Origin: Nitrospirales bacterium | GTDB lineage: Bacteria > Nitrospirota > Nitrospiria > Nitrospirales > UBA8639 | Length of the DNA: 64,000 nucleotides | Assembly (NCBI GenBank): GCA_965223295.1 | Contig: CBDCWC010000003.1 | Location: forward strand, 1,056,001 to 1,120,000 | Direction of reading: 5' to 3' | Shown: one piece after another, positions 1-64,000 of the stretch | Layout of the letters: every line of letters begins with the position of its first letter | Position numbering within the stretch: the stretch's first letter is position 1 | The notes under the pieces: model-generated | Told to the model about the DNA's origin: nothing | The model's database searches: none | What the model saw: only the letters and a program-made list of their open reading frames with translations | Program-made: the position numbers and the translations under genes

Positions 1-2
1 TT

Positions 3-632
3 CAAACACACGAGATTGTAAGACTGCTATTTTCAGGTGTGATCATCATCGGCTTACTTGGGGTTGAAGGGAAGTTTGCGCATGCAGCACCTGGCACGGA
101 AGTCTTTCAGGGATTTACTCAACACATCAGTGCGCAAATTGGCAAAGATAAGTCAGCATTTGCTGAGGCTGATACCTGTACCGCCTGGTTTTATAAACAT
201 TCCAAGAAGAAGCGCCCGCCCGTTCCTGAGGCAGAAAAAATCCGTTTTGTGCCCATGGCTCAATCAGATCCTGATGCCGATTGTGCGAAGCGATATCCCA
301 AGGGTTTGGAATCTGCACGAGAGGCTTTTGGCAATACTCAGCAACGATTATCGTTTAGCCTGACGTTTTTTCAGATGGCGCTTGTGAGCGATGGTGATGA
401 TGACCATGCCTACAGCAATCAAGAAATGCAGGATGTCTTAGATGCATTTGGCCGCACCTATCGTAGCGGGCAATCGGTTGATCAATATGTGAGCCAACTG
501 ATTGGACTATTTGATCACAATAGACTAGAGATGCAATTTCCGGTGTTGATGACCAGCATGCAGACTCTCATGAATAAAGGCTATCGCTTTACTAAGGCCG
601 ATCAAACGGCGTTGAATCAGGAGCTAGAATAA
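3..632 (+). CDS. Secreted hypothetical protein (5' end probably before the window), with one EF-hand-like loop
   Basis: Frame is open from position 3 to TAA at 630-632; hydrophobic stretch ending AHA-AP looks like a signal peptide; DGDDDHAYSNQE loop. Confidence 0.7.
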   Translation, partial: QTHEIVRLLFSGVIIIGLLGVEGKFAHAAPGTEVFQGFTQHISAQIGKDKSAFAEADTCTAWFYKHSKKKRPPVPEAEKIRFVPMAQSDPDADCAKRYPKGLESAREAFGNTQQRLSFSLTFFQMALVSDGDDDHAYSNQEMQDVLDAFGRTYRSGQSVDQYVSQLIGLFDHNRLEMQFPVLMTSMQTLMNKGYRFTKADQTALNQELE

Positions 633-638
633 CATCAA

Positions 639-747
639 GTAAAACGTGAGAAGGAAAAAGTAAGAAGGGAATGTAAGGATCAAGACGGAAATGGATCAAA
701 AACGTTTGTTCTCTCTGGCTTTTCACATTTTACTTTTGACTTCTTAC
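639..747. repeat. Inverted array of degenerate heptamers (GTRARAA-like, then TTYTYAC-like) between convergent genes
   Basis: gtaaaac gtgagaa ggaaaaa gtaagaa (639-666) is mirrored by ttttcac attttac ttttgac ttcttac (720-747). Confidence 0.6.
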
Positions 748-1403
748 TTTATCCGTTCCAGCGCTTCACGTGAGCGGCTTCGGACGGTTTGATCCCAGTC
801 TTCTTTCATTTTTTCTTCCAGCTTTTCCTTGGCTTCGTGAGCTCGCATTCGTCCTAAGGCCAACGCGGCACAGGCCCTCACATGCGCATGATCATCCTCT
901 AAGAAATGAATGAGTAACGGAATAGATTCACGATGCTTGAGAATGCCCAAGTAGCTGACAGCCATTCCTCGAACACGATGTTGCTTATCCCCTAGGGCAG
1001 TCTTCGTCGTCCAAGTAAAGAGTTTCGCCATAGGCTCAGCGATGGTTTCTAATCCTTCAGCTTCGAACTGATTCACTTCAACAAGTGTAAAGGCAAGATC
1101 ACGCTGTTTTTGTGGAGATGGTTCTTTTTGAAATCGTTGGATCAGGCGGTCGCGAAGCTGGAGCCGGTCCTGACGGGTGCGCCATTTTCGCCAAATGACG
1201 AATACACCGATACTCAGGACGGTGACCACTCCGATGATCGGGATGATCTCGTCAACGATATAATCCTGCGTATCAAAGTTAAGATGATTCCAGACCCAAA
1301 TGCCTGCTACGATCAGACCAAGCCCCAGCAATCCGACGAAGGGATTGATTGCGCGACTGGTTTCTCCTGGCTGGGTTTGGGTCCGGCTCGGCATCAATTT
1401 CAA
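744..1403 (-). CDS. Membrane-anchored HEAT-repeat protein
   Basis: Two N-terminal TM segments; C-terminal HEAT/PBS-lyase-like repeats (LEDDHAHVRACAALALG, DWDQTVRSRSREAL). Confidence 0.8.
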   Translation of the reverse strand: MKLMPSRTQTQPGETSRAINPFVGLLGLGLIVAGIWVWNHLNFDTQDYIVDEIIPIIGVVTVLSIGVFVIWRKWRTRQDRLQLRDRLIQRFQKEPSPQKQRDLAFTLVEVNQFEAEGLETIAEPMAKLFTWTTKTALGDKQHRVRGMAVSYLGILKHRESIPLLIHFLEDDHAHVRACAALALGRMRAHEAKEKLEEKMKEDWDQTVRSRSREALERIK

Positions 1404-1435
1404 TGGACAAGTATCAATTTTGTTCTTATATTCAG

Positions 1436-1476
1436 CACCCCGTCGCCCTCGCAGGGAGAGGGTTGGGGTGAGGGTG
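1436..1476. repeat. REP-like palindromic element (ccctc...gggagagggttggggtgagggtg type)
   Basis: caccccgtcgccctcgcagggagagggttggggtgagggtg in a divergent intergenic region; resembles a widespread short palindromic repeat type. Confidence 0.55.
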
Positions 1477-1534
1477 AAGACGGTAAGTCAACATTAACAA
1501 GTGGGTGTGCCTGTACCATAATTCGACTATTCCC

Positions 1535-2308
1535 ATGAAAATAACCATCCTAGGTTCTGGAACCAATCTTCACCCGACTCGGGCGGCCGCCGGCTATCTC
1601 ATCCAGACAGATCGGCCCATTCTACTGGATTTTGGACCGCGAACACTCTCTAATTTACTCAAAACCGGTGCCGACCGCCATACGATTCAATACTTACTTT
1701 TTACCCATTACCATGCGGATCATTTCTCAGATTTTCTACCATTCTTCTTTGATGCCATCTGCCATTCTATGTTCTCAGTGGTTCGGCCAACCCTCACGAT
1801 TTATGGTCCTCCAGGAACCAAACGGCTTTTCCGGATGATGTTCCGAACGTTCCCTAACTTTTCGGACCCACCATTTCGGGTAACTCTTAAGGAGGTGAAA
1901 GATCAGCCCTTTGTGATTGGCGGCACTCAAGTAACACCACTACCAATGACGCATTCGGATAACCAGACCTGTTTAGGATACCGTCTTGAGTATCAGAAGC
2001 GGTCTGCAGCCTTTTCGGGGGATGCGATGGCTTCTTCGAACTTGGTCAGCCTTTGCCGACATGCGGATGTGGCTATTCTGGATTGTTCTTTTTCGTCACA
2101 TCAGCCAGGTGGCTCGCATATGCATGCCGAAGAATGCGGAAAAGTGGCAAACAAAGCCAAAGCAAAAAAACTAATCCTTTCCCATTTTTACCAAACCGCA
2201 GACCATTCCAATGTCGTAGCCCAAGCCCGCCAACATTTTTCAGGACCCATCGTGAAAGGAAAAGATCTTCTGACCTTAAAAGTTGGAAAGGCACCCAAGG
2301 TGATCTAA
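1535..2308 (+). CDS. MBL-fold metallo-hydrolase, RNase Z/BN-like
   Basis: MKITILGSG start (ATG 1535), LLDFGP, THYHADH (HxHxDH), FSGD, HMH and LSHFY motifs. Confidence 0.88.
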   Translation: MKITILGSGTNLHPTRAAAGYLIQTDRPILLDFGPRTLSNLLKTGADRHTIQYLLFTHYHADHFSDFLPFFFDAICHSMFSVVRPTLTIYGPPGTKRLFRMMFRTFPNFSDPPFRVTLKEVKDQPFVIGGTQVTPLPMTHSDNQTCLGYRLEYQKRSAAFSGDAMASSNLVSLCRHADVAILDCSFSSHQPGGSHMHAEECGKVANKAKAKKLILSHFYQTADHSNVVAQARQHFSGPIVKGKDLLTLKVGKAPKVI

Positions 2309-2320
2309 TCTTTATGATCT

Positions 2321-2506
2321 ACCGCCTGCAGGTCGGCCAAGCGGGCTGACGCTCAAACCCATGGGCAGACCTTGTTTGAGCCAGGCGAGTTGGGCCGCTC
2401 CCCCGTTACCTGCGGTGGAACGATTTAATATGCCGACTTGGGTGGGAATGGTTTTGGGTCTTTTTGCCGAAATAAAAGGGCCTCGGATGCCGGGCCGAGT
2501 ACCGGC
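2321..2506. repeat. Highly structured intergenic element (probable dispersed repeat or non-autonomous element)
   Basis: Nested stems gcaggt/acctgc and gctcaaac/gtttgagc, then gggtctttttgccgaaataaaagggcc and gccgg...ccggc hairpins; one copy in the window. Confidence 0.5.
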
Positions 2507-2641
2507 TCTTCCAAGCACCAAGGTCAATCCACAGTATATGGCGTAGAATAAAAATGCAGGCGGACACAAGCTTCAATAATAGACCAGCCGATTCTTTGAC
2601 CCAATCATGATTGGAGTAATGCTACTCCCACTAGGAATTGA

Positions 2642-2969
2642 ATGTCGGTGACAACCTTTTGGCAGCAGTACAAATTCCGAATTCTTGGAGCCACTTTTGG
2701 CATTCTGTTCCACTTATCGGCTATCGATTTGATATTCATAGCCGAGAGGATTGTCCTTTTAATTCTTGTTATTGTGGATTTTCCTATAACCCTTCTTTTG
2801 TTTCACGTCGACTGGCTGGGAATTCAGGTGTGGGAAAATGTTGTGAGGGTTAATTGACTTCATCGGTGGAACTTTCATGTATGCCGTATTGGGATGGTTC
2901 ATGGGACCTTTTCTTGAAAGACAAGCCCTTCTTTACGGGTTTGCCAGCTATGATTCAAATGATCGCTAG
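2642..2969 (+). pseudogene. Small membrane protein interrupted by a probable +1 frameshift near 2847-2855
   Basis: ORF 2642-2857 (two hydrophobic helices, VDFPITLLL) continues in the +1 frame as LIDFIGGTFMYAVLGWFMGPFLER... to TAG 2967-2969. Confidence 0.5.
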
Positions 2970-3083
2970 GCTTAGAAGACTCAAAAGAATTGGAGCAATA
3001 GAGGGGAACGCTTTTTGCGGAGATTTTCGTGGTTGGTGTGAGTTAAGCTATAGCGAGAACTAGTGGGGTAATTCATAGTCGGG

Positions 3084-3932
3084 TTACTGGTTTTCCAGCA
3101 ACTCAAGGAATGCTCGGACCCGACGGGCTATTGGTTCTTCAGGATCTTGCTCATAAATACCCAACAGATTTCTGAGCAGGCGGGCTAAGATAGTTGGGGT
3201 TGAGCTCTTTTCTAGAAATTTTTGGTCATAGGCCAATCCGGAAGCCGTAATAAATTTTTCACAGTCTTGCTCTCGAAGAATTGTGCCGCCATTGAAACAA
3301 TCCACGAATTGGGGCGGTGTCTCCTCTTCGAGCTTGACCAGAAAATGTCCAGGCATTCCTATGCCTGCAAGTGGCAGGTCCAACCGATTTCCCACAAAAA
3401 CATACAATGCGGATAAGCTAATGGGAATGCCTTGGCGTGTGTCTAGCACCCGGTTTATATAGCTATTATCAGGATCGTAGTATTCCTCACGATTCCCCGA
3501 AAAACCTTTATCTTTAAACAGAAAACTGCTGAGCAGGCGGGCGGCTTTTCCTGATGGGTATTCAGAGGTAAGCCATTTCGTCCGGAATTCTTCGGCCAAT
3601 TGATCGAGATATGTGACATAGTGAGAAATATCCAGGTCGGGATAGGCTAACTTAGCGATAAGAAAGGCTCCATGTTCCCAATCTCCTCGGCGGGCGTTCT
3701 GAGAGACGAACTTTTTGAATTCATCATGTAATTGTCCAAAGCGAATTTCTCTTTTGATTGCCATCACTCGTGGTTGTAACTTGGCATCGTCTATTTCAGC
3801 CTTTTCAAGAAAAGGGAGGACATCGGACCCAAGATGTGCGAGCTGATCTTGAATGGTCTTCGCGACCTGTTCGTTAGGATCGGACAGTAAGCGAAGGAGT
3901 GCCTGGATTGTGCTAGCGGGAGGAAGGCTCAC
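3084..3932 (-). CDS. SirB1 / transglutaminase-like (Transglut_core2) protein
   Basis: GFSGNREEYYDPDNSYINRVLDTRQGIPISLS, GIGMPGHFLV, VDCFNGG, ILARLLRNL. Confidence 0.88.
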   Translation of the reverse strand: MSLPPASTIQALLRLLSDPNEQVAKTIQDQLAHLGSDVLPFLEKAEIDDAKLQPRVMAIKREIRFGQLHDEFKKFVSQNARRGDWEHGAFLIAKLAYPDLDISHYVTYLDQLAEEFRTKWLTSEYPSGKAARLLSSFLFKDKGFSGNREEYYDPDNSYINRVLDTRQGIPISLSALYVFVGNRLDLPLAGIGMPGHFLVKLEEETPPQFVDCFNGGTILREQDCEKFITASGLAYDQKFLEKSSTPTILARLLRNLLGIYEQDPEEPIARRVRAFLELLENQ

Positions 3933-4013
3933 AATGTTGATATCGGATGGGGAAGGCGACTCTTTAGAAGGTATCCGAGGAGCTTTTCTTACTCTTTATT
4001 ATTGAATACAGAA

Positions 4014-4793
4014 CTAACCAACGGATCGTTTAAAGGCTTTAGCTCCGCCATAGAGGCATAAGGCGTCAAAAGCCGCCAGAACCACGAGTGCAATGCCCAC
4101 TTGGGGAAGCGCTTGGCCCCACCCCGAAATAATGAGTGGGCGGACGGCATCAATGACCCAGGTCATAGGATTAAAGAACGCCAAGACCTGCATCCAACCT
4201 GGCATCGCTGTTAATGGCACTAAGGCCGAACTCAGGAAAATCATAGGCAACGAAAGAAAGCCCAATACCGAAAAAAAATCTCCATGACTTTTGACGGAAA
4301 AGGCCATTGCCATTGAAATGGCGGTTAACCCAATGCCAAACAACATCCCGATAATAAGGATGACCGCGATACCCAGAATGCCTGTTTCTGCGGTGACACC
4401 AAAGAGAAACGCTACTCCGAGAATGACCAAAATTTGCATGCCGGTAATTGCCATCACAAAGAGAAAGCGGCTGAGAATGACTGATGAGCGTTTGATTGGC
4501 GTGGCCATCAGGCGTTCGAGAAATCCGTTTTCTTTATCAAACAACAAATCGACTCCACCGGCCAAGCCATTATTAAGCACGGTCATCACCACGACGCCTG
4601 CGGCTAGAAAACTCATATAGTTGGGGGCCTGGACAACCTGGACGTCGGCTGCTCGCTGGAACAAATTGCCGAAAAAAATCAGCCAAAAGAGCATGGGCTG
4701 AATCAACGTAAACAGCATACTGAATTTTTCTCGACTCAGCCGTTTGACCCATCGGTTGGTCAGGGCAAGAACTTCTTGTATTTGTTCATTCAT
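4014..4793 (-). CDS. ABC-2 type exporter permease (DrrB-like)
   Basis: Six TM helices; DKENGFLERLMATP and NPMTWVIDAVR motifs. Confidence 0.9.
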   Translation of the reverse strand: MNEQIQEVLALTNRWVKRLSREKFSMLFTLIQPMLFWLIFFGNLFQRAADVQVVQAPNYMSFLAAGVVVMTVLNNGLAGGVDLLFDKENGFLERLMATPIKRSSVILSRFLFVMAITGMQILVILGVAFLFGVTAETGILGIAVILIIGMLFGIGLTAISMAMAFSVKSHGDFFSVLGFLSLPMIFLSSALVPLTAMPGWMQVLAFFNPMTWVIDAVRPLIISGWGQALPQVGIALVVLAAFDALCLYGGAKAFKRSVG

Positions 4794-4833
4794 AGCGAAA
4801 TTGTTCCAAAAGCGAGTAAATTTTATTAGAAAG

Positions 4834-5811
4834 TTATGCTGCAGTCGGGGCAGGAGGTTCGTCTTTCAGTGAGCGTCCGGTATGCGCCACAAAAACGTCG
4901 TCCAAACGAGGGCGATGGTATTCAATACCATCTAACCGACAACCTGCAATAGTGTTGGTTTTTTCCATGATGATTGGCAGCGCTTTTTCCGGACCATCCA
5001 CCCGAATATCTAATCCATTTTCTCTTGGACGAATGGCTCGGACGAAAGGTAACGATTCCAGGGCTTTCGTCAACTGTTCTAAGGCTTCAGGGGTTGCTTC
5101 GCTGAGCGACAGCCAGACTCCATCGCCTCCCAGACTGGCCTTGAGGTCTTTGGGTGATCCCGTTGCCCGCACTTCTCCCTTATCAATGATGGCAATTCGA
5201 TCACAAAGTTGGTCAGCCTCGTCCAAATAATTTGTGGTCATGACGATGGTGATGCCCTGCTGCTTGAGTTGTCGGATATGATCCCAAATATTCATACGGC
5301 TTTGGACATCAAGACCGAGCGTGGGCTCATCCAGAAAAAGGATCTTGGGATTTGGCAATAATCCGCAGGCAATGTCCAGTTTGCGCTTCATCCCGCCCGA
5401 GTATCCTTTAGCAACTCGATCCGCATGTTCCTCCAAGCTCACCAATTGTAAGAGCTGCGTAATGCGCGAAGTGGCCTCGTCTTTTTTTAAATGATATAGA
5501 TCGGCTAACAACTGAAGATGTTCACGACCTGTCAGAAATCGATCAATAGCCCGTTCCTGCGGGACATACCCAATGAGCCGGCGTACGGTATCGGCTTCTT
5601 TGACAACATCGTGCCCAAGGATAGTTGCGATTCCGGTGGTTGGGCTGAGGGTGGTGATCAGAATTCTGAGCGTCGTACTTTTTCCGGCTCCATTCGGCCC
5701 TAATAGCCCAAAAATTTCACCATGCTGAATGCTCAAGGAAAGATTTTTAACGGCTTCGACGGCATCATAGACCTTGCCAAGGTTGGAGACTTCAATGGCG
5801 ACAGCAGACAT
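4834..5811 (-). CDS. ABC exporter ATP-binding subunit (DrrA-like)
   Basis: Walker A GPNGAGKST, signature YSGGMKRK, Walker B LFLDEPT; likely start MSAVAIEV at 5811 (ORF track extends to 5844). Confidence 0.93.
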   Translation of the reverse strand: MSAVAIEVSNLGKVYDAVEAVKNLSLSIQHGEIFGLLGPNGAGKSTTLRILITTLSPTTGIATILGHDVVKEADTVRRLIGYVPQERAIDRFLTGREHLQLLADLYHLKKDEATSRITQLLQLVSLEEHADRVAKGYSGGMKRKLDIACGLLPNPKILFLDEPTLGLDVQSRMNIWDHIRQLKQQGITIVMTTNYLDEADQLCDRIAIIDKGEVRATGSPKDLKASLGGDGVWLSLSEATPEALEQLTKALESLPFVRAIRPRENGLDIRVDGPEKALPIIMEKTNTIAGCRLDGIEYHRPRLDDVFVAHTGRSLKDEPPAPTAA

Positions 5812-5818
5812 CGTGTTG

Positions 5819-6475
5819 TTAGCCCTGTGTTTGGAGATCCGCAATCTTGAAACGGATAAGATCGATCAGACGGCGTGCTTGCTGTGCAAGGTTATCGGAC
5901 TCGAGCAAGAACTGTTTTTCCAGAGGAGACAAATCAAGGCCAGCCGACAGATTGTGCACCAGAATAGGATCTGTGAGTGTTGAGGAGCTAATGATCTCAC
6001 AAAGTTCATTGGCTTTCTTGGAGGTGAGATATTCCTGCGCTGTCATTTCCAGATGACGGCGGACGTCCGAAGTTAAGGACAGAGAAGCTTCTGGTCTATG
6101 TGGAGTGATCTTAGCTTGTCGGTAATTCGTTATGACGGTCTGTTCTTCATATGTACATCGATAGAGACCTTGCAACACAATATTGTATCGCCCATCGGAC
6201 AGCTTGTGTGAGCTAATGATTCGGCCAACGCATCCAATGGAATAAATCGGTGGCGCCTCGTCATATTGGTCTTCCCACCCATCTTTCAAAAGTGCCATGC
6301 CAATGCACTGCGCATTGGCGCTAGCTTCTTGCACCATTTCCCGGTAACGGGGCTCAAAAATATGAAGCGGTAGATAGGTATGAGGGAAAAAGACAACCGT
6401 TGGTAGCGGAAAGATCGGAACAATATCCGGTACAGGAAAAGCTTCCGGTTCCACTGAAGAAAAATGCAACGACAT
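5819..6475 (-). CDS. Stand-alone LON peptidase substrate-binding (Lon-N) domain protein
   Basis: PIFPLPTVVFFPHTYLPLHIFEPRYREMV, DGRYNIVLQG, EKQFLLE; start uncertain (6475-6544). Confidence 0.88.
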   Translation of the reverse strand: MSLHFSSVEPEAFPVPDIVPIFPLPTVVFFPHTYLPLHIFEPRYREMVQEASANAQCIGMALLKDGWEDQYDEAPPIYSIGCVGRIISSHKLSDGRYNIVLQGLYRCTYEEQTVITNYRQAKITPHRPEASLSLTSDVRRHLEMTAQEYLTSKKANELCEIISSSTLTDPILVHNLSAGLDLSPLEKQFLLESDNLAQQARRLIDLIRFKIADLQTQG

Positions 6476-6616
6476 GCGGTACGATAGCCGAGGATTTTCT
6501 TGAAAGTCAACGTAATCTTCTAACATACGCCTAATGGACAACATGAGAAAATGCTTGTGGGAAAAGGGATTTGTGCGTTTTTAGGCATCATGGTATAAAC
6601 GATCCAGATGATGAGA

Positions 6617-6806
6617 GGACTGTTGAATAATGATGATATCCTCGGCCACATTTCGTGTCTGAGGGGCAACATGTCAGAAACCTCGGGTTTGTTCAAAAAA
6701 GTCCGTTCAGCAAGGCCGCAGCTCTTTTTGCACGCGGAACATACTGGCATTATGTGAGCACGGAAAAATAGCGAGAACGCCGCTAACGACTTTTTTCAAC
6801 AAACTC
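6617..6806 (+). mobile_element. MITE-like repeat, copy A (full length: left + right module)
   Basis: Ends GGACTGTTGAATAA ... TTTTTTCAACAAACTC; core cagcaaggccgcag...gtgagcacggaaaaatagcgagaacgccgct shared with other copies. Confidence 0.8.
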
Positions 6807-7928
6807 ATGAGAGCTATCCTGGCTATACTGCTGTCCTTCATGGGTCCTGACCTCTTTGCGGCAGACTCGGCTCCTTCGCCCTCCCGTTTTTTCCCTGCCA
6901 AGCCTGGTTATACATATGTCTTTCCGCGGGATCATGGAAGCCATGATGGGTTTCAGACCGAATGGTGGTACTTTACAGGACATGTTCAGGGGGAGTCGGG
7001 ACGCCGATTTGGATATGAGTTAACCTTTTTCCGGCGTGGGATTGATTCGCCACATGTGTGGAAGAATCCTTCGGAATGGGCCATGCGGCATGTGTACTTG
7101 GCACATTTTGCTCTGACAGATGAAAAGACTAAGAAATTTCGAGTTGCCGAGAAAATCAGTCGGGCAGGCATTGGCAAGGCTGGAGCGAAACCTGATCAAT
7201 TAGATGTGTGGATCGATCGATGGCAGGCTGTGACTGTGAGCCCAGCTCATCAACAATTTCATATCCAAGCACAGGCAGAAGGTTTTTCAATTGACTTCAT
7301 TGTCAAATCTCGGAAGCCTCCGGTCATGCATGGAACAAATGGAGTCAGTTACAAGGGACAACAATCTGGCGAGACCTCGCACTATTATTCACTCACACGT
7401 CTCGAGACAACAGGGTCTGTCCAAGTAGATGGGATGACCATACATGTTGAAGGTCTAAGCTGGATGGATCATGAATTTGGTTCGGGAGAGTTAGCCGCCA
7501 ATTTGGTGGGATGGGATTGGTTTAGTATCCAACTCGACAATGAGCATGAACTGATGGCATATGGTTTGCGGCATGCCGATGGAACATTTGATACGGCTTC
7601 AAGCGGCACGTTGATCTTTCCTGATAGTTCGTCCAAGAACATTTCCCTTGAAGACCTAGAGATCTCTGTGACACGGCATTGGAAAAGTCCTGTGAGCCAC
7701 GCACGATATCCCAATCAATGGACGTTGGCGATTCCTGATGAAGGGATTACTCTTGAGCTGTCTCCGCTCATGGCTCATCAAGAACTCGTGACCACACAAA
7801 GTACTGGTGTGACGTATTGGGAAGGTGCCGTCGATGCTGTTGGTGTGTGGAAAGGCCAAAATGTTCATGGCCAGGGGTATGTGGAACTCACAGGGTATGC
7901 GGAACCGTATTCAGTGAAAAGTGAGTAG
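6807..7928 (+). CDS. Secreted AttH/CrtC-like lipocalin-fold protein
   Basis: FPRDHGSH, TEWWYFTG, SWMDHEFGS, GWDWFSIQL, YWEGAV, GYVELTGY. Confidence 0.88.
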   Translation: MRAILAILLSFMGPDLFAADSAPSPSRFFPAKPGYTYVFPRDHGSHDGFQTEWWYFTGHVQGESGRRFGYELTFFRRGIDSPHVWKNPSEWAMRHVYLAHFALTDEKTKKFRVAEKISRAGIGKAGAKPDQLDVWIDRWQAVTVSPAHQQFHIQAQAEGFSIDFIVKSRKPPVMHGTNGVSYKGQQSGETSHYYSLTRLETTGSVQVDGMTIHVEGLSWMDHEFGSGELAANLVGWDWFSIQLDNEHELMAYGLRHADGTFDTASSGTLIFPDSSSKNISLEDLEISVTRHWKSPVSHARYPNQWTLAIPDEGITLELSPLMAHQELVTTQSTGVTYWEGAVDAVGVWKGQNVHGQGYVELTGYAEPYSVKSE

Positions 7929-8031
7929 TAAAAAGTGAAAAGCCAGAAAGAAATATTTCCTGTCGTTTATTCTCCTTCGCTTCCCTTTATACCTACTCCT
8001 TACTCTTTACTCCTTACCCCTTACTTTTCAC
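7914..8031. repeat. Second inverted heptamer array, spanning a stop/start junction
   Basis: gtgaaaa gtgagta gtaaaaa gtgaaaa (7914-7941) is mirrored by tccttac tctttac tccttac cccttac ttttcac (ends 8031). Confidence 0.65.
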
Positions 8032-9044
8032 TTGTATCTTTTTTGCTGATGGTAAGCCTTGTTGCATGCGGGCAGCGAAGTGATACGATTGTGTCGATAG
8101 CCCTTCATCCCACGAAATCCAACATTATCTATGTCGCCACAGATGAAGCCGTGTATAAATCCAGTGACACCGGTTCTACGTGGACCAGATTTGCAGGAGA
8201 ACTGACGCGGACCCGTGTCATTAGTTTGGCGATTGATCCAAAATTGCCCGCGACAGTCTTTGCTGGGACCATGGGGGATGGGACTTACAAAAGCCCTGAT
8301 GGTGGCCGGACTTGGCACCAATTTAATGCCGGTATTCAGAAAGGGACGATCTCTGCCATCGTCAATCAGATCATCTTTAATCCGCGCGGCACAGAAATGG
8401 TGTATGCCGCCACGACGGTTGGGGTATTTCGAAGCTTGGATGGAGGACGAAATTGGGCAGAACGGATGGTTGGGATGAATGAAGTAAGTTTTGTTGTGTC
8501 TCTGGTGATGGATCCACAACGTCCGAATGTATTGTATGCAGGAACGACCGGTGGGGTATATCGCACGCTTGATGGAGCAGAGCGTTGGGAAAAGAAATCT
8601 CATGGGATGGTGGCGACGGATGCCAAAATGGCATCGATGGCCTTGGGAGTTAATGGGTTGGCCGTTGATCCAACGAATAGTGATATTGTGTATGCCGGTA
8701 CGACCAAAGGTCTATATAAATCCACCGACCAAGGTGAGCATTGGGCGAAGCTTGAGGGCAGTGTTCAAGATTCCTATGTGAGTGCCATTCAATTAGATCC
8801 TACTCAACCGTCCTCCTTGTATTTAGCCACGAGCGATCGTGTGCAAAAAAGTGAAGATTCCGGCGTGACATGGCAACCGAAAGTCAATGGGTTAGATGCC
8901 ACGAGTATCCGTAGCTTGCAAATTAGCCCAAGTGACCCTCAGGTCCTATATGTTGGGACAAATGGCGGAGGCCTGTATCGCAGTGAAAACGGGGGAGAAT
9001 CCTGGAAGCGCTTGCCTCTTGTCCTTGCCTCACCATCCTCATAG
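7935..9044 (+). CDS. BNR/Asp-box beta-propeller lipoprotein (VPS10/Ycf48-like)
   Basis: Lipobox LVAC; repeated SxDxGxxW Asp-boxes (SSDTGSTW, SPDGGRTW, SLDGGRNW, STDQGEHW, SENGGESW). Confidence 0.85.
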   Translation: MKSQKEIFPVVYSPSLPFIPTPYSLLLTPYFSLVSFLLMVSLVACGQRSDTIVSIALHPTKSNIIYVATDEAVYKSSDTGSTWTRFAGELTRTRVISLAIDPKLPATVFAGTMGDGTYKSPDGGRTWHQFNAGIQKGTISAIVNQIIFNPRGTEMVYAATTVGVFRSLDGGRNWAERMVGMNEVSFVVSLVMDPQRPNVLYAGTTGGVYRTLDGAERWEKKSHGMVATDAKMASMALGVNGLAVDPTNSDIVYAGTTKGLYKSTDQGEHWAKLEGSVQDSYVSAIQLDPTQPSSLYLATSDRVQKSEDSGVTWQPKVNGLDATSIRSLQISPSDPQVLYVGTNGGGLYRSENGGESWKRLPLVLASPSS

Positions 9045-9243
9045 CGTTCGCTGAAATTCCGAGAAAAAGCGACAATCTCTAGGTAGGATCCATGTCAGCT
9101 CACCAGGAAAGGGAGATGAATTGACGTATCCTCATTCTATGTTATGAAATAAAAAATACAGTTCCATTGGATTTACCTGATACCCCCCCCTGGCAATGTT
9201 CAGTCGCACTTCCTCCGTTTTCTCGTATTGTTCCTGTTAAGAG

Positions 9244-10086
9244 ATGAGTGAGTCTTTGAGAGCCCGGCCCCAGCAACCACTGTCTTCCGAACGTTCAAAT
9301 ACTGTTTGGTTGTTGTCTTCGGGAAATCTCAGCATTTCATCGGTAGAATCACTCATGGCTCTTATGCCTATTATTTTTCTTGCACTTATCTGGTTGGCGT
9401 TTTGGGTCTCACCAAATTTTTATTTCACGTATATGCTGGAAGAGAACAACCGGGAATATCAAATTATTGAAATTCTGACTTTTGTATCGGCTGCGTTGGC
9501 GGGTGGTATTTTGATTTACGTGACGCATCAGTTTTGGGTCCTGCATTCTGTGGAGGCGGCAATCTGGGTTGGGATTTTGGCTTTGGCAACTGTCTTTTTT
9601 GCTGGAGAAGAAATTAGTTGGGGACAGAGTTATTTCCAATGGGACACTCCGCAGTGGTGGGGAGAATATATTAGTCGTGAAACAAATTTTCATAATAGTC
9701 GTGCAGAGCACGCCAATAGTATTCGATTGACCCATTGGGGAGGCGTCTTTCTCTTGGCGATGTTCGTCATCTTTCCAATCTTGTGGATGAACCAGAGCCG
9801 AATAGGATTGTCTCTGAATCTTGCTCCGGCGATGCCTGACTTTGGGTCTGTGTTTACAATTGTTGTCGCGTCTCTGTATCGAGAGTCGAAAAGTATTTTT
9901 GAATCTATGCTTCCTGCTGGAGCCATCTATGATAGTTTTCTCTGGGGAATAAGTGAACATCGAGAAATGATTGTAGCCATTGGCCTCTTGATCTACGCCA
10001 TTTCTCGCTGGAGGGTTATAAACGACCACGCTTTATCGACAGAACGCGTTGCCTTCTCCGATCACAAGACCCGGAGAAATGTTTAA
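9244..10086 (+). CDS. Multi-pass membrane hypothetical protein
   Basis: About six TM helices; FFAGEEISWGQ ... ETNFHN motif of an uncharacterised family; true start may be downstream. Confidence 0.75.
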   Translation: MSESLRARPQQPLSSERSNTVWLLSSGNLSISSVESLMALMPIIFLALIWLAFWVSPNFYFTYMLEENNREYQIIEILTFVSAALAGGILIYVTHQFWVLHSVEAAIWVGILALATVFFAGEEISWGQSYFQWDTPQWWGEYISRETNFHNSRAEHANSIRLTHWGGVFLLAMFVIFPILWMNQSRIGLSLNLAPAMPDFGSVFTIVVASLYRESKSIFESMLPAGAIYDSFLWGISEHREMIVAIGLLIYAISRWRVINDHALSTERVAFSDHKTRRNV

Positions 10087-10192
10087 ATTCTGCGTAGAAA
10101 AAAGAACGGAAAGCTAGAGCGAGAAGTCAGGCCTTCAGGTTACCCACACCATTTCCTTTTTCAAATGTTTCGAAGCCAAGAAATGTGGAAGG

Positions 10193-11248
10193 TTAGTGGC
10201 CTGTCCAGGAATCAGGGAGAAGGAAGTAAAGGTCCATGGTGAGCCGGCCGCCATAGGTCGGCCCAAAGTCTTTACTGTTGAGTTGATCATTCCAGGTTTC
10301 TAGAGTAAAAGGGTAGGCGCGCAGAGCCGCTGTCCAAAACCGCTCTTCCAACGAATCTCCGCGTTCCCCGTTGAAAATTCCGGAATCAATGGTCGCCCCA
10401 AGTTCCAGCTCAAACCACGGGCGAAGCGTCTGTTCGTCATACCACCCATAGCTAATCGAACCTTGGGCAGCATAGGAAGCATGGGCTAGATCATGAAAGG
10501 CCGCTCCTGTCCCAATGCGCGAGGCTCTCACCATACCGGAAAACCGGAGTGGACGAAAGACACTGGCAATCAATCCTTGCTTATCCCCATTCAGATATTC
10601 AATGGTCTTTAAGGGAGACCATCGACGAAATCCCGATCGTGCAAACAGTTCATGAAATAAACTCCCGGTCTGACCTCCACCGCTGAGGTAGACAATGCGT
10701 TTTTGCCCCGCGATGCCCCACCAGCGAGTGAGGGATCCAGAAATGGCAAAATCTGTTTGATTTCGTTTTTTTTCGACTGGGACCGTAGGAATACCCCAAA
10801 CCCCATCATGAATCAGGTCGTTTTGTAGGAACTCTGTGGGTTGGTTGCGAGTTGGCCCAATTCCTAATGTGAGATTAGTACTCCAGTTTTCAAAGGTGTT
10901 TGCGAAATGTTCCGTCCAGCTGAGGGTGATGAAATTTATTCCCATGGTCTCACGAATTCCATTGAATCGTTCACCCTCTCCGTTAAACTCAGTAAAACGA
11001 AAGAGTGAAAATCCCAAGGATAGTTGAGGTGCTTGATCAGGGTAAGACAAGGCGCCCCAATGAATCGAGGGTGCAGGCGTTTCTCCTTTGGCGGCTAAAG
11101 GGATGAACTCAAGAACTCCAACAAGGAAAAACGTGAAAACAAGTTTTATGACAGCATGGAGGAGAGTGGAATGTGATTTCATACTTTTTTCGATGAACAG
11201 GTTGCTAGGCTTTGCAAAACTCAATTTATACAGAAGTAAAAAAGACAA
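10193..11248 (-). CDS. Exported, probable outer-membrane beta-barrel hypothetical protein (weak LpxR-like motif)
   Basis: Signal peptide, alternating beta-strand pattern, LGIGPT...TEFLQNDLIH; start probably MKSHS. Confidence 0.65.
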   Translation of the reverse strand: MSFLLLYKLSFAKPSNLFIEKSMKSHSTLLHAVIKLVFTFFLVGVLEFIPLAAKGETPAPSIHWGALSYPDQAPQLSLGFSLFRFTEFNGEGERFNGIRETMGINFITLSWTEHFANTFENWSTNLTLGIGPTRNQPTEFLQNDLIHDGVWGIPTVPVEKKRNQTDFAISGSLTRWWGIAGQKRIVYLSGGGQTGSLFHELFARSGFRRWSPLKTIEYLNGDKQGLIASVFRPLRFSGMVRASRIGTGAAFHDLAHASYAAQGSISYGWYDEQTLRPWFELELGATIDSGIFNGERGDSLEERFWTAALRAYPFTLETWNDQLNSKDFGPTYGGRLTMDLYFLLPDSWTGH

Positions 11249-11383
11249 ACTTTTAGAAGTTTGGTGGTCTTGCTGTGAAGAAAAATCTTAAATCGTTAAA
11301 TTGAAGCATGGCATGACTGTGTAAACAACTCTCTTTCTGAAAGTCATGACGACGGTGGACATGAAAAACAATCAATGGAGGAG

Positions 11384-11782
11384 TTAGGAAGTCACGGCTT
11401 CATTGACCATGGCGACGAGTTCACGAAAATTACAGGGCTTATCAATAATGGCATAAGCACCGAGGTCAAGGGCCTTGAGCTTTTCTTTCTCATCAATGAG
11501 TCCGCTAAGCATAATGACACGGGGCGTATACCCATTCAAACTCAGGCTGCTCTGCACTTTTTCGAGTAAAACAAGTCCATTCATAATAGGCATTTGGTAA
11601 TCGGCAATGACGATATCAGCGTGATGGTCTTGTAACCATTCTAAAGCTGCAGCCCCATTTTCAGATTCGGCACAGTCAAAGCCAGACGATTCAAGGACGC
11701 CGCGGACCATATGGCGGACAGCCGGTTCGTCATCGACGATCAAAACATGTCGTCCAATCTGAGGGGGATTATTCGTCACCAA
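11384..11782 (-). CDS. Single-domain response regulator (CheY-like receiver)
   Basis: VLIVDDE, DIVIADYQMPIMNG, MLSG, KP motifs. Confidence 0.9.
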   Translation of the reverse strand: MVTNNPPQIGRHVLIVDDEPAVRHMVRGVLESSGFDCAESENGAAALEWLQDHHADIVIADYQMPIMNGLVLLEKVQSSLSLNGYTPRVIMLSGLIDEKEKLKALDLGAYAIIDKPCNFRELVAMVNEAVTS

Positions 11783-12190
11783 GTTTGTCCCTTTTAGACC
11801 CTTCTGTCCTGCATCAAACTATCTTGAATGATGCCCTAGGGTCAGCTACCCGGACTATTCTGAAATCTGAGGTATTGTACATACGTACTACGCCTTGGGG
11901 AATACCCTTACCGTATATTTTGTGGAGTGGGGTTTTTGGTAGCACAATGCTTAATAATTGTGCAAAGTGTTGATTGGTCTATGAATGGACCAACCTTGCA
12001 GGAAGAATCTTCTTTACTCACAATCTTATCAACAGAATTAGGGGATTGGTCGAGATATTCGTAAGTCAATGAAATTTATGAATTATCAATTAAACTTCTC
12101 TAGCAGCCTGAAGGGAAAAACATTCAATTCATTAACAGGCCACGTATTCGCCAACCAGCAAGCGAAAATAGACAAGCAAGCCCTCAAAAG

Positions 12191-12269
12191 GGATTGTTGA
12201 ATAATGATGATATCAACGGCCAAATTTCGTCTCTGCAACGTACCATGTCAGCGGCCTCGGGTGTGTTCA
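12191..12269 (+). mobile_element. MITE-like repeat, copy B (left module only)
   Basis: ggattgttgaataatgatgatatcaacggccaaatttcg...cctcgggtgtgttc matches 6617-6694. Confidence 0.7.
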
Positions 12270-12294
12270 CTTGGCGTAACGAGTAAAGATCGGC

Positions 12295-12768
12295 TTATGG
12301 GTGAAATGATTCGGCTATTTGAGATTGTATGGTCTCATACAAAGGAGTTGCCGGAAGCAATTCGAGAGTTGGCAAGCCTAACTGGATGGCTTGTTCCACG
12401 ACGAGGCGAGCCACGCGCATGCGGGGAATAACTTCAGAAGGGAAGGCTTCCTGCAGAGAGCCAAAGGTTTTAGGGGGAATTTTGACCAAAAATGGATCGC
12501 CCTCAGGGGAGGAAAAAATGAAGCATTCAAGATTCGAATCGCCGATTTTATAGGTCAATTTGAAAGTGAGATGACAGGGGTCAAGGGAATGATCTGTTGA
12601 AGTAAACTGTTGAAAGGTGCTCTCGACAACATCACGGGTTATGTCGGCAGGCAGACCCGGCCGCCACTCGGGCATGCCGGATAATTCCCGATGGTAATAG
12701 CCATCAGCAGTTTGGGCCACTCGCCAAGTCACACCTTCATTGAAAAAAGAAATGATCTGTAAGGCCAT
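12295..12768 (-). CDS. Hypothetical protein
   Basis: 157-aa ORF with ATG start and protein-like composition; no recognised motif. Confidence 0.6.
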   Translation of the reverse strand: MALQIISFFNEGVTWRVAQTADGYYHRELSGMPEWRPGLPADITRDVVESTFQQFTSTDHSLDPCHLTFKLTYKIGDSNLECFIFSSPEGDPFLVKIPPKTFGSLQEAFPSEVIPRMRVARLVVEQAIQLGLPTLELLPATPLYETIQSQIAESFHP

Positions 12769-13033
12769 GAGGACAATTGCAGCTAAAACGCGTGGTTGAA
12801 GATTAAAAAAGAAATGACATTGAGCAGGTTGAACAACACCTTGCTGTGGGGAGTAAAATTTTCAAACATGCTATTACTGTATCAGCATATTGACGAATAC
12901 AATAGAGAGGCAGAGATGAATACTTCGATCAAGTCCTGATATGTCAGTTGTAAATTCTATCGAATTCCTCCACCTACTGAGTGAAGTCCAGACGATTGAA
13001 GCGCAGAAAATAAAGCTTCCCAAATAATCTTCA

Positions 13034-13071
13034 ATATATTGTAGAATCTCTAATTGTGTTCTACAATATAT
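13034..13071. promoter_or_regulatory. Perfect 13-12-13 inverted repeat, putative operator
   Basis: ATATATTGTAGAA-tctctaattgtg-TTCTACAATATAT, about 33 nt upstream of ATG 13105. Confidence 0.55.
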
Positions 13072-13104
13072 GCAACGAAGAATATGAGTGAAGGAGGCAG
13101 AGTT

Positions 13105-14118
13105 ATGAAATGTAGATCCCGGCGAAGGTTAACTAACGTGATCATGATACTCGGACTGTTTGGTGTGTTGTTTGGATGTGCGAGTACTTCGACAATGCAG
13201 GAGCCATTGATGGGAGAAGGATTTCAAGCTTCTTTGCCGAAGGCCGGGGCTCGCGTTGCGGTGTGGGGAAATCATTCAGGAGCTGTCACACGCACATTGC
13301 GGTGGTTGCATGAACACCAAATATTTGGCGTGGATGCCTCAACAATTGAAGGGAAATTGACGGACCCAGGGTTTTTTCGTCGAACCAATAGAGAACAAAA
13401 GGCACAAGTGTTAACAGCTGCCCAGTCGGCAGGAGTTCCCCTCGTCTTATTCACGAGGGTGGAGGGAAATCAGTTTGGCCGAAAATTTGACCTTGTAAAT
13501 TTTGCCGAGCAACCTCTGAAAATTATGGGCGTGGAAATCCGCGGAATGAAAGCGGAAACTGGGGATGTCGTGTTTGGCGGAAAGGCTTGGAATTCTAAGC
13601 CTCTCGTGGAATCTGAGGATCTCGTACAAGACCTTACGAGTTTAGCGCTCCAAAAAGCTTGGAATGAACCGGCCCGTGTTCCTCTTGAAGAGGAGTTGGT
13701 TCAAGAAGACTACACACGGGAATCAACGAGAGGTGGGGCAATGTATTCAGAAGAGCTTCCACCTCGTGAGGAAATTTCTCAATCTGAAACAGATGGAACT
13801 TCCTCACAGGAAAATCACTCAGACTTGGGAGTCCAGATTGCTAGTGGTGCCCTTTCAGTCCTTTATACCCCTGTCAAAGTTGTGTATGCAGGCTTAGGAG
13901 GATTTATGGGCAGCCTCGCATATATTCTGACAGCCGGGAACACAGAGGTGGCCCAATCGGTTTGGGATGCGAGCTTAGAGGGAGACTATTGGGTAACCCC
14001 GGAACATGTCCAAGGGGAAAAAGCCATTCGTTTTCAAGGAGAACCTTCCAGAGTTGTTTCACTCCAGCCAGCCAGGGTGGAGGCAGCTCGTGCCCATGAG
14101 CTTACGGTGAGTGAATAA
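13105..14118 (+). CDS. Hypothetical lipoprotein
   Basis: GGAGG RBS before ATG 13105; lipobox LFGC; C-terminal hydrophobic Gly-rich segment. Confidence 0.75.
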   Translation: MKCRSRRRLTNVIMILGLFGVLFGCASTSTMQEPLMGEGFQASLPKAGARVAVWGNHSGAVTRTLRWLHEHQIFGVDASTIEGKLTDPGFFRRTNREQKAQVLTAAQSAGVPLVLFTRVEGNQFGRKFDLVNFAEQPLKIMGVEIRGMKAETGDVVFGGKAWNSKPLVESEDLVQDLTSLALQKAWNEPARVPLEEELVQEDYTRESTRGGAMYSEELPPREEISQSETDGTSSQENHSDLGVQIASGALSVLYTPVKVVYAGLGGFMGSLAYILTAGNTEVAQSVWDASLEGDYWVTPEHVQGEKAIRFQGEPSRVVSLQPARVEAARAHELTVSE

Positions 14119-14173
14119 TCTCAGAACTCTTTCTTAAAGACTTCGACAAACTTTTTCATAGTATCGGAAGATT

Positions 14174-14941
14174 TCATTCCTTTAGATAGGGAAGATCGTC
14201 ACTCCAGTTCCAATAGCACACGTTGGTTTCTGAACAGGAGATGGCTACGGCTCCCACATGTTCAGAACTACCGGTTATGCGAAATAAGGAGCATGGTTCT
14301 TTTTGGTTTTGTGATGGTACCAATGTTACTCGCGCTTGATTCGGATTGAGCGTCATTTCGCAATCTGCTAATCCCCCTGAAATTCCACTCCCCTGCATTT
14401 TGAGATACGCCTCCTTACCAGTCCAGTAGGAAAAGAATTGCCGAGTTTGTTCCTCTGGAGGCAGAGAGGCCAAATAGTCTGATTCGCGTTGAGAAAAGTA
14501 GCGCTGCACGATGTCCTGGTTTTGAATTTTCCTGTTTACCCACTCCACATCGACACCGACAGAATGTTGAGGGCTGAACGCAATGAAGGCCAAGCCTTTG
14601 GTATGGGACACATTAAAATGAATTGGCTGTGCGCCATTGATATTCAATATAGGCTTCCCTTGGGGCTGGGTTTCGATCGAGAGTTGCCTGGGCGAGATCG
14701 TCAAGTATCGGCCCAACAGTATTCGAAGGATTGCCCGTGTGATAATAAATTGATATTGGGGGTGCGGAATACGGCACCGGTCAGCTCGAGTTATTTCATC
14801 CTCTAATAGATAGAGTTGATACCGAGCGGCCCGCTCAGGCGAATCATCTAATACAATACGCCACACATGGACCGTATCTGGGTCTAGTCTGGTCGACAAA
14901 TCTCTAGGGGGAATCCCCCAATGCGGAGGAAAAGGCTTCAT
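14174..14941 (-). CDS. Sfp/HetI-type 4'-phosphopantetheinyl transferase
   Basis: GKP, HFNVSHT, VGVDVE, WTGKEAYLKMQGSG motifs. Confidence 0.9.
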   Translation of the reverse strand: MKPFPPHWGIPPRDLSTRLDPDTVHVWRIVLDDSPERAARYQLYLLEDEITRADRCRIPHPQYQFIITRAILRILLGRYLTISPRQLSIETQPQGKPILNINGAQPIHFNVSHTKGLAFIAFSPQHSVGVDVEWVNRKIQNQDIVQRYFSQRESDYLASLPPEEQTRQFFSYWTGKEAYLKMQGSGISGGLADCEMTLNPNQARVTLVPSQNQKEPCSLFRITGSSEHVGAVAISCSETNVCYWNWSDDLPYLKE

Positions 14942-15114
14942 TCAACATGAAATTGTAACCGAAGAAATCCTGGTCTGAAAGTTTCTCACCGGCATTAAAC
15001 CCAATCTATTATGGAAAACACGGGGTTATTAATTTAGGACTTTGACAATTGATAGGATGCCCCCGTCGGAGTTGACCGACGAGGGCTGTAAATTGCTGAA
15101 CTTAGATAGCGAAG

Positions 15115-15936
15115 CTACTCAACCTTGAAGCAGCTTTCAACGGCTGTCTGATTGTAGCTTGCCTCTCGTGCCAAGACTTCATACTTAAATTCGTCGCCTT
15201 GAGCAAGAAATTCCGCTGGAATTTCAATGGCAGTTTCTCCGGGTGGGAGGGTGACATGTATGACTGAAGGGAAACTCTCTCCATCAACATCCACTTCAAC
15301 TTCGACCACGACTTCGTAGTTGTGAATGTTCACTGGGACGGGTGGTTGCACTCCTGCGCCACCCCCATTGGGATCCGGGTGGGAGTTCATGACCGGTGGC
15401 CAAGCTATAGTGACGGGAGCTTCCGTGACGGTGATGTCAAATCCTGGGTCTTCTTCGTCACAGTTTTGTGACATAGGGAGTCCATTGACAGTCGGTTCTG
15501 CCGGTGCTGGCATGACATGTGTTAGTTCCACTTCGCTCTCAAGTTCTTGCCCGCTCAAGGTTTTGCCTTCGATTTCATAAATTCCTTGCCGAAATCGACG
15601 GAAAAACCGTTGAGGAGACAGTTCATCAAATGTTGGTTCGGCACTTTCAAAGAAAATTTCTGTTAAACCTTGCCGCTTTAATCGGCCGCTGACTTTAATA
15701 TCAAGCATTTTTCGTTCGCTTGGGTCTTCGATCTCTAATTTTTTCCAAGGGTCTCCATCGATCAGTGCATGAATGCCAAGGTCCCCATCAGTATTGTTGA
15801 GTTCAAAGAACAAGTGCGCTTCTGAAAACGGGATTTCGTTCTCATCTTCTGCCCAACTTATGGTTCCAATGCTGCACAGCGATACTGTCAGAGCGATGGC
15901 CCAAAGAAGAGAGTATGTGGAGATTCGTCTGCTCAT
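15115..15936 (-). CDS. Secreted acidic hypothetical protein
   Basis: AGGAGA RBS before MSRR (15936); signal peptide ending SWA; FFELNNTDGDLGIH, FFESAEP, FKYEVLARE. Confidence 0.75.
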   Translation of the reverse strand: MSRRISTYSLLWAIALTVSLCSIGTISWAEDENEIPFSEAHLFFELNNTDGDLGIHALIDGDPWKKLEIEDPSERKMLDIKVSGRLKRQGLTEIFFESAEPTFDELSPQRFFRRFRQGIYEIEGKTLSGQELESEVELTHVMPAPAEPTVNGLPMSQNCDEEDPGFDITVTEAPVTIAWPPVMNSHPDPNGGGAGVQPPVPVNIHNYEVVVEVEVDVDGESFPSVIHVTLPPGETAIEIPAEFLAQGDEFKYEVLAREASYNQTAVESCFKVE

Positions 15937-16225
15937 GGTGTGTTCTCCTTGCATGTGTAAAAAGTGAAGTGTTGGCTATTTCGTTCGTCATAATCCAAGG
16001 CCATCAGTTTCGTACTGAACTCAGGGAGTTTTTGTGATTTATCGAGTTCATCTTGTTCAGTTTTTCTTTTCCCTCCTTTCTGCCAGTGATTGGCTGTGAA
16101 TCCCTAACAACATCGAGAAAGCCTGGACTAAGACTTTCCGCTAAGCATACGAGGGAAAGCTTACGAGAAGCTGGCCATAGAATTACCAACTGATAAGAAA
16201 CGCCGAAGAGCGACAACTATTGTGG

Positions 16226-17620
16226 TCAGGAACCGAGGGGAAAGGTGCTGGTAAAGACACTGCCTTTAGCGGGGTCACTTTGTAGTGTAATTTCACCACC
16301 GTGTGCTCGAGCTACAGAACGAGCGAAACTTAGCCCGAGGCCGCAGCCTTCTTGTGAGCGGCTATGGTCACAGCGAAAAAACCGGTCGAAAATTCGATGT
16401 TGGTCGGAAGTAGGAATTCCTATGCCCGTATCGGCTATGGTGAGCTGAAAGTCTTTGGACGAACGTTTCAATTCAATACTGACTTCACCTCCGTCAGGAG
16501 TATACTTGAGGGCGTTATCGAGCAGGTTGGCGGCCATGCGCTGCAGATTGTGTTTATCCCCAACTATCTCACAATGTGGGGCGAGCTGGTGATGCAAGGT
16601 GATGTGTTTAGCCTCGGCTACTGGTTGAAATAATTCCACAAGGTCCGAAATGAGTTGAGAAAGATTGATTTGCTCATGACCAATATGGGTGACACCAGCA
16701 TCGAACTCAGCCATATCCAAAGTTGTATTAATGAGATGTATGAGTCGATCGCATTCTTTGAGAACGTCAGTCGCGACTTGTGAAGAGTTTTTCTTTGAAT
16801 CTTTATTCGTTAAGACCCCTTCGGACATCACTCGGATTCGTGCGAGTGGGCTACGTAGATCGTGCGCAATGTTATCGGTCATCTCACGCATTTCATCCAT
16901 AACGTTCTTTATCCGTGAGGCCATGGAATTAAATGTCTTGGCCAGCGTTTGGATTTCATCGCCCTGTGCCCCGACCGACACACGACGATTTAAGTCACCT
17001 TGCTCAATGGCTTTTGCGGCCTGGCTGACTTCTTCAATTCCACTCACGGCTTTTCGAGCAATAAGCCAACCGACTCCTGAGGCAATAGGAATACCAAGTA
17101 GGAGCATTCCCCCAAAGACCGCAACGAGGACTTGCATAATCTCTTGAGTGCCCCCAAGGGTTTCTCCTACCTGGAGAGTTATATCCGGACCAATCAGGCC
17201 AGAAATCACTCGAGTGGGATACTCCTGACTTGAGAGGGTTATGGTTTCTAAAAAAGGCGCAGACTGTGACTGCACAACGGGGAGATGAGGAGAAGGAGTG
17301 TCTAGGCCTTCCCAGTCGGACATATCGGAACTAAACAAAATGGTTCTTTCGTTATTGTATAACCTTAAAAAAACTTCACCCTCATCGCTGGAGTTCATCT
17401 CACGATCAATTTCCCGGGTGACCTCGTCCATGCCTTCTTCTATGAGTAATTCACGAAACTCTGCAATGTCTTCCCGTAAATCACTATCCATGCGGCTATT
17501 TAACAGTGTTTGAATGGAGAGGTAGAGTGTCATCAATGCGGCAATTAAACAAACAAGAAAGGCAGAGGCATACCAGAGGGTGAGCCTAAAGCCAAGGGTA
17601 TTAGGGAGTTTAATGGTCAT
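16226..17620 (-). CDS. Membrane sensor histidine kinase (CusS/CzcS-like; HAMP-HisKA-HATPase)
   Basis: Two TMs, HAMP, IAHDLRSPL, NLLDNALKY, DTGIG, GLGLS. Confidence 0.92.
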   Translation of the reverse strand: MTIKLPNTLGFRLTLWYASAFLVCLIAALMTLYLSIQTLLNSRMDSDLREDIAEFRELLIEEGMDEVTREIDREMNSSDEGEVFLRLYNNERTILFSSDMSDWEGLDTPSPHLPVVQSQSAPFLETITLSSQEYPTRVISGLIGPDITLQVGETLGGTQEIMQVLVAVFGGMLLLGIPIASGVGWLIARKAVSGIEEVSQAAKAIEQGDLNRRVSVGAQGDEIQTLAKTFNSMASRIKNVMDEMREMTDNIAHDLRSPLARIRVMSEGVLTNKDSKKNSSQVATDVLKECDRLIHLINTTLDMAEFDAGVTHIGHEQINLSQLISDLVELFQPVAEAKHITLHHQLAPHCEIVGDKHNLQRMAANLLDNALKYTPDGGEVSIELKRSSKDFQLTIADTGIGIPTSDQHRIFDRFFRCDHSRSQEGCGLGLSFARSVARAHGGEITLQSDPAKGSVFTSTFPLGS

Positions 17621-18290
17621 GGCTTTTCAGGACATATCCCATGCCTCTGATCGTATGAATCAAAGGCATAGAAAAGCCCTTGTCAATTTTTTCTCGAAGT
17701 TTACTCATTCGGGCTTCAACAACATTAGTGCCTGGGTCAAAGTTATAATCCCACACCCGTTCTAGAATCATCGTTTTCGAGACAACATGTCCGGCATGCC
17801 TGATCAAATATTCCAGCAAGGCAAATTCTTTAGGTTGAAGGTCAATCTTGGTTCCAGCGCGGGATGCCGTTCTTGCTAACAGATCCAATGTCAAATCTTC
17901 AAAAGAAAGATTTGTGGGTTCAACCACATGCTGAGTCCGACGAAGAAGTGATTCGACTCGTGCCAGGAGTTCACTAAAAGAAAACGGTTTGACGAGATAA
18001 TCATCGCCTCCGTGACGCAAACCACTTATGCGGTCATCGACTGACCGTTTGGCGCTAAGGATGATGATCGGGAGGTTTTTCTTTTTTTTTCGCAAACGAT
18101 CGATGATCGACAGACCATCAAGATTGGGCAGCATGACGTCAAAGATACCGACATCATAACCATGGGTCATAGCAGCATGGAGTCCAATTAATCCGTCATC
18201 GAAATGATCAATGGTAAAACCGGCTTCTTTCATCCCTTTTTGAATGAAATCTGCGATGACCTGGTCGTCTTCAATTAGTAGGATCTTCAT
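17610..18290 (-). CDS. OmpR-family response regulator (CusR/CzcR-like)
   Basis: Receiver plus winged helix; LERVWDYNFDPGTNVVEA and LIHTIRGMGYVL are typical of heavy-metal regulators; overlaps the kinase start. Confidence 0.92.
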   Translation of the reverse strand: MKILLIEDDQVIADFIQKGMKEAGFTIDHFDDGLIGLHAAMTHGYDVGIFDVMLPNLDGLSIIDRLRKKKKNLPIIILSAKRSVDDRISGLRHGGDDYLVKPFSFSELLARVESLLRRTQHVVEPTNLSFEDLTLDLLARTASRAGTKIDLQPKEFALLEYLIRHAGHVVSKTMILERVWDYNFDPGTNVVEARMSKLREKIDKGFSMPLIHTIRGMGYVLKSHDH

Positions 18291-18396
18291 GGAAGAAATT
18301 TCTGATATACATACACTTCACTTTAAAGTATCTTGCATGAGTGCCTGGTTATAAAGTCAAGGTTCTAAATGTTCATGGCAGAGGCTGATCGAGTAT

Positions 18397-18518
18397 GGGC
18401 CTGTTGAAAAAAGTCGTCAGCGGCGTTCTCGCCATTTTTGAACAGCCCCGAGGCTGGTAATCGCAAACTGCTTCCTGGCGAAATATGGCCCTTGACATCT
18501 TCATTATTCAACACTCCC
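18397..18518 (-). mobile_element. MITE-like repeat, copy C (internally deleted)
   Basis: gggcctgttgaaaaaagtcgtcagcggcgttctcgccatttttgaacagcccc...tcattattcaacactccc; both ends present, middle of the right module missing. Confidence 0.75.
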
Positions 18519-18696
18519 AGTATGTCCATGAAATGACTGTAGTGGATTATAGCCTATAAATTCGAGATCAAGACATTACGATGTGGTGAACTTCTCGCAG
18601 TACACTAGGCAGGTTCGCCATAATCGTGCCCTCGTATTTGGAATTCGCTCAGAAATGATTCGTTATCTGTTTGCGAAAATCGAGCTCTGTTCAGTT

Positions 18697-19800
18697 ATGA
18701 ACCTCTGTTTAAGGATTGTGAGCCTACTTTTTGTCATTCTGGCAATAGGAGCCTTGCAGAGTTGGGCCCAAGAGCCATCTTCTAGCGGTCAAGAATTCGA
18801 GAAACCCGAATCGGTGAGGATTTATCGAAGTCCCGAGGAGCGCAGGGAGGCTAGCTTAGGCACACAGGTTACCGATTGGTTGAGGTTCGGTGGGGTTGTG
18901 GAACTTGAAAAGGAATGGCAGAAAAATAAAATTACAGGTCCGGATAATACCGAGAACCCAGATACGGAACTCGCCATTGAATTGGGTTTTGAGGTTGAGT
19001 ATGAGGAATGGCTTGAAGCTGAAGTGCTCTTTGCGATTGAAGACAATGGTCGCCGCCATTATCAGGAATTAGATGAAGGATTGATTGGAGTGAATCTTGG
19101 AGATTGGGGCATGAAAGTTGGCCGGCTCTACGTCCCCTTTGGGGCGTACTATAGCCACTTTATTTCGGGACCCTTACTTGAGTTCGCACAAACACGGGGC
19201 GACGCCATTCTTATGGATTATACCGTGTTTGATTCGATAGAACTGGCGGCCTATGCCTTCGATAGCAAAGTCGATAAGCGTGAGGATCACAATGAAGTCG
19301 ATTGGGGCATCAGCCTCGAATGGGTTTCAGAGGACGAATCGATGCGAATGGGGGCAGGCTATATTTCAGATTTGTCTGAAAGCGAAGACGAATTGCTCTT
19401 GGATTTTAAGAATACATTTCTTCGTCGGGTTCCCGCCTGGAATGCTTATGCGCTCATAGGACTGAAGAACTTTGAAATCACAGCAGAAATTCTGAGAGCC
19501 ACACGGTCATTTCGTGAATTCCCTAAAAACGCCGATCAACCATTTGCGTTTAATATAGACGTCGCATATTTCCCCTTTCAATTTATTCAAGTTGCCACGC
19601 GGATAGAACATAGCAAAGAGCTCATCGATGAACCGGCATGGCAAACCGGAGTGTCGGTAACGTGGGCTCCTTGGGAGAGCATTACTGTCTCAGTAGATTA
19701 CTTGTACGGCCATTATAAAAAACGATTTGCCTTTGATGATTTTGATAACCCTCAAACTGCTCATCATTTTACGGCTTTGCAACTGACATGGGGATTTTAA
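18697..19800 (+). CDS. LbtU-family-like outer-membrane porin
   Basis: Signal peptide; FGGVVELE, LDEG, GRLYVPFGAYYSHFISGP; C-terminal LQLTWGF barrel signature; start chosen at MNLCL. Confidence 0.72.
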   Translation: MNLCLRIVSLLFVILAIGALQSWAQEPSSSGQEFEKPESVRIYRSPEERREASLGTQVTDWLRFGGVVELEKEWQKNKITGPDNTENPDTELAIELGFEVEYEEWLEAEVLFAIEDNGRRHYQELDEGLIGVNLGDWGMKVGRLYVPFGAYYSHFISGPLLEFAQTRGDAILMDYTVFDSIELAAYAFDSKVDKREDHNEVDWGISLEWVSEDESMRMGAGYISDLSESEDELLLDFKNTFLRRVPAWNAYALIGLKNFEITAEILRATRSFREFPKNADQPFAFNIDVAYFPFQFIQVATRIEHSKELIDEPAWQTGVSVTWAPWESITVSVDYLYGHYKKRFAFDDFDNPQTAHHFTALQLTWGF

Positions 19801-21617
19801 GAGGGTTGGCTGGGTGGCAGCATTCGAAACCGAACTTCGTCGGATTGCGTATAAGCAGACACGGTGTCTCCAACAAATAGTCCACAGCGATACAGTCCGG
19901 GCGTCCATCCAGTTTGCGGTGGAGAGAGCACAAAATATCCTGTTTGTTCGTTTGTCGACATAATCACTTGATCCTGAATCAACGGATCCCCGCCCCAAGT
20001 AATAGGCGATGTTTCAAGATCACATTGGGCGGTAAGTGGAACGGCATCATAGGAGGCCGTCACAAGCGCAAAGACTAAGTAGATTTCTTCCTGGGTATCG
20101 AGAAATGTGTCATTGGGGTCAATGGGAATGAATTCATGGCTGCCGACTTGTAGGTCATCCCGCAGCACTCCATCTGAGGGAATGACAAAGCGAAACCAGC
20201 TAAAATCGGCATCGCGTCCCATTAACGAGGCTCGGGTATGAAAGAGTTCGTCTGGCTTAAATTTTTTGGCGGCCAGCTGTGTATAGTAATCAGAAGGAGG
20301 ATTAGTGGGGTCTGCGGCAGGCAAGGTCTCATTGGCGTCTTCCACAGGCTTTTGCTCCTGTGGGAGATGTCGTCGCACTGTTTCAAACCAAGGTGCAAGT
20401 ATCTCTTCATCAATAATCTTTCCACTAACGGTGTTGGGGATCAAGTCCGCGTTTTCTTCAGAATCAGGAGTTTTTGGCTCTGGGTTATTCGCTGAAGGTT
20501 GTGGGGTATTTCGGCTTTCTGGAGGAACCGTGGCAATTTCTTGAAGAATTTCAAAGTGGAGTAAGGCCTCTTCCCATCGCTCTAAGGCGACTAAACTCTG
20601 CCCAATTCGAAAGATCGAATTCAGAAAAATCTCACTGAAATTGTCACCGCCTGGCCCCAGTTCAATGCTTTTTTGAAGAAGCTCGACGGCTTCCTCATGC
20701 TGCCCTAATTCCATCAACGTGCTTCCTAGTTCGTAGGTCACGCGATAATCGGAGGGTTTGAGCGCGAATAGCTCCTTTAGAATTGGCTCGGCTTCCTTGT
20801 AGCGGCCCTTTGCAAAGTATTCCCACCCTTGATGACGAATCAATGCCCACCGTTTTCGTTCCTCTGCAGTCGCCCCTGGACTAAAAATGGGTTCATAGCG
20901 TCGGCCACGCTCTTTTGTTGCGCCATATGTAATCATCAGAAGGTTTCGCGCTGCCATTTCCACCGGAGATCCAGGTTCGACATTTTTCAATACAGACTGC
21001 ACTTCTTTTCGGGCGCCATCATATTGCAAGACATCAAATAACGCGCGCGCCAAATTCAGGCGCCACCCCTGCATCTTTGGCGCCAGGGTGACAGCCTTCT
21101 TGTACCATTCGACCGATTCTTCTAACCGATCGAGCTTCCGAAGGTCTTGCGCTAAGCGTAAGAGGACCAAGGGATTCATTGGAGTATGTTGAGCGATACG
21201 TTCTAGCTCGTCGATGGCCCGGTCCCCTTGTCCCAACCGAGTAAGCACACTCCATTTAGCCCAACGAGCCGGCAAATATTCGGGGGAGTCTTTCAGAATC
21301 GCTTCATAGTTTTCTAAGGCCTCTTGATTGCGACGGGATGTGGCCAGGATATCGCCTCGCAATTTTTTGAGGGCGAGAGAATGAGAATGTTCCAAAAGCC
21401 CTTCTTCGACAATATCCAATGCATGGGGAGGAGAACCATCCAGCCACGCCTCTGTGGCACGTTCAATGACGATATCCTCGGATTCAATGACATGAGCTTG
21501 GGGAAAGGTTAATGCTGCAAACATTAAACTCAGACAGACTGCTGCAGTAATTGAAGTGAAAAATAGTGACAACAAATTAGGTGAAGAATGGTGAGGGCTG
21601 AGAAGGGATTTCGACAT
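19797..21617 (-). CDS. Exported tetratricopeptide-repeat protein
   Basis: N-terminal TM/signal, multiple TPR helix pairs, C-terminal beta domain (WTPGLYRC). Confidence 0.82.
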   Translation of the reverse strand: MSKSLLSPHHSSPNLLSLFFTSITAAVCLSLMFAALTFPQAHVIESEDIVIERATEAWLDGSPPHALDIVEEGLLEHSHSLALKKLRGDILATSRRNQEALENYEAILKDSPEYLPARWAKWSVLTRLGQGDRAIDELERIAQHTPMNPLVLLRLAQDLRKLDRLEESVEWYKKAVTLAPKMQGWRLNLARALFDVLQYDGARKEVQSVLKNVEPGSPVEMAARNLLMITYGATKERGRRYEPIFSPGATAEERKRWALIRHQGWEYFAKGRYKEAEPILKELFALKPSDYRVTYELGSTLMELGQHEEAVELLQKSIELGPGGDNFSEIFLNSIFRIGQSLVALERWEEALLHFEILQEIATVPPESRNTPQPSANNPEPKTPDSEENADLIPNTVSGKIIDEEILAPWFETVRRHLPQEQKPVEDANETLPAADPTNPPSDYYTQLAAKKFKPDELFHTRASLMGRDADFSWFRFVIPSDGVLRDDLQVGSHEFIPIDPNDTFLDTQEEIYLVFALVTASYDAVPLTAQCDLETSPITWGGDPLIQDQVIMSTNEQTGYFVLSPPQTGWTPGLYRCGLFVGDTVSAYTQSDEVRFRMLPPSQPS

Positions 21618-21672
21618 TCAAATAGATGGAGGATCAGGCTATTAAGCAAACTTCTAAACCTTGGATGTACTT

Positions 21673-22713
21673 CTATCGTAATTCTTCATGGATCCCTTCT
21701 GCAATTGGAGGGGCGGTTCCAGCAAGGTTTTCTTGTTCACGCACGGCTTTGATTCGTCCATATAGTCGTCGCAGGTGAGCCTCGTATTCCCCCTTTTTCA
21801 TGCCGGCGTGATCACGTTCAAAAATCCGCCCTAACAGATAGCCGATATTTTCCATAACTCGTAATAGTTTGCCATCAAGCTCTAGTACCTCTTCTGAAAA
21901 GAATTCCATCACGGCCACAACTTTCGTGCCGATTAAAATGGGAAACGCGAAGCCGGCTTTCAATCCAATGTCCGTGGCCAGACTGGCCCGAGGAAAGTTC
22001 GAATCCTTAGTGACATTCTTAATCCATGCCGCTTTACTGCTTGCTAAGACCCGACCCGGCAGCCCGACTCCGGGAACAAATTTGGTGTCTTCCGTCACAC
22101 GTCGAAAACTCTCAAATTTTGCCCAGTCACGGAGAACCCAAATTTTACTCGGACTGAGGATTTCATGATCTCCGTCACGGATATACATATGGGCCACCGG
22201 CCATCCGGTTGAGTCACAAATTTTCTGCATCGCTTGTTTCAATGCGTCTTCAACAGGATCATTGGAATTCGAGATGACCGCAATTTCCTGATTAAGTTCT
22301 AAAAAGATGGTTTCTTGTTTCAAGAGATCATACGCAACTTTCATTTTTTCCGATTCTTTTTGAGCATCCAGGAACCGCAATTGAGCGAGCGCCAAAATAG
22401 CAATCATCCAAATAATCGATATGGCCAACAATCGGTTGGTCCATACCATCCATAAGGGGATGCCAGGATCCGAAATATAAAATCCTTCGAGTGTGAGAAT
22501 CGTTCCTGTGACCGCACCGCCAATGATGAGACGCCGATCCCTGGCCATGAGTCCCAGGAGGACAAGGACAGCATAAGCCTCTCCAATCGAGACACCACGA
22601 GGCAGCATGCCGTCAACAATCGAAATCACCAATGCGCTGGCAATCATAGCAACGAGATAGGCGATTGAGGATTTAGAAAATTGAGAATTATCTTTTGAAG
22701 TGGTGTTGGTCAT
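21673..22713 (-). CDS. Membrane GAF-domain sensor ending in a HisKA_3-like H-box, no ATPase domain
   Basis: Four TMs, GAF (GVGLPGRV, WIKNV, NFPR, AGFAFPI, VMEFFS), C-terminus LRRL...REQE...IAEGIHEELR*. Confidence 0.8.
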   Translation of the reverse strand: MTNTTSKDNSQFSKSSIAYLVAMIASALVISIVDGMLPRGVSIGEAYAVLVLLGLMARDRRLIIGGAVTGTILTLEGFYISDPGIPLWMVWTNRLLAISIIWMIAILALAQLRFLDAQKESEKMKVAYDLLKQETIFLELNQEIAVISNSNDPVEDALKQAMQKICDSTGWPVAHMYIRDGDHEILSPSKIWVLRDWAKFESFRRVTEDTKFVPGVGLPGRVLASSKAAWIKNVTKDSNFPRASLATDIGLKAGFAFPILIGTKVVAVMEFFSEEVLELDGKLLRVMENIGYLLGRIFERDHAGMKKGEYEAHLRRLYGRIKAVREQENLAGTAPPIAEGIHEELR

Positions 22714-22762
22714 GTTGATAGCTCACTTTGTGGAGCAATCGACTGGTCATAGCTGCAAGAAA

Positions 22763-24517
22763 TTAGGTTTCAGTAGAGAGGTAGCCATCGATTCCGCTGG
22801 TTGTGTGGCCCCAAATAGATGGATTCTGAGATGGTTGGTCGGCTCCTTCGAAAACAAACTTTTCTTCCAGCCATCGCACACAATCAAAAATATCTTCAAA
22901 AATATGGTCTTCTGGAATGACTCCAGGCACCAAATCAACCGCACGCAACATCGCAAGGGGTTGACTATTGGTATTTGCCAACAAGACTCGAATGCCTCGT
23001 TTTTGCATATACTCAAAGCCTTGTTCTAACGCATGGGCAGCCGATTGGTCTAGGTATGGCACACGATTCATTTCAAAAATGAGAATCTTGACGGAAGGAA
23101 GTTGTTTCAGGCTGTCGATCAAAAACTGGGAAAATCCAAAAAATACTGGCCCTGAGAACGTTTTGATATACACCTGGTCTAACGTCTCTTGCGGCAAAAT
23201 AAATTCTTCCTGTAAGTCGCAAGGCTTCCTGACCTTGAGGAACTTCAGCGGGAATAGCGCGATTTTCTCTTCACCAATCGATCCCATTTTTTTCATAAAG
23301 AGAAACACGGAGAAGGTCATGCCCATTCCTACGGCCGTGATTAAATCTACAAACACGGTCACGACTAGGACAAGAATGAGGATTACGCCTTCTGCGCGAT
23401 CTACTTTGAGCACTTCTCTGAGCCCCTTATAGTCGATGATATCTAGTCCGACAGTGACCAAAATCGCAGCCAATACCGGAATGGGCACATACCGCACATA
23501 GGAGCCTAAGCCCATGAGCACGGCAATAAGAAACAGGCTAGAGATTACGCCAGCTACTCGTGTTCTCCCCCCGCTTTTGACATTGACAATGGAAGACATG
23601 GTTGTCCCTGCTCCAGGTAATCCCCCAAAGAGCGCAGAAGCCATATTCCCAGCACCCTGTCCCAGGAGCTCACGATCACTATCATGTTTCGTTTCCGTCA
23701 ATTTATCGAGGATCACCGCAGTCAATAAGGTGTCAATACATCCGAGCGCCCCGAGAGTAAATGCGGCACTGATGACAAACCATGGCTCCGAGAAATCCAT
23801 CTGACTTAATGTTGTCAGATGAAAGGTGGGTAATCCTTGAGAGATTTCCCCGATAAGCGGGACTGAAATGCCGCTGGCTATGGCGACACCAGTTCCCACA
23901 AGCAATGCAATAAGGGTGGGCGGAACGACGGTCGTGATCTTTGGCGCGAGGAAAAGAATAGCAAGGGTGAGGCCCCCGAGCCCCAACGCGGCCAAATTCA
24001 TCTTCCCGATGGCTGATGGCAGTTCAACGATGACATTATAGATGGTTGAGGGAGAGTCCAAACCGGCTATGGGATAAATCTCAAATAAGATCAGAATAAC
24101 CCCAATACCCGTCATAAACCCTGAGAGCACCGGATAGGGAATGTATTTGACATTTCCGCCAAATTTGAGGAGACCAAAGGCCATTTGTACCAAGCCGGCT
24201 AGGATGAAAATGCCAATGATGGTCCCCATGGCCTTTTCCAAGTCTCCCGCAAAGGCGATAGCCTGAGAAATAGTAAGCGCTGCGACCACGGTCATAGGAC
24301 CGGTGGGAGTGCTGATGAGGGTCCGTGTGCCGCCGAATGTAATGGCAATGGCCCCGAGGATAATCGCACAGTAGAGCCCAGACACCGCACCGAGTCCGGA
24401 TTGCAGCCCAAAAGCGAGGGCTAGTGGCAGGGTCACGATTCCTGCCGTGAGTCCGCCAAACACATCTCCCTTTATCGTCTGAGCCATATTCCCCAGTCCG
24501 AGTGCATTGGAAGTCAC
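22763..24517 (-). CDS. SulP/SLC26 anion transporter with STAS domain, BicA-like (putative bicarbonate transporter)
   Basis: KGDVFGGLTAGIVTLPLALAFG, GPMTVV, LGCIDTLLT, ELLGQGAGN, STAS (GPVFFG, YLDQSA). Confidence 0.88.
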   Translation of the reverse strand: MTSNALGLGNMAQTIKGDVFGGLTAGIVTLPLALAFGLQSGLGAVSGLYCAIILGAIAITFGGTRTLISTPTGPMTVVAALTISQAIAFAGDLEKAMGTIIGIFILAGLVQMAFGLLKFGGNVKYIPYPVLSGFMTGIGVILILFEIYPIAGLDSPSTIYNVIVELPSAIGKMNLAALGLGGLTLAILFLAPKITTVVPPTLIALLVGTGVAIASGISVPLIGEISQGLPTFHLTTLSQMDFSEPWFVISAAFTLGALGCIDTLLTAVILDKLTETKHDSDRELLGQGAGNMASALFGGLPGAGTTMSSIVNVKSGGRTRVAGVISSLFLIAVLMGLGSYVRYVPIPVLAAILVTVGLDIIDYKGLREVLKVDRAEGVILILVLVVTVFVDLITAVGMGMTFSVFLFMKKMGSIGEEKIALFPLKFLKVRKPCDLQEEFILPQETLDQVYIKTFSGPVFFGFSQFLIDSLKQLPSVKILIFEMNRVPYLDQSAAHALEQGFEYMQKRGIRVLLANTNSQPLAMLRAVDLVPGVIPEDHIFEDIFDCVRWLEEKFVFEGADQPSQNPSIWGHTTSGIDGYLSTET

Positions 24518-24745
24518 AGCTTTGTCTAGCTCCTTGTGCGAAAAAAGGCCTTATCTTGCAGCAACTCTGAGCATACAGGAGGCAAAGTAGATTGTGGAAG
24601 TGGGAAAAGGGAGGTCTAGGCTTGAGGACATCAGTGAATTGACTGCACCAAAGCTATCAAGTGTTTATTGAAGGAGGGTTAGAAAATTGAGAGACGTGAG
24701 ACCAACTAAATGCCAAGTTTGGCCCTGAATTCGAAGCCCTTTAGC

Positions 24746-24931
24746 TTATCGAATAGAGACGCGAGAGGAGAGAGGTGTTTCTGAAATAAGCTGGAACGGA
24801 ATCCATGTCTTACCGGGTTCTTTTGAGGCACTAGCATTTTTTGAGGCAGAAACAGTTCTAGAGAAGTAGAGGTTCAGCAGAACCATGCCCACGATCATGC
24901 CAATTACCACTAAGTCAAAGATAGGATTCAT
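24746..24931 (-). CDS. 61-aa single-TM small protein
   Basis: ATG with purine-rich RBS; hydrophobic LVVIGMIVGMVLLNLYF; sigma54-type promoter about 50 nt upstream. Confidence 0.6.
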   Translation of the reverse strand: MNPIFDLVVIGMIVGMVLLNLYFSRTVSASKNASASKEPGKTWIPFQLISETPLSSRVSIR

Positions 24932-24982
24932 TGTTTCACCTGCCTCATTTCAAAAATGAATAACACATCTACCCTTCAGTAA

Positions 24983-25000
24983 ATGCAAAGGGCATTCCAG
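24983..25000 (-). promoter_or_regulatory. Sigma54 (-24/-12) promoter
   Basis: Minus strand CTGGAATGCCCTTTGCAT = GG-N10-GC with TTGCA. Confidence 0.6.
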
Positions 25001-25138
25001 GGTGTGCCATCACAGGCTGTCCAGAACAATTTTAGGTAAACATTCAATAATATTGGAATAATTTTAAAAAATACTTCTTTTACCCTCTAGTTGGTCATCA
25101 CCAATTACAAAAGGTGTGCGATTTTGCTCGGTGTCATT

Positions 25139-25154
25139 TGTGCAATCTTGCACA
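25139..25154. promoter_or_regulatory. Palindromic upstream activator-like site TGTGCAA-N2-TTGCACA
   Basis: Perfect 7-2-7 palindrome (TGT-N10-ACA form) about 140 nt upstream of the sigma54 motif, with an AT-rich tract between. Confidence 0.5.
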
Positions 25155-25302
25155 TTACTGTCGGTTCGCTGCTTTCTTTCATAAGCGAGGAGAGAAAGGC
25201 GTCTGTATTGGTATTGAACGAAGGTTGGAGGGTGGTTCACCCCTATTCGGTGTATACAGGGATTTTCAGTTTGACCGATAGGAAAATGAACTGGAGGTTC
25301 GC

Positions 25303-25761
25303 ATGCGATATTTGAATATTAGGGGTTTCATTCTGGCCTTATTTATCATTGTTAGTGGATGTGCCTCACCTCAGGAAAGATATATCAACAATGACAATGA
25401 ATTAGATCTCTATTTGAGTACTTTGGATGATAAACATTTCGTCTGGTGTGAATTAGATCTGGAGCAATGTCGCAAAGATTTTGAGGTATGGAAGCTCAGT
25501 TCACGAGGCCAGGCAATCCTAGAGGAATATGAAAACGAGGATTCAGGTCAAACCTACAATACACATGATGTGCCAAATGTCTTTCGTACACGTTTTCTCG
25601 ATGAACGTCAGTTGGTCGAAGAGAGTCGAGGATATGATAGTGGTCAATACTTGGATGTCCTTGAGGAAAGGGGTCTCCCACGTAATCCACCGAACCATGT
25701 ACAACCAGAAACAATACCCGCATCTTCCAAAAAGTATGGCCCTGAAGTTCTTTCCCAATGA
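25303..25761 (+). CDS. Hypothetical lipoprotein
   Basis: GGAGG RBS, lipobox VSGC, WCELDLEQC. Confidence 0.72.
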   Translation: MRYLNIRGFILALFIIVSGCASPQERYINNDNELDLYLSTLDDKHFVWCELDLEQCRKDFEVWKLSSRGQAILEEYENEDSGQTYNTHDVPNVFRTRFLDERQLVEESRGYDSGQYLDVLEERGLPRNPPNHVQPETIPASSKKYGPEVLSQ

Positions 25762-25776
25762 CCGAGATTCTCTGAA

Positions 25777-25850
25777 GGCCCTGTTGAATAATTCAATTGC
25801 AAGTTACGAAAAGGCTTTCAAAGCAGTGGTGGCTTTTTTCAACACTTCCC
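25777..25850 (+). mobile_element. MITE-like repeat, copy D (short form, both termini)
   Basis: ggccctgttgaataa...tggtggcttttttcaacacttccc. Confidence 0.6.
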
Positions 25851-25957
25851 TTAAGGTTATAAGCTTCTGATTGGCAGAGCCCATCCTTGCTCTAGATCCT
25901 CAACGCTTATAGAATTTCCGCGATCATTCTTTATTACTATTTCTTTTTTCGGATTCA

Positions 25958-26719
25958 ATGCCGGGTTCAGCTTCTCGTCGAGGCGAAATATTTTTACATC
26001 GTGGAGATGTGACGCAAGCTCGTGTGTGGTACGAGCAGGCTGTAACCGAAGCGAGAGAGGCAGAGTCTCACAAATCTTTGTCTGATGCGTTGGGAAACTT
26101 AGGGAATGTGTGTGCATTGCTTGAAGATTATGTGCAAGCCGAAATCTGTTATCGCGAAGTCTTAGACATTCAACGGACGCTTCAGGAAGGCAATGTGATT
26201 GGAGAAACGTTGGTCAATCTAGGAAATTTGAAGGCTGATTCTCTTCAACCTGAGAAGGCTCGTGCGTATTATCTTGAGGCATTAGATACGCTACTGCTCC
26301 TTGCCAATGATCGGGCTCTCGGTATTCTGTATAGCAATCTTGCCCTTCAAGAAGTTCATCTAGGCAATTCTAGTGAAGCTGTTGAGGCCTTCGAGACAGC
26401 CTTGGAATACCATCGAAAAGTCGGGAATGAAGATGGGTTAGCGACGACGTATGGCCAACTTGGAAAAACGTTTCTTCACATGGGCCATTCGCAAAAAGCC
26501 GAAGCTTGTTTGAATAATGCGACTGAACATTTCGTTAAGTTAGGCAATAGTTCCGGAGAAGCGGGAGCCTTACGTTTACTAGCTGATCTGTATGAAGAGC
26601 GCGGAGAGAAAATTTCTGCTATTCGATGTATGGAACGTGTCGTCCAGATTGATCGGACCTATCGTTTACCCCAATGTGCGGAAGATGAGCAAAAGTTAAA
26701 AAACTTGCAGGAGGCTTAA
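25958..26719 (+). CDS. Tetratricopeptide-repeat protein
   Basis: About 40-aa repeats ALGNLGNV, TLVNLGNL, LYSNLAL, TYGQLGK. Confidence 0.85.
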   Translation: MPGSASRRGEIFLHRGDVTQARVWYEQAVTEAREAESHKSLSDALGNLGNVCALLEDYVQAEICYREVLDIQRTLQEGNVIGETLVNLGNLKADSLQPEKARAYYLEALDTLLLLANDRALGILYSNLALQEVHLGNSSEAVEAFETALEYHRKVGNEDGLATTYGQLGKTFLHMGHSQKAEACLNNATEHFVKLGNSSGEAGALRLLADLYEERGEKISAIRCMERVVQIDRTYRLPQCAEDEQKLKNLQEA

Positions 26720-26798
26720 CTTTGCTTTCTACTTAATTGGTCTCATAGCCCAAGGGTTCAAAAGTGCTCTGAGCCACGAGATGGGTGGCAATGTTTTT

Positions 26799-26986
26799 GG
26801 GTTTGTTGCAAGAAGTTCGTCTAGCAAGGCCGTAGACATTTTGGCGCGCGGAGCGTAGTGGCAATACGTGAGCGCGGCAAAAAGGCGACCTGACTGCCGA
26901 AACCGCTTTCAGCTTCCATAGCCGCTACGGCGAAGGAGGCCCAGCGAAGGCAGGGAACGCTGCTGGCGGATTTTTTCAACACTACC
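26799..26986 (+). mobile_element. MITE-like repeat, copy E (right module) carrying a 66-bp insertion at 26889-26954
   Basis: agcaaggccgtag...tacgtgagcgcggcaaaaaggcga[CCTG...CAGG]gaacgctgctggcggattttttcaacactacc. Confidence 0.75.
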
Positions 26987-26989
26987 TTT

Positions 26990-28495
26990 TTAGAGTCTGA
27001 TGGTTGTCAGAATATAGAAATAGTCCGTATCTTTTTCTCCACCAGGCGGTAATCCGGCCCTAGCGGGAAGGCGGTCGAAATAGCTTCCCTTGAACCAGTG
27101 ATCATAGCCAGCATCAAACGAAACATTTTCATTCATATTCCATTGCGCAGTCACTTCCACATCGTGTCCCAGGAAGGTCCCTGATTCACCAGTCGAATCA
27201 CGAAGGCCGTTGTTGCCAAACGCGCCTCGTGAAGTAGCCAAATACCAGATTCGGTGCTTCACTTGAAATTTCCAGCCTTTAGTTGGAGTCACGATCACGC
27301 GCCATCCTGGTGAGCTAATGTTGGTACGAAAAAAAGATCCAAAATTGCCTGTCGGCATATACTCAAACCGCCGAGCACCAAACAGCGTATCAAAGGCAGA
27401 GTCTCGGCTATCGTTCGGATTGCGGTCCCCACTGGCATAGTCATAGTGGATCACCAACCGTGGCGACCAGAGAAGATTAAACGTATAGCCAAGATTGAGA
27501 TGTTGGAAGTGTGCGAAGTGATCGGTGTCGCCTCGTTTCCCTGTTTGCCAGACAGTTTCCAATTCATAGTCTAGCTGGTTGCTCACCGGAGTTTTATGAA
27601 GACGAAGACCAAATGTGGAAAACGTTCGTTGGGAACTGATAATAGAACTACGCTGATCGTTCAGCCCGAAATAATAAGCACTAAAGCGTAGCCACGAGAG
27701 ATGGTTCATTTCGACGTAGGTCCCCCAAAACACATTTCGCTTGGAGTGTTCGTCAAGTTGTGTGGGATCAATCAATACGGGTTGGACCAGAAAGGCACGG
27801 GTGCGCCACAGGTGATCATGGGCTAGTTGCCAGTGGAAACCGTCAAAGGCATTCGTGGTATTGCGAAATAGGTTACGAGCAATGAGACGGCGGCTCCCAA
27901 CATCCATTGTGAGCCGTCCGAAATGGAGATCTGTGCGGAGCCCTGTATTGAAAACATTTTCTAGCGATACAGAGACAAATGCCTGGAGAATGTCCATCTC
28001 ATTCTTAATGCCTGTGTTAACAAAGCTGTCTTTATCATCCAGGTGAACTCTGGCATCCTGTCCTTCAAATAACAATTTGAACGGCCCGCCATTAAGTCCA
28101 AGACGCATCCGGGAGCGCTGTTGAATTTGAGGGTCGGTTCGTCCTAAGGGCTGAGTGGATCGCCATGGATGATCATAGGCTTCGAACCGAGTCCGGTGTT
28201 CCAGTCCTAAATCCAGCCAATTTGGGAGCTGCAAGACATCTTTCACATAACGATTCCATTGCCATTCTGTCCTTTGAATAAGCACAGAATCTGCGGTTTC
28301 TAGTTGAGCCGTCTGAGAGGATGCTTCAGTTCGTAACACTACTGAACTCAAGACCGAGGTCTCTTCAGTTTCTTCCATTGTTGAAGGAACAGCCACCTCC
28401 GTCGAACCATGGCTGACTCCCAAGATGCCAGATGTGAAGAGGAGTAAGGTTCCTAGGAAAAGGCTGCTCAATGTAGTCTTGTTGTTCACCATCAC
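26990..28495 (-). CDS. Alginate-export (AlgE-like) outer-membrane porin
   Basis: RTRFE, GRLTMDVGSRRLIARNLFRNTTNAFDG, YDYASGD, FDTLFG, C-terminal TTIRL. Confidence 0.88.
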   Translation of the reverse strand: MMVNNKTTLSSLFLGTLLLFTSGILGVSHGSTEVAVPSTMEETEETSVLSSVVLRTEASSQTAQLETADSVLIQRTEWQWNRYVKDVLQLPNWLDLGLEHRTRFEAYDHPWRSTQPLGRTDPQIQQRSRMRLGLNGGPFKLLFEGQDARVHLDDKDSFVNTGIKNEMDILQAFVSVSLENVFNTGLRTDLHFGRLTMDVGSRRLIARNLFRNTTNAFDGFHWQLAHDHLWRTRAFLVQPVLIDPTQLDEHSKRNVFWGTYVEMNHLSWLRFSAYYFGLNDQRSSIISSQRTFSTFGLRLHKTPVSNQLDYELETVWQTGKRGDTDHFAHFQHLNLGYTFNLLWSPRLVIHYDYASGDRNPNDSRDSAFDTLFGARRFEYMPTGNFGSFFRTNISSPGWRVIVTPTKGWKFQVKHRIWYLATSRGAFGNNGLRDSTGESGTFLGHDVEVTAQWNMNENVSFDAGYDHWFKGSYFDRLPARAGLPPGGEKDTDYFYILTTIRL

Positions 28496-28552
28496 TTTCT
28501 CTTTTGAACGACAGTTGCTTGAGGGAAAGGCAATTCGATCCTTGAAGAAGCG

Positions 28553-28581
28553 ATAGTATTTTTAAAATAACTTATTGTCAA
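28553..28581 (-). promoter_or_regulatory. Sigma70 promoter of the AlgE-like porin
   Basis: Minus strand TTGACA-N17-TACTAT. Confidence 0.65.
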
Positions 28582-29014
28582 TTTTAAGATTTTTTCTGAG
28601 ACCATCTTCGTCGCCTAAAGCGAAGCGATTTGGTTCATCGAAAGGCTGTTTTTGTCAAAGACAATGCGAGAGAAGGAAAAAAGATCTTACCAAAGAATGG
28701 TGAAAGACTGGTTAGTTATGAAGACAAGATTCTGGGTCCTGGTATTTCACAAGAAGCCTTTTTTAGTTTGATCAAGAAGAAAGGTTAAAAGTTTTAGGCC
28801 TAACATGTTCTCTTTGCTATACAGTGAAAAGTCCTATCTTGCAAACCGACTTCACACATATCTAAACAGATACATTTCGTATCTTTATGGATAAACAAAT
28901 TTTCTTTGACCCAGGAGCTTCAATATCGGTTTAAAGTCATGTATGTGAGTAAAAAGTCAGGAAATCCAACGAATTAGATTTTAGGGGGTAAGAGAAAAGT
29001 CTCATTTTTAGCAA

Positions 29015-29030
29015 TGGAACAAAAGTTGCG
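29015..29030 (+). promoter_or_regulatory. Sigma54 (-24/-12) promoter
   Basis: TGGAACAAAAGTTGCG = GG-N10-GC, about 130 nt upstream of ATG 29161. Confidence 0.6.
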
Positions 29031-29160
29031 TTCTCGAGATTTTGAACTTTTCCCGCAGCTTTCCAAGCATTTTTGAAAAATGAGGCAGGCGGCAAAAGAT
29101 ATTCATCTATCTATACAGTCAACGTGGTTCCTGTTCCTTATGAAAGAAGGAGGAATTCTT

Positions 29161-30867
29161 ATGAGACAAGTTACAAGAATGTTGGGGATTGGGGCATCCC
29201 TCCTGATCATCGCCACAGGGTGCAGCAGTATAGCCTCTAGAGTTCATCAACCTTTAGCCGACCAGCGAAACCTCATCGATGAAGTCCGTCATAGTCAAGA
29301 TGATATCAACGCCAATGCCGTACCATTTGAAGAATTATTTTATGCTGGGAAACATATCTTTTCTAATCGCTTTACAACGGAAGATCATTATGGCGAAGGA
29401 GCAACAGGACCACGAAGAAGTAAGTACATGATGGCGAACAGAGAGAACTATCCATTCCTTCGATTTAACGGACTTGATTCACAGTCGTGCCTTGAATGTC
29501 ATTTAGCAATTGGGTTTGCGCCCCAGATGAATTACTCTGATGAGAAACCTAAAATCCGTTTCGCCAAGCAATTAGGCTTTACGGGTGGGGGTGCTGGGTT
29601 TGCGTCCAATGCATTTGGATTAGAGAATTTTGGATGTATGCCTGCTGGCGAAAATTGTAATCCTGACGATCCCACCAATGGAGTGATTCGTAACCCACCA
29701 CATGCGTTTGGAGCGGGGTACACACAAACACTGGCTGAAGAAATGACTTGGGATCTTCAGGGGAAGATCGCGGAGGCCAAGGCTAATCCAGGTGTCATGG
29801 TGGATCTCATGACGAAGGGCATTTCATTTGGAAAAATCGCGGCTGATGCAAGCGGCAATCTGGATCTCAGCCAAGTTGTGGGTATCAGCGATGACCTCGT
29901 TGTGCGACCCTTTCAATGGAGGGGAATTGCCAGCAATTTGCGAAATTTTATCAGGGATGCAATGAATTTTCACTTTAGCGTCCAACCGAAGGAATTATTG
30001 GAAACCAATCCAGAGAAGAATGACGATGACCAATTGAAGGACGAGATCCTTGAAGGCGATATCAGCGCAGTCGCGACCTTTCTTGCCTTTCTCAGACCCC
30101 CAACGGAGTCTTCCGAAGGTCTTGATGAGTTAACGGTTCAAGAAGGGCGAGAGGCGTTCATGAAAGCGGACTGCGCTTCTTGCCATACACCAAGTCTGAC
30201 AATCGAAAGTCCCTTTGCCACAATTCGAGATCCGCGAACGGATTCAGGAATGCAAACCAAAGTTGAAGAAGCCTTTCCTCACACCAAGGTCAGTCATAAA
30301 TTAGAGAAGTTACGAAAGAAAGCGGAAAAATTTGGGATCACAATCCCATATCGTGTTTCACCGACTTTGGAGAAATTGTTGATAAAAAAGAAACTAAAGG
30401 CACGCAAATTTAGTGAACAAAAAGCTCCTGCGGAAATGGTGGCCGATGAAATCGTGTTAAATTTAAAGGGCTATTCTCGAGATTTGAATCGTACCGACGG
30501 TCCGCCCGAAACTCTTCCCCGTCTCCCCCATAATGATGGAAAGATCGATGTACCACTCTACAGTGATCTCAAACGACATACCATGGGAGACAATCTAGAA
30601 GAACCGATTACGCAGGAAACAGATGGTGGGCATGAGATTCCCACAAAAGAATTTCTGACCCGTCCATTGTGGGGTGTGGCTGATACGGCACCATGGATGC
30701 ATGATGGTCGAGCCTTGACCCTTACGGATGCCATTTTAATGCATGAAGGGACAGGCAGTGAGGCCAATACCTCAGTTGCTAAATTCAAAAATCTTTCTGA
30801 ACCCGAAAAATTGGCATTACGAACGTTTCTCAGCAGCTTGCGGTTGCCGACGGTTCGTTATCATTAA
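29161..30867 (+). CDS. Di-heme oxidoreductase (DHOR; bCcP/MauG superfamily) lipoprotein
   Basis: GGAGG RBS; lipobox ATGC; CLECH and CASCH; RNPPH, PFQWRG, YSDLKRHTMG, TRPLWG, MHDGRA. Confidence 0.85.
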   Translation: MRQVTRMLGIGASLLIIATGCSSIASRVHQPLADQRNLIDEVRHSQDDINANAVPFEELFYAGKHIFSNRFTTEDHYGEGATGPRRSKYMMANRENYPFLRFNGLDSQSCLECHLAIGFAPQMNYSDEKPKIRFAKQLGFTGGGAGFASNAFGLENFGCMPAGENCNPDDPTNGVIRNPPHAFGAGYTQTLAEEMTWDLQGKIAEAKANPGVMVDLMTKGISFGKIAADASGNLDLSQVVGISDDLVVRPFQWRGIASNLRNFIRDAMNFHFSVQPKELLETNPEKNDDDQLKDEILEGDISAVATFLAFLRPPTESSEGLDELTVQEGREAFMKADCASCHTPSLTIESPFATIRDPRTDSGMQTKVEEAFPHTKVSHKLEKLRKKAEKFGITIPYRVSPTLEKLLIKKKLKARKFSEQKAPAEMVADEIVLNLKGYSRDLNRTDGPPETLPRLPHNDGKIDVPLYSDLKRHTMGDNLEEPITQETDGGHEIPTKEFLTRPLWGVADTAPWMHDGRALTLTDAILMHEGTGSEANTSVAKFKNLSEPEKLALRTFLSSLRLPTVRYH

Positions 30868-30940
30868 TAGCATCATGTTCTGGGGGGAAAAACATCAAGA
30901 TATAAAGATTGTGAGTTCTAAAAGCTTCAAATAGACAAAT

Positions 30941-30992
30941 TAGGGGCTGCTAGGTGCTTATTGATCAGATGGATGAGCATCTAGCAGCCCTA
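30941..30992. terminator. Long hairpin between convergent DHOR and def genes
   Basis: gggctgctaggtgctta ... tgagcatctagcagccc inverted repeat. Confidence 0.65.
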
Positions 30993-31108
30993 TCTTTAGA
31001 AGGTGTGGGACTTAGAGATGAGTCAGGGGAATAGATTTTCATGATTCATGAGGCCATTAGAAAAGGCAATGATTATCTTCAGCTGGATAACAGTTGGTGG
31101 AATGGGAA

Positions 31109-31648
31109 TCAAAACTGGTTTCCTGGGGCGAAATGTTTTTGCCATTCTTTCTCAGTAATAAGGTCTTTGGTCGATTCCACGCGATCTAAAAAAACTAGTC
31201 CGTCTAAATGATCAACCTCATGTTGAAATACACGCGCAAGAAATCCATCGTATTCCCTTTTGATTGTGCGATCATCTCGAGTTTGGTATCGAACCCGAAT
31301 GGTCCGATGCCGAGGTACCAGCCCCCGGATTCCAGGCACGGTAAGGCAGCCTTCCCAATCTGTTTCCTTATCTGAGGAAGCCCAGGATATTTCAGGATTG
31401 ATCATGACTGTGGGTTCCATGGTCGGTGCATAGGGATATCGGGTATTAGGTTTGGGTGCAAGAATAATGATACGCGTGGATTCTGAAACTTGAGGAGCAG
31501 CAATGCCCATCCCATTTTCTTCAGCCACGGTTACCAACAGATCATCGATGAGAGCTTGAACCTGCGGATGGTGAATGTCTGTGACTTTGGCAGACCGCTT
31601 TCGTATAACTGGAGCACCAAGTTGGGCAATTTCAAGAATACGTGGCAC
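31109..31648 (-). CDS. def: Peptide deformylase
   Basis: GMGIAAPQV, EGCLT, QHEVDHLDG motifs. Confidence 0.95.
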   Translation of the reverse strand: MPRILEIAQLGAPVIRKRSAKVTDIHHPQVQALIDDLLVTVAEENGMGIAAPQVSESTRIIILAPKPNTRYPYAPTMEPTVMINPEISWASSDKETDWEGCLTVPGIRGLVPRHRTIRVRYQTRDDRTIKREYDGFLARVFQHEVDHLDGLVFLDRVESTKDLITEKEWQKHFAPGNQF

Positions 31649-31684
31649 TTAGATTATTGTTACCTCTCTCTTAAAAAGTATAGG

Positions 31685-31874
31685 GGGCTGTTGAAAAACG
31701 CCATTAGCGGCGTTCTCGCTCTTTTTCCGTGCTCACGTAATACCAGTACACTCCACGCGCAAAAATGGCTGTGGTCTTGCTGGATGCACTTTCTTGAACC
31801 ACCCCGAAGCTGGTGGTATCCGACGTGATCATGAGCAAATTTGCTTCTGATGTTTTGTATTATTCAACGCTTCC
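31685..31874 (-). mobile_element. MITE-like repeat, copy F (full length)
   Basis: gggctgttgaaaaacgccattagcggcgttctcgc...tgttttgtattattcaacgcttcc; collinear reverse complement of copy H. Confidence 0.82.
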
Positions 31875-32004
31875 ATAGAACGCATGGAGCCCGTTTATTG
31901 GAAGAGAAGAATACATTCGTTGAAACCTATTATCTTAAAAATGGTGTGTTAGGGAAGCAAGCAAACATCGAGACGCTTGAGGTTTCATAAGAGACAGGTA
32001 CATT

Positions 32005-33021
32005 CTACGAATTGGGAAGGATATAGAAAAGGCAGTCGCTTTGTGCAATGTCTGGGTTGGTGGTGGCCATCATAATTCGGCTGGGATGAGCCAACCGTAG
32101 TTCTCCATTGTGTGTCGAAAAAAGTGTAGAGGTATGATTTCCTCCTGTGGCATCCCTTGCCCACAAGGCTTCCAATCCGCATGACCCAATCCACCCCAAT
32201 TGTTCTTGCTTGGGTAATGCTCCGAAATTCAATCGATCCACATCCGAAAGAAGAGTGAGATCAACTTCAGGAACTGGGGCAGAGGCATAGGTCATGGAGG
32301 CACCTTTTTGCAGTTCCACCCGAATGGGGTGATGAGCCACCGTCACTGGTGAGGACAGATCAGAAAACTTTTTGGCCAATGCATACTGAGTGAAACCACG
32401 GTAGGCCAGTTCATGGGCTTGTGGGTCCTGTGCGCCACCTACTTCAATGGTGACTGTCGGCCAAGCGGTTTCCGTGGCTTCCATCAAAGTGCCCAGTCGC
32501 AAATCAGTGACGATGAGGTGGTCGCAAAAAACTCCTGCCAATGCTTCCTGCATAGCCCCATTCTTTGTCGTGACACCATAGGCAGGACTGCGGCCTGAGG
32601 TATTGTGTATATCAATTAATGTTTCGGGTTGGATATGATGTAATTCTTCAAGCATGGCTTGGGCGATACTCCCCTCGGGACCCTCAAATGGAGCGCGAAA
32701 ACACCGATTGAGGTCTCTTCCACCAAGTGCGCATCGATGTGAAAACTGAGGCGTGGTCAAGGCGGCACCGATGGATCCTATGAAACATAAGAGGTTCACC
32801 TGTGGTTGGTGTCCTTCTCGAATCCAACGGTGTAGTGCTCGTACTCCGGAGGATTCATTGCCGTGTAATAAAGTGCTCACAGCTCTCGTGCGTGTGGAGT
32901 CTAAACCTGGAAGCCAGAGAAAGGTGGGACCACCCAATTTTTGTAAAAATTCCTCAACAGTACATCCCACATCTTGTTGGGTGGGAGCGTCCCATCGAGG
33001 TATGAAGTCTGTGTTATTCAT
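32005..33021 (-). CDS. Succinylglutamate desuccinylase/aspartoacylase family (M14) metallopeptidase
   Basis: LLHGNES (HxxE), DLNRCF, IDIHNT, TIEVGG; ATGA overlap with the upstream ligase. Confidence 0.85.
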   Translation of the reverse strand: MNNTDFIPRWDAPTQQDVGCTVEEFLQKLGGPTFLWLPGLDSTRTRAVSTLLHGNESSGVRALHRWIREGHQPQVNLLCFIGSIGAALTTPQFSHRCALGGRDLNRCFRAPFEGPEGSIAQAMLEELHHIQPETLIDIHNTSGRSPAYGVTTKNGAMQEALAGVFCDHLIVTDLRLGTLMEATETAWPTVTIEVGGAQDPQAHELAYRGFTQYALAKKFSDLSSPVTVAHHPIRVELQKGASMTYASAPVPEVDLTLLSDVDRLNFGALPKQEQLGWIGSCGLEALWARDATGGNHTSTLFSTHNGELRLAHPSRIMMATTNPDIAQSDCLFYILPNS

Positions 33022-34511
33022 TCAGGGTGCTGGCTCCATTGTGAAATGGATGTGTCTGTCTGGGAATGTTGTAAATAGTCTTCAAGCATGCGAGTCAAGG
33101 CGATAGATCGATTATGGCCCTGTTGCTCGTAGAGAGTTAAACGCCCGATTTGCCAACGTGCGCCGTTAATTTGTGCCTCAAGGCGATCACGAATCACATT
33201 CAGCATGAATTGAATTTCTTCGCGCTTCACCCCAGCGTTTTCCAAACCTCGCTCAGCTATTGGCAATAATTCTACAGCTAAGTCATGCACCGAAACTTCA
33301 CGCAGACCATGTGAAGCGTGATTGGGCCACACGAACATGGTCTCCAATCCGCATTCGGCGGCACGATAGAAATTGCGATGAGCATATTCAAAAGGAAATT
33401 GTTGCAGAATCTGCTCGATGTCCTCACTCATACCCAAGGTGAGCCCAATCAGCAACGCGGCATTCGCGGCCATGTCGATGGGTGTAGGCCCCGAAGGTAA
33501 ACTTCGCAATTCAATCCGTAAATGTCCGTCAGCACTGGCATCATAAATCGCGCGATTCCAGTGCCACACAGTACCTTGGTGCAGACGCAACTCCTCGAGT
33601 TGGGGTAAACGCCCCTGGTGGAGACATTCCAGAGGGTCTTCCGTGCCAAGAACTGGTAACAAAGGTGGATGCAATCCCACTGCTTCGGCAAATAGTTCAA
33701 AGGCGCCTTGGCGAACCCACCCATGCCCAAATGAAACTCGAGCTGGCGCCTGCCAGCCCCCATCCTGCGTTTTGCGACTATCGATCGCCTGTTTAAACAA
33801 GGCCACGCGTGTCTCTTCCCAGAGCTGGTGCTGTAAAAAAATGGGACTATTGGCACTAAGCGCTAAGACAATGGGCGTGACCAGTTGAGCTGCATTATAA
33901 ACATGGACGAAATCCAGAGGGTTCACCCGCAGATGAATCTGAAATGACGTCGTGGCTCCTTCCAACGTGACATCTGAACATGTGACGATGAGGGGTTCTG
34001 GCCCATTAATATGTATATGAAAGGGGCCGTCTCGCAATCGACGCAGTCCTGCTGAGAGGGCTCGATAGCGCGGTAGGTCAGACATGACCTGAGAATCCAG
34101 CTCTTCAGCGCAAAGAGTGGGTAAAATGCCAATAGGTACAATGCGTCCCTCGTGTGTCGCTGCACATTTCGCGAGTGACTGGATCGCGTTGGTTAACTGT
34201 GTGCGAAGATGGGAAAAAGGCCGACCGGCCAACGAAACGGGGGACAAGTTATATTCGAGATTAAACCGATCTAATTCGAGTTGCAGATGATCGTCACGGG
34301 AGCAATTGAGGAGCGTGCGATTAATGGGATAGGCCTGTCCTTGACTATTGACAATGGAAAGTTCGAGTTCTGCACCGATAGTTTGTGGGCCTTCGCCAAA
34401 ATAGGGTTGCTCAAGGATTGTTTCGAGGGCCTGTAAGCTGTGGGTTAGCCGTTGCCCAAACCGGGAAAAATCCTCCTCGTTAAACTGGTCACGATCAATG
34501 GATAAACCCAT
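33018..34511 (-). CDS. Glutamate--cysteine ligase family 2 (GCS2) carboxylate-amine ligase
   Basis: IGAELEL, ELDRFNLEYN, GILPT, SFQIHL, ANSP, WEETR, HQGTVWHWNR, HLRIELRSLPSGPT. Confidence 0.88.
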   Translation of the reverse strand: MGLSIDRDQFNEEDFSRFGQRLTHSLQALETILEQPYFGEGPQTIGAELELSIVNSQGQAYPINRTLLNCSRDDHLQLELDRFNLEYNLSPVSLAGRPFSHLRTQLTNAIQSLAKCAATHEGRIVPIGILPTLCAEELDSQVMSDLPRYRALSAGLRRLRDGPFHIHINGPEPLIVTCSDVTLEGATTSFQIHLRVNPLDFVHVYNAAQLVTPIVLALSANSPIFLQHQLWEETRVALFKQAIDSRKTQDGGWQAPARVSFGHGWVRQGAFELFAEAVGLHPPLLPVLGTEDPLECLHQGRLPQLEELRLHQGTVWHWNRAIYDASADGHLRIELRSLPSGPTPIDMAANAALLIGLTLGMSEDIEQILQQFPFEYAHRNFYRAAECGLETMFVWPNHASHGLREVSVHDLAVELLPIAERGLENAGVKREEIQFMLNVIRDRLEAQINGARWQIGRLTLYEQQGHNRSIALTRMLEDYLQHSQTDTSISQWSQHPE

Positions 34512-34603
34512 AAGCTTTCTACATACCTGAATTCTGTGGGTACGTAAATAGAGAAGAAAAAATGGGCGTGGGTGACCTCGATTTTCTCATAATCGGGGAA
34601 GGG

Positions 34604-34641
34604 GACAAGAAGACCGTTCCATTGAGAACGGTCTTCTTGTC
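34604..34641 (-). terminator. Perfect 16-bp hairpin downstream of the redoxin-like gene
   Basis: GACAAGAAGACCGTTC-cattga-GAACGGTCTTCTTGTC; weak U-tract. Confidence 0.6.
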
Positions 34642-34721
34642 TACTCTGGATTTTCCAAGCAATGAAGGGTCGATGATGAACGAAGGCCCTTTGCCCATAA
34701 CAGTCTATTAAGGTAGTTGAA

Positions 34722-35312
34722 TCATTGGCGTAGAGTATGCTCCTTTTCATGAGGTGGTATGGTGCTCATGGGTGTGCGAATACGGGTAGGTTTTTGGAGC
34801 TGTGAAAAACTGGAAGAGCTTCCCTTCCCGCGAAAACTCATGGGAGCCTCGTACGATGATGAATGTTGCTCCTGGCAATGCTTCAGGATTTCAATGAGGA
34901 AGAGCAATCCGCGCCAGTTTAACTGATGAATCAAGTGATATCGGACTACTCGCTGTGGATCAATGATAAAACTGTGGCAGCGGTCTAAGCGCAGATCTTT
35001 ATTCAAACCAAAAACTCGGTGCAAACGCTGTAGCGGATCGGCCAAGACCGGAATCCGAAGAATCTTAACCTTGGGTAGGCGAGTGTCTAGAAACGATTCT
35101 CCAAAAGGGAATAGGCCCAGCAGTTTCCCACCCTCGTTGTGAACGGTTCGATGGCATTGGTTCAAAAAAATTGCGTCCCCGAAATCAAAAGAGGGTAGGC
35201 CGCACACAATGGCCCATTGTCCCTCTAAGGTTGCCAGATCCAGCAACATTAGCTGGCCCTTAACAAAAGCCGGTATGCGTATTTGAGGTATAGTGGTATG
35301 CCCAATTTTCAT
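34722..35312 (-). CDS. Degenerate AhpC/TSA (peroxiredoxin-fold) protein
   Basis: GGAGG RBS before MKIG (35312); LxxLEGQWAIV, IPVLADP, FIIDPQRVVRY; lacks PxxxTxxC. Confidence 0.7.
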   Translation of the reverse strand: MKIGHTTIPQIRIPAFVKGQLMLLDLATLEGQWAIVCGLPSFDFGDAIFLNQCHRTVHNEGGKLLGLFPFGESFLDTRLPKVKILRIPVLADPLQRLHRVFGLNKDLRLDRCHSFIIDPQRVVRYHLIHQLNWRGLLFLIEILKHCQEQHSSSYEAPMSFRGKGSSSSFSQLQKPTRIRTPMSTIPPHEKEHTLRQ

Positions 35313-35376
35313 GTGTGTGTCCTCCGTTATAGGTATCTGTTGATGCAAAAATTTGGAATGGGATGCCCAACACGAG

Positions 35377-35432
35377 AAAAAGGCACCCCACTCCATCGAG
35401 CGAGGAGAATCCTCGTTCGGGAAAGGTGGTAC
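35377..35432 (-). terminator. Terminator-like long hairpin with U5 tract, upstream of the redoxin-like gene
   Basis: RNA GUACCACCUUUCC-CGAACGAGG-auucu-CCUCGCUCG-au-GGAGUGGGGUGC-c-UUUUU. Confidence 0.55.
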
Positions 35433-35504
35433 ATAGCACTCTTGAAGTAGAACTTTCATGTCATCCGGGAATATGGTTGATGTTTTGGGAATCTTATTGG
35501 CTGC

Positions 35505-35531
35505 TAATAATGATTTTGAAACTCATTATTA
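35505..35531. promoter_or_regulatory. Fur/PerR-type box
   Basis: TAATAATGA-N9-TCATTATTA inverted repeat; 35512-35530 matches GATAATGATAATCATTATC at 14/19. Confidence 0.62.
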
Positions 35532-35540
35532 ATTGCAATT

Positions 35541-35569
35541 AAAATAGCACTAGTTTTTTGTAGAGTCAA
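35541..35569 (-). promoter_or_regulatory. Sigma70 promoter
   Basis: Minus strand TTGACT-N17-TATTTT with extended -10 TG. Confidence 0.6.
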
Positions 35570-35581
35570 TATCTCAACAAA

Positions 35582-35773
35582 CCATTCTTGGAAGTATGAC
35601 AACGCACCAGAGGCAAATTTGCCCATGATGACATAGGGCCCCAAACGCCTCGGGTCTGTTCAAAAAAGTCTATCCAGCAAGGCCGCAGCCAGTTTTGTGA
35701 GCGGAGCGTACTGTCTGTACGTGAGCACAGAAAAATGGCGAGAACGCCGCTGGTGGCTTTTTTCAACAGACCC
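35582..35773 (+). mobile_element. MITE-like repeat, copy G (degenerate left module, intact right module 35652-35773)
   Basis: GGGTCTGTTCAAAAAAG ... CTTTTTTCAACAGACCC (17-bp inverted repeat, one mismatch). Confidence 0.8.
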
Positions 35774-35883
35774 TTCTTCTAAGTTGGTAAAAGATGCGGG
35801 AGAGGCAGGTGACCTAAAGCTCTAGGTGTCTTGCACTAAAAAAGTTCAATTTAGGAAATACTTGGTCATGCAATAAAGAGATT

Positions 35884-36300
35884 CTAGGTTTCATTTGGAT
35901 TTTCTGAATCCGTCACGACAAGAACGCCTCTCATGATGGGATGAAATGTGCAATGGTAGGAATACGAACCCGGAGGCAGCTGGTGAAGCATGAATGTTCC
36001 GTCGGGGCCCAATGGCCCAGAATCAAATACGCACCGAGGTCCATCCTTACAGTCGTCGTGGGTGATGGAGTGGAGTGCTGCTGTGGGATTTGTCCATGAA
36101 ACTGATGTATTCGAATTCACGTGGACAGATGTCGGAGAATAATATGGCGCGAAGGTCTTAATAGTAATACGCAAACCCGATGGAGAGGCTGATGCAAATG
36201 ATCCTAATACTCCTACAGCCAACCATGCTGTGAGTAAAACCACAAGCATGGCTATCGTCCAAGGCAAGGTTCCAAACACCCTTCTCCACGTCATGAACAC
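35884..36300 (-). CDS. Exported cupredoxin (plastocyanin/amicyanin-like type 1 copper protein)
   Basis: Signal peptide; WTN...HSI and YSYHCTFHPIMRG (His, Cys, His, Met ligands). Confidence 0.88.
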   Translation of the reverse strand: MFMTWRRVFGTLPWTIAMLVVLLTAWLAVGVLGSFASASPSGLRITIKTFAPYYSPTSVHVNSNTSVSWTNPTAALHSITHDDCKDGPRCVFDSGPLGPDGTFMLHQLPPGSYSYHCTFHPIMRGVLVVTDSENPNET

Positions 36301-36574
36301 TTCACTCGCTCCTGTGTTTTGTCTTCGACAATCATTGATTAACAGTATCGCATATTTTTATGGACAAAACCTATCCGTCGTTCTAAGAACACTTCTTTAA
36401 GAGGATGGTGTTAACGAAGATGAGAAAAGAGACGAACATGAAATGGACGATGACAAAGGCGAGAGAAAAGGCGAAACGTCGACGTATACCTTACCTTCAG
36501 AACAACTTTTGAATAATCAGTGAATGAAGCTTCCTACGGCTGTTCTTTTTTGGCAATGACTCTCCTTTCGTCTT

Positions 36575-36976
36575 CTAATCTTGATGCAGATTTGCAATCA
36601 GATCCCGCAGAGACACCAGACCCACCACTACTCTGTTTTGCGTGACCAGAAGATGGCGCACTTGGCTGTCCTTCATCATGTCTAAGGCATCTTCAATGGG
36701 CCACGTTGCTTCAACCGTAATCATCGGGCTAGTCATGACCATATCAACGGTGGTATGTGCTAAGTCTCGTTCTTGAGCCACAGCTTGGCGAATGATATCG
36801 GTTTCAGTAATCAATCCAATAATTTTTTCCTCTTGATCCCGCATCAGTTCCCCATGACGAATGATCACTAACGATCCCACTTTCTTATCACGCATGTATT
36901 GTGATGCCGTGATGATATTCGCCTTAGCTTCAATCTTTTGTAACGAGGTTGTCATGGCGTTGGCTAATGTTTTCAT
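36575..36976 (-). CDS. CBS-domain pair protein
   Basis: MRDKKVGSLVI, IGLITETDI, VMTSP, VRHLLV, GLVSLRDL. Confidence 0.9.
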   Translation of the reverse strand: MKTLANAMTTSLQKIEAKANIITASQYMRDKKVGSLVIIRHGELMRDQEEKIIGLITETDIIRQAVAQERDLAHTTVDMVMTSPMITVEATWPIEDALDMMKDSQVRHLLVTQNRVVVGLVSLRDLIANLHQD

Positions 36977-37180
36977 TGGTCCTCCCCCTTTTCACCACCT
37001 CAATAGTCTGTCCTGATGCCTGGCCTTTCGTCCTTTTGAATATTACTTTATCAAGGTTTTGGGCTAACGACAGTCCGCGAACCTGTCTGCCGCCAAATAG
37101 GCTCTTCGCATGAGTCTTTTTGATTACACAATTTAACTCAAACAGACAATTCTAAAGGTTATCACCTAGAAACCGACAAG

Positions 37181-38065
37181 ATGGGGGATATGACCCTTGT
37201 TTCAACCATGCCAGCTCAACAAGCAGAGAGTGCGGTTCTTCGTGATCGTCTCATCAACCAGTTAGAGATAGGCGACTTTGATCTTCCTTTGCTGCCAGTC
37301 GTGGCACACCAAGTGCTTCAACTTTCCGGTGACCCAAATGCGGACGTCAACAAATTGTCCAGCCTGATTCAGCAGGACCAAGCACTTGCGGGACAAATTT
37401 TGCGCATTGCGAATTCACCGGCCTATCTCCCGCGTTCTCCGATTGTTTCTTTGCAACAGGCCATAGCATGGTTAGGCATGAATATGTTGGCGGGTCTCGC
37501 GTTTTCTGTCTCTGTGCAAAGCGGAATTTTTACGGTTAAGGGCTATGAAAAAGAGATCCGTGGCTTATGGAGTCATGCATTAGCCACAGGGCTATATGGA
37601 AAAGAGATTGCGCGCCGCATTCGGCGTAATGTGGAAAACGCCTTTCTGTGTGGGTTACTCCATACGATTGGCAAGCCTGTTCTTCTCCATATGATCTTAA
37701 CGGCCTCATCGAAACAAGAAAGTCCCCACTCCTGGCCAGCACTGGAACCTATTATTCAAGACCTTCATATGTTGGCCGGCTCCAAATTAGCCGAATCCTG
37801 GAAATTGCCGGAACCAGTGCAAGAGGCCATTCGCCTGTATCCAGATGATGCCTATATGCAAGCCACCTCACCAACAAAAGGCGCCATGATAACCTGTTTG
37901 GCTGATCATCTGGCTTCGTTCGCCATTAGTCCCTCCTCAGAGGATGAAGATACCCTTCGCACCTTACCAGTAATTCAAGACTTGAATTTTTATCCAGATG
38001 ACATGGATGCTCTTTTCGAATTACGCAAAGGCATTCAAGAAAGTGTTGCCGCATTCCTGGTATGA
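37181..38065 (+). CDS. Stand-alone HDOD-domain protein
   Basis: LPLLPVVA, DQALAGQILRIANSP, LWSHAL, AFLCGLLHTIGK, WKLPE. Confidence 0.9.
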   Translation: MGDMTLVSTMPAQQAESAVLRDRLINQLEIGDFDLPLLPVVAHQVLQLSGDPNADVNKLSSLIQQDQALAGQILRIANSPAYLPRSPIVSLQQAIAWLGMNMLAGLAFSVSVQSGIFTVKGYEKEIRGLWSHALATGLYGKEIARRIRRNVENAFLCGLLHTIGKPVLLHMILTASSKQESPHSWPALEPIIQDLHMLAGSKLAESWKLPEPVQEAIRLYPDDAYMQATSPTKGAMITCLADHLASFAISPSSEDEDTLRTLPVIQDLNFYPDDMDALFELRKGIQESVAAFLV

Positions 38066-39459
38066 GTTCTTCTCCTTCATCCTACGACCTTATCGTGATT
38101 GGCAGTGGCCCAGCCGGTCAGAAAGCCGCCATTCAAGGAGCTAAGGCAGGCAAGCGTGTAGCCCTGATCGAACAAAACCGCGAAGTTGGTGGAGCATGCG
38201 TGTACCAAGGCACGATTCCGAGTAAGACCTTGCGGGAAAGCGCATTACAAATGGTGCAATTCCTTCAAGCCACCGATGTCTTCGAATTCCGCATGCGGGA
38301 TGATGTCAAAATCGCGACGCTTATGACCCGCCTAGATAAGGTGGTGCGTGCTCATGGCACATTCATGAATGAACAAGTTTCCCGAAACGGCATCCAGCGT
38401 TTTCATGGCCGAGCGCAGTTTCTTTCTGAGAAAGAAGTGCAAATCAAACAGATAGACGGTACGACGCCTATAATCTCCGCGCCTATGCTCGTCATTGCAA
38501 CAGGATCGCGTCCACGGGTACCCAATAACGTTCCCATCGATCACGAAAATGTTTTAGACAGCGATTCGATTCTATCCCTGGTTTATTTGCCGAAATCTTT
38601 AACCGTCCTGGGCGGAGGGGTCATTGCTAGTGAGTATGCGTCGATCTTTGCGCTGTTAGGTGTGCAAGTCACAATGGTGGATACGGCCGATCGGCCATTA
38701 AGATTTTTAGATCCTGAACTCACGGATCAATTTTGTCTGGCGTTTGAAAAAACCGGGGGCCGCTATCACGGAGAACAAAAAATTCAAGCCGCTGAATGGG
38801 ATGGATTTTCTAAAGTCCTCACGCGACTAGAAAATGGTGAGGTATTGGAAAGCGAAAAAATGTTGGTGGCCCTAGGACGGGTGGCCAATATTGAACATTT
38901 GGATATTCAAGCTGCTGGGCTTGCCCCCACTCCACGTGGCCTCATTCCGGTAAATGATCATTGCCAAACAATCGTGCCTCATATCTACGCCGTTGGTGAT
39001 GTGATCGGTCCGCCATCACTGGCCTCTTGTTCGATGGAACAAGGGCGACGGGCGGTCTGTCATGGATTAGGGCTGGAACCAGGCGATGCTCCAGAGCATA
39101 TTCCGATGGGAATTTACACAATACCTGAGATGTCTAGCGTTGGATTGAGTGAACAGGAAGCCATAGAAAAATTCGGTGGAGCGTTGGTGGGTCGCGCCCG
39201 GTTTCATGAAATCGCACGAGGCCAAATTTCAGGCATGACGAACGGTCTTCTAAAAATGGTGGCCGATCAAAAAGGAGAAAAGCTATTAGGCGTCCACATC
39301 GTCGGCGAAGGAGCGACCGAATTGGTTCATATCGGACAAATGGGGTTGCTTCATCATGTCGCTATCGATCGTTTCGTGGAAAATATCTTCAACTTCCCCA
39401 CCCTCGCCGAAGCCTACCGCATTGCCGCCCTCGACATCACCAAACAACGAAAAAAATAA
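38062..39459 (+). CDS. sthA: Soluble (Si-specific) pyridine nucleotide transhydrogenase
   Basis: GSGPAGQKAA, GGACVYQGTIPSKTLRE (single Cys), SMEQGR, GIYTIPE, ARGQI, FNFPTLAEAY. Confidence 0.92.
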   Translation: MSSSPSSYDLIVIGSGPAGQKAAIQGAKAGKRVALIEQNREVGGACVYQGTIPSKTLRESALQMVQFLQATDVFEFRMRDDVKIATLMTRLDKVVRAHGTFMNEQVSRNGIQRFHGRAQFLSEKEVQIKQIDGTTPIISAPMLVIATGSRPRVPNNVPIDHENVLDSDSILSLVYLPKSLTVLGGGVIASEYASIFALLGVQVTMVDTADRPLRFLDPELTDQFCLAFEKTGGRYHGEQKIQAAEWDGFSKVLTRLENGEVLESEKMLVALGRVANIEHLDIQAAGLAPTPRGLIPVNDHCQTIVPHIYAVGDVIGPPSLASCSMEQGRRAVCHGLGLEPGDAPEHIPMGIYTIPEMSSVGLSEQEAIEKFGGALVGRARFHEIARGQISGMTNGLLKMVADQKGEKLLGVHIVGEGATELVHIGQMGLLHHVAIDRFVENIFNFPTLAEAYRIAALDITKQRKK

Positions 39460-39653
39460 ACCTTTCTTTAGCGTCACCCATTTTAAAATTTTCCTGGAAG
39501 GGGCTTATCCACCACAAAATGGGGGCTGGCTGTCAGTAAGGTTTGATTTTACTGTAGAGACAATATGAATTTATGGCGAATAGAAAAAGTGAGCCTTGGG
39601 TGAAGCAGCAAAAAATGACTCAGCTTCAATTGGTAGGAAGCAAGGAAGAAGAG

Positions 39654-40256
39654 TTAAAAACGATAGCTGAGTTCCAGAAAGTGAAAATCAACCCCGCGGT
39701 TATCCCTGCCATAAATCGTGGCATCAGAGAAATGCTGAAACCGCCAACCTAAGGTAAAGTTGGCTGGGAAATGATAACTGACCCCTCCATGACCAAGGAT
39801 TTGCACAGGGCCGCCAAAGTCTTGCTTCCCAAACGTTTCATCGCTGACAAATACGGCACCGGTTCCAATATCTAGGGTGAGATTCCAATCCCATTTAGTA
39901 AAAGCGAGATCTGGCCCCATGGTGGAAACAAATCCTTTATCTCCTGCAGCCCATATCATACCCGCAGAAGCATACCAGCGAAATCGAGCTTCCCATCCAT
40001 TTGGCCATTCCCAACTTCCAGGAAACCCAAGAATGCCGAAGACATCATATTGTTGGAAATCTTCTTTTTCCCCGGGAGGAATTCCTCCGGGATCTAAGTT
40101 AATGCCTCCTCGAATTCCCAATGAGATGACCTCGAATTTTTTATGTTCTTGACTGTGTCCTATCATGGGCGAAAAGAGGGTCAACCCAACTATTATGATC
40201 ATCAAGATGGGAAGCATTTGGCGGATAAAAGGAGATAATCTATTGAAGATACACAT
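39654..40256 (-). CDS. PagL-like acyloxyacyl hydrolase (lipid A 3-O-deacylase family)
   Basis: Signal peptide; WRFQHFSDA (H-x-S), NRGVD, C-terminal LSYRF. Confidence 0.8.
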   Translation of the reverse strand: MCIFNRLSPFIRQMLPILMIIIVGLTLFSPMIGHSQEHKKFEVISLGIRGGINLDPGGIPPGEKEDFQQYDVFGILGFPGSWEWPNGWEARFRWYASAGMIWAAGDKGFVSTMGPDLAFTKWDWNLTLDIGTGAVFVSDETFGKQDFGGPVQILGHGGVSYHFPANFTLGWRFQHFSDATIYGRDNRGVDFHFLELSYRF

Positions 40257-40539
40257 TTGTTTTACCGTATGTGTGTGATGAAGTCGCCTTCTAGCTCCTA
40301 CCTTTCACGCATATTGATTGAACAGTTGACCAACTGCCATCAGCACAATCTAAGAATAAGAGGGGATTAAGCAAATAAGAAAAAGCGAGAAACAAATGAG
40401 GCAGAAATTTCTTTACAAGCTTGGGGTCGTCACTTTTTTTAAGCGCCAGGGATGCTCAACGTGAAATAATTAATAGCCTGCGAACATCATCAATTCATGA
40501 CATTGAATTACGGTACCATACATTTCATTTGACACAAGA

Positions 40540-40618
40540 GAACAGACCCAACGCTTTCGATCACGAAGGGCTCCGTGGCGAAATATGGGCTTTGATATCT
40601 TCATTGTTCAACACTCCT
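40540..40618 (-). mobile_element. MITE-like repeat, copy I (left module only)
   Basis: gaacagaccc...ggcgaaatatgggctttgatatcttcattgttcaacactcct matches 18440-18518. Confidence 0.68.
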
Positions 40619-40713
40619 CAGATTGTTTTCTACGGTCCGAAGCCACTGAGAAACCAAAGGTTAGATGACGTGCAAGGAAAAGCGGTTACCAGAAAAACCC
40701 ACAAGGGGGTTCA

Positions 40714-41436
40714 CTATAATCCGGGTGCTGAAGCTTCATCTCGTCGTTCCTTTAAAGATTCCTCATAGGCCTTTTGGTCTTTGTCCATAGCTTGGCTTTG
40801 CTCAATTTCTAAAATCTCTAAGGGTGAGAGAAACTTTAATGCCGTGGCTCCCAAAATTTTCTGGTTGGCCGAGCCTTTCATTTGAATATGGAGTAACGCA
40901 TCAGCTCCCATCATTTGCGCTTTCTTAATCAGTTCAAAGTGAAGTTGATCCCAATTGACTTTCGATTTTTCTGAGGATTGCTGTATTTCAATTTCGTCCA
41001 TTGTTTCATAGGGAATTGTTGGCGCTTCTTCCAGAATCTCGACATGTTTGTCGGCATTGGGATTATCGCCACGGATAGACGTGTCATCCACCACAGTTTC
41101 TATCCTTGGAGCGCGGGCAGTCTCGACATCAAAGCTTTTAAGCCGCATGGCGGCCAATGCGGCTTCATGTTGATTGCTACTGTGTGACAGCCGTTCCAGT
41201 TTTTCAACACGATCTAGAGCTTCTTGAAGGCTCATTCTCGCCCCTTTTTTTCGAAGTGCATTCACTGGCATCCCTTGACTCCTGACAACAATACCTTGTG
41301 GATCTTGTACATCTACGCCTCCCTCCCCGCTTCCATATTGACGGAATAATTTGAGGGCCGACGGAATATCTACCTGCCTTAGAATCGGCTTGTCAATTGA
41401 TCTTTTGGTAATGTGCCAGCGTTTGTGACCCTTCAA
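40714..41436 (-). CDS. Hypothetical protein (C-terminal part weakly YbjQ-like); start uncertain
   Basis: 240-aa ORF; LIKKAQMMGADALL...GATALKF; frame stays open upstream of the TTG. Confidence 0.65.
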   Translation of the reverse strand: MKGHKRWHITKRSIDKPILRQVDIPSALKLFRQYGSGEGGVDVQDPQGIVVRSQGMPVNALRKKGARMSLQEALDRVEKLERLSHSSNQHEAALAAMRLKSFDVETARAPRIETVVDDTSIRGDNPNADKHVEILEEAPTIPYETMDEIEIQQSSEKSKVNWDQLHFELIKKAQMMGADALLHIQMKGSANQKILGATALKFLSPLEILEIEQSQAMDKDQKAYEESLKERRDEASAPGL

Positions 41437-41574
41437 TCCTAACGTAGCCGGTGGTCGGTCATTAAAGATGAATTGTCTAGGGAACTGAGTGAGGTCTATA
41501 ATTACCGATGTTTTTTGGCATCCTAAGGGCTGCTGTATTTCATCTCTTTGTATTTCTTTACGGGAGGAATGGTC

Positions 41575-41922
41575 ATGAGCTTAGCGGATAATACCTGTGT
41601 GCCATGTCGCGGAGGGGTTCCTCCATTAGAACCCCCCAAAATACAAGAATTGCTGACTCAGTTGGAATCTGGATGGACACTCAATGATCTGGGGCATATT
41701 GAACGAACGTATGAGTTCCCCAATTTTGCTGATGCCTTGGCTTTTCTGAATCGAGTTGGGAATGTGGCAGAAATTGAAGGCCACCATCCCGACATGTATT
41801 TAGCCTGGGGGAAGTGTAAAGTGGAAATCTGGACACACAAAATTCAGGGGCTGACAGAAAGTGACTTTTTTCTTGCAGCGAAAGCTGATCGGGCTTTTGC
41901 CTTGCCTCCATTGAATTCCTAA
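41575..41922 (+). CDS. phhB: Pterin-4-alpha-carbinolamine dehydratase
   Basis: GGAGG RBS; CVPCRGG, EGHHPD, WTHKIQGLTESDFFLAAK. Confidence 0.92.
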   Translation: MSLADNTCVPCRGGVPPLEPPKIQELLTQLESGWTLNDLGHIERTYEFPNFADALAFLNRVGNVAEIEGHHPDMYLAWGKCKVEIWTHKIQGLTESDFFLAAKADRAFALPPLNS

Positions 41923-41928
41923 CCAATT

Positions 41929-43875
41929 ATGGCCACGAGTCCCATCCTTATTCAGCCGGTCTCGACAGGAGACTCATCGATTTATTGTGAATCTTCTGAC
42001 CTCACTGGAGATTTCCGGTCTTTTGGAACAAAGGTCGCGCTCGTGACTATGCCGTTCTCCTATTCGAAGTTTCCATCTATTCAATTGGGCACGTTGTCTG
42101 CGCTCTTGAAATCCCAAGGTATTGGCGCCAAAACCTACCACTTTAATTTGCAGTTCGCCCATAAGATTGGCGTCCCACTTTATGAAATTTTGTGTGAAAA
42201 GCGCGGCCTCTTTGGTGAATGGCTGTTTTCGGCCCTGCTCTTCCGAGACAATCCCAAACATGTGCAATACCCACAGATCTTCAAGCCGGTTTTTGAAGAA
42301 ACGGCTGCCGAAGCCGGATGTTCCATTGGTCATTTGGAAGAGATTGCTCACACCGTTGCGCCCCAGTTTTTAACCTGGGCCCTGACCTCGGTGGAGTGGG
42401 ATCAATATGATGTCGTGGGCTTTACCTCAACGTTTGATCAAAACGTGGCCAGTCTGTCGTTGGCGAAATTAATCAAGGATGTCTATCCAGATGTGCGAAT
42501 TGTCTTTGGCGGCGCCAACTTTGATGGCGAAATGGGACTGGAACAATTTCGTGCGTTTCCCTGGATTGACTACGTGGTGAGTGGCGAAGGCGAACAGACT
42601 TTCCCTCCGTTGGTAAAGCGTATCCTGCTCAAGGAGGAGACGAGTATTCCTCCGGGCATTGCTCACCGGAAAGATGGCCAAATTCACTTTACCCCGAACG
42701 ACAATTTGGTCGTGAAATTCGATCGGGCACCTCCTCCTGACTACGACGACTACTTTGCAGAATTAGATGAGTTAGACCGCCAGGGCTCAACGGGCCTTAA
42801 CCGAATTTTGCTGTATGAGGGATCACGAGGCTGTTGGTGGGGTGAGAAACATCATTGCACCTTTTGTGGGTTGAATGCGCAAGCTATGGATTTCCGAGCC
42901 AAATCCCCGACACAAGTGGTTGCCGAAATGGATTATCTCTCAAGCCGGCATGATACCAGTCGGTTCCGATTAGTGGATAATATTATCGACATGAAATATG
43001 TCGAGGGTGTATTTGGCCAACTGGCTCAGCGACATGTGGATCTTGATGTCTTTATGGAGACCAAGAGCAATCTCAATAAACGGCAAATCCAAACCTTAGC
43101 CCAGGGTGGTGTCAAATGCATGCAGCCTGGGATCGAAAGCCTCAGTCAGGCCCAACTGAAAGAAATGGACAAGGGCGTGAGCCCTCTGCAAAACATTCAA
43201 TGCTTGAAATGGAGCCGGTATTACAATATTGACCTCTCTTGGAATATTTTGTTGGGGTTTCCTGGTGAGACCAATGCCGACTATCAACGGCAAATGGAGA
43301 TCATTCCCTCTATACTGCATCTCCAACCCCCAGAATCCACCTCGAAATTATGGCTTGAACGATTCAGTCCCTATTTTAAATGGCCGGAGCGATATGGGAT
43401 TCGTCTGACAGGACCCGGCCTGGCTTACGGATATGTGTATGACGAGCGGAAAGTGGACTTGAATAAAATCGCCTATGATTTCGAATACGAAATTGATTGG
43501 AAAGTCGATCCTCAAATATATGAGGATTTTGTTCGTCTTGTCCGGGAATGGAAGGAGCGATATCACTCTCCGAACCGGCCCTTTCTCTTTTTTTCCAAGG
43601 CCATGAGTTATCTCACGGTATATGATGGTCGAGGAGCGAGTCCTACCAGCGAACGGTTTGACCAACCGTATGCGTTTATTTTAGAGCATTGTCACGACCA
43701 GCCAAAGTCTTTTGAACAAATCCGGAAGGCTTTACAAAATCAGCCATTTCCCCACTCTGATTCGGAGATTCAGCCGCTGGCCGATCTTTTATCAACCCTC
43801 CAAGCGAAACGCCTGCTTTATGAAGAAGGAGGTCGGTACTTCACTCTTGCTCTCCCTGTGAATCCACACCGATAA
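41929..43875 (+). CDS. Cobalamin-dependent radical SAM C-methyltransferase, RiPP-maturation (PoyC-like, TIGR03975-type) family
   Basis: MPF...PSIQLGTL, B12-binding region (VVGFTSTFDQ, VFGGAN, SGEGE), Cx7Cx2C motif SRGCWWGEKHHCTFCGLN, QPGIESLS, WNILLGFPGE, RFSPYF. Confidence 0.88.
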   Translation: MATSPILIQPVSTGDSSIYCESSDLTGDFRSFGTKVALVTMPFSYSKFPSIQLGTLSALLKSQGIGAKTYHFNLQFAHKIGVPLYEILCEKRGLFGEWLFSALLFRDNPKHVQYPQIFKPVFEETAAEAGCSIGHLEEIAHTVAPQFLTWALTSVEWDQYDVVGFTSTFDQNVASLSLAKLIKDVYPDVRIVFGGANFDGEMGLEQFRAFPWIDYVVSGEGEQTFPPLVKRILLKEETSIPPGIAHRKDGQIHFTPNDNLVVKFDRAPPPDYDDYFAELDELDRQGSTGLNRILLYEGSRGCWWGEKHHCTFCGLNAQAMDFRAKSPTQVVAEMDYLSSRHDTSRFRLVDNIIDMKYVEGVFGQLAQRHVDLDVFMETKSNLNKRQIQTLAQGGVKCMQPGIESLSQAQLKEMDKGVSPLQNIQCLKWSRYYNIDLSWNILLGFPGETNADYQRQMEIIPSILHLQPPESTSKLWLERFSPYFKWPERYGIRLTGPGLAYGYVYDERKVDLNKIAYDFEYEIDWKVDPQIYEDFVRLVREWKERYHSPNRPFLFFSKAMSYLTVYDGRGASPTSERFDQPYAFILEHCHDQPKSFEQIRKALQNQPFPHSDSEIQPLADLLSTLQAKRLLYEEGGRYFTLALPVNPHR

Positions 43876-43929
43876 TGCCACTACTTCGTTACGTTACCTA
43901 CTGTGTTCGTTGTATATTTTTCTTGTGTG

Positions 43930-44119
43930 GGATTGTTGAATAATACAAAACACGAGAGACAAGCTTGCTCATGATCACGTCGGATACCAACAGCTTCGGG
44001 GCGGTTCAAAAAAGTGCATCCAGCTAGGCCACAGCTATTTTTGCGCGCGGAGCCTACCGTTCCTACGTGAGCACGGGAAAAAGGCGAGAACGCCGCTAGC
44101 GGCTTTTTTCAACAGACCC
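43930..44119 (+). mobile_element. MITE-like repeat, copy H (full length)
   Basis: ggattgttgaataatacaaaaca...gagaacgccgctagcggcttttttcaacagaccc. Confidence 0.82.
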
Positions 44120-44128
44120 TTTCTGTGA

Positions 44129-44157
44129 TTGACAAGCCTGAGGTTGCTGGGTAGCCT
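44129..44157 (+). promoter_or_regulatory. Sigma70 promoter upstream of the mltD-like gene
   Basis: TTGACA-N17-TAGCCT. Confidence 0.6.
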
Positions 44158-44205
44158 ATTAAGATATCCAAGGATCTACCGAAAAGTCTTAGAATCTGTG
44201 CTACT

Positions 44206-46233
44206 TTGGAAGAACCTCATGATAGAAGTTCTTCTCGTCATACGTGGTTTCGGTTTATGATGACCTTTCTTCAGCCTCCAATAATTGGAAGTCTCATTCT
44301 GGCTGTCTGTCTGGTGGTACCAGGTCGGAGCCTGGCAGAGCAATCCCGCTCAGCATCGGAAATTCCTCATGAAGTCCTGACCTTGAATTATTCCTTAGCG
44401 ATTCGTGGTGAGTATCCGAATATTTCAGCTACCAAGCAACCTTCTGCATCGCAGGCCGATAAGGCAGCCCAACTTGGTTTCTCTCAAACTCTGAATGCCC
44501 AAACATCTAGCTCTGCAGAGCAACTTCACCAAGAGAAGCAGGGTCCCAGCTCCCCTTCTTTTACCGTAGCCGAAGAAGTTCCTTCATATATTATTCACGA
44601 ACCCGTTTCACACCATACTGAGGATATTCCAGAAACCGTATCGCGTTCTTCTCACAAGGCCTCTGAAGAATATCAGCCGAACGATCAGATGGTTGATGCT
44701 TCGCAACAGAGCATTGTCCCCATCAGTCCGGACGTCCTTTCAATAGACCGATTTCGTTCCAATTCTATGATCGACTGGTCAATCCAGTCGCCTCAGCATG
44801 TCCTGCCAACTTCTTTCACAACTTCTTCACACATACCGTTTGATCCATCGGTTGAGCTTTCAAATCCTCAAATATATTTGGCTCGTTTTGGCCATGTCTT
44901 GAATCCGAATTGGGAACCCTCAGACTCTGCGCATTCCTCTGAATATGGGACTATTCCTCTGGTTATCAATGATGCAGTGGCAAAGAATCTTCGATATTTC
45001 CAGCAAGGTATTCCTGATCGTTTTCAATCCTATTTAGATAGGTTTCATCATTACAGAGAAGTGGTTGAGCCAATTTTTCAGGAATTTGGAATTCCGACCG
45101 AACTCATGTATCTGTCTCTTGTGGAGTCAGGCTTCAATCCAAAAGCCTTTTCCCGCGCACGCGCCTCAGGGCCTTGGCAATTTATGAAAGCCACAGGCCG
45201 TATGTATAAACTCAACGTGAATTGGTATATCGATGAGCGGCGAGACCCTATCAAGTCGACCGTTGCAGCCGCGCACCACCTTCGCGATCTCTATGACCGC
45301 TTTGGTTCGTGGCCTCTTGCTTTGGCGGCCTATAATGCTGGAAGTGGAAAAGTGTCCCGTGCGATTCGAAAAACCGGCTCCCGTGATTTTTGGAAAATTC
45401 GCCGAACTTGGTATCTTCGACGGGAAACAAAAGAGTATGTCCCTCGTTTTATTGCGGCGACGCTCATTGCTAAAAACCCAACCGCATATGGATTTCTCGC
45501 ACCCGGCGGGGGTCACCATATATTCGAAGAAGTTCTCATTGCCAAACAGGTTCAACTCTCCGCCATTGCCAAACATACGGGGATATCTCTTGAGGAACTC
45601 AAACGGTTGAACCCTGAGCTCCGGCGAAATATTGTTCCCACCACAAAGGGTCCTGGGTATCATCTTAAAGTACCTGTAGGCATGGCCTCCGTCGTTTCTG
45701 CGCAACATGCTTCTTTCCCCGTGTGGACTCAACCGCCACCGCCTCCCACTCAATGGTATCGGGTACGACGAGGGGACAGTTTGTCTGTCGTGGCTAGGCG
45801 ATTTGGAATGAAAGTCCGTCAACTCAAAAGGATGAACAATTTGTCGAGCAATTTGATTCGTGTTGGAGCGCGACTACGTGTGCGTGGCGGCTATGACGAT
45901 TATGCCGATGATCAAACGACCGTATACCGTGTTCGGTATGGAGATTCTTTAGGAAAAATTGCAAGCCGATTTAGAACCTCGGTTCGTCAGCTCAAGAGGC
46001 TCAACAATCTTTCTACGCATTTGATTTATCCTGGTGATCGCTTGCGAGTGCGAGGCACACCCCCATCGAAAAAATCTGGGAGCAATAATTCGAAATGGTA
46101 TCGCGTGCAACGAGGGGATAGCTTATGGAGTATTGCTCAGCAATTTCGGATGAGTGTGCGAGACTTGCGGGCCTTAAATAATTTGTCTTCCAGTATTATT
46201 CGAGCCGGCCATATGCTAATGGTCAGTCATTAA
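44206..46233 (+). CDS. mltD: MltD-like lytic murein transglycosylase with three LysM domains
   Basis: LVESGF, GPWQFM, DERRDP, LAAYNAG, ETKEYVP; three YRVxxGDSL LysM repeats; start probably MMTFL. Confidence 0.88.
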   Translation: MEEPHDRSSSRHTWFRFMMTFLQPPIIGSLILAVCLVVPGRSLAEQSRSASEIPHEVLTLNYSLAIRGEYPNISATKQPSASQADKAAQLGFSQTLNAQTSSSAEQLHQEKQGPSSPSFTVAEEVPSYIIHEPVSHHTEDIPETVSRSSHKASEEYQPNDQMVDASQQSIVPISPDVLSIDRFRSNSMIDWSIQSPQHVLPTSFTTSSHIPFDPSVELSNPQIYLARFGHVLNPNWEPSDSAHSSEYGTIPLVINDAVAKNLRYFQQGIPDRFQSYLDRFHHYREVVEPIFQEFGIPTELMYLSLVESGFNPKAFSRARASGPWQFMKATGRMYKLNVNWYIDERRDPIKSTVAAAHHLRDLYDRFGSWPLALAAYNAGSGKVSRAIRKTGSRDFWKIRRTWYLRRETKEYVPRFIAATLIAKNPTAYGFLAPGGGHHIFEEVLIAKQVQLSAIAKHTGISLEELKRLNPELRRNIVPTTKGPGYHLKVPVGMASVVSAQHASFPVWTQPPPPPTQWYRVRRGDSLSVVARRFGMKVRQLKRMNNLSSNLIRVGARLRVRGGYDDYADDQTTVYRVRYGDSLGKIASRFRTSVRQLKRLNNLSTHLIYPGDRLRVRGTPPSKKSGSNNSKWYRVQRGDSLWSIAQQFRMSVRDLRALNNLSSSIIRAGHMLMVSH

Positions 46234-46254
46234 TTTCCAACCACGTTCGTTGTC

Positions 46255-47067
46255 TTAGTCTGTTTTTTCAACTTCCATGTCATTTTCTTCGTCACTTGGG
46301 AGTTCTAGTGTTTCCTTTTCTCCTTCCTCACCAGTTGTCGTTTCGGTCTCTTGGGACTCTTCCGGAGCCAAAGCCTTCACTCGAAGATTTGCTTCGGTCG
46401 AAAAGGGAGAAAGAGGATATTCCTGTATGACTTGCTGATAACGTGTCACCGCCTCTTCCGTTTTTTCCTCAGATTCGCTCAATTTGGCCAATTCAAACAG
46501 TACCTGATCCTTATTCAACGCATGTGGATTGTTCAACACCGCATCGAATGCGCTCATGGCTTTTTCTCGACTCCCATTTAGTAAATGCGCCAACCCTAAT
46601 CGTTGTTGAACCAACCCCGCCAACACATGATCTTGGGAATGCATGTCAATGAGTGAAGTGTATGCCTCAATTGCACCTTGATAATCTTCTGCTTCTAGCA
46701 AACTGTTGCCTAACAGAAAAGACGAAACTTTTGCACTGGAGGTTCCAGGAAATTGCTCAAGAATCTTTTGAAACGTTGCTGATGCCTGTTGGACGTTAGC
46801 TTTCCCTTTTTCGACATCGTCAAGCGGACGATCCAAATACATCTGCTGAGCTTTTGCTTGTAAGGCCCAAGCTTCTTCTTGCTTTTGTTGAGTCACCCAA
46901 TTCAATGCGAGGAGCCCACCAATTAACACTACGACCAGGAGAATTCCGCCCCACACTAACCCGCGATGTTCCTCAACAAAAAACAAAAATTGCTCTTTGC
47001 TGGATAAAACGGCAACTGGTTCAGCGGGAGCCGATTTCCCAGAGTGATCTTTTATTTTATAACTCAT
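46255..47067 (-). CDS. Membrane-anchored TPR protein (YfgM-like)
   Basis: GGAG RBS before MSYKIK (47067); one TM, TPRs, acidic tail. Confidence 0.78.
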   Translation of the reverse strand: MSYKIKDHSGKSAPAEPVAVLSSKEQFLFFVEEHRGLVWGGILLVVVLIGGLLALNWVTQQKQEEAWALQAKAQQMYLDRPLDDVEKGKANVQQASATFQKILEQFPGTSSAKVSSFLLGNSLLEAEDYQGAIEAYTSLIDMHSQDHVLAGLVQQRLGLAHLLNGSREKAMSAFDAVLNNPHALNKDQVLFELAKLSESEEKTEEAVTRYQQVIQEYPLSPFSTEANLRVKALAPEESQETETTTGEEGEKETLELPSDEENDMEVEKTD

Positions 47068-47212
47068 CGCGTGGTCATCCTCTCCGCAGAATACCGGATC
47101 TGCTGCATTTTTTTTATTTAGGGATCTCTCCCATCTCACAAAAAGACAGATGGTGCCTTATACTCACGTCATGAAGCCATGTCAAACCGTATTCCACACT
47201 ATTTTGATCAAG

Positions 47213-47240
47213 TTGACAAGGCCTAACTCCCTGTTATAAT
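47213..47240 (+). promoter_or_regulatory. Consensus sigma70 promoter of the tRNA pair
   Basis: TTGACA-N16-TATAAT with extended -10 TG. Confidence 0.8.
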
Positions 47241-47268
47241 GAGGAAATTGTTGATTTGTAAGAATTTT

Positions 47269-47344
47269 AGGCGGATAGCTCAATTGGCAGAGCACTGCTT
47301 TTACACGGCAGAGGTCACAGGTTCGATCCCTGTTCCGCCTACCA
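47269..47344 (+). tRNA. tRNA-Val(TAC)
   Basis: Acceptor AGGCGGA/TCCGCCT, anticodon loop TTTACAC, GTTCGA T-loop, encoded CCA. Confidence 0.97.
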
Positions 47345-47456
47345 ATTTTTTTTGGCATAACACCAGTATACTCTGATATACTCGTTAGCCTACATCATAC
47401 TCAACTCCCCTTGTGGAAGAACTTCGTGGGCTGTTTGCCCAAAACCAGAATAGTAC

Positions 47457-47534
47457 GGGGCCGTCGTTCAGCCAGGTTAGGACGCCAGATTGTCAATCTG
47501 GAAGTCGCGGGTTCAAATCCCGTCGGCCCCGCCA
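47457..47534 (+). tRNA. tRNA-Asp(GTC)
   Basis: Acceptor GGGGCCG/CGGCCCC, anticodon arm CCAGA-TTGTCAA-TCTGG, GTTCAA T-loop, encoded CCA. Confidence 0.97.
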
Positions 47535-47618
47535 CTTCATTTCACCTTGATTTGTTCTGAATGAGCCATTCCCCGTGTTGCTCTCTTCTAATAGCCTGCT
47601 GGAGGTGTAAAATAAGAT

Positions 47619-48335
47619 ATGCCATTTGCAAGCCCTTCTGAGCTTTTAGGATCCCTCGGATTATTGTCAATTGTTATTCTGTTGATTCTGTCAGTGTTTT
47701 CAATCATTTCCTGGGGAATCATCGTGAATAAATTCCGACAGTTTCGGAAAATCAATCAGGAGGAAGCACAATTTCTCCAACTATATGAAAAGAACCCCGT
47801 TGATCAGCTGGCACTAAGAACTAAAGCCCAGACATATCCGCTCAGCCCTAGTGCAGCCGTGTACCTCAGTGTGACGGACCGGCTTCCCTCATGCTCCTAT
47901 CTTTTCTCCTCTCGAGAGGAGATTGAGAACTCAGGCTCTGAAAAAATTCCCAATCGTCATTACTTGGAAAAAGTCACCCAATACATTATTCAGAATCAAA
48001 TTACCCATCAAGAAGCCTATTTACCCTTTCTGGCAACCACCGGAAATTTGACGCCATTTATTGGGCTCCTTGGAACCGTGTTAGGGATTATTAACGCGTT
48101 TGGAGAGATTGGAGTACAAGGGTCGGCCAGTATTGCGGCTGTCGCCCCCGGTGTTTCTGAAGCGCTCGTTGCGACTGCTGCCGGTCTCTTTGCCGCCATT
48201 CCGGCTGTGATGGCGTTTAACTTTTTTCTTTCCAAAATCAGGAAAATGGCTTTTAGCGTTGAAGCCTTCACCATTGAGTTTCTGAATGCTCTTGAAGAGT
48301 CGGAAGTATCACATGAAGTGGAAGTGGCTAAATGA
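47619..48335 (+). CDS. tolQ: TolQ (MotA/TolQ/ExbB)
   Basis: [34 protein letters not shown]; first gene of the tol-pal cluster. Confidence 0.92.
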
Positions 48336-48769
48336 CGAGTGGGTCTCGTCCAAGACAATTTCTGTCTGAAATCAATGTCATTCCCCTCGTCGATGTCGTC
48401 CTTGTGCTGCTTGTGATCTTTATGGTCACGGCTCCCATGTTACATCGGGGGTTGGACATCAATTTACCAACTTCTGCCGCCAATAATATCAAGGCAGAAG
48501 AACGGCTGGTTGTCACCATACAGAAAGACCATAGTTTGTCCCTAGGGAATGATCCCATCAGCCTGATTGACCTCAGAGCAAAGTTGCAGGCAGCCAAAAC
48601 TTCTAATCCCCTTATCTCGGTGTACCTACGGGCCGACCAATCCGTGCCCTACGGCACGGTTGTCCAAATCATGGATGAAGTGAAGGGGGCGAAAATTGAA
48701 CGGCTGGGAATGGTGACAGGGCCAAAAGTTGAAACGATTGAAGCCGATGCGATCGGAGTCACCCCTTAA
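48332..48769 (+). CDS. tolR: TolR (ExbD/TolR)
   Basis: [34 protein letters not shown]. Confidence 0.92.
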
Positions 48770-48780
48770 CATTCCGTTAC

Positions 48781-50334
48781 ATGGAACATGCTGCACCCTC
48801 AAGCCTTATTTCTTTTGGGCTCACGGCTGACACCTCTTCAGAACGATCATCATTTCGTAGTGGTCTTCTTTTTTCTTGCCTTCTGCATGCCCTCATCATT
48901 GTCATCGCCATGTTCGTAAGATTTCAATCAGAGAGCGAGCAACCCCTTCGAGCTATTGATGTCGCGTTGATTTCACTGCCAGCGCAGACCCCAGCGCCAC
49001 CAAGTCCAAAACCGGCTGTCAGTCCGAAGACAAAGCCTTCTCCTAAACCAACTCCTGCGCCTGTGAAAAAAGCCGTGAAGGCTCAACCGACTCCTAAAAA
49101 AGTTGTCCCACCTGCACCGAAACCGATCACTCCACCAGCCGTTGCTCCCCCTGTTGAAGACATCCTTCCTCCATTACCAACCGAGACGGCTTCTGAGCAA
49201 TTGTCTGAATCGTTAAGTGGAGCGATTAAATCCATCGTGGTGCCTCAAAAACGAGAAACACCGGCCTCAAGTGCTCCCCCTTCACAACCAGACAGTCCGC
49301 CCACTGACGAGCAGACCCCTTTAATAGATAAACTGCAATTACCTTCTGCTCCACCTACAATCGCGCGTCCCCAGCGGTTACAGCGGGGAGAGTCTGTGCC
49401 AATTCCTTCAGTACCTGAGACAGCATCGCCGAAAGTGACACAAGAGCCAGCGGCCCCTCCGAAACCCGAACCAAAACAATCTGCTGTCCCAGTATCGAAA
49501 GTTGAGCAAACAGTGAAACCTGCACCTGCTCCGCCATCCTTGCGCGAAGTGACGCCCTTTCAGAAGCCAAAACAACCACCAACACCTGCGAACAATTCCC
49601 CGGCTCCCAAGATAAAAGACTCATTGAAACGTAGTCTTCCCGACATTCCCCTCGCAACTCCAGCGAATAAGATTCCGAAGGTTTCTCGGAAACGCCCATC
49701 ACCTCAGCAAAAGCCTGCATCGTCAATCCCACAGGTCTCCGCTCCTCAAATGGCGAAAATTCCCGATCCCAAACCATCAAAACCTATCGAGCCAGCAGTA
49801 CCTAAAATGTCGGAGACGGTTAAAAAATTGATGGAAGGGCTTAAAACTCCCAGGCGTACGCTAACACCCAGAGAGACTCCAACGAAATCTTCTACGCCAA
49901 CTATCCCAGCCACCAAGCCACCTCCATCAGCCATCGATCAGAGAATTGCGAAATTGTCTATACCCGAGGTGGCCCCAGTGGAGTCGATCAAGCAACGACT
50001 GCAACTGTTGGACAGGCAAGCCACTGGCAGCGCCGGTGGTGCTGCGTCTAAACCCTCACCAGGGAAAAATCGGTATTTGGCGATGGTGGAAGATACGATT
50101 GACCGCCAGTGGGTAGCCCCTCCTTTAGTGGCCAGTACCCCCGTGGTGGTCTTGAAATTTCGTATTTCCCGATCAGGCGACATTTCACGTATTCATATTA
50201 CGGAAAGCTCGGGACATGCTCACTATGACTCCGCAGCCCAACGTGCCGTTCAAGCGGTCAATCCCTTGCCACCATTCCCCTCGGAGATTACGGATTCATT
50301 CTTTGATGTTCAGTATCGATTTATTAAAGATTAA
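48781..50334 (+). CDS. tolA: TolA/TonB-family energy transducer with very long Pro-rich linker
   Basis: TM with SCLLH motif, Pro/Lys-rich linker, C-terminal SSG...YDSAAQRAV...PLPPFP; located between tolR and tolB. Confidence 0.82.
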   Translation: MEHAAPSSLISFGLTADTSSERSSFRSGLLFSCLLHALIIVIAMFVRFQSESEQPLRAIDVALISLPAQTPAPPSPKPAVSPKTKPSPKPTPAPVKKAVKAQPTPKKVVPPAPKPITPPAVAPPVEDILPPLPTETASEQLSESLSGAIKSIVVPQKRETPASSAPPSQPDSPPTDEQTPLIDKLQLPSAPPTIARPQRLQRGESVPIPSVPETASPKVTQEPAAPPKPEPKQSAVPVSKVEQTVKPAPAPPSLREVTPFQKPKQPPTPANNSPAPKIKDSLKRSLPDIPLATPANKIPKVSRKRPSPQQKPASSIPQVSAPQMAKIPDPKPSKPIEPAVPKMSETVKKLMEGLKTPRRTLTPRETPTKSSTPTIPATKPPPSAIDQRIAKLSIPEVAPVESIKQRLQLLDRQATGSAGGAASKPSPGKNRYLAMVEDTIDRQWVAPPLVASTPVVVLKFRISRSGDISRIHITESSGHAHYDSAAQRAVQAVNPLPPFPSEITDSFFDVQYRFIKD

Positions 50335-50352
50335 AAGGACCTAGTCTGTATC

Positions 50353-51711
50353 ATGAAAATTTTTCTCTATCGACCTCGTCATTTTCTTCTTTGTGTGCTT
50401 TTGTTGTTCACCTTCATGATTCCGTCGTTGATTTTTGGAGAAGACGCGATCCTCGAAGCCACCCGTTCAGAATTTCAAAAGATTCCTATCTGGGTCATGG
50501 AATTTTCATCCGTAGAACAGGACGACTCCATGTCTAAGCAGACTGATACACAAGTACGATCGATACTAAAACAAGACTTAGTTCGTTCTCAGGTTTTTAC
50601 TCTCGCTGATTTGCCGACCAAAAAAGGTGGATTTTCTGAGAATAAATGCGTGAGTCTCTCTCCAAGCTTAGGAACGCATTACCAACAAGTCACGGTGTCA
50701 ACGTGGGGCAGAATGGGTCTTGGCGGAACCTCAACCGGTGTCAAAGGATTGATCTTTGATGCCTGCGCCTTTGATCTCGGCCACCAAGATATTTTAACGG
50801 GGAAGCGGTATTTTTCTCTCAAATCCACAGATGCCCTCATTCGACTCATGGCTCATCGATGGGCCGACGAGTTGGTCTACCGATACACAGGAGAACAAGG
50901 TATTGCCAGAACTAAAATTGCCTTTGTGGGAGAGAAGGAAAACGGGCGAGAGTTGTTCGTAATGGATTATGACGGATATGACCCACAGCAGGTCACGGCG
51001 GATGGCTATCTCAATCTTATGCCAACCTGGTCACCAGACCGCAAGTCCCTCATCTACACAGCCTATCGAGATCGAAAACAACAAATCATGCGACGTGAGC
51101 TCTCAACAGGCCGGGAGGAGGTGCTCGTCTCGCCAGCCAGTTTGAACATCACGGCAACCTTCTCCCCAAATGGCCAATCGATTACTTATGCCTCGGCTCA
51201 AGAGGGCAATTCAGACATCTACCAGGTAGAATTGGACAGTAGAACTTCCCAGCAGTTAACCTCTCATCATAGTGCAGATTTGTCCCCGTCTTGGTCGCCG
51301 GACGGGCGGCATCTGGCCTTCACATCGGATCGGGGAGGCCGTCCCCAAATTTATGTCATGGATGCGGAAGGCTCTAACGTCCGACGACTTACGTATGACG
51401 GAGACTACAACGCAGCTCCTGCATGGTCTCCAAAAGGGGATTGGATTGTCTATGTCTGCCGTATACCGGGTGAAGGATTTAAACTCTGCCGGATCAGCCC
51501 AGATGGGAAGCAACGAAACCAAATTACCAAAGGGAATAGTATTGACGATTCTCCGTCATGGGCCCCCAATGGGCGTCATCTCGTTTTCAGTTCTATTCGA
51601 AGAGGAGAAAGCCAAATCTTCATTATTACAAGCGAAGGAGCCGGATTAGAAAAAATTTCCTCGGTGGGCGCACACCTTAGTTCGCCATCCTGGTCGCCGT
51701 TTCAACCTTAA
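50353..51711 (+). CDS. tolB: TolB beta-propeller protein
   Basis: AHRWADE...TGEQG, TKIAFV, MDYDG, repeated PxWSPDG (PD40) motifs. Confidence 0.92.
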   Translation: MKIFLYRPRHFLLCVLLLFTFMIPSLIFGEDAILEATRSEFQKIPIWVMEFSSVEQDDSMSKQTDTQVRSILKQDLVRSQVFTLADLPTKKGGFSENKCVSLSPSLGTHYQQVTVSTWGRMGLGGTSTGVKGLIFDACAFDLGHQDILTGKRYFSLKSTDALIRLMAHRWADELVYRYTGEQGIARTKIAFVGEKENGRELFVMDYDGYDPQQVTADGYLNLMPTWSPDRKSLIYTAYRDRKQQIMRRELSTGREEVLVSPASLNITATFSPNGQSITYASAQEGNSDIYQVELDSRTSQQLTSHHSADLSPSWSPDGRHLAFTSDRGGRPQIYVMDAEGSNVRRLTYDGDYNAAPAWSPKGDWIVYVCRIPGEGFKLCRISPDGKQRNQITKGNSIDDSPSWAPNGRHLVFSSIRRGESQIFIITSEGAGLEKISSVGAHLSSPSWSPFQP

Positions 51712-51753
51712 ACAATGAGAGCCTCTGTGATATTTCAGCAAAGGAGTCGCCGT

Positions 51754-52767
51754 ATGCACCAGAACATTCGTGTACGTTCACTACTAGGAATTTTCAGTCT
51801 TGTCTTCGTAATGCTCACGGGATGCGGAGAGAAACGGGTTCATGTCTCCACGGCCTCCGGAGCCCCTGGCGAAGACATGGCCTTGAATGGAATGACTGAT
51901 GACTTGGCTGACCAAGCAACATCTGGCTTAAACACTGCCGGAATTGACGAATCAGCCCTGTCGTCCCAAGTTCCCGATGGTGAGACTACTAACACAGACA
52001 CAACCGCCTCTTCTATTGGGAATGAACCTCTCAATATGGCGCATGCCCCTGCACACTTTTCTCCACAGGATCATTCTTCAGACTCTTCAGACGCCTCCCT
52101 GGCAGATGAGTTGGCCAATGCCGGAGGTTCAGAAAATGATAGTTCGTCTCCCTCGATGTCGAAGGGGAAGGGTTTCTCAACACAATCCAGTTCATTTCCG
52201 GGAGATCAAGCGAACCAATCATCAGAAAATAGCGGCGAATTTCAGAATTCAGCGAACTCTGAACCTTTAGATACCGGGGTTTCTCAAGATTCCCTGGCCG
52301 GGCTAGAGGATATTCTCTCGGGAGAAAACCTAGAATCGATACCCGACACATTGCAAATCGCCAAGGTCGAGCCTTCTAGTGGGTTGGAAGACCGGATGAA
52401 TCAAATTAATGAAGAAGAACTTGAAGCCGCAAAGGCAGGTCTAGAAGATGTCTTTTTCAAATTTGATAGTTGGACCCTTACCCAGGAAGGCAAGGAATCA
52501 CTCCAACGGACGCTTGGGTGGTTCAAGCAGGAACCTGACTCCACGCTCATTATCGAGGGCCATGCAGACCAACGAGGAACACAAGCGTATAATATGGTGT
52601 TGGCCAAAAAACGTGCGGTCGCGGTCCAAGACTATCTGTCACAATTAGGTGTTGACGGATCTCGTATGTCTGTCATCTCCTATGGAAAAGATAAACCATT
52701 CTGCCAGGATTCTACAGAAGTCTGCCATCAACTCAACCGTCGGGGGCATCTTCTGGTCGCAAATTAG
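51754..52767 (+). CDS. pal: Pal (OmpA-like peptidoglycan-binding lipoprotein) with ~200-aa disordered linker
   Basis: Lipobox LTGC; C-terminal DVFFKFDS, IEGHADQRGT..YN..LA..RA, SYGK..P, NRR; AGGAG RBS before MHQN. Confidence 0.88.
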   Translation: MHQNIRVRSLLGIFSLVFVMLTGCGEKRVHVSTASGAPGEDMALNGMTDDLADQATSGLNTAGIDESALSSQVPDGETTNTDTTASSIGNEPLNMAHAPAHFSPQDHSSDSSDASLADELANAGGSENDSSSPSMSKGKGFSTQSSSFPGDQANQSSENSGEFQNSANSEPLDTGVSQDSLAGLEDILSGENLESIPDTLQIAKVEPSSGLEDRMNQINEEELEAAKAGLEDVFFKFDSWTLTQEGKESLQRTLGWFKQEPDSTLIIEGHADQRGTQAYNMVLAKKRAVAVQDYLSQLGVDGSRMSVISYGKDKPFCQDSTEVCHQLNRRGHLLVAN

Positions 52768-52820
52768 GACACCTTGAATCTTGGCTTTCACACTTTCAAT
52801 CATGGAGGATCAGATACACA

Positions 52821-54614
52821 GTGATACCTGGAGGGATTGCTAAGGCTCTTGTTAAAGGAATGCTGCTTGTTGGCTTGTTTGGCGGGCTGGAGATCGGTTG
52901 TGTGGCACAACAAGCCGATGTTGCGAGAATCCAAAAGGATTTGGAACAACAGATTAGCCAACTGAAATCAGAAAAAGTTGCATTGGGCCAAGAAGTTCTT
53001 GAAGCACGGTCAGCGATTGCCGACTCTAAAAAATTGATAGATGTTCAAAAAGCCGACATGAATAAGATGCGCAGAGACCTGGCCCCCCTGAATCAACAAA
53101 TCAAACTTCTGCGGGAGCAGGATTTAACCACCTTGTACGGTCAAGTTGAAGTGACAGAGAAGAGAGTTTCAGATCTTCGCCGGGATTTCGACAGTCAGAA
53201 AGAAAAACTTGGTGCTGAAATCCAAGCGCTTCAAAAGACGACACAGGCTCAAGGAGAACAGCAACAGCAAAGCCAAGCTCAGGCAGATGTGTTTGCCCAA
53301 CAAGTTGATGAAAAGAATCAGGCCTTAACAGAAAAAATGACCGAATTTCAAACAGCATTCGGTGAATTCAAAGAATCATTGCTGAGTCTAGGAAACGATA
53401 TTAGTCAAGCGCAAACCAATATTGGCAGTCTTCAAACTGATGTGGTCACCCAAGGTCAAACTCTGAGCTCTCTGCAAACTGATTCAGGAAATCTTGAGCA
53501 ATCATTGAATCAGGTGAAGCAAGCCTTAGAACAATCGGGGACGGCTTTCGGAAGCCAAATTGAACAACAAGCTGATCAATTCACGGCCTTGCAAAAGCAA
53601 GTGAACGCTCTCCAGGACAAGTTGAACGCCGATACTCAGGCTCTGCGGACCTTCCTGGAACAAGATGTCAAAACAGCCATGGATCAAGTGGTTGTCGACA
53701 TGGAGGCCAGACAAATTCCGATGGACCAAAAGATTACTGACCTACAATCTGATATAGAAGCATTAGGTAGCCACGTTCAAGCTGAGGCTACACAGGTCCA
53801 GGAACTTTCGCGGACTGTGGTCAAGCTTCGAGAAGCACAAGAAGTCATGGGGAGTTTGCTGGGCCAACGCGGTGATGAGATCATTCAACAAGCGGGGCGT
53901 TTATCAGAACGAATAAATTCTGTGGAAGCTCACCAAGCCAGTTTGACGGAACAACTTCAATCCAATACCAACACAACGTCAACCCATTTGACCGACGTGA
54001 ATGCTACGCTAACGTCACTTTCTCAAAGTCTTGATCAAACCACACAATCGCTTTCCGAGCGGCTCTCACAACAAGAACAAACCGTGGCTAGCCTTAATCA
54101 ATCTATTCAGGACTTTCAGCAACTGAAAAGTGAAACGCAGGGTCAAATTCAAGAAATGCAAGCCATTACCCAGGTCTCAAAGCAGATTCGCCAGAATGTC
54201 GAACAACTAGGGAAACGTATGCAAGATTTGGAAATCCACCAAGCAAACCTTGTTGGGAAACTTGACTCTGATGCGCAGTTGACCACAACCCATCTTCAAG
54301 ACGTGAATAAGGGCATCAAATCAGTTGCGGAGGCTTTGGAGAATGTCAGCGAAAAATTGAATTCACGAATCGCAAATCAGGAACGGCAACTCAATAGAGC
54401 CGTTACCAAATTCCAAAGCGTGCCGAATGCTGCAGAGCTTTCCCGATCCAATGCCCAACACTTGAATGATTTAAGCGGAACCATGAATCAACTGCAGGAA
54501 GTCATCACCACAATTGGAACCAAGTTGGGAGAACGGGTGGACGAACACGAGGGTCGCTTGGGTCAATTGGCCCAACGGGTTAATCAATTGCAGGGGGCAA
54601 AAGCAAAAAAATAA
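52821..54614 (+). CDS. Long coiled-coil lipoprotein in the tol-pal operon
   Basis: GGAGG RBS; lipobox-like EIGC; Q/E/L-rich heptads for about 570 aa; ends AKAKK. Confidence 0.8.
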   Translation: MIPGGIAKALVKGMLLVGLFGGLEIGCVAQQADVARIQKDLEQQISQLKSEKVALGQEVLEARSAIADSKKLIDVQKADMNKMRRDLAPLNQQIKLLREQDLTTLYGQVEVTEKRVSDLRRDFDSQKEKLGAEIQALQKTTQAQGEQQQQSQAQADVFAQQVDEKNQALTEKMTEFQTAFGEFKESLLSLGNDISQAQTNIGSLQTDVVTQGQTLSSLQTDSGNLEQSLNQVKQALEQSGTAFGSQIEQQADQFTALQKQVNALQDKLNADTQALRTFLEQDVKTAMDQVVVDMEARQIPMDQKITDLQSDIEALGSHVQAEATQVQELSRTVVKLREAQEVMGSLLGQRGDEIIQQAGRLSERINSVEAHQASLTEQLQSNTNTTSTHLTDVNATLTSLSQSLDQTTQSLSERLSQQEQTVASLNQSIQDFQQLKSETQGQIQEMQAITQVSKQIRQNVEQLGKRMQDLEIHQANLVGKLDSDAQLTTTHLQDVNKGIKSVAEALENVSEKLNSRIANQERQLNRAVTKFQSVPNAAELSRSNAQHLNDLSGTMNQLQEVITTIGTKLGERVDEHEGRLGQLAQRVNQLQGAKAKK

Positions 54615-54735
54615 TATAATGCCTCAAAATAGCCCATTATTAAAGCCAATTTGTAGCAATCAGGCCTTTTATCCATATGGATCACTTGGTAGAATATTTG
54701 TGGAACATTCCTTTTTCTCATGATGTATTCATGAA

Positions 54736-55635
54736 ATGTATAGAATTATGACGCGGTCAATTCTCTGGGTTTCATCCTTGTCTCTTCTCCTCGTGGGAGG
54801 AGGCTGCGCCACAGAACCTAATTTGGCAGATTTGAAGAAACAGGTTCAGGCCCTGACACTTCAGCAAGAAGCTGCTCAGCAGGAAGAAAAGCAGGCCCGC
54901 GACCGTCTCTCGGCTATAGAATCCCAATTGGATGAACATGACTTTTTGGTTGGAGAGTTAATCAAGACTGAAGAAGAAGCCAATTTAGACACTCGGCACT
55001 TGTTGGAGAAACTCGAACGAACGAGCACCATGTTGAGAGAGCAAATTGAGCAAACCCGTTCTTCCACAAAACGACGGGACCAAGATTTATCCATTCGAGT
55101 GAAAGCCATAGAGGCACGAATTGATAACATTTTACATCGTCCGCGTCCTGGAGCATCGCAAATTAAGACTCCTGAACCTGTACAAAATGGTCAGAAGACT
55201 CCATCCACCGTTCCATTGACTCAACCTCGATCCACTTCGGAAGACTCTCAAATGGAGAATGAAGCCTCGGCATTTCGATCGGCCTACAAAGTCTACTTGA
55301 ATGGGAACTATGACCGAGCCTCAAGCGAATTCCAACGATTCGTCAAGCACTATCCATCAACAGCGCTGACCCCGCAAGCATTTTATTATCTTGGGCAATC
55401 CCTCTACGTTCAGAAACATTATGATCCTGCACAAGAAGCGCTCCAGCATGTTGTCACCGACTTTCCCAATACCAAATACCGTAGCCAGGCACTCTATAAG
55501 CTTGGGCAAATCATGTTCGAAACCGATCAACGGTCTAAAGCGCAGGACCTGTGGAACCAAGTGATTCGGGATTATCCAGATTCCCCTGAAGCCAGTACAG
55601 CCAAGGAGCAACTACAAAAAGCGGACTTATCCTGA
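54736..55635 (+). CDS. cpoB: CpoB (YbgF) tol-pal protein
   Basis: Lipobox GGC, coiled coil, then three TPRs (FVKHYP, AFYYLG, ALYKLG, YPDSPEA). Confidence 0.85.
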   Translation: MYRIMTRSILWVSSLSLLLVGGGCATEPNLADLKKQVQALTLQQEAAQQEEKQARDRLSAIESQLDEHDFLVGELIKTEEEANLDTRHLLEKLERTSTMLREQIEQTRSSTKRRDQDLSIRVKAIEARIDNILHRPRPGASQIKTPEPVQNGQKTPSTVPLTQPRSTSEDSQMENEASAFRSAYKVYLNGNYDRASSEFQRFVKHYPSTALTPQAFYYLGQSLYVQKHYDPAQEALQHVVTDFPNTKYRSQALYKLGQIMFETDQRSKAQDLWNQVIRDYPDSPEASTAKEQLQKADLS

Positions 55636-55689
55636 TTCACGCCACCCTTTCCTCTCGTCGATTTCCCAAACTCCTTGTAAATTCATCCC

Positions 55690-57498
55690 ATGCCTTTTCC
55701 TGCGACTGGAAAAATTCAAGTTCTTCCAGATGATGTATCCTGCCGAATTGCGGCTGGTGAAGTTGTTGAACGCCCGGCTTCCGTGGTCAAAGAACTCATT
55801 GACAATAGTTTAGACGCCGGGAGTTCGCTCATCACGATTGAAATAGAAGAAGGCGGTCGCCGTCTTCTACGAGTGACAGATAATGGAGCGGGAATGAATC
55901 GGACAGATGCCCAGTTGGCTCCGCACCGCTTTGCGACCAGTAAATTAAAAACCGAAGACGATCTTTTCACACTCACGACTTTAGGATTCAGAGGAGAAGC
56001 GCTGCCCAGTATTGCCTCGGTCTCCCGATTTCGCCTGAAAACCATACAAGCCGATACACCTATTGGCACCGAAACGTATTCGGAAGGCGGCAATAACTGG
56101 CAGTCACAAGATTACGCAGGGCCTCCAGGGACCCAAGTAGAAGTACAGGACATTTTTTTTAACACTCCCGGCCGATTGAAATTTTTAAAAACCGTGTCCA
56201 CAGAATTCTCAAAGATTTCCTATACCGTTCAACAAGCTGCAACCATCAATCCCCATATCCACTTTAGGCTGTGGCATCATGCCCAAAAAGTCTTGGATTA
56301 CCCTACCGTGTCCACCTTTCAAGATCGCTTAGTTCAAATATATGGTCCAACATTTCTTGATCGGTTTCTCCAGATTGCGTCAATAAATGAACCCTTCCGA
56401 CTCACAGGATTCACGGTTAGCCCTCATCATGCACGAACCTCTCGCACGCCACAGGAAATTTTCATCAATGGGCGACCCATTAAAAACACCACTATTTCCC
56501 ATGCGATCTACGAAGGCTACAAGTCATTTCTTCCGAAAAGAAAACATCCGCAATACATTGTCTGCATTCAACTTGATCCCCAAACATTGGACATTAATGT
56601 CCATCCAACAAAACGAGAAGTACGCTTTTCTCATCCTGAACTCTTGTATTCTGGAGTGCTACGCGCCATCAAGCACACGTTCGTCAACACATCATCTTTC
56701 GACGGTGATTTGCGAATACAGGAGAACACAGGGGTTCCCACTCAATCTCAAATCCCCTCAGCCAAGCCGACGCCACAGTCCTTAGGCGTCACCCCTCGAT
56801 CGGCTGTGCCCTTTTCTTCTGAGTCAGCAAGAACCAAAGCGACACATTTCTCTCTCTTTGCCCAAGAACCTCAATCGGCTTACCATGTCCAACAGCCTAA
56901 ATTTCAGGTTATGGCCCTCGGGCAAATTCACCGAACCTATCTCTTGGGCCACATCAATGAAGATCTGTATATTATCGATCAACATACGGCTCATGAGCGT
57001 GTGCTGTTTGAACGCCTCCTCCAGGCATGGAACAAAAAGGATATTGCGCAACAAGGCCTGCTCATACCCGAACCCATAGAACTCCTTCCGCACCAAACGG
57101 AACTTATTGAAGAATGGCTCCCTGTGTTATCTCGTGTCGGTCTCGAAATTGAACGATTTGGGCCAAACTCGTATGTGGTACGCTCAGTCCCCGCGATATT
57201 GGGAACTGTTACCGTTGGCCCGCTAGTATCAGAGCTCTTGGAAGAACTCTCGGAATGGAGATCGACAGATTCATTAGAAACATTGCTTAGGCCGATTCTG
57301 GCGACGATGGCCTGCCAAAGCGCTGTCCAAGCTGGACGAACCATGGCGCTTCCTGAAATTTCTACATTGCTTCATGATTGGGCTCAAGAAAATTTTCCTA
57401 TGACCTGCCCCCATGGAAGACGTGTCGCGATTCGACATTCAGTAGAAGAATTGAATACCCTGTTTGCAAGGACCTCAGAAAAACAATCGACGATCTAA
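55690..57498 (+). CDS. mutL: DNA mismatch repair protein MutL
   Basis: IAAGEVVERPASVVKELIDNSLDAG, GFRGEAL, DINVHPTKREVRF, DQHTAHER, CPHGR. Confidence 0.97.
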   Translation: MPFPATGKIQVLPDDVSCRIAAGEVVERPASVVKELIDNSLDAGSSLITIEIEEGGRRLLRVTDNGAGMNRTDAQLAPHRFATSKLKTEDDLFTLTTLGFRGEALPSIASVSRFRLKTIQADTPIGTETYSEGGNNWQSQDYAGPPGTQVEVQDIFFNTPGRLKFLKTVSTEFSKISYTVQQAATINPHIHFRLWHHAQKVLDYPTVSTFQDRLVQIYGPTFLDRFLQIASINEPFRLTGFTVSPHHARTSRTPQEIFINGRPIKNTTISHAIYEGYKSFLPKRKHPQYIVCIQLDPQTLDINVHPTKREVRFSHPELLYSGVLRAIKHTFVNTSSFDGDLRIQENTGVPTQSQIPSAKPTPQSLGVTPRSAVPFSSESARTKATHFSLFAQEPQSAYHVQQPKFQVMALGQIHRTYLLGHINEDLYIIDQHTAHERVLFERLLQAWNKKDIAQQGLLIPEPIELLPHQTELIEEWLPVLSRVGLEIERFGPNSYVVRSVPAILGTVTVGPLVSELLEELSEWRSTDSLETLLRPILATMACQSAVQAGRTMALPEISTLLHDWAQENFPMTCPHGRRVAIRHSVEELNTLFARTSEKQSTI

Positions 57499-57504
57499 TT
57501 TTCT

Positions 57505-58569
57505 ATGCAAAACAGCGAACTCATTCAGACACATAAACCTCTAGTCGCACTAGTCGGTCCAACTGCGATTGGCAAAAGCCGTGTTGGGATTGAACTCGCC
57601 AAAGCACTGGAGACTGAAGTTCTGACAGCCGATTCCTGTCAGGTCTATCGCGGGATGGACATTGGAACTGATAAACCCACTTTTTCGGAACGCCAAGGAG
57701 TTCCTCATCGATTAATTGATCTGGTTGAGCCAGACCAATCGTTTAATGTGGGTGATTTTCGTCGGCGTGCCCTACAAGAAATCTCTCAGTTGCATAGTCA
57801 GGGACGGCTTCCCCTTGTCATTGGAGGAACCGGACTCTACATTCGAGGACTCTTAAGGGGATTATGTCCGGGCCCTCCAGCCAATTGGGCTATCCGGCAG
57901 GCCTTAACGCAAGAAGCGACAGAACAAGGATGGGGATTTTTGCATGAAAAATTACAAAAAGTAGATCCTGATCTTGCTCGACGTCTCCATCCCCACGACC
58001 GGCCCAAAGTCCTTCGAGGACTTGAAGTCTATCATGAGCTTGGCATCCCCCTATCAAGGATGCAGCAGCAACATCAGTTTCAAGAGACTTCGTATCCCTT
58101 TTTACTGATTGGCCTCACGATGGAACGTCAAACTCTCTATCGGCGTATTGAGGCTCGTGTCGAATGGGAGATCGAAAAAGGTCTCATCGAAGAAACGCGA
58201 GGTCTTCTAGGGCAAGGTTATTCCCGCGATTTAGGGTCAATGAAAGGATTAGGCTATCGTCAATTTTCAGGATATTTGGCAGGAGACTACTCCTATGACG
58301 AAGCGGTGCGATTGCTTAAGCGTGATACCCGCCATTTTGCTAAGCGGCAAATGACCTGGTTCCGAAAAGAGCCGGGTATTCATTGGCTGACAATTGAGGA
58401 AGCAGACATTCCTACTCAGGCAGGAAATCGTATTCTGAAAAAATTAATGAATTTCTTGGTACATTTTCAACACCCCAAGCTAGTTCTATACCCTGTCAAA
58501 GCCTACCATCCGGCCAACGTTCTTGAAGCTCCGAGGCAACCAGATGTTTCTAAGACTTTTATTCATTAA
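57505..58569 (+). CDS. miaA: tRNA dimethylallyltransferase
   Basis: GPTAIGKS, DSCQVYRGMDIGTDKP, GGTGLY, AKRQMTWF. Confidence 0.97.
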   Translation: MQNSELIQTHKPLVALVGPTAIGKSRVGIELAKALETEVLTADSCQVYRGMDIGTDKPTFSERQGVPHRLIDLVEPDQSFNVGDFRRRALQEISQLHSQGRLPLVIGGTGLYIRGLLRGLCPGPPANWAIRQALTQEATEQGWGFLHEKLQKVDPDLARRLHPHDRPKVLRGLEVYHELGIPLSRMQQQHQFQETSYPFLLIGLTMERQTLYRRIEARVEWEIEKGLIEETRGLLGQGYSRDLGSMKGLGYRQFSGYLAGDYSYDEAVRLLKRDTRHFAKRQMTWFRKEPGIHWLTIEEADIPTQAGNRILKKLMNFLVHFQHPKLVLYPVKAYHPANVLEAPRQPDVSKTFIH

Positions 58570-58587
58570 ACCAAGGAAGCGAGTATA

Positions 58588-59502
58588 GTGCCCACAAGCA
58601 GAACACAAACGCGAAAAACCAAAGCGGAAGTGGCCATCATTGGCGGAAGTGGGCTCTACCATATGGAGGGACTTACGAGACTCAAAGAATTGAAGGTCAC
58701 AACCCCCTTTGGTAAACCCTCAGATTCCATTATGGTAGGGTCATTTGACGGTCTCAATGTCGCATTTTTAGCACGGCATGGTCGAGGGCACCGCATTTCC
58801 CCATCAGGCATCAATTATCGGGCAAACATTCATGCTCTCAAATCACTTGGAGTTTCTCGCGTCTTTTCGGTAAGTGCTGTGGGAAGCATGAAGGAAAAGA
58901 TTCGTCCTGGGGACTTCGTTCTCCCTGATCAATTCATTGATCGAACGACTCAACGGATCAGTACCTTTTTCAACCAGGGTATTGTGGCCCATGTGTCTCT
59001 GGCTGACCCGCTATGCTCAACATTGTCGTCTCTTTTTTGGAAGGCGAGTAAGAAGGTTTCTGTGAAAGTTCATCGTCCTGGGACCTACCTCTGCATGGAA
59101 GGTCCACAATTTTCGACCCGAGCTGAATCCAGGCTCTACCGAACATGGGGCGTCGATGTCATTGGTATGACCAATTTGACGGAGGCCAAACTCGCGCGGG
59201 AGGCTGAACTTTGTTATGCCACATTAGCGTTAGTGACAGACTATGACTGCTGGCATGAAACTGAAGAAGCCGTATCCGTTGGCGCCATTCTGGATATCAT
59301 GCACAACAATGTCCAAAAGGCTAAACAGGTATTGCAGCATGCTTTGAAACTGACAAAAAGTCTCGGCCCATGTGCTTGCCATACCGCATTAGCACATGCC
59401 GTGATTACGCCACTAACCGGGATGAGTCCGGTACTCAAAAAACGTTATAAAATTTTGCTTCATCGACAATTATTGACCATCAGCCAAACCAAGAAAAGGT
59501 AA
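58588..59502 (+). CDS. mtnP: S-methyl-5'-thioadenosine phosphorylase
   Basis: IIGGSG, ARHGRGH, EGPQFSTRAES, IGMT, VTDYDCW. Confidence 0.93.
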   Translation: MPTSRTQTRKTKAEVAIIGGSGLYHMEGLTRLKELKVTTPFGKPSDSIMVGSFDGLNVAFLARHGRGHRISPSGINYRANIHALKSLGVSRVFSVSAVGSMKEKIRPGDFVLPDQFIDRTTQRISTFFNQGIVAHVSLADPLCSTLSSLFWKASKKVSVKVHRPGTYLCMEGPQFSTRAESRLYRTWGVDVIGMTNLTEAKLAREAELCYATLALVTDYDCWHETEEAVSVGAILDIMHNNVQKAKQVLQHALKLTKSLGPCACHTALAHAVITPLTGMSPVLKKRYKILLHRQLLTISQTKKR

Positions 59503-59508
59503 TGAATT

Positions 59509-60423
59509 ATGGGAAATCTGTTAGTTGTCGGGTCGGTCGCGTTTGATTCTGTACGCACGCCGTTTGGCGAAGCCTCCAATGTCCTTGGAGGTTCCGCCAC
59601 GTATTTTTCCACCTCAGCGAGCTTCTTTACCGATGTCAACTTGATTGCCGTAGTCGGCGAAGATTTCCCAGAAGAACATCTGGACTTTCTTCGAAGCCGC
59701 AAGATTGATTTAGAAGGGTTAGAACGTCGGCCCGGAAAAACCTTTCGCTGGAAAGGCGAATATTCCAACCACTTAAATGAAGCCCAGACACTTGAGACGC
59801 ATCTCAATGTGCTGGAGACGTTTCGTCCAAAAATACCCGATCGCTACACGAACCCATCAGCTCTATTCCTCGGAAACATCGATCCGGAGTTACAACTGGA
59901 CGTGTTGAATAAAGTGACACGACCGTCCATTGTCGCCTGCGACACGATGAATTTTTGGATTGACAGCAAACGTGAGGCCTTATGGGACGTGCTAAAATTA
60001 GTTGATGTCCTAGTCATTAACGATGGAGAAGCCCGCGCATTGGGGGAAGATGCCAATTTAGTCCAAGTCGCCAAACGGATTTTGGCAAAAGGGCCTAAGA
60101 CGTTAATCATTAAACGCGGAGAATATGGGGTCCTGATGTTCCATGAAAAGGGCATCTTCGGCGCACCAGCCTATCCCTTAGAAACCGTCAAGGATCCGAC
60201 CGGAGCGGGGGATACATTTGCTGGAGGGTTTATGGGTTACCTTTCTGCATCCGGCAATTATTCGGAAGCGGGTCTTCGTCAAGCGATTATTTTCGGGAGT
60301 GTGATGGCTTCATTCAACGTAGAAGCCTTTAGTCTTGACCGATTGAAACAGTTGAGCAGGGAAGAAATTGATTCCAGATATTATTCTTTTAAACAACTTA
60401 CTCACTTCGAATCGTTGGCCTAA
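59509..60423 (+). CDS. PfkB-family carbohydrate/nucleoside kinase
   Basis: VGSVAFD, GGSATY, DPTGAGDTFAGG. Confidence 0.92.
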   Translation: MGNLLVVGSVAFDSVRTPFGEASNVLGGSATYFSTSASFFTDVNLIAVVGEDFPEEHLDFLRSRKIDLEGLERRPGKTFRWKGEYSNHLNEAQTLETHLNVLETFRPKIPDRYTNPSALFLGNIDPELQLDVLNKVTRPSIVACDTMNFWIDSKREALWDVLKLVDVLVINDGEARALGEDANLVQVAKRILAKGPKTLIIKRGEYGVLMFHEKGIFGAPAYPLETVKDPTGAGDTFAGGFMGYLSASGNYSEAGLRQAIIFGSVMASFNVEAFSLDRLKQLSREEIDSRYYSFKQLTHFESLA

Positions 60424-60456
60424 CTAGGAAGCTTGGACCCACGTTCAGGAAATTCT

Positions 60457-61380
60457 ATGGACTCCTTAGGAGACTATCTTAAAGAAGGTCGGAAGAAAAA
60501 AGGGGTGTCCTTAGAACACATTGCGTCGCAAACACGGATTCAAGAACATCATCTTCTCGCTCTAGAAGCTGAAGATTTTGGCAATCTACCGGCCAAAGTC
60601 TTTGCCAAAGGGTTTGTGAGATCCTATGCCAAAGCCCTAGGTCTGGATGAAGAAGAAGCTCTCCAGCGTTTTCTCCAAGCATCGGGAACGTTTTACGAAC
60701 AACACGAACCAGATCACCCACAACCTCATGCGCAAGTGACGTTGGAAGCTCCTCCACGTCAAGGGCCTAATTGGATGCTTATTTTGGGGGTCATGGCGGT
60801 CTTCACAATCTTGGGCATTTGGTTTGGATTGCCCGAGAGTCAAGAAGAAGAACAAATTGTCGGCTCAGAGCCAGAAATATCTTCACCCGTGACACCAAAA
60901 GAACCGTCGATTCTTCCACAAGCCTCTCCTCAACCAGATATCACAACAGAGAGTCCGCCTGTCACATCTAATGAATCAACATCTATAAAGGACACAACAC
61001 CTCTTCCCTCTTCTTCTCCTAGTCCTGTTCCAGCTTCACCTGTGCCGCTTGCCGCACCAGAACTTGTGGTGGAACCCGATCCGTTCCCGCCACCCACGCA
61101 ACCAATTGATGAAGTCGCCACGACTGAGGTTACGACTACTGAGTTTCAGATTCTTGAAATCGAAGCCACTCAGTTAACGTGGGTGGTTGTTCAGTCAGAC
61201 CAGCAAGATCCAAACGAGGCCTTATTGCAACCTGGGCAGCGTATTAGTTGGAAAGCCAAAGAGCAATTTTTGCTGACGCTCGGCAATGCCGCCGGAGTCG
61301 CTGTGCGACTCAATGGTGAATCCAAGGGCCCATTTGGAAAACCGGGACAGGTAGTACGTGATATTCGAATACGACCCTAA
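60457..61380 (+). CDS. rodZ: RodZ-like protein (HTH-TM-linker-DUF4115)
   Basis: LGDYLKEGR, KGFVRSYAKALGL, TM, Pro-rich linker, LGNAAGV..LNG. Confidence 0.85.
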   Translation: MDSLGDYLKEGRKKKGVSLEHIASQTRIQEHHLLALEAEDFGNLPAKVFAKGFVRSYAKALGLDEEEALQRFLQASGTFYEQHEPDHPQPHAQVTLEAPPRQGPNWMLILGVMAVFTILGIWFGLPESQEEEQIVGSEPEISSPVTPKEPSILPQASPQPDITTESPPVTSNESTSIKDTTPLPSSSPSPVPASPVPLAAPELVVEPDPFPPPTQPIDEVATTEVTTTEFQILEIEATQLTWVVVQSDQQDPNEALLQPGQRISWKAKEQFLLTLGNAAGVAVRLNGESKGPFGKPGQVVRDIRIRP

Positions 61381-61499
61381 CATGTTCGTTTGATTCTATG
61401 AGGGCATCATTTTTCCATCCGTCTGTCCCGTGAACCAAGCTGGGACAGATATTTCAAAATTTTGACTTTTTCCTTTGATTTATGGTTTTTTGGGAATTC

Positions 61500-61529
61500 T
61501 TGACAGGCCAAAAAATTCGTTGATATGAT
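61500..61529 (+). promoter_or_regulatory. Sigma70 promoter of the cytochrome c gene
   Basis: TTGACA-N18-TATGAT with extended -10 TG. Confidence 0.7.
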
Positions 61530-61675
61530 AAAAAGGTTTGGGCGGCGTTAGGGGATGACATTTATCCCTTCCCTCTCAAATACCCCGAACCAGAAAAAAT
61601 GGCGACAGGGGGTGTGACTGACACCTCAATTAAATTTTTTGTTCTCATCAACTCAGTTTAACCTAGGAGGCTTAC

Positions 61676-62137
61676 ATGAAGTTTTCAATGAAAATGCTTG
61701 TGATGGCAACAGCCGCTATGTTTCTGACAACTGGCTTGGCTATTGCCGGGCCAGAAAAAGATCCGTTAAAGGCTCGTGTGCCGGCTGATAAACGAGCGGC
61801 TGCAAAAAAAGTCAAATCTCCGTATGGGAAAAAATCCAAAGATGCCACTCCGGAAATTATTGCGGAAGGGAAAGCCATTTTTGAGGGTAAAGGTACCTGC
61901 GTGAATTGCCATGGGAAAGAAGGCAATGGACAAGGTCCTGCCGGCAAGGTTCTCAATCCTGGACCTCGAGATTTCACGAACTGTAAATTTCACAAAAAGC
62001 GCAAAGAGGGCGAACTCATGTGGGTCATCAAAAATGGTAGCCCTGGAACCGGAATGGTTCCGCTCATTCCAGCCACGATCAGCGAAGAAGAAGGCTGGAA
62101 AGTTATTGCCTATGAGAGAAGCTTCTGCAAAAAATAA
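61676..62137 (+). CDS. Periplasmic monoheme cytochrome c
   Basis: AGGAGG RBS, signal peptide, CVNCH, GxGxGP, PRDF, GTGM (probable Met ligand). Confidence 0.92.
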   Translation: MKFSMKMLVMATAAMFLTTGLAIAGPEKDPLKARVPADKRAAAKKVKSPYGKKSKDATPEIIAEGKAIFEGKGTCVNCHGKEGNGQGPAGKVLNPGPRDFTNCKFHKKRKEGELMWVIKNGSPGTGMVPLIPATISEEEGWKVIAYERSFCKK

Positions 62138-62158
62138 GCGGTAGGTTTTCGAAATTCC

Positions 62159-62194
62159 AACCCCCGTTGAGTTCAACTCAGCGGGGGTTTTTTT
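62159..62194 (+). terminator. Rho-independent terminator
   Basis: CCCCCGTTGAG-ttcaa-CTCAGCGGGGG followed by T7. Confidence 0.9.
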
Positions 62195-62235
62195 ATGAAA
62201 AATGAGGATTTTTCTGCTCCTTCTCTCTTGCTGCA

Positions 62236-62265
62236 TTGACACCTTTCAAGGCCCTTGACTAGACT
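62236..62265 (+). promoter_or_regulatory. Sigma70 promoter
   Basis: TTGACA-N18-TAGACT. Confidence 0.55.
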
Positions 62266-62333
62266 CTCTCTGGTAAATTTTTCTCTGTCCTTTTGGTATG
62301 GAATCATCTGTCAACTAGGAGAATGCTTAACAC

Positions 62334-62540
62334 ATGGCTAACAAACGATCTCTTCAGGAAGACATGGCCGCCCTTAAAACAAAAGTGCAAGAATCTTCTG
62401 GACAGAGCGAGAACCCTGAGAGAAATCCCGCAATTCGCTCGCTGAAGAAGCGCTTAAAGCGGACACAACGGAAAATTCAAAGCGCCAAAAAACGAGAGGC
62501 TGATCGGGAGGCGAGAACAGCCCCCGCCAAGGCATCATAA
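62334..62540 (+). CDS. 68-aa basic helical small protein
   Basis: AGGAG RBS, own promoter, RSLKKRLKRTQRK. Confidence 0.7.
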   Translation: MANKRSLQEDMAALKTKVQESSGQSENPERNPAIRSLKKRLKRTQRKIQSAKKREADREARTAPAKAS

Positions 62541-62575
62541 CGGGCTGACAGATAAAAAGTCTGGAGGAAAACTCT

Positions 62576-63448
62576 ATGCGTGAGGATCAAAAAAATATTG
62601 ATGATGAATTTTCAGATCAAACAGAATTTGTTTCTTTGGATGGCAACGAGAGCATACCCAAGGACGAGTTAGTCGACGAAGTGGCTGAAGCCTTGACGGC
62701 TGACTCGGACGAAGAGATGACAGATGTCGTGGCTTCTGCTGAGGCTGGAGCTGAGGAAGCCGTTGAACAGGAAGAAGAACTCGTTGAAGAGCAAGTCAAA
62801 GATGAAATTGATATCCAAATTGATCTGTTAAACGAAACCGATTGGGTCGTACGCCGCGAGGCCATTATCACTCTAGGTGAAATGGGGGATGAGCGATGCG
62901 TTGAGCCCATCGTACGGTGTTTGCGGGATGGAGATTGGCAAGTACGGGAAGCCGCGGTGGAAGCTCTCGCCATGATTGGTTCCCCGGCAGTCGACCTCCT
63001 GCTTCGCTACGTTCGTGATTACGATGCAAGAAAATCCGTGATTAAGACATTGGGAAAAATTAATGATGAGCGCGTTCTTGACCCGCTGATTAGCTTTATG
63101 CGAAATGATGAATTTAAAGATGACGCAACTTGGGCATTGGCAGAACTGGGGAAACCTGCTATCGGGCGACTGCTAGAATTATTAAAGGACCCTGATGAAA
63201 CAACTCGCAAGCAAGCCATTCTAGCGCTCGGAGAAATTAAAGATACCAGCTGTGTCGATTCGTTAATTGAAAGTTTAAAAGATCCAGATTGGTTTACCCG
63301 TCTTTCAGCCGCCTCTGCCTTGGAAAAAATCAAAGACCCTCGTGGGCGGGAAGCGGTCAAACCACTCATGAAAGATCCCGATATTGTGGTTCGGCTTCGG
63401 ATTGAGCGTATGCTAGCGGCTTGGAAAAAAGAGGCTGTTAGCGCCTAA
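62576..63448 (+). CDS. HEAT-repeat (PBS lyase-like) protein with acidic N-terminus
   Basis: GGAGG RBS; DWxVRxAA..ALG repeats. Confidence 0.88.
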   Translation: MREDQKNIDDEFSDQTEFVSLDGNESIPKDELVDEVAEALTADSDEEMTDVVASAEAGAEEAVEQEEELVEEQVKDEIDIQIDLLNETDWVVRREAIITLGEMGDERCVEPIVRCLRDGDWQVREAAVEALAMIGSPAVDLLLRYVRDYDARKSVIKTLGKINDERVLDPLISFMRNDEFKDDATWALAELGKPAIGRLLELLKDPDETTRKQAILALGEIKDTSCVDSLIESLKDPDWFTRLSAASALEKIKDPRGREAVKPLMKDPDIVVRLRIERMLAAWKKEAVSA

Positions 63449-63460
63449 CCTTCACTATGG

Positions 63461-63895
63461 TTAGGGCATTACCGTCTGTAGTTCTTGACGAAGTTCTTCT
63501 AGTAAATAAGGAGGAAGGTCCCTACCTTGTGCAAGGGTAGTTTGGGCAGCAAGAATTTTTTCTTTAACAGACTGAATCTTGTCTGCCATTCCGCCATTTG
63601 GATCCAGAGCTACGGCCTCATCTAAATGCTGAAGAGCCCGTTCGAATTCTCCAGAGGCTTCTCGAAAATCATGGTCCAATAAGTAGGCGCGGCCTTCGAT
63701 TAACCCATCCTTGGCTTCCAGCATTTTCCGCTGCAATTTGACGGTTTTATCCAAGCCGATCGTATTTTCTAATACCTCCCCTGACAGATTGCGCAATGTG
63801 CGCTTCACCACATCCGGTTGTTGACCCGTATAGTAACCAGCGCCAAAGACCACACCCAAGAGAAGACACCATCGAATAATCTTCATCATAAACAC
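63461..63895 (-). CDS. Membrane-anchored hypothetical protein
   Basis: GGAGG RBS near MMKII; TM ending FGAGYYTG; helical TPR-like C-terminus. Confidence 0.7.
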   Translation of the reverse strand: MFMMKIIRWCLLLGVVFGAGYYTGQQPDVVKRTLRNLSGEVLENTIGLDKTVKLQRKMLEAKDGLIEGRAYLLDHDFREASGEFERALQHLDEAVALDPNGGMADKIQSVKEKILAAQTTLAQGRDLPPYLLEELRQELQTVMP

Positions 63896-64000
63896 CTCCG
63901 ACGGTTAAGGTTGGTGCAACCAAGGAAGAACAGGAATCCTTACGACGCTGCTTGGAATGCTGCCGTCATTTACTCTCAGGCAAGTTTTTCTTCCCTGAGG

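Follow-up and report, generated by a model that had tools for sequence, protein, structure and literature searches.

The window analyzed here, a stretch of 64,000 nucleotides from a Nitrospirales genome, contains a tol-pal locus with the gene order tolQ-tolR-tolA-tolB-pal-[rod gene]-cpoB-mutL-miaA, in which the bracketed gene encodes the protein that we term the rod. The genes tolQ, tolR, a Pro-rich tolA (517 aa), and tolB occupy positions 47619..51711 (+ strand) and are followed on the same strand by pal (51715..52767), whose product carries a long acidic low-complexity linker (about 200 residues) ahead of the OmpA-like domain. The rod gene, an ORF with a GTG start (52821..54614, + strand), begins 53 nt past the end of pal and codes for a predicted coiled-coil lipoprotein of 597 aa with the C-terminus ...NQLQGAKAKK. 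After a gap of 121 nt comes a separate, short cpoB/ybgF gene (54736..55635, + strand), whose product combines a lipoprotein signal, a short coiled coil, and TPRs and matches TIGR02795, our reference for CpoB/YbgF along with PDB 2XEV and 6G5S, with 104.6 bits (cut-off 90.1). The slot between pal and a complete cpoB and the QGAKAKK ending are as an earlier, sequence-only reading of this DNA had described them. A promoter and terminator scan at the locus gave results at or below chance.

The rod protein has a single cysteine, residue 27 (LEIG-C), which follows a basic and hydrophobic leader and ends a predicted type II signal peptide (52821..52901, + strand), although the Glu at position -3 is atypical for a lipobox. 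Cys27 is invariant in 43/43 aligned homologs, a start of the LEIG-C-VAQQAD type, as in long CpoB proteins, occurs in 113 of 121 homologs, and LspA is present in 20/20 genomes; the glycine-cysteine pair is the one that the sequence-only reading noted with the signal peptide. The mature chain of 571 residues, ~85 nm long as a straight helix, has a heptad score of 158.9 (100 shuffles: 78.1 ± 5.7, maximum 97.8) and L, I, V, M, or F at 68% of its 160 core positions. It contains merely three prolines, as had been claimed, and the heptads are likewise real, but with eight register breaks their description as nearly uninterrupted was slightly generous. Searches against Pfam and NCBIfam recovered no TPR and no globular family, with no match to PF16331 in Pfam; the matches obtained, including those to SMC, apolipoprotein, and DUF1664, are generic to coiled coils and were set aside as identities. 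A profile search of the PDB also returned generic coiled coils only. AlphaFold2 models are helical throughout, with low confidence for the whole chain (pLDDT 58.6, pTM 0.21) and a pLDDT of 73.6 for the C-terminal half, which agrees with the earlier view that the protein lacks globular and TPR domains. A homotrimer prediction for residues 300-597 reached a median of 0.35 (mark 0.42) and is given no weight here, Foldseek with the C-terminal half gave no match at E 0.001, and the ESM Atlas gave nothing at 0.9 or above.

A protein search recovered 132 rod relatives, none of the 120 listed being assigned a TPR family, and the named organisms among the matches listed belong to Nitrospirales or Nitrospirota. 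Within the genus of the window's genome (g1), an orthologue is found in 22/24 genomes, the two misses being 74% and 59% complete. At 55 GTDB loci the gene lies between pal and the short cpoB wherever the flanks are present, and at 51/51 closed-end g1 loci the protein stops just past the same terminal motif. This common stop shows that the end of the ORF is not a frameshift artefact, and a frameshifted or truncated cpoB was thereby ruled out; no fusion proteins of greater length (1046-2985 aa) turned up when looked for, which is weak evidence. In one record (L087), splits affect the rod orthologue as well as cpoB and mutL, pointing to assembly errors and not to pseudogenes. The rod-bearing family is taken to be lineage IV (UBA8639), because the gene order of Nitrospira marina matches and on the basis of PMC12342949.

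Among 113 homologs, with mature lengths of 501-638 residues, most length-changing indels fall in the N-terminal coiled coil (residues 27-265; 52899..53615, + strand), and residues 207-266 have about 33% gaps. Residues 267-596, in turn, show a column conservation of 0.72-0.91 with at most 3% gaps per alignment window, and the conserved C-terminal half (residues 300-591; 53718..54593, + strand) is nearly indel-free, with deletions in a few distant orthologues. Ten of the 15 columns that are invariant across both this genus and its sister genus (g8) fall in the terminal motif N-x3-LN-x-L...QL...G-x-KLG-x2-VD-x-HE (residues 544-577; 54450..54551, + strand), that is, before and not in the basic tail GAKAKK (54594..54611, + strand), whose last residue varies among orthologues.

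The occupants of the same slot in related taxa point to the origin of the rod. In the sister family (f2), a lipoprotein of 449-571 aa that begins with C-AQQAD and runs through a long coiled coil into TPRs precedes the short cpoB at 18/18 loci read out of 19 genomes, the nineteenth showing the same tandem pair. A coiled coil with this start and with TPRs likewise fills the slot at 2/2 loci read in a further family (f3), and a rod query found no match in three other f3 genomes and five genomes of another family (f4). The continuation of orthologues into TPRs, a check proposed with the sequence-only reading against its Lpp-like model, is thus seen across families but at none of the 51 g1 loci; the lack of conservation of the terminal Lys, another of these checks, is seen beyond the genus. 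Outside the order, six loci have a single cpoB of 280-353 aa after a Pal of 174-195 aa. The window's own genome additionally codes for a second Pal (240 aa) followed by a TPR-bearing long CpoB of 490 aa (G000:C2:1512555-1514759; L021:7556-9760, - strand); this genus-wide pair lies away from the tol operon, adjoins a GGDEF gene, and has a long CpoB of near-constant length (437-460 mature residues). In profile comparisons, the rod matched the family of this ectopic, TPR-bearing paralogue at 99.5%, and its N-terminal half matched the f2 long CpoB at 98.6%, whereas matches to short-CpoB coiled coils reached at most 1.5%. The C-terminal half yielded further stalk-module matches (98.2, 96.1, and 89.3%), indicating that it consists of repeated stalk modules at the place of the TPR head, and a BLASTP search with a rod module aligned it to an f2 long CpoB with 35% identity over 105 aa (E 2e-13).

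Quick trees, in which none of the following branches was starred, placed the rod family beside the ectopic paralogue (SH-aLRT 89), separated the TPRs of long CpoBs from those of short CpoBs (SH-aLRT 88), and joined the operon Pals of g1 and f2 in one group (SH-aLRT 92), suggesting that the operon Pals are orthologous. The alternative grouping of the ectopic paralogue with f2 is not rejected (p-AU 0.31); the homology of rod and long CpoB is firm, the order of the duplications less so. We regard it as highly probable that the rod descends from the long CpoB of Nitrospirales, as a copy without TPRs that was expanded by repeats. This origin corresponds to the alternative entertained in the sequence-only reading, in which a CpoB coiled coil was duplicated and shed its TPRs. 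The rod is a CpoB derivative, neither CpoB proper nor Lpp. Like CpoB/YbgF, its gene directly follows pal in the tol-pal operon, and like the long Nitrospirales CpoB it has the C-AQQAD start and the stalk modules (98.6-99.5%); unlike the latter, its stalk is about twice as long by virtue of repeated modules, and it is not homologous to the stalk of the short CpoB. Unlike either form of CpoB, the rod has no C-terminal three-TPR domain (TIGR02795). In E. coli CpoB, a trimeric coiled coil, it is this TPR domain that binds TolA and PBP1B, according to PMC7391070.

All eight genomes of the sister genus g8, 2.1-2.6 Mb in size and 98-100% complete, have the rod gene, and the operon reads tolQ-R-A-B-[rod gene]-mutL in 5/5 cases read, both pal and cpoB being gone. 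TIGR02795 matches in one of the eight genomes, weakly (E 1e-12), and the window's CpoB as query gave weak matches only, in two of five genomes, one of them at a yfgM-like gene. Unlike CpoB itself, then, the rod is kept where TPR-bearing CpoBs were not found. The locus also suggests that the CpoB stalk has a function separate from that of the TPR head. The g8 genomes L180-L184 keep two or more Pal paralogues outside the tol operon, and the rod thus does not have to substitute for Pal. As to a possible link with the loss of a class A PBP in g8, g8 and some g1 genomes alike have a single long Transgly gene.

Published proteome data indicate how strongly the gene is expressed. In PMC8115632, gene 2597406557 of N. 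marina lies between the genes for Pal (..558) and YbgF (..556) and codes for a hypothetical protein of 578 aa, which we assign as the rod orthologue from gene order and length. By spectral counting (NSAF), the same source gives 0.092-0.111 for the rod, 0.086-0.111 for Pal, 0.077-0.100 for the short CpoB, 0.057-0.084 for the long CpoB, 0.063-0.092 for TolB, about 0.01 for TolA, and 0.6-1.0 for GroEL, with rod abundance unchanged under low oxygen. As far as these data go, the orthologue is expressed at a Pal-like and not an Lpp-like level.

The length of the rod varies in concert with those of its Tol-Pal neighbors. Within g1, longer mature rods go with longer Pal proteins (rho 0.86, n=44) and with a longer periplasmic part of TolA (rho 0.71, n=39); in the subset of loci with G handles, the values are 0.82 (n=17) and 0.95 (n=13), respectively. 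Independent contrasts, computed over a 53-locus TolB+MutL tree after removal of a split TolA and a mis-called Pal, gave in g1 r 0.61 for TolA (n=35, p 9e-5) and r 0.58 for the Pal linker (n=38, p 1e-4), as against r 0.06 for the MutL linker (n=30) and -0.17 for the short CpoB, while sign tests on these contrasts were weaker (TolA 20/33, p 0.3; Pal 23/33, p 0.035). The f2 contrasts point the same way (TolA r 0.67, n=11; Pal r 0.87, n=9). No such tracking of rod length is seen for FtsZ (rho -0.21, n=15), for the N-terminus of IF-2 (rho -0.30, n=17), or for the long CpoB of the ectopic locus (rho 0.28, n=17, 437-459 aa); these values, like those of the G-handle subset, are raw correlations, and the control traits vary less than the test traits. 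The median lengths of rod, TolA, and Pal amount to 568/444/310 for g1 and 353/307/208 for f2 (there with the TPR subtracted from the rod counterpart), and mature Pal measures 278-372 aa in g1 as against 174-195 aa in total outside the order; the three lengths thus scale together and step up from other Nitrospirota through f2 to g1. The Nitrospira periplasm is 30-40 nm wide, so a straight rod of ~85 nm would have to tilt, bend, or lie partly flat. A large periplasm is described for Nitrospira in PMC3600790 and PMC13049253, and PMC5736177 reports that proteins spanning the envelope have to match the distance between the membranes, RcsF+7 rescuing Lpp+14. The rod resembles the RcsF linker, TolA domain II, and the Pal linker in that its length would have to fit the periplasm, its own co-varying with those of TolA and Pal across species; unlike these spanners, which carry a globular head on a flexible linker, it is helical end to end. 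Since its length tracks TolA and Pal, the rod likely spans the wide periplasm.

Several readings of such a protein have to be weighed. The sequence-only reading compared it to Braun's lipoprotein (Lpp), to which OprI is similar; on this model the rod would be a giant analogue whose C-terminal Lys an L,D-transpeptidase couples covalently to peptidoglycan, and it would set the distance from outer membrane to wall. The shared plan (a predicted lipid-bearing Cys, a coiled coil, and often a terminal Lys) invites the comparison, no Lpp was found in the window's genome, and a terminal Lys occurs in 114/121 database rod proteins and at 44/51 g1 loci, as compared to 7% of 2190 ORFs in the genome. The length of the rod is also plausibly tied to envelope spacing, as in Lpp, whose length sets membrane spacing according to PMC5736177, and PMC12274547 presents the Lpp box as permissive, a single terminal Lys being enough in Dickeya. 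Against this, the closest rod relative (82% identity) ends in KAQQ, and a terminal Lys is seen in just 2/8 g8 orthologues and in 14/33 distant representatives, these being the ones showing the terminal motif among 150 listed, some of them fragments. A Lys-to-Arg change (K79R) abolishes LppB attachment, and Lpp attachment requires both the C-terminal Lys and LdtA/B/C (PMC12681736). Neighboring genes conserve their last residue about equally well (TolB Pro 40/50), and the terminal Lys codon is AAA in 42/44 cases as against 65% genome-wide, which does not separate protein- from DNA-level constraint. YkuD was not found in 5/14 g1 carriers that are at least 90% complete, all five of whose rods end in Lys, nor in the 5/5 g8 genomes searched, but ErfK-like enzymes in some g1 genomes make covalent attachment possible in a subset. 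The window's own genome lacks a detectable YkuD_2, and its sole YkuD protein is of the YcbB type, with Scaffold and PG-binding domains and a PRK10594 match; the YcbB/LdtD type makes 3-3 cross-links. Unlike Lpp, moreover, the rod is CpoB-derived and ten times longer (571 mature residues versus about 58), shows no sequence match to PF04728, has no invariant terminal Lys, often occurs where attaching enzymes were not found, and is not super-abundant, with an NSAF of about 0.1, a tenth of GroEL, in the available N. marina data. An Lpp-type covalent link to the wall is therefore not supported, and we consider this reading very unlikely.

It is also unlikely, if less so, that the rod is a lateral scaffold polymerizing along membrane or wall as a filament or mesh, possibly anchored in the inner membrane, and shaping or stiffening the twisted-rod cell. 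At about 85 nm the protein is long for a radial strut, and its nearly indel-free, repeat-built C-terminal half is what staggered packing would predict; however, a radial distance is the simpler explanation for its co-variation in length with the TolA and Pal linkers, and the abundance in the N. marina dataset is modest. The stalk modules common to the rod and the TPR-bearing long CpoB, the adjacency of its gene to cpoB in g1, and a roughly 1:1 ratio to both CpoBs in those N. marina abundances would accord with an accessory or decoy that co-assembles with the CpoBs through the shared coiled coil, tuning how they oligomerize or where they sit but playing no independent part. Because the rod is kept in 8/8 g8 genomes, where TIGR02795 is matched weakly in one of eight and the CpoB query weakly in two of five, we judge such a dependence quite improbable. 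The loss of the functional TPR head might even suggest a degenerate leftover of duplication that drifts without function, but the column conservation of 0.72-0.91 over residues 267-596, the presence in 22/24 g1 genomes and all eight small-genome g8 relatives, and the expression recorded for N. marina leave this exceedingly improbable.

The explanation that we somewhat favor is that the rod, a predicted outer-membrane lipoprotein, spans the periplasm as a structural partner of TolQRAB, probably binding non-covalently at its far end. Two results speak for the spanning role, namely the co-evolution of rod length with the linkers of TolA and Pal and the retention of the gene behind tolB in g8. They lend indirect support to the ruler or tether acting with Tol-Pal proposed in the sequence-only reading, without its Lpp-like component. 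The protein would be lipidated at Cys27, sorted to the outer membrane, and assembled as a parallel coiled coil, perhaps a trimer by analogy with CpoB. The ~240 residues at its N-terminus, which as a single straight helix would measure about 36 nm, may act as an adjustable spacer that sets reach, as the long-CpoB stalk would do for the TPR, with the conserved C-terminal ~290 residues replacing the TPR as the working end; this half could bind TolA, peptidoglycan (via the basic tail), or more rod copies, in each case non-covalently. That the rod actively sets periplasm width, as opposed to only following it, seems doubtful to us. Nitrite oxidoreductase (NXR) sits in the enlarged Nitrospira periplasm, and the literature found offers no explanation for what keeps this compartment open; the rod is a candidate strut in bacteria without Lpp. 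We tentatively propose, while holding it to be on balance improbable, that in lineage IV Nitrospira a CpoB copy became a dedicated non-covalent ruler, a lipid-anchored coiled coil of up to 85 nm. Jointly with TolQRAB, and needing neither Lpp nor L,D-transpeptidases, this ruler would determine how wide the NXR-filled periplasm is, and it would be the sole outer-membrane partner kept in the tol operon after the loss of pal and cpoB. The three co-scaling lengths would allow periplasm width to be predicted from sequence. In the literature on Nitrospira Tol-Pal/YbgF and on CpoB coiled-coil lipoproteins that was consulted, mostly without subscription papers, the rod is not described.

Other genes of these families turned up in the course of the searches. 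The window's own genome has an unusually large Pal-like set (L200-L209), with 14 matches to the Pal model, eight of them at E below 1e-26, and its only YkuD gene, of the YcbB type (L040:218-2949), is divergent from a 330-aa gene with what we take to be a peptidase-M15-like motif. An f3 tol-pal operon has pal duplicated in tandem (L028:5349-6601), and one f2 genome codes outside the tol operon for a 587-aa YbgF-like TPR protein with no match to the long-CpoB stalk (L173:3809-5572). At L036:5918-7686 and L035:4960-6341, in a different gene context, a further pal-like gene precedes one for a coiled-coil lipoprotein that lacks TPRs and is shorter (337 aa in L036); a pal-like gene of the window's own genome that groups with these (L206:38-2223) is followed by a 457-aa predicted lipoprotein assigned to no family. 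The L035/L036 lipoprotein is weakly similar to the long-CpoB stalk and possibly represents a second loss of the TPRs.
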